NCBI GenBank assembly: GCA_038247415.1
Contig: JBBRUX010000040.1
Span: 1-36,498, forward strand
Length of the DNA: 36,498 bases
Origin: Chitinivibrionales bacterium
GTDB taxonomy: Bacteria; Fibrobacterota; Chitinivibrionia; Chitinivibrionales; WJKA01
Reading direction: 5' to 3'
Shown here: positions 1-36,498 of the stretch, piece by piece
Layout: each line of letters starts with the position of its first letter
Numbering within the stretch: the first letter of the stretch is position 1
The notes under the pieces: model-generated
What the model saw: only the letters and a program-made list of their open reading frames with translations
The model's database searches: none
What the model was told of the DNA's origin: nothing
Made by a program: the position numbers and the translations under genes

Positions 1-591
1 AATACCAGTGTCCCCTCATTGCTCATGGCAGGTATAGGGGCCTCGGCTGTAAAAATACGCACGTTTGGTATTACGGTGCTCGATCGTACCCCCGATGATC
101 AGTTGACTGTTGTAATGCAGAATAACTCTACAAAAGAGGAAGTGACACTTTCGCCTGGAGGACGTCAATCGTATAACCTCGATGAGGGGCTCAATCGGTA
201 TTCGATTCGGGTCTTGGATAAAGCGCAAAATGTGGGAAATGTTATTTCTGGAACGGTATATTATTTGCCTGGGCCTTTACAGATAGATTTAATTGATCCA
301 TCAAATTCTCCGGTAACTATCAATGATTTGCCCCCAATGCCAAAAAATACGGTACGTCCTAAATTTCATCTTGTGGTTGAAATAGACGACAACATTGGTA
401 CCGTTCCGGAAGCAATCAAATATTGTCGTGTGAGTGGGGCTGGAGTTGATATTCTCATGCGCAATGATTCCAAATACCGCTATAGCGCAGATATCGATGT
501 GTTGAATGGCTCACGGTCGTTTCTTATTAAAACTGAGGATTTGGCAGGCAATATAGGAACCAAAACGCTTGATATTGACATTAGAAGATAG
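1..591 (+). CDS. 3' part of a hypothetical, probably extracellular protein with Ig-like beta-sandwich repeats (5'-truncated by window edge)
   Basis: Frame is open from base 1; two DxAxN motifs (DKAQN, DLAGN) typical of bacterial Ig-like repeats; followed by a terminator. Confidence 0.7.
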   Translation, partial: NTSVPSLLMAGIGASAVKIRTFGITVLDRTPDDQLTVVMQNNSTKEEVTLSPGGRQSYNLDEGLNRYSIRVLDKAQNVGNVISGTVYYLPGPLQIDLIDPSNSPVTINDLPPMPKNTVRPKFHLVVEIDDNIGTVPEAIKYCRVSGAGVDILMRNDSKYRYSADIDVLNGSRSFLIKTEDLAGNIGTKTLDIDIRR

Positions 592-608
592 TAGGCGTTG
601 TTGTATAC

Positions 609-634
609 AAGGCTGAAATTGCTTCAGCCTTTTT
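609..634. terminator. Intrinsic terminator between convergent genes
   Basis: AAGGCTGAA-ATTGC-TTCAGCCTT perfect 9-bp stem followed by a T run. Confidence 0.8.
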
Positions 635-662
635 ACGTAACGTTTATGAGCGCAAAAGGAAG

Positions 663-1103
663 TTACGAAACAGTTACTGCAATCGATTTTGGTTTTGCAG
701 CTTCTGTCTTTTTAATACTCAGCTGCAATACCCCATTCTGATAATGTGCTTCGATACTGTTTGCATCGATGTGTTCTGGAAGTGAAAAAGAACGACTGAA
801 TGAGCCAAAACTACGTTCGTAGTGATAGTAGCTGCCTGCCTTTTCTTCCTTTCGAGCCACCTTTTTTTCGCCCGATAGAGTAAGAACCCCATTTTCGATT
901 TCTACCTTAATGTCAGTTTTGTCAATACCGGGCATATCGGCATGCAGTCGGTAATGGTTTTCTTCTTCAACAATGTCAACATCGGGCCAACGGTTATGAG
1001 AAATTTCCCTATTGCTTTTGCAAAATGGGGAGTTCGCATAAAAGCTATCCAGCCAATCGGAAATCGAAACGCCAGGAACCTGGTAGCGGATAAGAGAAGA
1101 CAT
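663..1103 (-). CDS. Hsp20/alpha-crystallin small heat shock protein
   Basis: PDVDIVE..ADMPG, ERSFGSFSRSFSLP and YQNGVL motifs; AAGGAGG RBS upstream. Confidence 0.95.
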   Translation of the reverse strand: MSSLIRYQVPGVSISDWLDSFYANSPFCKSNREISHNRWPDVDIVEEENHYRLHADMPGIDKTDIKVEIENGVLTLSGEKKVARKEEKAGSYYHYERSFGSFSRSFSLPEHIDANSIEAHYQNGVLQLSIKKTEAAKPKSIAVTVS

Positions 1104-1138
1104 AGAAACCCTCCTTCAATAAGTAAATAAAAAATGTA

Positions 1139-1324
1139 TTACAAATGTGCCAGTAAAGAATCAAGGCCTTGGTCTCTGTTTAATTCTATTGTTAGATTCT
1201 GGATATCTTCTTTACTTATAATAGTAATTCGATCTGGTCTTCCGCCAAGAAACGGAATATGATCTGGTTTAACAACATCCTGAAGCTTGACGTTTAAGTT
1301 GTCAAAATATTTTTTTATTTCCAT
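1139..1324 (-). CDS. Small hypothetical protein (61 aa) upstream of hsp20
   Basis: AAGAGGA RBS just before ATG; lies between a sigma54 promoter and hsp20 in the same orientation. Confidence 0.75.
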   Translation of the reverse strand: MEIKKYFDNLNVKLQDVVKPDHIPFLGGRPDRITIISKEDIQNLTIELNRDQGLDSLLAHL

Positions 1325-1368
1325 AGCGATCCTCTTTTCGTAAGGTGTTTGTGTTCACTTTTTAATAA

Positions 1369-1384
1369 AGCAATGCATGTGCCA
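1369..1384 (-). promoter_or_regulatory. Sigma54 (RpoN) -24/-12 promoter
   Basis: Minus strand TGGCAC-ATGCA-TTGCT, an exact match to TGGCAC-N5-TTGCW, ~45 nt upstream of the 61-aa ORF. Confidence 0.85.
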
Positions 1385-1668
1385 CCTTTAAAACAACCTT
1401 AAAGTTCTTGAATAATCACTACCACGGGCACAAAAAAAGTCTCATGCTGCAAAAGAAAACAGCATGTATGAAACAAATGTCTGATAATGGAACAGAAATG
1501 TGCTCTGCATTGGATTTTTAAGATCGGGCATGTACTTTGACAGGCATTCGATCAAATAAATAGGTATACTAGTATAATAGGCTGGAAAAACCTATTTTTA
1601 CTTTGAGTGGTCCAATTTGGCACAATAGTTATAAGTGTTTGATTTTTAATACATTAAAGGAGTTATTC

Positions 1669-2205
1669 ATGGTCAAGCTAGGGATTATTGCATTAGTATT
1701 TGTATCGTGTCTCTATGCGGGTGGGGTATCATTTAATCTTTCTGCAAGCACCGATGATGCAGAACTTGACATGTCTTTAAATCATATTAATATCGAAGCA
1801 CAACAGAGTCTTCCAGGTTTTTATTCATCAATGCGTATCGAATGTGGAGCGCCAGCCCCGGTAATAGATCATTTGCTCTATGTTGAGCATCTCTCCCCCG
1901 CAGATGCGTATATGACCTTACAAATATCTTCTGCTACCCATCGCCCCCCTCAAGAAATTGTCGTTGAGTATCGAAAAGGCCATAAAGGGTGGGGATCTTA
2001 TGCTAAACAAATAGGAATTGCTCCAGGCTCTGCAGAATTTCACGCTCTTAAAAATAAAGCCAAATCCCACGGTGGAAAAAAAGAATCGCATCAAGTTCGT
2101 GAAGGCGTTTCTACTTCGGTAATCGTTAACACTCCGGGTGTATCGGTTCGTGTTGCAAATGCACCTGAGAATCATTCTGGCAAGGAACATGGCAAAAAGA
2201 AATAA
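1669..2205 (+). CDS. Secreted hypothetical protein with GWG..AK.IGI.PGS.EFHALK motif
   Basis: AAGGAG RBS before ATG 1669 (better start than 1603); signal-peptide-like N-terminus; Lys/His/Gly-rich tail. Confidence 0.75.
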   Translation: MVKLGIIALVFVSCLYAGGVSFNLSASTDDAELDMSLNHINIEAQQSLPGFYSSMRIECGAPAPVIDHLLYVEHLSPADAYMTLQISSATHRPPQEIVVEYRKGHKGWGSYAKQIGIAPGSAEFHALKNKAKSHGGKKESHQVREGVSTSVIVNTPGVSVRVANAPENHSGKEHGKKK

Positions 2206-2268
2206 GTCCTCGTATGTAAGGGCATTCTATAGGGTATCAGATTAAAACTGTTTGCAAATGAACATATT

Positions 2269-2958
2269 ATGAATATTAAAAAATGTATTATTGCTCCCTC
2301 GATATTATCGGCAGATTTCCGAACATTGGCATCTGATGTAAAGAAGGTTGAAGCGAGTGGAGCCGATTATATTCATTGCGATGTCATGGATGGCCATTTT
2401 GTGCCCAATATTACCTTTGGCCCCCTGGTTATAGAGGCCGTAAAAAAAAGTGTCGCCATTCCGCTCGATGTGCATCTTATGATTTCTCAGCCAGAAAAGT
2501 ATATTGATGCCTTTTGTGATGCGGGGGCAGATATTCTTACTGTGCATGCTGAAGCATGCACAGATTTACCTTTTGTTATTAGTGCAATCAAGAAACGCGC
2601 TGTGCGTGTTGGTGTGTGTGTCAATCCCGATAAACCAATCGATCTTTTTTTGCCGCTCCTTGCATCAATAGATCAAGTTCTTATTATGACTGTGTTTGCA
2701 GGATTTGGTGGTCAAAAATTTATGCCTGCAATGCTCGAAAAAATAAAAGCCGTTCGGAATGTTGTTAAAGAGCAGTCCCTGGCGGTCGATATTGAGGTAG
2801 ATGGCGGAGTAAATCACGAGACTGCGCTTTTGTGCGCACAAGCCGGCGCCACTGTGCTGGTTGCGGGTAGTTATATTTTTAGTGCTCCCGATTACGGGGT
2901 ACCCATTAATGCAATTCGCGAAGGTTTTGCCCAAGGGCAAAAAAGTCTCGTGTATTAG
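2269..2958 (+). CDS. rpe: Ribulose-phosphate 3-epimerase
   Basis: APSILSADF, HCDVMDGHFVPN, DVHLM and VDGGV motifs. Confidence 0.97.
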   Translation: MNIKKCIIAPSILSADFRTLASDVKKVEASGADYIHCDVMDGHFVPNITFGPLVIEAVKKSVAIPLDVHLMISQPEKYIDAFCDAGADILTVHAEACTDLPFVISAIKKRAVRVGVCVNPDKPIDLFLPLLASIDQVLIMTVFAGFGGQKFMPAMLEKIKAVRNVVKEQSLAVDIEVDGGVNHETALLCAQAGATVLVAGSYIFSAPDYGVPINAIREGFAQGQKSLVY

Positions 2959-2990
2959 GCTTGACAAATATAAGAAAGTTTACAAACTCT

Positions 2991-4100
2991 ATGAGAATAA
3001 AAAAGTGGTTGCTGTATGCGATTGTTATGGGCACCGTCGTGGGGTGCTCAACTATCCCCACAGATCCCAAACATCGCGACCTTTTAGGCATGGTTCGAGC
3101 ATATCAGTATCTTCAGGTTTTTTCTATTTGGCAGGAGAACCTTCCGCAAGACCCAATTGGCAAATTTGACAATTCCGAGCAAATTGCACGTGCCATTCAT
3201 GATACTCTTAAGGGTGAGTCGTATACCAATTACTGGAGAACAAAAGACGATGCCCCACCGTATCTCTTTAGCTCGAGTAGCAATAGCGGGCTACAAGCCG
3301 TCAAAGCTCTTTCTAAAACAGTATATTATTCACAACTAACACCGCTTACTGCCTATATCTGGATAACAAGTTTCGATTCGTCAACAGTAACAGGGTTGCG
3401 TGCAAATGTGAATTGGCCGCAAAATATAATTCTCGACCTACGGGAAGATGGCGGCGGGCTTATTTGGGCTTGCACAAGCGCGGTTGAGCTGTTTTTGCCA
3501 GAGCAACGTCACTATATTAATGTTTCATCACGCGAATTTCATAGCGCGCTCGGTGCCGGCATAACAAAAAGAAAAGAACCATGGTTGTCAACGCATACAG
3601 GCGATATCTTTGAAGGTAAGAGAGTAGCTATACTTATCGATGGGGGTTCGGCGAGCGCATCTGAGATTATGGCTGTTGCTCTGCGCGACGGTATGGATCA
3701 AGCGGACGTGCACCTGTTTGGGGCTCAAAGCTATGGCAAAGGAATTGGGCAATATATATTTACACTACGGGATAATGCCGTAATGCGCATTACAGGCTTT
3801 CACTTTTATCGTGCCACGGGCGATACTGCATTGGCAGATTATCATCGTAAAGGTATTTTACCGGATGTATTTACAAAGGATACAATTGTCGTCACAGATA
3901 GCACCGATAGCCACACAAAGTCTTCTATTTTAACAGATGCAGTGTATAAAGCTGGTGTATGGCTACAGGATAACGAAATAAGTGGTTATGGGGTGCCCAT
4001 TCTTACATCAAAAATGGGAAGAAATGGTGTAATGCAAAAAGCATTAGGCAATGGTTCGGTATATAAACGAATTTCAACCGACGATCTTCCACTCTTTTAA
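2991..4100 (+). CDS. S41 family peptidase, predicted lipoprotein
   Basis: Lipobox VVGC; LDLREDGGG, SASASEI (catalytic Ser) and SYGKG (catalytic Lys) motifs; ATG 2991 preferred to TTG 2961. Confidence 0.85.
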   Translation: MRIKKWLLYAIVMGTVVGCSTIPTDPKHRDLLGMVRAYQYLQVFSIWQENLPQDPIGKFDNSEQIARAIHDTLKGESYTNYWRTKDDAPPYLFSSSSNSGLQAVKALSKTVYYSQLTPLTAYIWITSFDSSTVTGLRANVNWPQNIILDLREDGGGLIWACTSAVELFLPEQRHYINVSSREFHSALGAGITKRKEPWLSTHTGDIFEGKRVAILIDGGSASASEIMAVALRDGMDQADVHLFGAQSYGKGIGQYIFTLRDNAVMRITGFHFYRATGDTALADYHRKGILPDVFTKDTIVVTDSTDSHTKSSILTDAVYKAGVWLQDNEISGYGVPILTSKMGRNGVMQKALGNGSVYKRISTDDLPLF

Positions 4101-4124
4101 ACACGTGTTGGGGGAAAGTGGCAT

Positions 4125-5018
4125 ATGCGAATATTACAACGTCTTTACAGTATTGACCACCTTCCGGTATTGCCAGAAGTCATTCTGCATATTCAGCAAC
4201 TTCTCGCAGCAGATGAGGGCGATGCGCGAAAGCTTGCCACCCTCATCGAACAAGATCTCTCGTTGTCAACTCGTGTCCTTCAAATTGCTAATTCGGCATA
4301 TTTTCGTTCGTCAGATCAGCGTATATCTTCGGTGCAACGGGCCGTTGCCCAAATTGGGTTTGTTGAAGTAGCTAATATTGTTACGTCGCTTTCTCTTATG
4401 AGCGCGCTCCCGCTTACGGCAGGAACTATTGACTATAGAGAACTGTGGCGGCATAGTCTCACTGCTGCATATCTAACCCGATCAATTGCAGATGCGTCTC
4501 AGGTAGAATTTTCGCCAGCAGACCGTGCGCATTTGTTTCTCGCGGGGTTGTTACACGATATTGGCCTGCTTGTGTATGATCAGTTTTTTAGAAAAGAATT
4601 TGATGTGGTTGTCTCAACGGCACAGCGCCATGCTGCTTCCTATCTCGATACAGAACACTTGCTTATGCCAACGGAATCACATGCCACTGTTGGAAGTGCT
4701 TTGCTTGAGCTTTGGAAATTGGCAATTCCGGTGATTTCGGGTGTGCGCTATCATCACGATCCTCTAAAAAGCCCCGAAAAACATCGTGCATTAACAGGGG
4801 TTGTGAGTATTGCAGAGTATATTTTATGCAATTGGCGTTTGGGATCGTTTGAGGGGTCGGCTTCGGAGGTTGACGAATCGGTGTATCGATTGCTGGGGAT
4901 TCCCGTTGCAATCCTGCCCGATCTTTACAATATTGCACTTGCCACGGTAAGCACCTCCGATCTTATTCTGGCGCTTGATAGACCAAAAACTTCCCAGGAA
5001 TTACTGAAACCTATTTGA
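4125..5018 (+). CDS. HDOD domain signalling protein
   Basis: LPVLPEV, IEQD..LS..VL..ANSA, WRHS, GLLHDIG and YHH motifs. Confidence 0.92.
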   Translation: MRILQRLYSIDHLPVLPEVILHIQQLLAADEGDARKLATLIEQDLSLSTRVLQIANSAYFRSSDQRISSVQRAVAQIGFVEVANIVTSLSLMSALPLTAGTIDYRELWRHSLTAAYLTRSIADASQVEFSPADRAHLFLAGLLHDIGLLVYDQFFRKEFDVVVSTAQRHAASYLDTEHLLMPTESHATVGSALLELWKLAIPVISGVRYHHDPLKSPEKHRALTGVVSIAEYILCNWRLGSFEGSASEVDESVYRLLGIPVAILPDLYNIALATVSTSDLILALDRPKTSQELLKPI

Positions 5019-5034
5019 TGCAGGAGTATTCATT

Positions 5035-5976
5035 TTGGAAAAGATAATTATTATTGGTTCTGGTCCTGCAGGCCTTACTGCAGCAATTTATGCGGCTCGC
5101 GCTAATCTAGCGCCATTGCTTTTTGAAGGATTTCAAAGTGGAGGAATGCCTGGCGGTCAACTTATGATTACTACGGTAGTTGAAAATTATCCAGGATTTC
5201 CCAAAGGTATTGGTGGGCAGGAACTTATGGCTGCAATGCGGCTCCAAGCGCTTGAATACGGCACTCGCATCAATACCGAAGATGTTGAGAGCGTTGATTT
5301 CTCGAGAAAGCCTTTTTCGGTGACAGTGGGAAGTGGCACCTACGATGCATACTCAATTATTGTTGCAACCGGCGCTACAGCCAGACGGCTACCCCTCGAT
5401 TCGGAGCAAAGGCTGTGGAATAAAGGGATTTCGGCGTGTGCCGTGTGTGATGGCGGGCTTCCAATATTCCGCAACAAGGAATTAGCCGTTATCGGTGGTG
5501 GCGATAGTGCCATTGAAGAAGCTCTGCACTTAACTCAATTTGCTTCAAAAGTATACCTTATCCATCGACGAGATCAGCTGCGTGCTAGTCAAATTCTTCA
5601 GACTCGGGCGCAGCACCATCCAAAAATGGAAATTCTGTACAATAAAGTTGTTGAGGAATTTCTTGGCGAGACCGTGCTTTCTGGGATTCGTCTTCTCGAT
5701 ACGGTTACCAATACCGCAACCACGATTGCTATTGCGGGTGCATTTGAAGCAATTGGCCATGTTCCCAATACATCATTTTTAAGCAATCAGCTTAAGATTG
5801 ATAGCCTGGGATATATTGTTACTACCCCCGGAGCAACAACAACATCGGTTGATGGGATTTTTGCTGCCGGAGATGTACAGGATGGAAAATATCGGCAGGC
5901 TATTGCCGCAGCGGGGAGTGGATGTATGGCAGCTCTTGAAGCAGAGCACTGGCTTTCGACTCATGCTCACATCTGA
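5035..5976 (+). CDS. trxB: Thioredoxin-disulfide reductase
   Basis: GSGPAG, SACAVCDG active site, GGGDSA and FAAGDV motifs; AGGAG RBS before TTG. Confidence 0.97.
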   Translation: MEKIIIIGSGPAGLTAAIYAARANLAPLLFEGFQSGGMPGGQLMITTVVENYPGFPKGIGGQELMAAMRLQALEYGTRINTEDVESVDFSRKPFSVTVGSGTYDAYSIIVATGATARRLPLDSEQRLWNKGISACAVCDGGLPIFRNKELAVIGGGDSAIEEALHLTQFASKVYLIHRRDQLRASQILQTRAQHHPKMEILYNKVVEEFLGETVLSGIRLLDTVTNTATTIAIAGAFEAIGHVPNTSFLSNQLKIDSLGYIVTTPGATTTSVDGIFAAGDVQDGKYRQAIAAAGSGCMAALEAEHWLSTHAHI

Positions 5977-5995
5977 TCTTTTTTGTGATAGGCAT

Positions 5996-6022
5996 TCAAG
6001 TTATCGCATATTCTACCGATAC
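5996..6022 (+). promoter_or_regulatory. Sigma28 (FliA/SigD)-type promoter
   Basis: TCAAGTTA-N11-ACCGATAC versus consensus TAAAGTTT-N11-GCCGATAA, ~40 nt upstream of the 54-aa ORF. Confidence 0.65.
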
Positions 6023-6063
6023 TTCTAATAGGGTTTTTATATCACCCCTTTGAGGAGGTTATC

Positions 6064-6228
6064 ATGGATGTACGATCTCTTGCAAAATCGGTTGAAGCTG
6101 TTAATCAGATTATGCAAGCTGCTAGCGCCAAATCTACTGATATGGCAAAAAAAATAGCTGTATTAAATGTCGAGGCACTCGTGGGTAAGGAATCCGGCAA
6201 AGGACAGGCTGTCGACATAACTGCTTAG
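6064..6228 (+). CDS. Small YjfB-like putative motility protein (54 aa; not in ORF track)
   Basis: GAGGAGG RBS; translates MDVRSLAKSVEAVNQIMQAASAKSTDMAKKIAVLNVEALVGKESGKGQAVDITA; C-terminal GxxVDxxA. Confidence 0.75.
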   Translation: MDVRSLAKSVEAVNQIMQAASAKSTDMAKKIAVLNVEALVGKESGKGQAVDITA

Positions 6229-6409
6229 CCCGGCACTATTGTGTGTTTTGGTGCATCGAGGAATAGCCGCACGCTATCTCCTCGTGATGCGCATATCTAT
6301 TAGACACTAAGTATCAACAGTGCTCAATGCTTTCCTGTGGTTTTAAGGATTAACAGACATTCTCCAGCGATTTTCAACCGAGCTCTTTTTTTGCCTCATA
6401 CCTAAGAAA

Positions 6410-7570
6410 TTACCACCGGACAGATTCTATTTTTTTACAAGCTTCTTCGATAATAGAATCTTCTTTTGCAAAGCAAAACCGCGCAAAATTTTCGCCATGG
6501 TCGCCTTGGAAAAAAGCATTGCCGGGGACTGACGCAATGAGGGTTTTATGCAAGAAAGCTAACGTCCGTTCTTTGGCAGAGTCCCCGGGAATTTTTGAAA
6601 TATTTGCAAGGATATAATATGATCCCACAGGAACAAAGGGCGTAAGGCCTGCTGTTGAAAGCGCACAGCTCAGTTTGTCACGTTTTTTTTGATACGATTG
6701 CGCCATCTCGCTATAATAGTCGCGGTTAAGAGAATCCAGGCCCGCTGCAGCGCCTATTTGCAATGGTGCTGGTGCGCATACGTAAATAAGGTCGCTAAAA
6801 TGACCAATTGTTTGAGCCCATAATGTGTCACAAATACAATAACCAATTCGCCACCCGGTTATGCTGAACGTCTTTGATAGTCCCCCAATGGTGATAGTTC
6901 GTTTCCGAGCACCTGCCAATGACATTGGAGGAATATGCTTATGTCCATCGTATACAAAATGTTCGTAAATTTCGTCGGTTATAACAAATAGGTCGTGTTG
7001 GGTAGCGAGGTTGTAAATTGCCGTAAGCTCTGCGTGTGTAAATATCTTTCCACAAGGATTAGCAGGGGTATTTATTATAAGTGCCCGAGTGTTTGGACCA
7101 AGTGTCTTTTTGAGCAGATCGAGATCGAGTTCCCACGTGGGCGTTTTGAGCGGAACAAAGCGTGGTACCAGGTCAAGCGATACAAGTGTGTTGACATGAT
7201 ACCCATAATAGGGCTCAAAAATAATTATTTCATCGCCCGCATTAAAAAGTGCCTGACAAGCGCAATAAAGCGCCCCTGTTGCACCTGCAGAAACTACAAT
7301 TTCATGTTCGGGATCGATGGCGAGGTTGTAGTGCCGTGCATAAAAGCCTGCGATAGCTTCTCGGAGTTCGTGACGCCCATCATAGCGCGTGTAGGTGTTT
7401 ATTCCCTGGGAAATCGCATCCTGCGCACCTTTCTGGACAACCTGTGGAACTGGTGTATCACAAACGCCTTGTGCTAAATTGATACCGCCAACCTGCTTGC
7501 AGGCTAGTGTCATACTTCTGATTTCAGATTGCAAGATCGAATTGTGGCGAGCGCTTACATGAAGTGGCAT
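6410..7570 (-). CDS. Class I/II PLP-dependent aminotransferase
   Basis: INLAQG, NTPANPCG, DEIY and SKTFSITGWRIG (PLP Lys) motifs. Confidence 0.95.
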   Translation of the reverse strand: MPLHVSARHNSILQSEIRSMTLACKQVGGINLAQGVCDTPVPQVVQKGAQDAISQGINTYTRYDGRHELREAIAGFYARHYNLAIDPEHEIVVSAGATGALYCACQALFNAGDEIIIFEPYYGYHVNTLVSLDLVPRFVPLKTPTWELDLDLLKKTLGPNTRALIINTPANPCGKIFTHAELTAIYNLATQHDLFVITDEIYEHFVYDGHKHIPPMSLAGARKRTITIGGLSKTFSITGWRIGYCICDTLWAQTIGHFSDLIYVCAPAPLQIGAAAGLDSLNRDYYSEMAQSYQKKRDKLSCALSTAGLTPFVPVGSYYILANISKIPGDSAKERTLAFLHKTLIASVPGNAFFQGDHGENFARFCFAKEDSIIEEACKKIESVRW

Positions 7571-8135
7571 TCTGAGTACTTTTACTATGTTTTAAGGATA
7601 CTTTTTTAAATGGGGATTTATGCAAGAAAATAGCTTATGCTGCGGGCAGACAGCTATAGCGGGAATACAACAAAACTGCGCCTGTTAGCTATGCAAACTT
7701 CAAGAGCCAAGACATATGCACTTTTTGGGAATTGCTTCAATCATCATAGTGCAAACCTTATTCTACCCCCATTCCATCTCCAAGCCCCCTTTACACGGAA
7801 TCCTAGCCGTAGTTCCTAACACAATTCTAACACGTAAGCGTGTAAAGAAGCATTATGAGCTCTCTTTTACACATGACATGACCTGTTTTTAAATTAAATG
7901 CGTAAATTTACAAAAAGTGCTTGCATTTTTTTTTGAATTATACTACTTTTGTAAATTGACTTATGAGTATGAATGGCATTTGTTTATTCTGCACGGGCCG
8001 GAGTTGGTAAATAATACAACGGCTTTGTAAGGCTACGCAATAGTCTTATAATGCCTTTTTATCTTAAATACTAGTGTTTGTTGGCTTATTTATAAAAAGT
8101 TTTGAGAAGAATTTAATGCCGAGGATAAACCCGGA

Positions 8136-8378
8136 TTGGATATTGTTAATACTAGGGCTACAACAGGTAACTATATTGCACTCAGAACAAAATCTGCTTT
8201 AAGTTCTGCATCGGTTGGTGCGAGCGTTGAAGGAATATTGTATGGTGTGGATGCAAAATGTGCTTATACTGCGCCAATGACGGTTGCTCCGGCTACGTCA
8301 AAAGCCGGAAATTTTTATGCAAAAGGCGCGGTTAATAACTATGGTGTTTACGCGGTAGCCAGCGCTGGCACATCTTAG
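8136..8378 (+). pseudogene. Fragment of a Gly/Ala-rich surface or fibre-like protein
   Basis: Repeating YGV.A segments (LYGVDA, NYGVYA); no convincing start or RBS. Confidence 0.35.
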
Positions 8379-8679
8379 CGAGCTGCCATTGGCTACCATG
8401 AGTGCATTCCAGTCTGTTAGTGCGGTAAAGAGTGCTTTGCTGTATGCGAGCAATAATACTATTAGTAAAGGTGTCGGTTACAGTGCCCTCGAAACTACGA
8501 TAAAACATAGATCTGCAGCTTATACGTATCTCATTATTAGGTGTGAAATACAGAATAATCTTGGGAAACCAATAAATATTAAAACCCGCAATATTGACCA
8601 TGTGGATTTAAAAACTGTAATTATAGGCAAGTTTGAGACAAAAGCATCGATTATCAAGATTTAATGAAAGGAATGACTC

Positions 8680-9134
8680 ATGAAAACGTATATAGTTTTG
8701 TTTGTTCTGCTGCTACTTGGAATATTTCTTTTGGTAAATAATTGTTATTTACCCAGTTCCAATGGAACATGGGGCCACCACCACCGATTGACACTACATC
8801 AATTGAACATTATAAAAATGCGCGAACAAAAACATTGCATATTGAGGTCGATAGTTGCCCAAATCTAAATGCAGGCCCTGGCGGATTAGCGGATGTTGAT
8901 GTCTATTGGAATGATTCGTTGATTGGTCATACAGATACAACTAATGGTAACAGAGAATTCAAAGCTACTATTTTCTATGATTCCTTCCCATTCAAATATA
9001 AAGTGAAATTAGTGAAGCCAGGCTATCTAGCAAGAGAGAAAAAAGATTGGTGTACAAGTGGATATGGAAGTGAATTGCGTTGGGGTTCTTGTTTGCAAAT
9101 TGATAGTGCTTATGTGAAGGTTGGTGTCAAATGA
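8680..9134 (+). pseudogene. Frameshifted exported protein (possible lipoprotein)
   Basis: RBS plus signal peptide ending ..VNNC in frame 8680; protein-like body continues in frame 8742..9134, shift near 8745; stop overlaps next start (ATGA). Confidence 0.6.
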
Positions 9135-9667
9135 AACTGAAATTACTATCACTTTTCATTGTTGGGTTGTTTAGCGTTGTTTTAAGCGGATATAATGATG
9201 GGCGCATTGCTTTAGCACCAAAAACTCCAATACCAACTACATTTTTAGAACGGGCAAAAAAGGCGGGATATACGCATATCCTAAATTGGGTTGATATTGG
9301 ATCTGAAAGCCTATGGTCAAACGGAAGTGTTCCCGGCTGGACAGAAACTACTTGTCCAGAATTTGCCCCTTCTGATAATGGATTCTCGTATTCCTTTAGG
9401 AGCTATTTATATGATATAGATTATAATAAAATTGGGCAGTTGCCAGATTCTATAGGGGCATTATCAAATTTGCAAAGATTAGATAGAAGCTTAAATTTAA
9501 TAAAAATATTGCCGGGGTCCCTTGCTAAACTAAATAAATGCTCTAATTTTACTTACCATCATAATCATCTTTGTTCCATCTCCGACACTATTAAAACCTG
9601 GATTACAAGTTTTGGCCGTGTCGTAAGAGACCCCGACACCACCCAAATCTGCGACGCCATCCATTAA
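9131..9667 (+). CDS. Secreted chimeric-looking protein with C-terminal leucine-rich repeats and Cys cap
   Basis: Signal peptide; NKIGQLPDSIGALSNLQRLD..LN.IKILP LRR; NHLC..W..QIC cap. Confidence 0.6.
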   Translation: MKLKLLSLFIVGLFSVVLSGYNDGRIALAPKTPIPTTFLERAKKAGYTHILNWVDIGSESLWSNGSVPGWTETTCPEFAPSDNGFSYSFRSYLYDIDYNKIGQLPDSIGALSNLQRLDRSLNLIKILPGSLAKLNKCSNFTYHHNHLCSISDTIKTWITSFGRVVRDPDTTQICDAIH

Positions 9668-9710
9668 CAAAAATTGATTTTTATGCATTAATTTAACAAA
9701 AAGGCAAAGC

Positions 9711-10374
9711 ATGTTCTCTAAAATCATCGTCGTTTCTTCTCTCCTTCTTGGCACTACATTCTCGGAGCCACTTGCCGTGGCCGATTCTTTACAAGGAAAT
9801 TTAGTCCAAGCAAACACTGATTCTGCAAAAGCAACAGTCAGTAATCAGCAAGCACAAGCCTTGCCTCAAAAAGACCTTGTCTCATTGGGAGTAAGCATTG
9901 GATTTAGGGATTTTTTTCCTAAAGAATACAGCATAGAGCTATGATTTTATTAGTGGTGCCACTTCTTCCCATACGTTTGCGACCTCTGCGGTAATGACCA
10001 GTGTAACGGGTGGGGCCAATGGCAGGTATGCCCTCCTCGATAAGAAAAGAATTGATGTCCATATAGGTTTGGGCGCTTATGGTGGGTGGACACATTTAAA
10101 AACAGGGAATGATTCTTCGGGGACTATTACCCTAGATGGCCAGGTGTATGCTGCCCAATTTCTTGTAGGTGCTAAATTAAAATTTAGTGCATTTGCGTTG
10201 AATTTTGAATATAATATGCCAGTCGAATATTTACATACAAAAGAAACCTCAAACACTCTCACCTCGCGAGCGCTTTCTGCCAGATCAAACAAGAACGAGA
10301 ATATCGACTTTGGAATGGCATTATCGCTTGGTGCAGAAGTAAGAGCAGGTATTATGTGGTATGTAAAGCTCTGA
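9711..10374 (+). pseudogene. Frameshifted outer-membrane beta-barrel protein
   Basis: Signal peptide in 9711..9944; amphipathic beta strands continue in another frame from ~9940 to 10374, ending GIMWYVKL. Confidence 0.6.
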
Positions 10375-10916
10375 AAAGACGACAATGCGATTGGAAGACT
10401 AGCGGATGCAGTGTTTGTTCAGTAAATGAAACACCAAGGGTCATGTCACAGGTCGATTCATACCGCTACTGTGATGCCACAATTCCGAGACGCCAGTTGT
10501 TGGCGCCTCATTTTCTACACTAAACCCAACAGTTGGGGGCATTGGGTATGGGGTGCATTTTCAGCCAAGCTTCCCTTCTGATTATCTAAAAGTTTCTTTC
10601 CTTTGGAAGTTTGGTGATGGTGCAACGAGTACCCAACAATTCCCGTCCCACCAATATTTATCTGCGGGTTCCTTTTCTGTTTACTTGACATAAGACTTTG
10701 AATACCCGCCCAACATAATGGTAACGGTTCCTCCACGGAAACCAAAGGTTACCATTACAAAGACAGATATGATTACAATTAAATACGATTACTTTTTATT
10801 TTATAAATGGGAAAGTTAGTGAATGTGCTTTTTATTGCTACCAGTTGCCGGTATTTAAAGCGCCTGTCCTTGACGCAAAATGGAGCACTCCGTATGGGGA
10901 TTGCAAAGAATTAAAA

Positions 10917-10954
10917 TAAAAGGCCTGATATTGTTTTCAATATCAGGCCTTTTA
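10917..10954 (-). terminator. Strong intrinsic terminator (potentially bidirectional)
   Basis: Perfect 17-bp inverted repeat TAAAAGGCCTGATATTG-TTTT-CAATATCAGGCCTTTTA; longer T tract on the minus strand. Confidence 0.85.
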
Positions 10955-10979
10955 GACGATAACCTTCAAAAATTAATCT

Positions 10980-11144
10980 TTAAGGCTTAAAGAGAAAGAA
11001 CCCTTTTGGCGTTAGAACTGCGATCTCACCATGAGGCCGAGCTGCAACTTTGAGAATGTCTGATGATGGCAGTGAACAGTTGCTTGCATCGTATCGAGCT
11101 ACGGCCCCTGTCGCGATGTTGATTTGTTTTGATGCCAATTTCAT
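10980..11144 (-). pseudogene. C-terminal remnant of a beta-propeller (Reg_prop-like) protein
   Basis: YDASNCSLPSSDILKVAARPHGEIAVLTPKGFFLF resembles one propeller blade; the stop is followed by the terminator. Confidence 0.5.
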
Positions 11145-11294
11145 CCCATCGTTTATTTTATTATTGATGCTCCCTTTCAAAAAAGTAATCCTTGTTGTGC
11201 AGATTGCAGCCGCGGTTGCGGCGGTTGCCTGCGGTGTAATGCTTTTTAGAGCAATGAATCTTGTTTTTGGTACGCTTAAAGGAGATATTTTTTT

Positions 11295-12224
11295 TTGATC
11301 TATTGTACGCTGCTTCATCCTGCTATCGACGTTATTTACTCGATGAAAGAATTGTCGGGTGGAAAAACCTATTGCGGTACCGAGGCTCTCTGTGAACCTG
11401 CCGGCAAGGCTGTTAATGTTGCCAAGGCAATTGCCTCGCTTGGCGAAGAGGTATGCGTAATTGGTGTGATGCCTCGTGATAACCACGATCAGTTTTCTAA
11501 TTATCTGAGCAAAAAAAACATTCAGTCTGATTTTTTTGAGGTCAGTGGCAGCGTCCGAATTAATGCAACAATTATTGAATCCGATCCCTCCCAGGTGACC
11601 CATATAAATGCTCAATCGAATGCACTACCTTCGGCATTATCGGGTGAAATCGCTGATTTTTTATCGAGCCGGATGAAAGCGGGCGATAGCTGGGCGCTGT
11701 GTGGTAGTTTGCCAGCCGGTATCGATAAAGGTTTTTACAAAGATTGTATTGCAGCGTGCAAAACAGCAGGGTGTCATACGGTTCTTGACACAAGCGAGCA
11801 AGCATTTAAGGTTGGGGTTGTAGCAAAGCCCGATATGATAAAACCTAATCTTGTTGAGCTCGAAGGGTATTTTGGTGAAAGTGTAAAAGGTGTCCGGCAT
11901 ATTGCTCTTAAAGGTAAACGCTTTATTGATATGGGAATTCCGCAGGTGTTTATATCGCTTGGATCCGATGGCATGATTGCAATTGCCGGAAGCGAATGTT
12001 TGCTCTGTACTGCGCCGCCTGTTCGCGTGGTTGACACTGTTGGGTGTGGCGACGCATTGGTGGCAGGACTTCTTGTTGGCAAACTGCGAGCGTTGTCATT
12101 TGCTGATACGTGCCGATTGGCTGTTGCGTGTGGCTCATCTAACGCCATGCATCGTGGTCCGGGGCATATTGATCGCAGTGAAGTTGTTTCGCTCATGGAA
12201 CAGGTTTTTGTTGAGGCGGTCTAA
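11295..12224 (+). CDS. 1-phosphofructokinase family hexose kinase (PfkB family)
   Basis: TLLHPAID, GKAVNVA, GSLP, IKPN..EL and DTVGCGD motifs; AAGGAG RBS. Confidence 0.92.
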   Translation: MIYCTLLHPAIDVIYSMKELSGGKTYCGTEALCEPAGKAVNVAKAIASLGEEVCVIGVMPRDNHDQFSNYLSKKNIQSDFFEVSGSVRINATIIESDPSQVTHINAQSNALPSALSGEIADFLSSRMKAGDSWALCGSLPAGIDKGFYKDCIAACKTAGCHTVLDTSEQAFKVGVVAKPDMIKPNLVELEGYFGESVKGVRHIALKGKRFIDMGIPQVFISLGSDGMIAIAGSECLLCTAPPVRVVDTVGCGDALVAGLLVGKLRALSFADTCRLAVACGSSNAMHRGPGHIDRSEVVSLMEQVFVEAV

Positions 12225-12244
12225 TTTTTTAGGAGGCATTGACA

Positions 12245-13135
12245 ATGAAAATTATCAATTTCGGATCGCTCAATATCGATCACGTTTACCGGGTAGACCA
12301 TATCAGTCGCCCTGGAGAAACGGTTGCAGGTATTTCCTGTTCTCTCTTTGCGGGAGGAAAAGGGGCCATACAATCAGTCGCCATTGCGCGCGCAGGTGGA
12401 GCGGTTAGTCACGCAGGCAAAATTGGCAACGATGGGTTGTGGATGGTAGAGACCATGAAAAAGGATGGGGTTGATATTTCCGCAATTGCGGTGTGTCCGC
12501 AGCCAACAGGGCATGCTATTATTCAGGTGGATAAAACAGGGCAAAATTCTATTGTTACCTTTGGCGGAACAAATCAACAGATTTCGATGGAAGATATCGA
12601 TGATGTACTCGAGTATGCAGAAGCAGGCGATGTAGTTCTTTTGCAAAACGAGATTAATAATATTCCCTATATAATTCATTCCGCTGCCGACAAGGGAATG
12701 CAAGTTTGTTTGAATCCTGCCCCCATGGGAGATGAAGTTTTTAAATACCCACTCGACAAGGTTACAACGTTTATTATCAATGAACATGAAGGGGAATCAC
12801 TCACAGGCGAAGCTTCTGCTCAAAAAATTATCGATGCCATGATCTCCCGATATGAGCATGCAACAATTATTCTAACCTCGGGATCTAGTGGCTGTTTATA
12901 TGCACGCGGCGCGCTTAAAGGAATAATTCCTGGCCGTGCAGCAAATGTTGTTGACGAAACGGGTGCTGGCGATACGTTTGTAGGATATCTTTTTGCAGAA
13001 CTTCAACGCGGAATTGGCCTTAAGCAATCGCTTGAATTTGCTACCATTGCCGCATCAATGAGTGTAACGCGCAAGGGAGCAATTCCCTCAATTCCGTATC
13101 GTGCAGAAGTGGAAACAGGAAGCAGCGTTGCTTAA
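12245..13135 (+). CDS. rbsK: Ribokinase-like PfkB family kinase
   Basis: GSLNID, GGKG, LQNE, NPAP, NEHE and GAGDTF motifs; AGGAGG RBS before ATG 12245. Confidence 0.85.
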   Translation: MKIINFGSLNIDHVYRVDHISRPGETVAGISCSLFAGGKGAIQSVAIARAGGAVSHAGKIGNDGLWMVETMKKDGVDISAIAVCPQPTGHAIIQVDKTGQNSIVTFGGTNQQISMEDIDDVLEYAEAGDVVLLQNEINNIPYIIHSAADKGMQVCLNPAPMGDEVFKYPLDKVTTFIINEHEGESLTGEASAQKIIDAMISRYEHATIILTSGSSGCLYARGALKGIIPGRAANVVDETGAGDTFVGYLFAELQRGIGLKQSLEFATIAASMSVTRKGAIPSIPYRAEVETGSSVA

Positions 13136-13162
13136 CGGAAATGCTTACAGAGAGGACAATAC

Positions 13163-15682
13163 ATGGCATTTGAAGACATGAAGACAATAGAAGCCAAGTG
13201 GCAGAAAATCTGGAAAGACACCCAGGCCTTTAAGACAACCTCAGATCCTGCCAAGCCTAATTTTTATGCTCTCGATATGTTTCCCTATCCTTCGGGATCT
13301 GGTTTACATGTTGGGCACTGCGAGGGCTACACAGCAACCGACGTCCTTGCGCGCCTGCGTCGTATGCAAGGGTATAATGTTTTACATCCGATGGGTTGGG
13401 ATGCCTTTGGCTTACCTGCAGAAAACTATGCTCTTAAAACAGGCATTCATCCGCGGGAAACTACCGCTGCTGCTATTGCCAATTTCAGGCGCCAAATAGA
13501 TTCGGTTGGTTTTTCCTACGACTGGGAAACCGAAGTCAACACAACAGATCCCGCCTATTATAAATGGACTCAATGGATTTTTTTACAGCTGTTTAAGCAG
13601 GGTCTTGCATACGAATCGGTTATTCCTATCAATTGGTGCCCTAGCTGCAAAACAGGTCTTGCTAACGAGGAAGTAAATAGTGGCAAGTGCGACCGATGCG
13701 GGCAACAAGTCCAGCGTAAGGACATGCGGCAGTGGATGCTACGGATCACTCAATACGCCGATCGCCTTTTAGCCGATTTGTCGGAAGTTGACTGGCCAGA
13801 ATCTACCCTTGCAATGCAGCGAAACTGGATTGGCAGATCCGAGGGTGCAGAAGTGACCTTTGCCGTTGCACCTGGGTATGCACCATCTGTCCAGATTACA
13901 GTGTTTACAACAAGACCCGATACTCTTTTTGGTGCAACGTATATGGTGCTTTCTCCCGAACATGCGCTTGTCGAGAAGATTACTACACCGGAGTGCAAGG
14001 CATCGGTGGCGGCATATCAGGCGCAGGCTCGTTTCAAAAGTGATCTGGAACGCACCGAACTAACAAAAGAAAAAACGGGTTCGTTTACTGGGGCATATGC
14101 ACTTAATCCTGTCAATAATAAGCAAATTCCCATATGGATTGCAGATTACGTTTTAGCAACCTATGGTACAGGCGCAATTATGGCTGTTCCGGCTCATGAT
14201 GAGCGAGATTTTGCGTTTGCTCAGAAATACGGCATTCCCATTCTTGAGGTTGTTGCACCCGTCAAAGGAAAAACCGCACTCCCCGATGCAGCCTTTGTAG
14301 ATGCAGGGATTGCCGTTAATAGCGGTTTACTTGATGGTATGGCAACAAGTGTTGCAAAAGCAACCATGATTACATGGCTTTCCGATACGGGATTTGGCAA
14401 GGGATCGGTTACCTACCGACTGCGCGATTGGGTTTTCTCGCGTCAACGATACTGGGGAGAACCTATTCCGGTTGTGCACTGTGGGACATGTGGGGTTGTT
14501 CCGGTACACGAATCTGAATTGCCTGTTTTGTTACCCGAGGTACAAAGCTACGAACCATCGGGTACCGGAGAATCCCCTCTGGCAACGATAGCATCGTGGG
14601 TGACAACCACCTGCCCTACCTGTAAAGGACCAGCGCGTCGTGAAACAAACACGATGCCTCAGTGGGCCGGGTCGTGCTGGTATTATTTACGCTATCTCGA
14701 TCCAAAAAATGCGGAACATGCTTGGAGTGCCGCGCGTGAGAAGCAATGGATGAACGTTGATCTGTACGTTGGTGGAGCAGAACATGCTGTTCTGCATCTT
14801 CTGTATTCGCGATTCTGGCACAAAGTTCTTTTTGATCTTGGCTATGTGTCAACACTGGAGCCTTTTAAAAAATTACGGCATCAAGGAACGGTGCTTGCGC
14901 GAACCTATCGTGATGCTGTCGGAAAATATCACGAATTTTCGGAAGTGACCATTAAAAACGATCTTCCTTATTTGACAATAACCGGGGAATTACTGACCAG
15001 TGAAGTTGAAAAGATGGCAAAATCAAAACTCAATGGGGTTAATCCCGATGATGTTGTTGCGACTTCTGGTGCAGATGTTTTACGGCTCTACGAGCTTTTT
15101 ATGGGTGAGTTCGAGCTTCCAAAACCGTGGGATCCCAGGGCCATTGAAGGCTGCGTACGATTTTTAAGACGTGTTATGAGGCTTGTTGATGAATTTGACG
15201 CCGCGGTAGTAGGTTCTGCCGATACACATGAGCGTTTACGGCATAAAACTATTAAAAAAGTATCGGCCGATCTTGAGGCAATGAAATTTAATACAGCTAT
15301 TGCCCGTCTTATGGAATATATCAATGCTTTAATTACGGTGAAGCCCACGCGCGATGATCTAACCACCCTTGTGCTTTTAATGGCTCCGTTTGCACCACAT
15401 GTTGCCGAGGAACTATGGGAACGGCTTGGTGGGGCTGGTCTTATTGCTCATGCTCCATGGCCGATTTTTAACGCGGCATTGTGCGAAGACGATACGCTTA
15501 CCATTGTAGTTCAGGTAAATGGCAAATTGCGGGAACAATTTACTGTTGCGCGCGATGCAACAAGCGAAATGCTGGAGTCTACGGCATTGTCACTCGAAAA
15601 AGTTAAAGCTGCTGTTGTTGGGAAAACAATTAAAAAAGTGGTGGTAGTTCCCAATAAGCTTGTTAATGTGGTGGTGGGCTAG
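13163..15682 (+). CDS. leuS: Leucine--tRNA ligase
   Basis: MFPYPSG..LHVGH, FTTRPDT editing domain, SRQRYWGEPIP, KMAKS and VQVNGKLR motifs. Confidence 0.98.
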   Translation: MAFEDMKTIEAKWQKIWKDTQAFKTTSDPAKPNFYALDMFPYPSGSGLHVGHCEGYTATDVLARLRRMQGYNVLHPMGWDAFGLPAENYALKTGIHPRETTAAAIANFRRQIDSVGFSYDWETEVNTTDPAYYKWTQWIFLQLFKQGLAYESVIPINWCPSCKTGLANEEVNSGKCDRCGQQVQRKDMRQWMLRITQYADRLLADLSEVDWPESTLAMQRNWIGRSEGAEVTFAVAPGYAPSVQITVFTTRPDTLFGATYMVLSPEHALVEKITTPECKASVAAYQAQARFKSDLERTELTKEKTGSFTGAYALNPVNNKQIPIWIADYVLATYGTGAIMAVPAHDERDFAFAQKYGIPILEVVAPVKGKTALPDAAFVDAGIAVNSGLLDGMATSVAKATMITWLSDTGFGKGSVTYRLRDWVFSRQRYWGEPIPVVHCGTCGVVPVHESELPVLLPEVQSYEPSGTGESPLATIASWVTTTCPTCKGPARRETNTMPQWAGSCWYYLRYLDPKNAEHAWSAAREKQWMNVDLYVGGAEHAVLHLLYSRFWHKVLFDLGYVSTLEPFKKLRHQGTVLARTYRDAVGKYHEFSEVTIKNDLPYLTITGELLTSEVEKMAKSKLNGVNPDDVVATSGADVLRLYELFMGEFELPKPWDPRAIEGCVRFLRRVMRLVDEFDAAVVGSADTHERLRHKTIKKVSADLEAMKFNTAIARLMEYINALITVKPTRDDLTTLVLLMAPFAPHVAEELWERLGGAGLIAHAPWPIFNAALCEDDTLTIVVQVNGKLREQFTVARDATSEMLESTALSLEKVKAAVVGKTIKKVVVVPNKLVNVVVG

Positions 15683-15684
15683 CC

Positions 15685-16305
15685 ATGGGGTTTCCTCTTT
15701 GTATAGCAACGGGAAATAAAGGCAAACAAGCAGAATTTGCCGAAATGCTTTCTCCATTGCACTACACGGTAACGTCGCTACGAGATCATTTTGACCCAAT
15801 GCCAGTAATTGCAGAAACAGGTGCTACTTTTCTGGAAAATGCGTTTCTTAAAGCAGAATGGGTGCATAAGCACCTTGGTATCTCGGTGATAGCCGATGAT
15901 TCTGGTTTACAAGTAGATGCCCTTGATGGCGCTCCGGGGGTATATAGCGCACGCTATGCAGGCGAAGGTGCAACCGATTCGGACAATATTCTGAAACTAC
16001 TGTCCGAGTTAGATACCGTATCGATTGAAAAACGAAGCGCCCGGTTTACGTGCGTTTTGGCGTGTATTCTTGACGACGGAAGAAAATTGTACGCAGAAGG
16101 GGTCTGTGAGGGTACAATTGGCCTAGAATGCAAAGGGACCAATGGCTTTGGCTATGATCCCCTTTTTATCCCTCGCGGTCACGGGGCATCGTTTGGTGAA
16201 TTAGAGAGCTCGATTAAAAATGCACTGAGTCATCGCGGTAGCGCGCTTGCATCGCTTGTTTCGAAGCTTAACAAAAGTGGCCACGCAACCACGATAGCGC
16301 CCTGA
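15685..16305 (+). CDS. rdgB: Non-canonical purine NTP pyrophosphatase (HAM1 family)
   Basis: ATGNKGK, DDSGL, PGVYSAR, FGYDPLF and SHRG motifs. Confidence 0.95.
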   Translation: MGFPLCIATGNKGKQAEFAEMLSPLHYTVTSLRDHFDPMPVIAETGATFLENAFLKAEWVHKHLGISVIADDSGLQVDALDGAPGVYSARYAGEGATDSDNILKLLSELDTVSIEKRSARFTCVLACILDDGRKLYAEGVCEGTIGLECKGTNGFGYDPLFIPRGHGASFGELESSIKNALSHRGSALASLVSKLNKSGHATTIAP

Positions 16306-16345
16306 AAAAGAAGCGATCGTAGATGCCTGGGCACTGGCTGATATG

Positions 16346-16780
16346 TTACTCGGTTGAAAACAGTTCTTTTTCTGTAAAGAAATAGCGGATTTCTTCCTGA
16401 GCTGTTTGCGGGGAGTCTGAGCCATGGCAGGTGTTCCTATTTGCAGCGGTGGCAAACAGTTTTCGGATAGTGCCGTCGGCTGCTTTTGCTGGGTCTGTTG
16501 TGCCCATGAGAGTTCTATAGCGGGAGATTGCTTGGTCGCCTTCTAAAACCATAACAAGAATTCGGCCCGATGACATAAAGGTAATAAGGTCATTGTAAAA
16601 AGGTTTGCCTTTATGAATCGAGTAAAAGCATTCAACATCGGGTATAGATAGTTTCATCATTTTGAGAGCAACAATCGAAAGCCCATTTTGCTCTATGAGG
16701 GAAAGCATTTGTCCTGCGATAGTGCGCTTGATTGCATCGGGTTTGAAAATTGCAAGAGTCCGTTCCAGCGGCAATGGCAT
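16346..16780 (-). CDS. ndk: Nucleoside diphosphate kinase
   Basis: ERTLAIFKPDA, GTIR and N..HGSDS motifs. Confidence 0.97.
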   Translation of the reverse strand: MPLPLERTLAIFKPDAIKRTIAGQMLSLIEQNGLSIVALKMMKLSIPDVECFYSIHKGKPFYNDLITFMSSGRILVMVLEGDQAISRYRTLMGTTDPAKAADGTIRKLFATAANRNTCHGSDSPQTAQEEIRYFFTEKELFSTE

Positions 16781-16903
16781 AGGTCTTCCTTTAGAAAAAA
16801 TGAAACGTTATAGTTATGATATACAGTAATAAAGCATGTAAAATACTTTTGTGGCAGATGAAATGAATAGCAAAATTCCGATACCTTTTTTCAAGGAGCT
16901 GCA

Positions 16904-17638
16904 ATGATTAACCGATGTGCCTCTTTTTGTATGGCTTTGGGAATTGTGGGAAGCACACTTTTGTGGGGTGGGCAATCGGGTGGATCTGTTGTTTCCTTAG
17001 CACCTCCCGTGGCAGATTCTCTGTCTGCCGTTAAAGGTCCCGATTCTGTTGGTACGCCCGAGGTAGCAGCGAACGTTCTGCGAACAATTACCATCCGCTC
17101 TAAACCAGATAGTGCCCTTGTTGTGTTTGATAGTATGGGCATCGATTCAAAGACTCCGGCTACAATCGATTCTGTTGCGCTTGGTGAGCATGTCGTGATT
17201 CTTAAAAAAGAAGGCTATTTTCTTAAAAAAGCTCGAATCAATGTTTCCGCAGATAGTGGAAATTCCTTTGACTTTACGCTTCTTAAGCCTGGTGCTGTTC
17301 AACTACAATCGGTACCTGCTGGAGCATCGGTTTCATTTGATGCCAAAAATATAGGGGTTACGCCACTCTTAAAAAATAAAATGAAGCCGGGTGAGTACGA
17401 CGTAACGTTTAGTCTTGATGGGTATACCCCTCTTACCAAAAAGGTTACAGTTTTAGATGGTGGCCTCGATACGATACTTGTTACTCTTATTAAAGCGGCA
17501 CCATCTGCTCCTCTGTCGTCAACAAAGCCACCCGTGCAGAAAGCAACTTCGGCCGATCCTTTTGCGCGTATGCTTGTGACAGGACTTTTTGTGGTATTTG
17601 GACTAGGAATTCTTTTGGCAGAATTGGTTGGGCCCTGA
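16904..17638 (+). CDS. PEGA domain protein with signal peptide and C-terminal TM helix
   Basis: Two repeats of I.S.P..A.V.FD...G.TP..G.H/Y.V....GY; AAGGAG RBS. Confidence 0.88.
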   Translation: MINRCASFCMALGIVGSTLLWGGQSGGSVVSLAPPVADSLSAVKGPDSVGTPEVAANVLRTITIRSKPDSALVVFDSMGIDSKTPATIDSVALGEHVVILKKEGYFLKKARINVSADSGNSFDFTLLKPGAVQLQSVPAGASVSFDAKNIGVTPLLKNKMKPGEYDVTFSLDGYTPLTKKVTVLDGGLDTILVTLIKAAPSAPLSSTKPPVQKATSADPFARMLVTGLFVVFGLGILLAELVGP

Positions 17639-17643
17639 TACCT

Positions 17644-18408
17644 ATGGTGTTTATTAAGGTGCTTGTTGCTGCGGTTGCTCTTGCAGCTGGTTCAGATGTA
17701 CGTGCAGAATCTGGCAGGGTCAAACTTTCGGGGGGCAGCTTTACTTTAGGTGGAGAAGGCCATGCAGAAGACGAAATGCCAAAGGCGATTGTTACGGTTT
17801 CGTCGTTTAGTATCGATCGTACCGAAGTTTCTGTTGCGCAGTACGATTCTTGCGTAACTGCCAAAAGATGCACTCCCGCACATTATTCCGATGGAAAATG
17901 CCTTATGTTGACATCAGGCAGCTTAACCAGTGTTGTTGTGCCACATCAGTATGTGCTTAAAAATGTTCCGGTAACGTGTGTCGATTGGCAACAGGCATCT
18001 GCCTATTGTGCGTATCGAAATGGCAGATTGCCTACCGAGGCTCAGTGGGAATATGCAGCGTTAGGCTCAAATTCTGGTACCTACTCGTGGGGAAATACCC
18101 CTCCCTCCCAGGCGCGTTGCGCGCAATCCAGCGTGCATCATCCCTCACCATGTGGGAGCTATTCTTCTAATAGCAATGGGTTATTTGACATGACAGGAAA
18201 TGTCTGGGAATGGACACAGGATCGGTATCAAAAAGATTTATATGCAACTGCATCTCCAAACAATCCGCAAGGGCCGCAGGTTGGTAGATATCGTTCTATC
18301 CGTGGCGGAGGTTGGTATAGCAATGCAGACCAATTGCGGATCAAGAAACGTGCTTTTTTTGCCCCCGAATGTGGGGAAGTGAGCATTGGGTTTCGTTGTG
18401 TTCAATAA
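17644..18408 (+). CDS. Formylglycine-generating enzyme (FGE-sulfatase) fold protein, secreted
   Basis: RLPTEAQWEYAA, GLFDMTGNVWEW, RGGGW and IGFRC motifs. Confidence 0.92.
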   Translation: MVFIKVLVAAVALAAGSDVRAESGRVKLSGGSFTLGGEGHAEDEMPKAIVTVSSFSIDRTEVSVAQYDSCVTAKRCTPAHYSDGKCLMLTSGSLTSVVVPHQYVLKNVPVTCVDWQQASAYCAYRNGRLPTEAQWEYAALGSNSGTYSWGNTPPSQARCAQSSVHHPSPCGSYSSNSNGLFDMTGNVWEWTQDRYQKDLYATASPNNPQGPQVGRYRSIRGGGWYSNADQLRIKKRAFFAPECGEVSIGFRCVQ

Positions 18409-18426
18409 CCGGAGAGCAGCATATTC

Positions 18427-19116
18427 ATGATGAACAGGTTGTCGCTACAAAAGAAAAGATTTGCTACTGGTTTGGTAATTGTTGTGCTCGCGGGCATGAG
18501 CCTTCTAGTTCCTACGGCAAAACTTTGCGCACAGACTCAGACTTCCGATATAGCATTAGTCAATACGGGAAGGCGTATTCAGCTCGATGGCTTTTTGTTA
18601 GAATGGAGCAGTAAAACTCGCAGTCCGTTGGGTGAGAGTACACAGAGTTTTTTTGATGTTGTCGCCACTCCCGATGGGGTAGCAGGGTATTGTATTTTTT
18701 CGGCAGCACAAAAGTGTGGTATGCAGGAGATCCGGTTGTTGCCGGATATGAGAGCTTTACATAGAGTTGTTGCAATCCCTCTGGTTGAATCCGCAATTCC
18801 TAATACCCTATGCGCTACAAGCATGAATGGTACCGACAGAATTGTTGAATGGCTTTTGCCATGGGATTCAATACCTCGCAAAGATTCTCTATCGTATCGT
18901 ATTGGTATGGTGGTTATGAATGCTTGCACAAGTGTCGTGGCGGTAAAGACTATTATCGGCGAATTTAAGAAACCTTCCTCTCCTCCTCGAATCATATCGC
19001 CCATGCTTATTACTCAGGGTATAGTGGTACTGCTTCTCTTTGTTGCGTTCTTTTATGTAAAGGCTCGGTTTGTAGGAAAGCGTTCCCCGCGAAGAAAAAA
19101 ACGGTTGCAGAGTTAA
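18427..19116 (+). CDS. Exported hypothetical protein, possible CBM9-like fold, C-terminal TM and basic tail
   Basis: IQLDGFLLEW and VEWLLPWDSI segments resemble CBM9/DOMON-like termini; hydrophobic helix followed by KRSPRRKKR. Confidence 0.6.
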   Translation: MMNRLSLQKKRFATGLVIVVLAGMSLLVPTAKLCAQTQTSDIALVNTGRRIQLDGFLLEWSSKTRSPLGESTQSFFDVVATPDGVAGYCIFSAAQKCGMQEIRLLPDMRALHRVVAIPLVESAIPNTLCATSMNGTDRIVEWLLPWDSIPRKDSLSYRIGMVVMNACTSVVAVKTIIGEFKKPSSPPRIISPMLITQGIVVLLLFVAFFYVKARFVGKRSPRRKKRLQS

Positions 19117-19157
19117 CGCGGTCGAGACAGGAATTTGAACGCAGCACTATTCTTGAG

Positions 19158-20009
19158 CTAGCTTTTTGTAAAAGCGATAAGAGACGTGTACGGAAGCCTA
19201 CTTTGAATTGCTTCTGCATCGGCACTACTCTTGCATAAGCCAATAAGAGTAGATCCTGACCCACTCATTATTGCTGCAGAACACCCCGCAGAGAGCATGG
19301 CATTGCGCATGAGTGCAAGTTCTGGGTATGAGCGAAAAACACTGAATTCAAAATCGTTATGCAGGCACCGTGCAATATCGGAAAACGATGCCTGGTGTAA
19401 AGCATTTATAAGAGCGTTTGTTGTAGGCGTTTGTTTCCCGATTTCGGTGTAATCGATGGTGCCATAGGCTACCTTGGTTGATACGCCAAAGGGTGGTAAT
19501 ACAATAAGGATCGTAAGTGTTGCGTTTGTGGTAATAGGATCGAGAGTGCCAGTAGATTCGGTATCAAAAACCGTGTTGCCTAAAAGATAAAAGGGCACAT
19601 CCATGCCAAGCTTTCGGGCCAGAGGAATTAAGTCGGAATGCGAAAGCCCAAGATTCCAGATTTGATTAAGTCCCACAAGAATACCTGCCCCATTTGAGCT
19701 TCCCCCTGCCATGCCGCCCATAACGGGAATCTTTTTGTCTATATATATTGATACAGAATTTGTAATCGAGAAGGAATTCTGGATCAGTGTAACTGCTTTC
19801 CAGCAAATATTGGTTTCATCGCAGGGAACCATGGGATTATTGCAGGTTATGTGTATCGTATCTGATTGAGTTAGTGTAATAGTATCGGCAAGATCTATCT
19901 GATGCTTAACAACACCAAGTTCATGATATCCGGCATAAGGGCCGCTTGTATTTTTTTTTATAATGTCAAGGGATAACGTAACCCGGGCAAACGTTTTAAA
20001 TTCAAGCAT
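19158..20009 (-). CDS. ispE: 4-diphosphocytidyl-2-C-methyl-D-erythritol kinase
   Basis: KKIPVMGGMAGGSSN, LGMDVPF, HNDFE and MSGSGST GHMP motifs. Confidence 0.92.
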   Translation of the reverse strand: MLEFKTFARVTLSLDIIKKNTSGPYAGYHELGVVKHQIDLADTITLTQSDTIHITCNNPMVPCDETNICWKAVTLIQNSFSITNSVSIYIDKKIPVMGGMAGGSSNGAGILVGLNQIWNLGLSHSDLIPLARKLGMDVPFYLLGNTVFDTESTGTLDPITTNATLTILIVLPPFGVSTKVAYGTIDYTEIGKQTPTTNALINALHQASFSDIARCLHNDFEFSVFRSYPELALMRNAMLSAGCSAAIMSGSGSTLIGLCKSSADAEAIQSRLPYTSLIAFTKS

Positions 20010-20012
20010 ACC

Positions 20013-21818
20013 TTAATCTCGAATGGATGCGTTGGCTGCAAAAAAAGGAACAAGCCGACAGAGTCCTTTGGAGAATTGCAAACAAAATTTCATAAAGACT
20101 TCTTTGTCGCTCTGAGTAAATCTTTTTGATCCATAAAGATCCAGCGATTTTCGTCCAAAAATAGTAAGGACAGCCGCAATGGTAGCTCCATTACCAAAGG
20201 ACTTGGAAATAAGGGAGCGGGGAAACCCTTTATCGGAAGGAAATCCATAGGGGGCAAGGTCTGTAAGCAATTGCGCGTCATCTTTGGGGTTTGAAGCGCT
20301 ATAGACCTTCATGTCGATCTTTTCGAGATCGTTTCTGTTAACCGTATCGTCTATTGTAAATGAGCTATAAAGCTCGAGAGTGTCGGTTGTGGGGTTTAAA
20401 AGCCAGAAAAGCGCTGCTTCTGCTTCGAGTATAAGGCACGCGTTTGGGAGAGCACAGTTTACAAGATCGGCAAGAGAAGCGGCGGTTGCAAGAGTAAATG
20501 TTACTTCGGAGATTGCCGAGAGCCGGGTCGATTGCACATGCAATTGCTCAAGCTTTTTGTGGCCCCCAATATGCTCCGAAAGCATGCCCGCAACCTTAGC
20601 AAGCAGGTCGATTTCGGAGGTGATAACTTCTTTATCGAGAATAAAATGTACAAAGAGGAGACCTATACAACATTCTGTTGATCGCAAGGGAATTGCCACA
20701 TACCATTTTCGGTGACCCTCCTCATTAAGGCCGCCGTCAATAATTACAGGGCCTTTAGAATCGATGGCCGATGCTGCAATATGGTCGTTGAGCTTAATTT
20801 TTTTGCCCTGCAAGAGATTGCGGTTGAATGAGCTTGATGCTTCGATGAGAAACATTTTTTGCTCGGGCACACACGAATAATAATTGCAGATTACAGCATT
20901 GAAACTATTTGCAATGCGCATTACAATGAGGTTGAGGCGCTCATCGTAGGAGACTGCGTGGGTGAGAATTTCTTGAATATGGGCGATCAGCGCAAAGCCA
21001 AAGTGCGATGAAGCTGTTTCGTCATGTTCCCGTGATGTATAGATGGCATCGGCAGCAAAATCGGAGAGTTCTTGCATATATATCAAGTCGGTAGTGGTAA
21101 AAAGGGTAGCCGGATTTTTGCTGCTAATATTTAAAACGCCTACAACTTCTTTGGCTATGAGTAACGGGCAGCAGATCGAGGATGTTATATCTTTACGCAC
21201 AAGATGCAGAGATGGATCTGATGCAATGGTTTCGGGGGTCAATAGTATTGCTTTTCCGCTTCGGGCAACTTTTCCTGCAATACCACTGCCGTAACGTTGC
21301 GATGCTGTCTTGACGACATCAGACCCTAGGCCATTGGCCATTTCGATTTTAAGTACCCGTTTACGTGAATCGGCAAGCATAATGGATCCGCTATCGGCAT
21401 TACAGGTAGAAATTGCCACCGATAAGAGGAGCTTGAGAAGTTCGTCTTTGTTTTTAGAGAGAAACACGGCCGCCTTAAGCTCGGAAAGACTTTCTAAAAC
21501 GTTCTTTCTGTCGGTGCTGCTTGTTACTGCTGTGTGCGATGTTGTTGACGAGAAAAGAATGCGAGCACTGAGTCCGCTTAAAATGTCTACCGATGAAAGA
21601 CAGAGCTGTTTAAGTTCTGCATGAATAGTATCGCTTCCGGTTGTGTTGACTATTGCATCGAGATTTGGTATGGTACGAAGAACTTCAAGTGATTCGAAAT
21701 CGGGGTTGATGATTTTAGCAACAATTGCTTTGTGTGTTTCTAAAAGAGTCCCAAGCAGTGCAGCGCTTTCACGATTGATGCCAACAATGGCGAGGGTGCG
21801 GTATTGTGGAGCGCTCAT
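20013..21818 (-). CDS. Multi-GAF domain protein without a recognisable output domain
   Basis: SGSIML..GSGIAGKVA..SSICCPL..VVGVLN GAF motif; further degenerate GAFs (AIPL..IGLL; FTQSDKE). Confidence 0.82.
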   Translation of the reverse strand: MSAPQYRTLAIVGINRESAALLGTLLETHKAIVAKIINPDFESLEVLRTIPNLDAIVNTTGSDTIHAELKQLCLSSVDILSGLSARILFSSTTSHTAVTSSTDRKNVLESLSELKAAVFLSKNKDELLKLLLSVAISTCNADSGSIMLADSRKRVLKIEMANGLGSDVVKTASQRYGSGIAGKVARSGKAILLTPETIASDPSLHLVRKDITSSICCPLLIAKEVVGVLNISSKNPATLFTTTDLIYMQELSDFAADAIYTSREHDETASSHFGFALIAHIQEILTHAVSYDERLNLIVMRIANSFNAVICNYYSCVPEQKMFLIEASSSFNRNLLQGKKIKLNDHIAASAIDSKGPVIIDGGLNEEGHRKWYVAIPLRSTECCIGLLFVHFILDKEVITSEIDLLAKVAGMLSEHIGGHKKLEQLHVQSTRLSAISEVTFTLATAASLADLVNCALPNACLILEAEAALFWLLNPTTDTLELYSSFTIDDTVNRNDLEKIDMKVYSASNPKDDAQLLTDLAPYGFPSDKGFPRSLISKSFGNGATIAAVLTIFGRKSLDLYGSKRFTQSDKEVFMKFCLQFSKGLCRLVPFFAANASIRD

Positions 21819-21983
21819 GAGTATTTCTTTCTGGTGCTTTGGTCTCGATAACGATAATTATATCAAGAGTATGTGTTAAAAATAGTATGTGCCCGCGTAA
21901 TGTCGTGTATTAGATCCGCACTAATTGAGCTGTTTAAATAAAAGTTTAAATTGATGAGTGGTGCAGTAAACTATTTTAGTACT

Positions 21984-22334
21984 ATGAATGAAGGAATGGA
22001 TAGTCGAAAGCATCCACGGGTCTCTGTTAATTTTGTTACCGTTGAGGTTCTTACCGCCCTGGGTGAGCTTCAATCGTCGGAGCTATGCTTTGTAATTAAT
22101 GTAAGCCAGTCTGGTATGCTTTTTAGAGGGCAAAACGAGTACACTGTATCCCAGCCGCTCGTGTTGACTTTTACGATTCCCACCAAAGATATGGTAATTC
22201 GTACCGATGCTTTTGTGGTGCATACTCAAAAGCTACAAACATCATGCTTTTATGGCGTTCAATTTAAAAACATCTCTTTAGCAGAACATGCTATTCTCAA
22301 GGAATATATCGAGGATCTGCTCGAAGGACACTAA
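21984..22334 (+). CDS. Stand-alone PilZ domain protein (c-di-GMP receptor)
   Basis: RKHPR (RxxxR), NVSQSG (D/NxSxxG) and YGVQF motifs; start codon uncertain. Confidence 0.88.
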   Translation: MNEGMDSRKHPRVSVNFVTVEVLTALGELQSSELCFVINVSQSGMLFRGQNEYTVSQPLVLTFTIPTKDMVIRTDAFVVHTQKLQTSCFYGVQFKNISLAEHAILKEYIEDLLEGH

Positions 22335-22415
22335 TTCTTTTAGTTCCTTTTTTCCCCGCTCACACAAGCTTTCATGCTAAAAACCCCCCAACATAATTTT
22401 TGCAGCAAAAACATG

Positions 22416-23198
22416 TTAAGGCTTTTTTAGAAAAAAATCAATCACATCACGAATTTTCCTGTCCCAGTATCCCCACTCATGATCGGCGCCCGGATCCTCC
22501 GAATAGGAAAGCGCAAGCTTATGTTCCTTAGCAGCTGCCAGAAAAGTTTTGTTGTCGTTATATAAAAAATCGGCCGTACCGCATACCTGATAAAATTCGA
22601 CAGGTGGATCAAAGGTGTTTTGCTCTTTCATACAGTAAAAAAGATCGTCTGGCGTATTGCGTGCAGTGCGAGCATCACCAAAAATCATAGTAAAATCATT
22701 GTCAAAATAAGGGTCTTTGGTATCCATGAGACGTTGAATATCCAGCGCGCCTGAGAGACTCGCTGCTTTGGAAAAGATCTCTGGTTTGCGTAAACCAAGC
22801 TTAAATGCCCCGTAGCCTCCCATAGAAAGTCCCGCAACAAAGGTCTCTTCTCGTTTTTCGGAAAGAGGAAAAAGGAGCCGAGCTAGATTTGGCACATCGT
22901 GACTAATAAAATCCCAATATTTGAAGCCATATTTCATATTCGAATAAAAACTTCTGTGTACACAGGGCATAACAACCGCAAGATTATGTGCAGTTGCATA
23001 GCGTTCTATGGAGGTGTATCGCATCCAGGCTGTGTGGCTATCGGAGATGCCATGCAATAAGAGTATCCAAGGATAGCGAGATTTTTGAGTAGCTGATACA
23101 ACTCCAATCTGGCCAACAGATGGTTGAGGAATAATAACATTCATTGAAGATGTTAAGCCAAGCGATTCGGCAAAGAATTCGCAGGTGATGAGTGCCAT
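22416..23198 (-). CDS. Alpha/beta hydrolase esterase (tributyrin/acetyl esterase family)
   Basis: LLHG, GLSMGG nucleophile elbow, GTADFL and HEWGYW motifs. Confidence 0.92.
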   Translation of the reverse strand: MALITCEFFAESLGLTSSMNVIIPQPSVGQIGVVSATQKSRYPWILLLHGISDSHTAWMRYTSIERYATAHNLAVVMPCVHRSFYSNMKYGFKYWDFISHDVPNLARLLFPLSEKREETFVAGLSMGGYGAFKLGLRKPEIFSKAASLSGALDIQRLMDTKDPYFDNDFTMIFGDARTARNTPDDLFYCMKEQNTFDPPVEFYQVCGTADFLYNDNKTFLAAAKEHKLALSYSEDPGADHEWGYWDRKIRDVIDFFLKKP

Positions 23199-23349
23199 GT
23201 TGGTGATCCTTGGTATACGATGAGTTGATTACTTTCATGTATTAAAATAGTCTGATGTTCAACCTATCGAGTCAATAAGGCTCAACGTATTTTTAATGTT
23301 TCAAAATGATCGTTCGCACTATTTTAATCTGCTCGTGAAAGGATGTAGG

Positions 23350-23730
23350 ATGCTTAATATCCTTGCGGTTGGTCTTGGGGGATGTGTTGGCTCTATTGCC
23401 CGATATCTGCTCTCCCAACTGATTCAACAAAAATTGTCTTTGGCACATTTCCCCTTTGGGACATTTTGTGTCAACTTTTTAGGCTGTTTGCTGATGGGTA
23501 TTTTTGCAGGCTTTTTAAGTGACAAACCAGATTTTTCGGGTACTGCTAAACTTTTTTTTGCTACGGGGATATTAGGAGGATTCACAACGTTTTCGGCTTT
23601 TGGCAACGATACTATAAATTTATTCCGGGATGGAAACATTACCATAGGATTTGTTAATGTAGTGGCGCATATGGTTGTATGTATTGGTGCAGTTGCAGTG
23701 GGGAGGTATCTTGGGGCAATGCTGCCATGA
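23350..23730 (+). CDS. crcB: Fluoride efflux channel Fluc/CrcB
   Basis: GG..G..ARY, FPFGT..VN and GILGGFTTFS motifs. Confidence 0.96.
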   Translation: MLNILAVGLGGCVGSIARYLLSQLIQQKLSLAHFPFGTFCVNFLGCLLMGIFAGFLSDKPDFSGTAKLFFATGILGGFTTFSAFGNDTINLFRDGNITIGFVNVVAHMVVCIGAVAVGRYLGAMLP

Positions 23731-23865
23731 ATATTTGCACAAGTAAATAAGGTATACGATCCTCTGTGTGGCTATTTCATCCTTCCGCTATAATTTTTCG
23801 CTAGACTCCTTCGTAATTAATAGCAAACATAGTAATTGGCGTGTAATCGAGCAAAGGAGATACTC

Positions 23866-24387
23866 ATGAAAATCCTGACAAAGATCTTGTTTGGAGCACT
23901 ATTTCTGGGTATTGTAGCTGTACCGATACCAGGAGGGCAACACACTATGATATACGATTATGACAAAACCGGAAGCATTATCGAAACTCCTCTTGTAAAG
24001 ATTGTCAAAACAGAAGCCGAATGGAAAAAGCTTCTCACCCCAGAGCAGTATCAGGTAACCCGTAAGGCTGCGACAGAGTGTGCTTTTACGGGGAAGTATT
24101 GGCAGGGAAAGAGCGAGGGAACCTATGTCTGTCTCTGCTGCGGGCTTCCTTTGTTTCATTTTAGCGCAAAATTTAATTCTGGGACAGGCTGGCCAAGTTT
24201 TTATAAACCCGTGGCGCAAGAGAATATTGTCAAGCATGTGGACGGGGCTTTTGGAATGGTGCGAACCGAGGTCCTCTGCGCTCGGTGCGATGCTCATTTA
24301 GGACATGTTTTTGATGATGGGCCCAAGCCAACTGGTTTGCGCTATTGCATTAATTCGGCAGCGCTAAGCTTTAAACCTACTCCTTAA
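23866..24387 (+). CDS. msrB: Peptide-methionine (R)-S-oxide reductase with N-terminal signal/anchor
   Basis: GTGWPSF, HLGHVF.DGP and RYCINS motifs; two CxxC; AAGGAG RBS before ATG 23866. Confidence 0.95.
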
Positions 24388-24470
24388 ATTATTTTTAAAA
24401 TAAGAGCATCATCCGGTGTTGCTATATTGGAAGGTTTGTTTGGCGCACGATTGAATAATAAGGAGTTTGC

Positions 24471-25094
24471 GTGAAAAAAGCTTCTGGCTGGAGATTTTTT
24501 GCAGTAGTAAGCGGTGTCGGCTTAATGGGATTAGTTGGGTGTTCGTCTCAGGTTGCCTTAACTCGTTCTATTATTAAAGAATATGGTTTGGGTTCTGAGG
24601 ATATCAAGAAACTTCAGCTCTATGTTTCCGATGGAATACTTCTTGAGCAAGAAGTTACAAAAATCGATAAAGATATCGATGAAACGCATTCGCTCAAGAA
24701 GGTTGAAGATCGATACATTAAACAGATCTGTTTTAAATCCCAAACCCCCTGCATTGCCCTCGATGTCGCATCAGACAAGATGGGTGTAGCCTTTGAGCCA
24801 ACAGACAAACTTTCCTTTGTATATAATCCCAATCATCGCCATGGCGATGTCTTTGAATATCGACCAGTTCGGAGTGCTCCAGCAGATTCTATAGCTTTGC
24901 CTCGCCAAAGCGGCGCTGGCTATTATAGCTGGAAGCGAATTGGAACCGATACCTATGAATCGACCTCTTTTAGAGCCTATGTGAGCCGCAGCGCACCGTA
25001 TCTGTTAGTTGATCAGGCGAGCTTGCGCAAATTTGCTCTTGAAGCACGGGTTGTGCCGGGTATGCGACAAGCGGATATCCCCCCTCCGCAATAA
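24471..25094 (+). CDS. Hypothetical lipoprotein
   Basis: AAGGAG RBS, GTG start, lipobox LVGC. Confidence 0.75.
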   Translation: MKKASGWRFFAVVSGVGLMGLVGCSSQVALTRSIIKEYGLGSEDIKKLQLYVSDGILLEQEVTKIDKDIDETHSLKKVEDRYIKQICFKSQTPCIALDVASDKMGVAFEPTDKLSFVYNPNHRHGDVFEYRPVRSAPADSIALPRQSGAGYYSWKRIGTDTYESTSFRAYVSRSAPYLLVDQASLRKFALEARVVPGMRQADIPPPQ

Positions 25095-26906
25095 TTATTT
25101 CTTGAGTGCTGCTAAAAGATTGGCAGCACTTATAAGAGAAAATCCCTTGACTTTAGAAATCTCCTCAGGCGATGCTTCTATAAGCTTCTCAAGCGATCCG
25201 AACGCCGTTAAGAGTACGATGGCTTTTGCGTGACCAATACCCGGGATACGCTCCAGTGCTGATCCTTTAAAGCGCTTCCCGCGCAGTTTCCGATGGTAGG
25301 TTATAGCACTGCGGTGTACTTCATCGCGGATACGTTGGAGCAATTTTCTGGCAGGGTGATTTTCGGGGAGTGCAATTGGATCGTTTGCAAAGGGTGTAAA
25401 GACTATTTCTTCCTTTTTAGCAAGTGAAATTATCATGGGGGGATGCTCAAAGCGTGCAAGAGGCTCCATTGCAGCATGGAGCTGGCCTTTTCCACCATCA
25501 ATAAGCAAGAGGTCGGGAAATGGTTTTTGTTCGGCATAAAGCCGCGTAAGTCTGCGCGTTACACTTTCCATAAGCATTGCAAAATCGTTTTGGCCTTCGA
25601 CGGTTTTAATTTTATAGCGCCGATAATTATTCTTGTCGGCAACACCTTCTTTAAAACTTACCATGGCCGCAACCGCAAAATCGGCCCCTAAATTGGAAAT
25701 GTCAAATGCTTCGATGGTGGTTGGGCGTTGAGGCAGTAAGAGCGCGGTCTGCAGCATATTTACATCTTCGGAGGCATCGTGCGGAGCAATTTGCATGAGA
25801 TGCAACTTGGCGTTTTTAATCGCCATCTCTACCATTTGACGTTTAATGCCTTTTTGGGGAATCGTGATATCGACTTTTGGGGAAAGATTTTTAGCCCATT
25901 GTGTTAAGATAGTCGCATCAAAACCATCAAGGTCTAAGAGTATTTCGGATGGAGGGGAACTAAGTTGTTCGGCGTAAAAAAGGACTACCAGCGCATCGTG
26001 GTGTGCTTGGGTTGCATCCCACGAATCTTTTTTAAATATAAATGTTCTTTTGTCTATAAGCAAACCTTCACGAAACGAAAGAATAGCAAGGCAGACTCGG
26101 GTACCGTCTATCCAAACTCCAAATACATCACATTCTGTATCGGGAACGCGAAGGTCTACGCGCTGCAAATGTGAGGCCTTATCGATGAGGGCAATCTGAT
26201 CTCGTATAGTTGCTGCTGCTTCGAAATCGAGCGTTGCCGCAGCGTTTTGCATTTCTTGCGAAAGCAGTGCAATCAGATCTTTGCGCTTTCCTGTCAAGAA
26301 TGAAACGACACGATCGATGTTGTGTTGATATGCCTTTTCGGTGATCTTATTACCGCAGGCACCGCTACAACGTCCCATCGAATAGTTTATGCAGGGACGT
26401 AGTGGTTTGGCAAGCGGTAACGTATGACTGCAATCGCGAAGCTTAAAGATTTTTTTTGCGAAAATGACAAGGGTTCGCATGGCCCGAACATCGGTAAAAG
26501 GCCCAAGGTAGCGCGCCCCGTCCGACTGAGTTTTTCTAACCACGAGAAGTCGTGGGAAGGGTTCGTTTGTGGTTATCTTGATGTAGGGAAAATGCTTGTC
26601 ATCTTTTAGATCGATGTTGAAGCGCGGTGCATGCTTGCGAATTAGGTTTGCCTCAAGAATGAGGGCCTCGGTTTCTGAGGTTGTGGCAATCCAGTCGATG
26701 GTCGAAAGTTTTTGAAGCATGAAGGGAATTTGAATGCGATCGAGGTGTTCGTCGAGAAAATAGGAGCGAACCCGGGATTTTAAATTTATCGCTTTACCAA
26801 TATAAATAGGCTCGCTCGCTACATTACGCATGATGTAAACACCCGGCGACTCGGGAAATCGTCGGGTTATTTCGAGAAAATGTTCGGAGGTGTTTAAAGG
26901 CTTCAT
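25095..26906 (-). CDS. uvrC: Excinuclease ABC subunit C
   Basis: PGVY..IYIGKA GIY-YIG domain, UVR domain, EAFDISN, LIDGGKGQ, RDEVHR and HhH tail; start codon uncertain. Confidence 0.97.
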   Translation of the reverse strand: MKPLNTSEHFLEITRRFPESPGVYIMRNVASEPIYIGKAINLKSRVRSYFLDEHLDRIQIPFMLQKLSTIDWIATTSETEALILEANLIRKHAPRFNIDLKDDKHFPYIKITTNEPFPRLLVVRKTQSDGARYLGPFTDVRAMRTLVIFAKKIFKLRDCSHTLPLAKPLRPCINYSMGRCSGACGNKITEKAYQHNIDRVVSFLTGKRKDLIALLSQEMQNAAATLDFEAAATIRDQIALIDKASHLQRVDLRVPDTECDVFGVWIDGTRVCLAILSFREGLLIDKRTFIFKKDSWDATQAHHDALVVLFYAEQLSSPPSEILLDLDGFDATILTQWAKNLSPKVDITIPQKGIKRQMVEMAIKNAKLHLMQIAPHDASEDVNMLQTALLLPQRPTTIEAFDISNLGADFAVAAMVSFKEGVADKNNYRRYKIKTVEGQNDFAMLMESVTRRLTRLYAEQKPFPDLLLIDGGKGQLHAAMEPLARFEHPPMIISLAKKEEIVFTPFANDPIALPENHPARKLLQRIRDEVHRSAITYHRKLRGKRFKGSALERIPGIGHAKAIVLLTAFGSLEKLIEASPEEISKVKGFSLISAANLLAALKK

Positions 26907-27018
26907 GCTACTCGTTACGCACAACCTAGATAATTAGAATAGTTAAGAAAATACACCGAGGTGCGGCGTGTCTGCTTTTATCTTGATTCTTAGTGCTTGA
27001 TAATGTATATAAAGTAAT

Positions 27019-27873
27019 ATGAATAAAGTACGTCAATTATATATTCTTGTTCTCATTCTTTGCCTCTATGCCTTTTGTGTTGCTGATGCCCAAAAAGCTC
27101 ATGCAGAATACGCGGAAGCTATGCAAACAATTGGCACGACGTTTTTTACGCAAGCATTCAAAGATTCGATAGCTTTTAAGCGAGCTATTGTGCCTGCAAT
27201 GGCACTGCGCACCACGACGTCGCTGCAATTCATGCAAGGGGAAATGCTTTCGTTTGCCGTAGATTGGAACTTTGTTAATGCGGGCAATGCATTTATTATA
27301 AGTAAACCAATGAAGGAAAAGGGGATCCTCTTGGTAACGCTTCTTGGGTTTAGCAACAGTTTTACCAGCACCTTCTATCATGTGCGTGACGGGCAGCAAT
27401 GCGAGATTGATGCACTAGGCATGTATCCCTTGTTTTTCGAAGAACATTTACGGGAAAATCGCTATAAGGCCGATCGGTGGATTGCATTTGATCAGTCTTT
27501 GCAGAAAGCGTATGTAAATGGCATGGATACAGCACTCTCTATCCCAGCTTTTTCTCATTCTCTGGTATCGAGTTTATGCTATTTGAGAACGCTTCCTCTT
27601 ATCGATCGAGATAGCTTTAATCTCGATTGTGTTGTACAAAATAAATTATATAAAGTTCTTTTCCGCTGTAATGGAAAAGAAACAATCAAGGTTCCTGCAG
27701 GCACGTTTCGTTGCATTTGCGTTGAGCCACAGCTTGTTGCCTCTGGTCGCGTCTTTTCTGCCAAAGATCATATTACGCTGTGGATATCCGATGATAGCAG
27801 AAGGTTGCCGGTCATGATTCGTTCCCGCCTTGCCTTTGGCTCTCTCTATGTCCGCTTATCTGCATTTCAATAA
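27019..27873 (+). CDS. DUF3108-like exported protein
   Basis: Signal peptide; GE.L.F, ETIKVPAGTFRC and WISDD.RRLPV motifs. Confidence 0.8.
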   Translation: MNKVRQLYILVLILCLYAFCVADAQKAHAEYAEAMQTIGTTFFTQAFKDSIAFKRAIVPAMALRTTTSLQFMQGEMLSFAVDWNFVNAGNAFIISKPMKEKGILLVTLLGFSNSFTSTFYHVRDGQQCEIDALGMYPLFFEEHLRENRYKADRWIAFDQSLQKAYVNGMDTALSIPAFSHSLVSSLCYLRTLPLIDRDSFNLDCVVQNKLYKVLFRCNGKETIKVPAGTFRCICVEPQLVASGRVFSAKDHITLWISDDSRRLPVMIRSRLAFGSLYVRLSAFQ

Positions 27874-27886
27874 AGGGGTTGTATAC

Positions 27887-28480
27887 ATGGTGCAGTGGCT
27901 TTCCTCAGTTGATCATGCCTTGTTTTTGTTTTTTAATGTTTTCTGCGCCAATTCTCTTTTTGATGCATTTTTCCCGGTGGTGACCCTGGGAAATTTTTGG
28001 ATCATACCTGGAATTCTCGCAGCACTTGTGTTTATTCGCTATCAAAAAAAAAAGGCAATTCTCCTTATTGGCCTCTCTTTAATAACAATTGCTCTATCCG
28101 ATCCTATTTGCTGTAAAATTATCAAAGAACTCGTTGCGCGAAATAGACCATGCAACTCTCACACATTTATTCATGGCGCACATTTCCTAATTGGCTTTAA
28201 AGACTCTCATTCTTTCCCCTCAGCCCATGCAACAAACATGTTTGCGCTTGCTACGTTGTTTACATTCTATTACCCCAAAAAATGGATTTGGTTTTTTGCC
28301 TTTGCCGCAATGATAGGCTTTTCCCGCATTTATGTAGGAGTGCATTATCCGTTTGATGTATTGGGTGGAGCGATTTTAGGAAGCGCTATTGGGGCATGCG
28401 TGGCATTGGTGCAGAAATGGGCGAGTAGGGGCGTATCTCGGTACGCCCCTACTCGCGATACGGAATCAAATACCGTATAG
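27887..28480 (+). CDS. PAP2 family membrane phosphatase
   Basis: K..V.R.RP, SFPSAH and SRIYVGVHYPFDV motifs. Confidence 0.93.
   Translation: MVQWLSSVDHALFLFFNVFCANSLFDAFFPVVTLGNFWIIPGILAALVFIRYQKKKAILLIGLSLITIALSDPICCKIIKELVARNRPCNSHTFIHGAHFLIGFKDSHSFPSAHATNMFALATLFTFYYPKKWIWFFAFAAMIGFSRIYVGVHYPFDVLGGAILGSAIGACVALVQKWASRGVSRYAPTRDTESNTV
28421..28456. repeat. GTAG-family REP palindrome
   Basis: GCGAGTAGGGGCGTA-TCTCGG-TACGCCCCTACTCGC, a perfect 15-bp stem immediately upstream of a RAYT gene. Confidence 0.85.
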
Positions 28481-28502
28481 ACAAAAAATTTGATCGAGGC
28501 GA

Positions 28503-28916
28503 ATGATAATGTCTTCTGGCATATACAACCAATATACAGGTTATCATAACCGTCGTTCAATCCGATTGCCTGGTTACGATTATACCCGACCGGGATATTA
28601 TTTCGTAACGGTGTGCATTCATGATCGGAAACAACGATTATTTGGTGATATCCATGAGTTAAAATGCGATTCCATTTCCGCAGGGGTGGGTTCCAAACTT
28701 GCCCCTCTTTTCCAACAATTCACCCCGAATCAATACGGCCAAATAGTTTTGTCAACGTGGAACGATTTGCCAAATCACAATCATCAAATAAAATTAGATG
28801 AATTCATTATCATGCCCGCCCCAACAGTGGCGTTATCGGAAATTATTCGACAATTAAAAATTTTTTCAGCGAAACGAATTAACACTGTGCGACAAACGCC
28901 CGGGACCCCGGTCTGA
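28503..28916 (+). pseudogene. REP-associated tyrosine transposase (RAYT, Y1/HUH family), inactivated
   Basis: RRSIRL.GYDY...G.YFVT.C N-terminus; FIIMP is not followed by NHxH; TGA stands where the W of the WQ motif is expected. Confidence 0.88.
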
Positions 28917-29037
28917 CCAACACCCTGAGATAGGTACCTCATTTGTTGGCCTCTGCAGTACCAGCAATTTCCACCTTGGTTGCATCGTACTATAGTATGT
29001 ATAGTTGCAGATGCACCCTCGGATCGGAAACAATCCC

Positions 29038-29352
29038 ATGAAACGAATTTTATTAATCACTTTAGTAGCACTCGGTATCGCTCTATCGGCTGTAGCTCTC
29101 ATGCAATCGATACCACGCGATGCATCGCCTTCTGTGAATCTCAAGATAACGGGAATGTATTGTGCCTCATGTGTTGTTTCGGTGGAAAAAGCACTTAAAA
29201 AAGTTGATGGTGTAAAAAGTGTAAATGTAAACGCTGCGAAGGGCACTGCCCGTGTGTCAATAACTGATTCTGCGCTACCCTCTTTAAAGCTAATTAAGGC
29301 TGTGAATTCGGTTGGATTTAACGCCGAATATCTTGGAACGAGCAGCCGTTAA
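29038..29352 (+). CDS. Exported heavy-metal-associated (HMA; MerP/CopZ-like) protein
   Basis: Signal peptide; ITGMYCASC..VEKAL..V.GV motif. Confidence 0.9.
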   Translation: MKRILLITLVALGIALSAVALMQSIPRDASPSVNLKITGMYCASCVVSVEKALKKVDGVKSVNVNAAKGTARVSITDSALPSLKLIKAVNSVGFNAEYLGTSSR

Positions 29353-29463
29353 TGAGTCTTTCTTCTGATCTCTCCCATATTGTATATTATTTTTTAAGCG
29401 CTTGAAGCAATAGACTAAAGCGTTTAAGCGCGCGATCTATCACAGTGGCAAGAAAATTGATGC

Positions 29464-29826
29464 ATGGAAGATCTTGATCTTGGCAAACTTTACGCCATTC
29501 ATCTGGAGCCTTATAATCCCGCTTGGGTTGGGCTTTTTGAAAAGGAAAAGCAGGCTCTTGCGCAAATATTAGAAGACCTCGCCCAACGAATCGAACATAT
29601 AGGCAGCACGGCTATCGTGAAGATAATGTCGAAGCCAACGATCGATATCCTTGTAGAAATCCCTCCTGGTCATGATGCTTCTGAAACTATTACGAAGAAA
29701 ATGGTTCGCAATGGTTACATTCATATGGAAGAGCAGAAAAAGCAGTGCGAGATGCGGGCATCAATGCATTATTTATTGGTCAAGAGATTTGTTCTCGCAA
29801 TATCAGTCTTATACTATTACGAATGA
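29464..29826 (+). pseudogene. GrpB family nucleotidyltransferase-like protein, 3'-truncated
   Basis: PYNPAW..FE.E, IEHIGSTA and KPTIDI motifs; family-like sequence ends after ~93 aa, with the C-terminal half missing. Confidence 0.75.
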
Positions 29827-29837
29827 AGCAATAAGTA

Positions 29838-31799
29838 TTAACTTTCCGCAATAGCCGCAACCCTGTCGATACCAGAATTTACTTCTGCAAGTGTTTTGGA
29901 TATATGTCGAGCAATTTCCTGGGTAGCAGCGGATTGTTCACCAATTGAGTTTGTAATATTAGAAACTATCTGATCTGCTTCATGCATGAGCGTTACCATG
30001 TCGTTTACATTATGAATTGCTGCGGACACAGACTGTTGAATTCCCTGTATTTTACTTTTAATGCCCTCAGATGAAGATGCCGCCTTACGTGCGAGCTCTT
30101 TAACTTCGCTTGCTACAACTGCAAAACCCTTTCCAGCATCCCCTGCAGAAGCTGCTTCTATTGTGGCATTTAATGCCAGAAGATTTGTTTGCGAAGAGAT
30201 ATCGCTAATCGTTTTAACAATAGCGCTTATTTCTTGCGCCGCATTGCCAAGTTGTTGCATAATATCCGCTACCGTGGTAGCCTGGGTGCTCATGGATGCG
30301 CTTGAAGCTTTTGCCGTTTCGGAATTTTTTGCAACTTCACTGATAGTTGCACTCATTTCTTCGGTTGCTCCAGATATTGACATGAGGCTATTAACAGATT
30401 CGCCCAAGATTGCTTGCAGCTCAGTAACTATGTTTTTTCGATATTCATTTGATTTTTTTGAATTATCTTCTGTCATTTTAATAATGGATAATTCTTGGTA
30501 GTGCCTGCAATGTTCTGCTTTATTGAGACCATTAAAAATGGCGATGGCCATGCTTTCGCAGTTTCCATACCCACAGGCGCCGCAATTGAGAAAATCTCTT
30601 TCCTTAAATTTATACATTTTTTGATTGATCTCATCGATTTCCTTTTGAGACGGGGTGCGTACACTGTCTTTAAGGAGTGAAGATCTATTTATATAGGTTC
30701 GCCCATAGAGACCGGGTTTCCAATGGGAATCGATATAGTTATGCAATTTTTTGATTCCGCGTTTTTTACCCAAAATGCCCGAGTTTTTAAGATATTCTTG
30801 CTGCGCGGCTTTATTGCGCCCTTCAATAAGATGCTCAACTTCATCAATTGATTTATGAACATTAAGAGTACCAGGACCTCCGTTACAACCCATTTCGCAA
30901 TTGAGACAATCTACAAGGAGTGGGGCAGACCTATTTTTAATGGATTCTGTAAAGTGATCGAGGTAGTGATAAATAGTATGCCGTCCCTCGATTTTTCGAG
31001 CAGATGCTATAACGCCCGGTACTTCGCGCTGTGCAGTCCGTAATAGTCCGCCCGGAGTAGAAAAGAGCACTGCCCTTTCGGCTTCAGGGTTATCGTAGGG
31101 AGTTTTATCATATTGATTCAGGGAAATTGAGTTCTTTAAAAAGTAAGCATCGAGGGATTTAAATGTCACATTGTAGTCTCCAATGCCCACTTCGTCAAAT
31201 TCACGACGTTTTGCATAGCAGGGAGAAATAATCACAAATTTTGCACCTCTATGCTGCGGGTAAAATTCCCGTACCATGCGCATGGTATGCATCATGGGGC
31301 TATCTGCCGGGGCAAGATAGGGTATAAGTTCCGGCCGATGGAGCTCGATGTAGCCTACTAATGCAGGGCAGGGTTGTGCTAAAACATGCTTAAGCCCAGC
31401 ACTTTTAATAGCTTCAAGATATGTCTTAACTGTCAATTCGGCTCCAAAGCTGACATCAAACGAGGCTTTTACGCCCATTTTCTTAAGCCACCCATTAAAT
31501 TGCAGGTATGCATTGGGAAAATTTGCCGCAACAGCAGGCGCAACAATAGCCACAATATTTTCGTTGCTTTTTAATCCCTGCATAAATGCATCAAAATCGT
31601 CAATCCCACTGCGTGCATTATGAGTGCAAGCTGCAATACAAGCTCCACAACCAATACACAAATCGGGGTTGATATTTATAAAATCACCAGAACCATCGTT
31701 GCACATTTTAGATGGGCATACCGCAATACATTGGTGGCAATTTGTACATTTATCTTTATCGATTTGAATGAGAGGTTTTAGAGTAGATTGTGGACGCAT
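29838..31799 (-). CDS. [FeFe]-hydrogenase-like sensor fused to an MCP signalling domain (group C2-type architecture)
   Basis: Two CxxCxxCxxxC ferredoxin motifs; H-cluster-like AQPCP, SPCYAKRRE and LNCEMGCNGG; CGACGYGNC FeS domain; QTNLLALNATIEAA..GKGFAVVA tip; no TM helix. Confidence 0.9.
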   Translation of the reverse strand: MRPQSTLKPLIQIDKDKCTNCHQCIAVCPSKMCNDGSGDFININPDLCIGCGACIAACTHNARSGIDDFDAFMQGLKSNENIVAIVAPAVAANFPNAYLQFNGWLKKMGVKASFDVSFGAELTVKTYLEAIKSAGLKHVLAQPCPALVGYIELHRPELIPYLAPADSPMMHTMRMVREFYPQHRGAKFVIISPCYAKRREFDEVGIGDYNVTFKSLDAYFLKNSISLNQYDKTPYDNPEAERAVLFSTPGGLLRTAQREVPGVIASARKIEGRHTIYHYLDHFTESIKNRSAPLLVDCLNCEMGCNGGPGTLNVHKSIDEVEHLIEGRNKAAQQEYLKNSGILGKKRGIKKLHNYIDSHWKPGLYGRTYINRSSLLKDSVRTPSQKEIDEINQKMYKFKERDFLNCGACGYGNCESMAIAIFNGLNKAEHCRHYQELSIIKMTEDNSKKSNEYRKNIVTELQAILGESVNSLMSISGATEEMSATISEVAKNSETAKASSASMSTQATTVADIMQQLGNAAQEISAIVKTISDISSQTNLLALNATIEAASAGDAGKGFAVVASEVKELARKAASSSEGIKSKIQGIQQSVSAAIHNVNDMVTLMHEADQIVSNITNSIGEQSAATQEIARHISKTLAEVNSGIDRVAAIAES

Positions 31800-31849
31800 G
31801 TGGTTTCCAATCGCTAAGGTGTTTGTCCTTTTAGGCCGTATTTATAGTA

Positions 31850-31878
31850 AGTATAGCATTGCTCAATTTGAATGTCGA
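31850..31878 (-). promoter_or_regulatory. Sigma70-type promoter of the hydrogenase-MCP gene
   Basis: Minus strand TCGACA-N17-TATACT with extended -10 TG. Confidence 0.55.
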
Positions 31879-31905
31879 TACCCTATAAAATCACTGAAGT
31901 GCTCC

Positions 31906-32960
31906 TTATTCGATCTTACATTGCCCGAGCAGGCTTTTGAGATTTTCAGATAATTGCGCAAGCTCATCTGCACGATCCTTTACATGCGCTATGCCACTGG
32001 CTGTGTCTGCGGCTTCATGGCTTACGCCGGCAATGGTTTTAGTAACCTCCCCAAGACCTTGGGCAGATTCCGAAACGTTTTTGGCAATTTCTTGAGTTGC
32101 TTTGCTTAATTGCCCGCTACTACGGGCAAGGTCATTGACGGTTGCAACTTGTGTGGGAGCTGCAACCGTTTGCACACTTTTGGATACCGATCCAAGGAAA
32201 TTTCTGAGCGATGAATTCATCGAGGTCATTGCACGAAACATTATCCCAATTTCATCCTTTGTTTCAAGACCATGCACAGGAATATCCTTGGAAAGATCAC
32301 CGCTGCTTATTCTGTCAAGTTCTTTGCATGCCGATTCAAGAGGGGCTGCAATACGCTTTCCAGTTAAATAGGCCACAAACACAACAACCAATGATAATAG
32401 GCCAGATATCGAAATGGCCTATAAAAGCATCGTGCGCAAGGCAGCATTAACGGTAGAAAGGGAAATATCCAAACCTACAACGCCATTTAAAACATGTTCT
32501 TTTGTGTAAATGGGCGCATAGGCACTCAAAAAAGTACCCCATTCATCCGTATAAAAAGAATTTTCAACAAGAGGTCGTGTGCACGATTTGGTAGCCTGGA
32601 TCAGGAGGGGTGTTGCATCGTCAGAGGTACTTCCGCAGGCCGAGCGATCTTTTACATTTTCTTCGGCATCAAGAATAAATGCAATTTTTCCGCTATCATT
32701 CATACGGCAGGTATACACAAATTTGATATCGGAACTGTTATTTCGAAATGCCTGCAATTTTTGGACAAGGCGGGAGTATACTTTGTTTTTTTTATGCTCA
32801 TTGTAAAGGCCTTTGTGTTTGACTTTTGGAATGATTCGGTTATGCTTTATTTCAAGCATTACGAGATGAATTCTGAATTAAGAGTTTAGCATGTAGTGAG
32901 AGGATTGTCGATATAATAGTAGGAGCTAATCAATGGCTGAATTAACGCAGATACAGGTGC
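31906..32960 (-). pseudogene. Broken membrane chemoreceptor (Cache-like sensor, TM, HAMP, internally deleted MCP domain)
   Basis: ORFs 32419..32859 and 31906..32391 share one frame split by a TAG; YTDEWG.FLSAYAPI sensor, GDL..DEIG HAMP, hairpin tip absent; 5' end frameshifted and boundary approximate. Confidence 0.8.
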
Positions 32961-33093
32961 CACATTATTTAAGGGGTTATTTTTTACTGTTTAAAATTGA
33001 CCAGCATTAGTGTTATCTTTACGTTCAAAGTCGCAACGCAAAGGCAAAACCTGTTATTTCATTTTTGCTCTTGTAGCGTGGCGTCTAAACAGG

Positions 33094-34980
33094 TCAAGCC
33101 TTCAAAAACTTTTCAATCTTTTCTACAATGCTATCAGCATCCAGCCCCAATGTCGGCAGCACTTTTGCAGGGTCGCCATGTGCAATAAATGCATCGGGGA
33201 GGCCGATGCGAAGTTGACGAATAGGTTTTGATGGTGATATGTCGGCAGCTATTTCGGCAACTGCCGACCCGAATCCGGCAGAAATGTTATTGCTTTCGAG
33301 TGTAATGACATGAGAGAATTTATTAAAAAGATCTGCATAAAAGTCGCGGTTGAGCGGCTTGGCAAAACGGGCATCAACAATGCACAGGCTAAGATTACGC
33401 GACGATAGTTTTTCGCGAACGATTATGGCAGTTTTATGCCAATCTCCAATTGACACAAGTACCGCATCGGTTCCATCGTGGGTTTGAAGAGGATGCCCGA
33501 TGGGAATAAGGGCAGGAGTTTCTGCGATTGGTTCGCCGGTTCCACTGCCACGGGGGTACCTGATACATACGGGGCCGTTGTGGGCTAAAGCGGTGTGAAT
33601 CATGGCTTTGAGATCGTTTTCGTTTCGCGGAGCCATCATCACGAGATTGGGGATGGCGCGCAGAAAAGAGAGGTCAAACATGCCATGATGGGTTGGGCCA
33701 TCGTCTCCCACAATGCCGGCTCTATCGATGCAAAGTATGACAGGAAGCGAATCGAGCGCTACATCGTGTACAAGCTGGTCGAAGGTTCTTTGTACAAAAG
33801 AAGAATAGAGCGCCACAACGGGGCGGCGTCCACCTAATGCTAGGCCTGCTGCAAAGGTAATTGCGTGCGATTCTGCAATGCCAACATCAAAAAACCGGGT
33901 TGGAAATTCGTCGCGGAATTTCGAGAGCCCCGTTCCATCGGGCATGGCAGCAGTTATGGCAACAATATTTTTGTTGACACGAGCGCATTCACACAGGGTT
34001 GCTCCAAATACATCTGAGTATTTTGGTGCGCTCGGGGCAGTTGCGCTCATGTCGCCTGTAGATAATGTAAACGAGGGGACTCCATGAAATTTTGTTGAGT
34101 CCATTTCGGCAAAACTATACCCCTTGCCTTTTTGGGTAATAACATGAACAAGCACCGGCACATTGAGCGAGCTCTTTACAAATTGAAACACCTCAATCAT
34201 TTCGGCAATATTGTGTCCATCAACAGGACCAAGGTATTGAAGCCCAAGATCTTCGAATAATTTCCCTGGAATTACAAACCGTTTGAGCGTTTCGTCGACA
34301 TTGTGAACAAGACTTCGTATACCTTTTCCCACATGCGACATGTTGCCTAAAAGTTCCCAAACTTCATTTTTGATTTTATTAAAGCGCCGGTCGGTGATAA
34401 CCCGGGTAAGATAGCGAGAGAGTGCACCAACATTTTTTGAAATTGACATTTTATTGTCGTTGACAACAACTGTCATACGCGTGTTGCTGCTACCCAGATT
34501 ATTGAGTCCTTCAAAAGCAAGACCACCCGAAAGAGAACCATCGCCAATTACCGAAACAACATCGTGCTTTTCCCCGGCAATATCGCGTGCCATGGCAATG
34601 CCCAGCCCTACCGAGATCGAGGTAGAGGCGTGTCCGGCGGAGACGGTGTCGTAGGGGCTTTCGGAAATTCGGGGGAAGCCGCTTATGCCGCCAAATTGAC
34701 GCAACGATGCAAATCGGTCTCGCCGGCCTGTGATAATTTTATGGGCATACGACTGATGCCCCACATCCCAAATGAGTTTGTCGTTGGGGGTATCGTATAC
34801 ATAATGTAAAGCTAATGCTAGTTCAACAGCCCCAAGAGATGGCGCGAGATGCCCACCGTGTTTGCTTACTTCAATAAGAAGCATGGCACGGATCTCCTCG
34901 GCAAGGATGCATAAATCGGGTATAGGAAGGGTACGGATATCTGCAGGCGAATTAATAGAATTTAAAAACTGGTATGCCAC
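33094..34980 (-). CDS. dxs: 1-deoxy-D-xylulose-5-phosphate synthase
   Basis: GGHL, WDVGHQ, GHASTS, GDG..NDN, DVGIAE and DRAG.VG.DGPTH motifs; GTG start. Confidence 0.98.
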   Translation of the reverse strand: MAYQFLNSINSPADIRTLPIPDLCILAEEIRAMLLIEVSKHGGHLAPSLGAVELALALHYVYDTPNDKLIWDVGHQSYAHKIITGRRDRFASLRQFGGISGFPRISESPYDTVSAGHASTSISVGLGIAMARDIAGEKHDVVSVIGDGSLSGGLAFEGLNNLGSSNTRMTVVVNDNKMSISKNVGALSRYLTRVITDRRFNKIKNEVWELLGNMSHVGKGIRSLVHNVDETLKRFVIPGKLFEDLGLQYLGPVDGHNIAEMIEVFQFVKSSLNVPVLVHVITQKGKGYSFAEMDSTKFHGVPSFTLSTGDMSATAPSAPKYSDVFGATLCECARVNKNIVAITAAMPDGTGLSKFRDEFPTRFFDVGIAESHAITFAAGLALGGRRPVVALYSSFVQRTFDQLVHDVALDSLPVILCIDRAGIVGDDGPTHHGMFDLSFLRAIPNLVMMAPRNENDLKAMIHTALAHNGPVCIRYPRGSGTGEPIAETPALIPIGHPLQTHDGTDAVLVSIGDWHKTAIIVREKLSSRNLSLCIVDARFAKPLNRDFYADLFNKFSHVITLESNNISAGFGSAVAEIAADISPSKPIRQLRIGLPDAFIAHGDPAKVLPTLGLDADSIVEKIEKFLKA

Positions 34981-35150
34981 AGCGTGGTGTTCCTTGTAGG
35001 TTTAGGAGATGCTCAAAGAGGATTTGTCACCTAGAATAAATATATATAGATAAAATATGACATGAGAGATTAAAAAGCATCTTCCAGGGCGACGCTTCTG
35101 TGGTTTTGTGATTTGATCGGCATGAATTTATTTTGATGTGGCCTTTTTTT

Positions 35151-35234
35151 GCGGAAGTGGCGGAATTGGTAGACGCGCTAGATTCAGGTTCTAGTGAGCG
35201 TAAGCTTGTGGGGGTTCGAGTCCCCCCTTCCGCA
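35151..35234 (+). tRNA. tRNA-Leu (anticodon CAG), CCA not encoded
   Basis: Acceptor stem GCGGAAG/CTTCCGC; anticodon arm CTAGA-TTCAGGT-TCTAG; long variable arm; GTTCGAG T-loop. Confidence 0.97.
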
Positions 35235-35339
35235 TTCTTTTTGTGCTCGCACCGCCCGCAATGGCGCAGCACTCCCCATCTATTTACAAAGTCTACTTTT
35301 CTGGCTCAATGCACCAAGGGCCGGATATATTTTCATCCT

Positions 35340-36498
35340 ATGAATACCCACGCTCGATCAATAATGCTCTTGGCCCCCGAAGTTATAGAAAAAATTGCAG
35401 CGGGAGAGGTGATCGAACGCCCCGCATCGGTGCTCAAAGAACTTATCGAAAATGCCATAGACGCAGGATCCTCACATATTTCCATTCGTATCGAAGACGC
35501 TGGCTTTGGCCTTATCTCCATTACCGATAATGGAGGTGGCATGAGTGCAGCCGATTTGAAGCTCTGCCCAGTAAGGTATGCAACCAGCAAAATTCGCACT
35601 GCCGATGATCTCTTTTCGGTTGGTACCATGGGCTTTAGAGGTGAGGCGATGGCCAGTATTTGCGCGGTGAGCAATTGCACCATTACATCAAAACCCCTCA
35701 ATGAAGAAGCTGCGTCAATTACGATTAACGGTGGCGTGCCGGGGCAGGTTGTTCCCGCTGCGCATACTATGGGTACCACAGTTGTTGTTCGGGATCTTTT
35801 TTTTAATGTGCCCGCTCGCAAAAAATTTATGAAAACTGCACGCGGTGAGAAAATGGCGATACAAGCCATGGTTGAGGCCGTTGCTGTTGCTTTCCCTGCC
35901 ATACATTTTGTGTTAGGATTCGATGGCAAGGTTGAACTGGATGCTCCTATTGTTGCCGATGTACGCAGTCGGATTGCAGATATAGCAGGCTTTTTGTTTG
36001 CCAAAGAATTGATACAATGCGAGTACAGTGGCGAAACAATGTCGGTTCTTGCATATGTAAGTCGACCCGATCACGCAACGGTACGTCCACGCTTTCAGAA
36101 TCTGTATGTGAATCTCCGGCGTGTTGATAACGATACGGTTACTGCGGCAGTGCGAGAAGCATTTGCAAAGTTTTTAGGGTTCCGTTTTAGGCCTGCATTT
36201 TTCTGTTTTTTAGATATCGACCCTATGCATGTTGATGTAAATGTGCATCCCACAAAAAAACTGATTAAATTTGATGACGATCGTCTCATTTTTAAAAGTG
36301 TTTACACGGCAGTGCGCATGGGGCTTGAAGAGGGGCTGGAAATTCGCCAGGATCTTTCTTTACAGGAACAAATTCCTCAGGGCGATACGAGTACTTTGCC
36401 AGCCGATACAAAACCCAGTGTATCGAACCAACCGTATCCTGTTAGTGTGTTGTCCCACGAGGTCTCGGTCTTTGAACCACCCAATCTTGTTACTTTGC
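35340..36498 (+). CDS. mutL: DNA mismatch repair protein MutL (3'-truncated by window edge; not in ORF track)
   Basis: Manual translation gives KIAAGEVIERPASVLKELIENAIDAG, DNGGG, ATSKI, GFRGEA, LFFNVPAR and VDVNVHPTK. Confidence 0.97.
   Translation, partial: MNTHARSIMLLAPEVIEKIAAGEVIERPASVLKELIENAIDAGSSHISIRIEDAGFGLISITDNGGGMSAADLKLCPVRYATSKIRTADDLFSVGTMGFRGEAMASICAVSNCTITSKPLNEEAASITINGGVPGQVVPAAHTMGTTVVVRDLFFNVPARKKFMKTARGEKMAIQAMVEAVAVAFPAIHFVLGFDGKVELDAPIVADVRSRIADIAGFLFAKELIQCEYSGETMSVLAYVSRPDHATVRPRFQNLYVNLRRVDNDTVTAAVREAFAKFLGFRFRPAFFCFLDIDPMHVDVNVHPTKKLIKFDDDRLIFKSVYTAVRMGLEEGLEIRQDLSLQEQIPQGDTSTLPADTKPSVSNQPYPVSVLSHEVSVFEPPNLVTL

Follow-up and report, generated by a model that had tools for sequence, protein, structure and literature searches.

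A group C2 [FeFe]-hydrogenase-chemoreceptor fusion gene from a Chitinivibrionales bacterium

Domain layout and predicted fold

We analysed a stretch of DNA of 36,498 nucleotides from a Chitinivibrionales bacterium (contig JBBRUX010000040.1; hereafter, the window). It carries a gene for a fusion protein, P0001, whose reading frame has an ATG start and no internal stops. The coordinates of the gene, its domains and pocket motifs, its two broken neighbours and a candidate promoter are collected in Table 1.

Table 1. Coordinates of the fusion gene, its parts and its flanks (positions in the window; residue numbers are those of P0001)
Feature	Position	Strand	Evidence or detail
Group C2 [FeFe]-hydrogenase-chemoreceptor fusion gene (P0001, 653 aa)	29838..31799	-	ORF, Pfam, homologs
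Ferredoxin domain with two [4Fe-4S] motifs at the N-terminus, aa 11-63; Cys 18/21/24/28 and 48/51/54/58	31611..31769	-	Pfam Fer4
H-cluster domain, aa 81-309	30873..31559	-	Fe_hyd_lg_C, 110.7 bits; fold match to solved [FeFe]-hydrogenases
L1 motif AQPCP, aa 141-145; C144 cluster ligand, Pro143 replaces proton-transfer Cys	31365..31379	-	
L2 motif SPCYAKRRE, aa 192-200; C194, K197 and E200 kept, Ser192 for Met	31200..31226	-	
L3 motif DCLNCEMGC, aa 297-305; ligands C301 and C305, Leu299 for Met, extra invariant Cys298	30885..30911	-	
C-terminal Cx2Cx4Cx16C [4Fe-4S] motif; C406, C409, C414, C431	30507..30584	-	FeS PF04060 (aa 404-432)
MCP signalling hairpin, aa 432-653; tip D554; methylation-site motifs E480/E481 and E621/Q622	29841..30506	-	
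Broken upstream membrane MCP gene, same receptor class	31906..32877	-	In-frame stop at 32419-32421; signalling tip lost by deletion
Truncated GrpB-family gene, converging, 12 bases from fusion stop	29464..29826	+	78 of 159 profile positions
Sigma-70-like promoter candidate TCGACA-17-TG-TATACT	31850..31878	-	10 of 12; TG before -10

The original prediction had placed a ferredoxin, an H-cluster-like domain, an extra FeS domain and an MCP tip in one protein without a transmembrane helix, and both Pfam and hydropathy agree. Domains were called at Pfam cut-offs of 22.1 bits for Fe_hyd_lg_C and 34.6 bits for MCPsignal (PF00015), the latter matching residues 493-649 with 98.1 bits. No transmembrane helix or signal anchor was found in P0001; its highest 19-residue Kyte-Doolittle mean is 1.43, compared to 2.99 for a membrane MCP used as a control. 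In a homolog search with residues 1-440 as the query, 4529 of the 8000 candidates that were scored gave a match. The best 120 of these 4529 are 56-71% identical to the P0001 sensor, and all eight cysteines of the ferredoxin domain are kept in 120/120 of them. The Cx2Cx4Cx16C motif that precedes the hairpin is described as common to sensory groups C and D (PMC8163306).

The signalling tip is intact, with methylation-site motifs 74 residues before it and 67 residues after it, and in alignments each arm of the hairpin is one heptad shorter than in Tsr-type receptors. A truncated C-terminus was ruled out: the tip is followed by 100 residues in P0001 and, among the 12 closest homologs, by 95-99 in 11 cases and by 117 in the remaining one. 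In the AlphaFold model (mean pLDDT 88.7, pTM 0.73), residues 4-374 match solved [FeFe]-hydrogenases (Z 36.5, rmsd 2.8 Å, 347 residues aligned to CbA5H), and the two hairpin helices (432-551 and 553-652) begin directly after the C-terminal cluster domain. No solved group C or D structure was among the sequence or fold matches. Judged by its sequence, P0001 is a membrane-free (cytoplasmic) chemoreceptor with an input module of the sensory [FeFe]-hydrogenase type.

The H-cluster pocket and group membership

In alignments with solved enzymes and with the host's group A HydA, P0001 has AQPCP, SPCYAK and DCLNC at the places of TSCCP, MPCTAK and EVMAC, which bears out the L1, L2 and L3 assignments made in the original prediction. 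The same alignments confirm that the four cluster-ligating cysteines (C144, C194, C301 and C305) and the L2 lysine (K197) are present. The pocket had also been described as non-canonical. That description holds relative to group A enzymes, but the pocket is standard for C2: Q142, P143, C144, S192, P193, C194, K197, E200 and F246 are invariant in 117/117 aligned homologs, and so are G250, G251, D297, C298, L299, C301, C305 and the four C-terminal cysteines. A unique or degenerate pocket in P0001 was ruled out; its pocket is the C2 consensus. Among sensory sequences, proline at the proton-donor position and serine at the Met353 position are given frequencies of about 10% and 32%, respectively (PMC10055695).

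HydDB named [FeFe] group C2 in 2016 as 'Chemotactic (putative)', with possible H2 sensing via methyl-accepting chemotaxis proteins (PMC5037454), and a later paper repeats this wording (PMC9431212). The assignment of the P0001 architecture to this group agrees with the motifs of the 25 HydDB C2 reference rows, which we read by eye in the first 400 residues without alignment: QPCP is found in 19/25, SPC in 21/25 and DCL(N/S)C, as in P0001, in 8/25, from spirochaetes and Thermodesulfatator. Over the first 400 residues, the HydDB table contains 20 instances of QPCP, in these 19 C2 rows and in one [NiFe] row. An MCP fusion, which P0001 has (PF00015), is the commonest C2 output (19 MCP, 3 histidine-kinase, 2 diguanylate-cyclase and 1 none among the 25 rows). 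P0001 thus has the C2 features, namely the four H-cluster cysteines, the QPCP/SPC/DxLxC signature and two N-terminal [4Fe-4S] motifs, together with two features of sensory groups C and D (M2f/M2e), the Cx2Cx4Cx16C motif and the absence of the proton-transfer cysteine (P143). Although the HydDB table gives PAS for every C2 row, its MCP-fusion rows of 560-706 aa included, neither Pfam nor the AlphaFold model places a PAS domain in P0001. The HydDB entry looks generic to group C, because 119 of the best 120 homologs list an MCP domain and none lists a PAS family.

Other groups fit P0001 poorly. It falls below the cut-offs of the group A profile TIGR02512 (91.9 versus 405.95 bits) and of the group B (monomeric B1) profile TIGR04105 (138.5 versus 450 bits), and it lacks the TSCCP, MPC and ExMAC motifs of group A. 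It is set apart from group D (TamHydS type) by its MCP fusion and by Leu252 at the place of TamHydS Glu252, according to an inferred mapping. With C2 motifs and with the group A and B1 profiles far below cut-off, P0001 therefore reads as a plain C2 member; these comparisons make it an ordinary representative of a widespread class catalogued in 2016. In the accessible literature, subscription papers aside, we found no experiments on C2 proteins covering H-cluster binding, H2 sensing or CheA control, and no paper on Fe_hyd_lg_C-chemoreceptor fusions or on Woesearchaeota chemotaxis with FeFe.

Maturation, chemosensory partners and the state of the locus

The host genome (96% complete) contains two H-domains, one in P0001 and the other in a group A enzyme encoded on contig C5, and no [NiFe] hydrogenase was found in it. 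On C5, the gene run is hydC-kinase-like-hydD-hydB-hydA-aspA-hydF-hydG-hydE; hydE, hydF and hydG, which the original prediction had named as a check, all score above curated cut-offs in a profile search and lie beside the bifurcating hydrogenase. In a set of 60 genomes from the same order, HydG turned up in 23/24 sensor carriers, compared to 19/36 other relatives, kin that are not independent of one another. For this count at most 20 candidates per genome were scored, by which carriers may be missed, and three genomes were counted as non-carriers: two whose kinase fusions have GPC and about 31% identity (G021 and G056) and one in which only the tail matched (G051). The one carrier without HydG, G053 (97% complete), is also without HydF and has three H-domains that score as catalytic.

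Among 80 distant loci, we examined 50 genomes for HydG, HydF, CheA and flagellin, chosen to reduce the many Treponema. HydG was found in 36 of these 50 carriers, HydF in 37 and either in 39 (completeness not given). Ten of the 11 carriers without either maturase have further [FeFe] H-domains. In the archaeon G068, which is without HydG and HydF, the fusion protein is the only H-domain. Maturase genes lie within the flanks of 2/80 distant loci, a count that has no background control.

Carriers without HydG and HydF, G068 included, are consistent with another reading of P0001, in which its module senses redox state or O2 through its [4Fe-4S] clusters (energy taxis or aerotaxis) and so reports on the ferredoxin pool or on oxidative damage, with [2Fe] absent or incidental. 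The three accessory clusters, the two extra invariant cysteines of the family (Cys298 and Cys33) and the residues beside the bridgehead position (P143, F246, L252 and L299, none of them protonatable) point the same way. However, K197 and the other diiron-pocket residues show no exception across the aligned family, HydG is enriched among same-order carriers, and most maturase-lacking carriers also have catalytic-scoring enzymes; moreover, maturase-free [FeFe] enzymes are known (PMC11216029). We regard an Fe-S sensor of this kind as unlikely, while giving it serious weight. The H2 and ferredoxin inputs may be hard to separate, because a reversible H-cluster equilibrates H2 with ferredoxin.

The search for che and flagellar genes in the host, also called for at the outset, found CheA operons on contigs C19, C21 and C22, CheW, CheR and CheB, FliM and seven Flagellin_N matches. 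Both genomic checks therefore turned out in favour of the original prediction. Six of the host's ten other MCPs share the methylation-site register of the P0001 tail and match it best, at 40-50% identity and with 98-140 bits, compared to at most 74 bits for the remaining MCPs. Two of the six sit in the C21 cheA-cheW operon. The class of the P0001 tail is the majority MCP class of the host and, as far as these alignments go, the tail is compatible with the host's main receptor class.

The same-order genome G045 carries an orthologue of P0001 (61% identity, gap-free over 642 residues) that stands between an MCP gene and cheA-cheW-cheB-cheR-cheX-cheY, directly upstream of cheA. The best host match of the G045 CheA is the C21 CheA (895 bits versus 259 for the next), its CheW likewise matches the C21 CheW best (157 versus 73 bits), and its CheB and CheR match the host pair on contig C56. 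A CheA dimerisation domain was found in 49/50 distant carriers, one of the matches being broken by stops. Che genes occur within the flanks of 10/80 distant loci and most loci are orphans, again with no background control. Across homologs, the sensor is far better conserved than the tail (median identities of 60% and 27%). Nested among the MCP fusions is a sister clade (support 0.999) that carries PAS instead of MCP, the PAS-fused proteins of this sensor clade being encoded behind a Ser/Thr kinase. Therefore, the sensor module is an exchangeable input.

P0001 could also sense H2 while controlling something other than swimming, such as gliding, pili, biofilm or cyst formation, or gene expression. 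A flagellin match is absent in 13/50 distant carriers, including all six labelled Bacteroidales/Prolixibacteraceae, each of which has CheA. In the host, a PAS hybrid kinase closes the C21 operon, a hybrid kinase and an Hpt gene close the C56 cheB/cheR cluster, and both clusters lie outside any flagellar operon, which counts against a purely flagellar reading. The PAS fusions of the sensor clade, and the kinases and diguanylate cyclases in 5/25 HydDB C2 rows, are further consistent with such an output. Against this stand the FliM and flagellins of the host, the presence of FliM in 18/18 same-order genomes with the MCP fusion (compared to 33/42 others), the cheX and cheY genes in the orthologous G045 operon, and the membership of the P0001 tail in the host's majority class. 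We consider an output other than swimming improbable.

Both neighbours of the fusion gene are decayed. The upstream MCP gene has an in-frame stop before its second TM helix and a deleted signalling tip; these lesions and that of the GrpB-family gene are unchanged in contigs of run X3 from the same study, and the tip-deletion junction is also present in run X4 from a second study. An assembly artefact was ruled out as their cause, as the lesions recur in contigs of other runs. No variant copies of the fusion gene were found in these runs. A transposase-like ORF at 28503-28916 is broken too.

The survival of an intact gene between two decayed neighbours had been taken to suggest selection. Intactness and decay are both real, but together they are weak evidence of selection, and the accompanying claim that the gene has its own promoter was not borne out: the candidate is well placed, 50 bases upstream of the ATG, yet promoter-like sites are no commoner in the region than in shuffles (11 versus 9.8 ± 3.3). 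Column conservation is better evidence of function, as P0001 departs from 4 of 144 conserved columns, compared to a family median of 3 and a range of up to 11, and 92/117 sequences have four or fewer departures. With regard to a possible recent foreign origin, the GC content of the gene is 0.42 versus 0.44 for the genome, and its GC3 is 0.35 versus 0.37-0.44 in seven neighbours. No terminator was found after the gene. The fusion was not found in 6/6 same-family genomes when at most 20 candidates per genome were scored, and five of these six are also without HydG. It is highly improbable that this copy is a relic of the decaying region that has lost its function: the broken neighbours and transposase-like ORF, the absence of the gene from the same-family genomes and the missing terminator fit such a relic, whereas its full length, its gap-free alignment to the G045 orthologue, its near-median number of departures and the absence of HydG from most of the same non-carriers argue against it.

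Proposed mechanism and comparison with known systems

Our preferred reading, which we hold to be reasonably likely, is that P0001 is an H-cluster-loaded, low-turnover H2 sensor that feeds a chemosensory array; it would probably let the host steer in response to H2. This H2/redox taxis reading is plausible and not new, because HydDB has already stated the same hypothesis. The host's HydEFG would load the [2Fe] subsite into P0001, whose pocket would turn over slowly, so that the H-cluster's redox state would follow H2 pressure. Very low turnover is expected because Pro, Ser and Leu replace Cys, Met and Met and the proton relay of group A is absent, and the pocket sequence suggests in this respect a protein suited to sensing. 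The H-cluster would be reset through the N-terminal ferredoxin clusters.

The signal would then travel as a conformational shift, passing by way of the C-terminal FeS domain to the long helix beginning at residue 432 and on to the MCP tip. In the accessible account of TamHydS under H2, its C-terminal cluster is not reduced and its secondary structure changes (PMC13104023). By analogy, a conformational step would be favoured over an electron relay in P0001, and a simple electron-relay signal would be unlikely. The MCP tip would join an array with the C21 CheA and CheW, tuning CheA; the CheR and CheB of contig C56 would adapt the receptor by methylation; and the output would most likely be flagellar steering. 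With one bifurcating [FeFe] enzyme and no [NiFe] enzyme found in its genome, the host reads as an H2-producing fermenter, and our guess is therefore that it more likely moves away from accumulating H2 or keeps close to H2 consumers. As a broader and more doubtful proposal, which we put forward tentatively, C2 proteins may be true H2 chemoreceptors in which an H-cluster without proton donors close by serves as a near-non-catalytic latch for H2, and the module may be a portable input that spread with chemosensory systems across many bacterial phyla and into DPANN archaea, one of which has archaellins and CheA.

Through H2, fermenters are connected with methanogens and sulfate reducers. If the broader proposal is true, it would give H2 taxis its first identified molecular receptor, and an H2-producing fermenter could use it to leave H2-rich spots or to find H2-consuming partners. 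Taxis toward H2 has been observed in Methanococcus maripaludis, with no receptor identified in the accessible part of that report (PMC3817446), and the sensory role of [FeFe]-hydrogenases is still called putative in the text available from two papers (PMC8924675, PMC13104023). An H-cluster and a standard CheA read-out on one chain offer the simplest test of whether sensory [FeFe]-hydrogenases signal. The P0001 copy, whose host is a sediment organism not in culture, contributes little by itself; of more use are the tie to one CheA system, the joint occurrence of sensor and maturases, a close homolog in a cultured species and the archaeal members.

That homolog, P0004, is named as Chitinispirillum alkaliphilum and is 70% identical to P0001 in the sensor; the species is described as a cultured, flagellated, obligate fermenter that produces H2 (PMC4814513). 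Like the enzyme set of the host, this physiology would fit our guess that the response is one of moving away from accumulating H2. Best matches place the order of the P0001 host among chitin and cellulose fermenters near Chitinispirillum, a lineage new for C2. Two DPANN archaeal genomes carry the full hydrogenase-MCP fusion, with archaeal-type neighbour genes on the contig of one carrier, che clusters in both and 13 archaellin matches in one. The accessible portion of a survey of 130 archaeal genomes gives only [FeFe] groups A1, A3, B, E, F and G (PMC11216029); as a side result, the C2-type fusion in DPANN archaea may be new.

Compared to the C2 members in HydDB, P0001 differs in nothing essential and adds a new host lineage. 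TmHydS of Thermotoga maritima (group C), a proposed sensor, resembles P0001 in its two N-terminal clusters, its C-terminal Cx2Cx4Cx16C cluster, the absence of the proton-transfer cysteine and a small residue for Met353, according to the accessible text on it (PMC10055695, PMC8163306). It has Ala, Gly and Ser where P0001 has Pro, Ser and Leu, and Tyr where P0001 keeps Phe; its output domain is PAS, whereas that of P0001 is MCP, and TmHydS has been matured and characterised (PMC10055695). TamHydS of Thermoanaerobacter mathranii (group D) likewise has Ser for Met353, Leu for Met497 and the same accessory clusters (PMC8163306) and, unlike P0001, is without a fused output domain. Of the two residues in its alternative proton path, E252 and E289, P0001 seems to retain E289 alone, in the form of Asp297, a correspondence inferred from printed primers (PMC10407848). 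TmHydS and TamHydS, both with Ala at the proton-donor position where P0001 has Pro, are described as accepting a synthetic [2Fe] cofactor without the same cysteine and as turning over H2 slowly (PMC10055695; PMC8163306).

On the receptor side, the soluble redox/gas chemoreceptors Aer, Aer2 and HemAT resemble P0001 in carrying a cofactor-bearing sensor on an MCP hairpin with a gas or redox read-out, but they use FAD or haem in PAS or globin domains and not an H-cluster. The similarity of P0001 to these receptors is confined to the MCP hairpin.

Outputs of the sensor in distant carriers

In a sister clade of the P0001 sensor, PAS-fused in the members scanned (Pfam), a Hanks-type Ser/Thr protein kinase gene directly precedes the sensor gene at all seven loci examined, and no such pairing as an output occurs among the HydDB C2 rows. 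The fusion also accompanies CheA in six Bacteroidales/Prolixibacteraceae genomes (G067, G072, G086, G106, G108 and G109), none of which gave a flagellin match; the three checked hold 8-12 MCP matches each. These six carriers have chemosensory arrays with an output other than flagella, perhaps gliding.

Two archaeal genomes labelled DPANN, Nanobdellota, Woesearchaeota carry the full fusion, and che clusters are present in both. The fusion in G068 is flanked by archaeal-type genes (bifunctional PGI/PMI, prefoldin beta, HerA), and G082 yields 13 archaellin matches. Searches of both genomes returned no match to HydG or HydF. PMC11216029 does not include group C among the [FeFe] groups given for 130 archaeal genomes.

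Genes in the host genome

Three CheW-like stretches are present both in the CheA on contig C21, the likely partner of P0001, and in the orthologue of this CheA from the same-order genome G045. A CheA-like gene on contig C76 is split over two overlapping frames, one with the Hpt part and the other with the HATPase-CheW part, and is possibly frameshifted. The window holds a fragment that resembles a REP-associated/IS200-like transposase; it had no match in a Pfam scan, and four similar fragments lie elsewhere in the genome. Inside the hydrogenase-maturase cluster, an aspartate ammonia-lyase gene sits between hydA and hydF; Pelobacter carbinolicus is reported to have an insertion of a similar kind.

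Coordinates of the features discussed
Feature	Location	Genome
Cys298 codon, P0001	window:30904-30908	G000
Cys33 codon, P0001	window:31701-31703	G000
Transposase-like fragment	window:28503-28916	G000
C21 CheA	L131:12898-15765	G000
C76 CheA-like gene	L134:2029-3752	G000
Aspartate ammonia-lyase gene in the hydrogenase-maturase cluster (C5)	L133:8198-10802	G000
Full group C2 hydrogenase-MCP fusion	L057:5938-7938	G068
Full group C2 hydrogenase-MCP fusion	L079:3794-5656	G082
N-terminally extended homologs	L099:4779-8636; L100:5559-8552	
Sister-clade sensor + Ser/Thr kinase	L168:6597-10168; L169:6025-9860; L170:6389-9891; L171:6137-9717; L172:7721-11283; L173:6539-10160; L174:5014-8481	

Sequence features of the sensor family

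Two homologs bear an N-terminal extension of 330-620 residues, for which a Pfam scan gave no match. Outside the standard cluster ligands, P0001 has the additional cysteines Cys298 and Cys33, kept in 120/120 and 119/120 close homologs, respectively. At the place of Cys298, the HydDB Firmicute C2 rows instead have Ile, Val or Ala.
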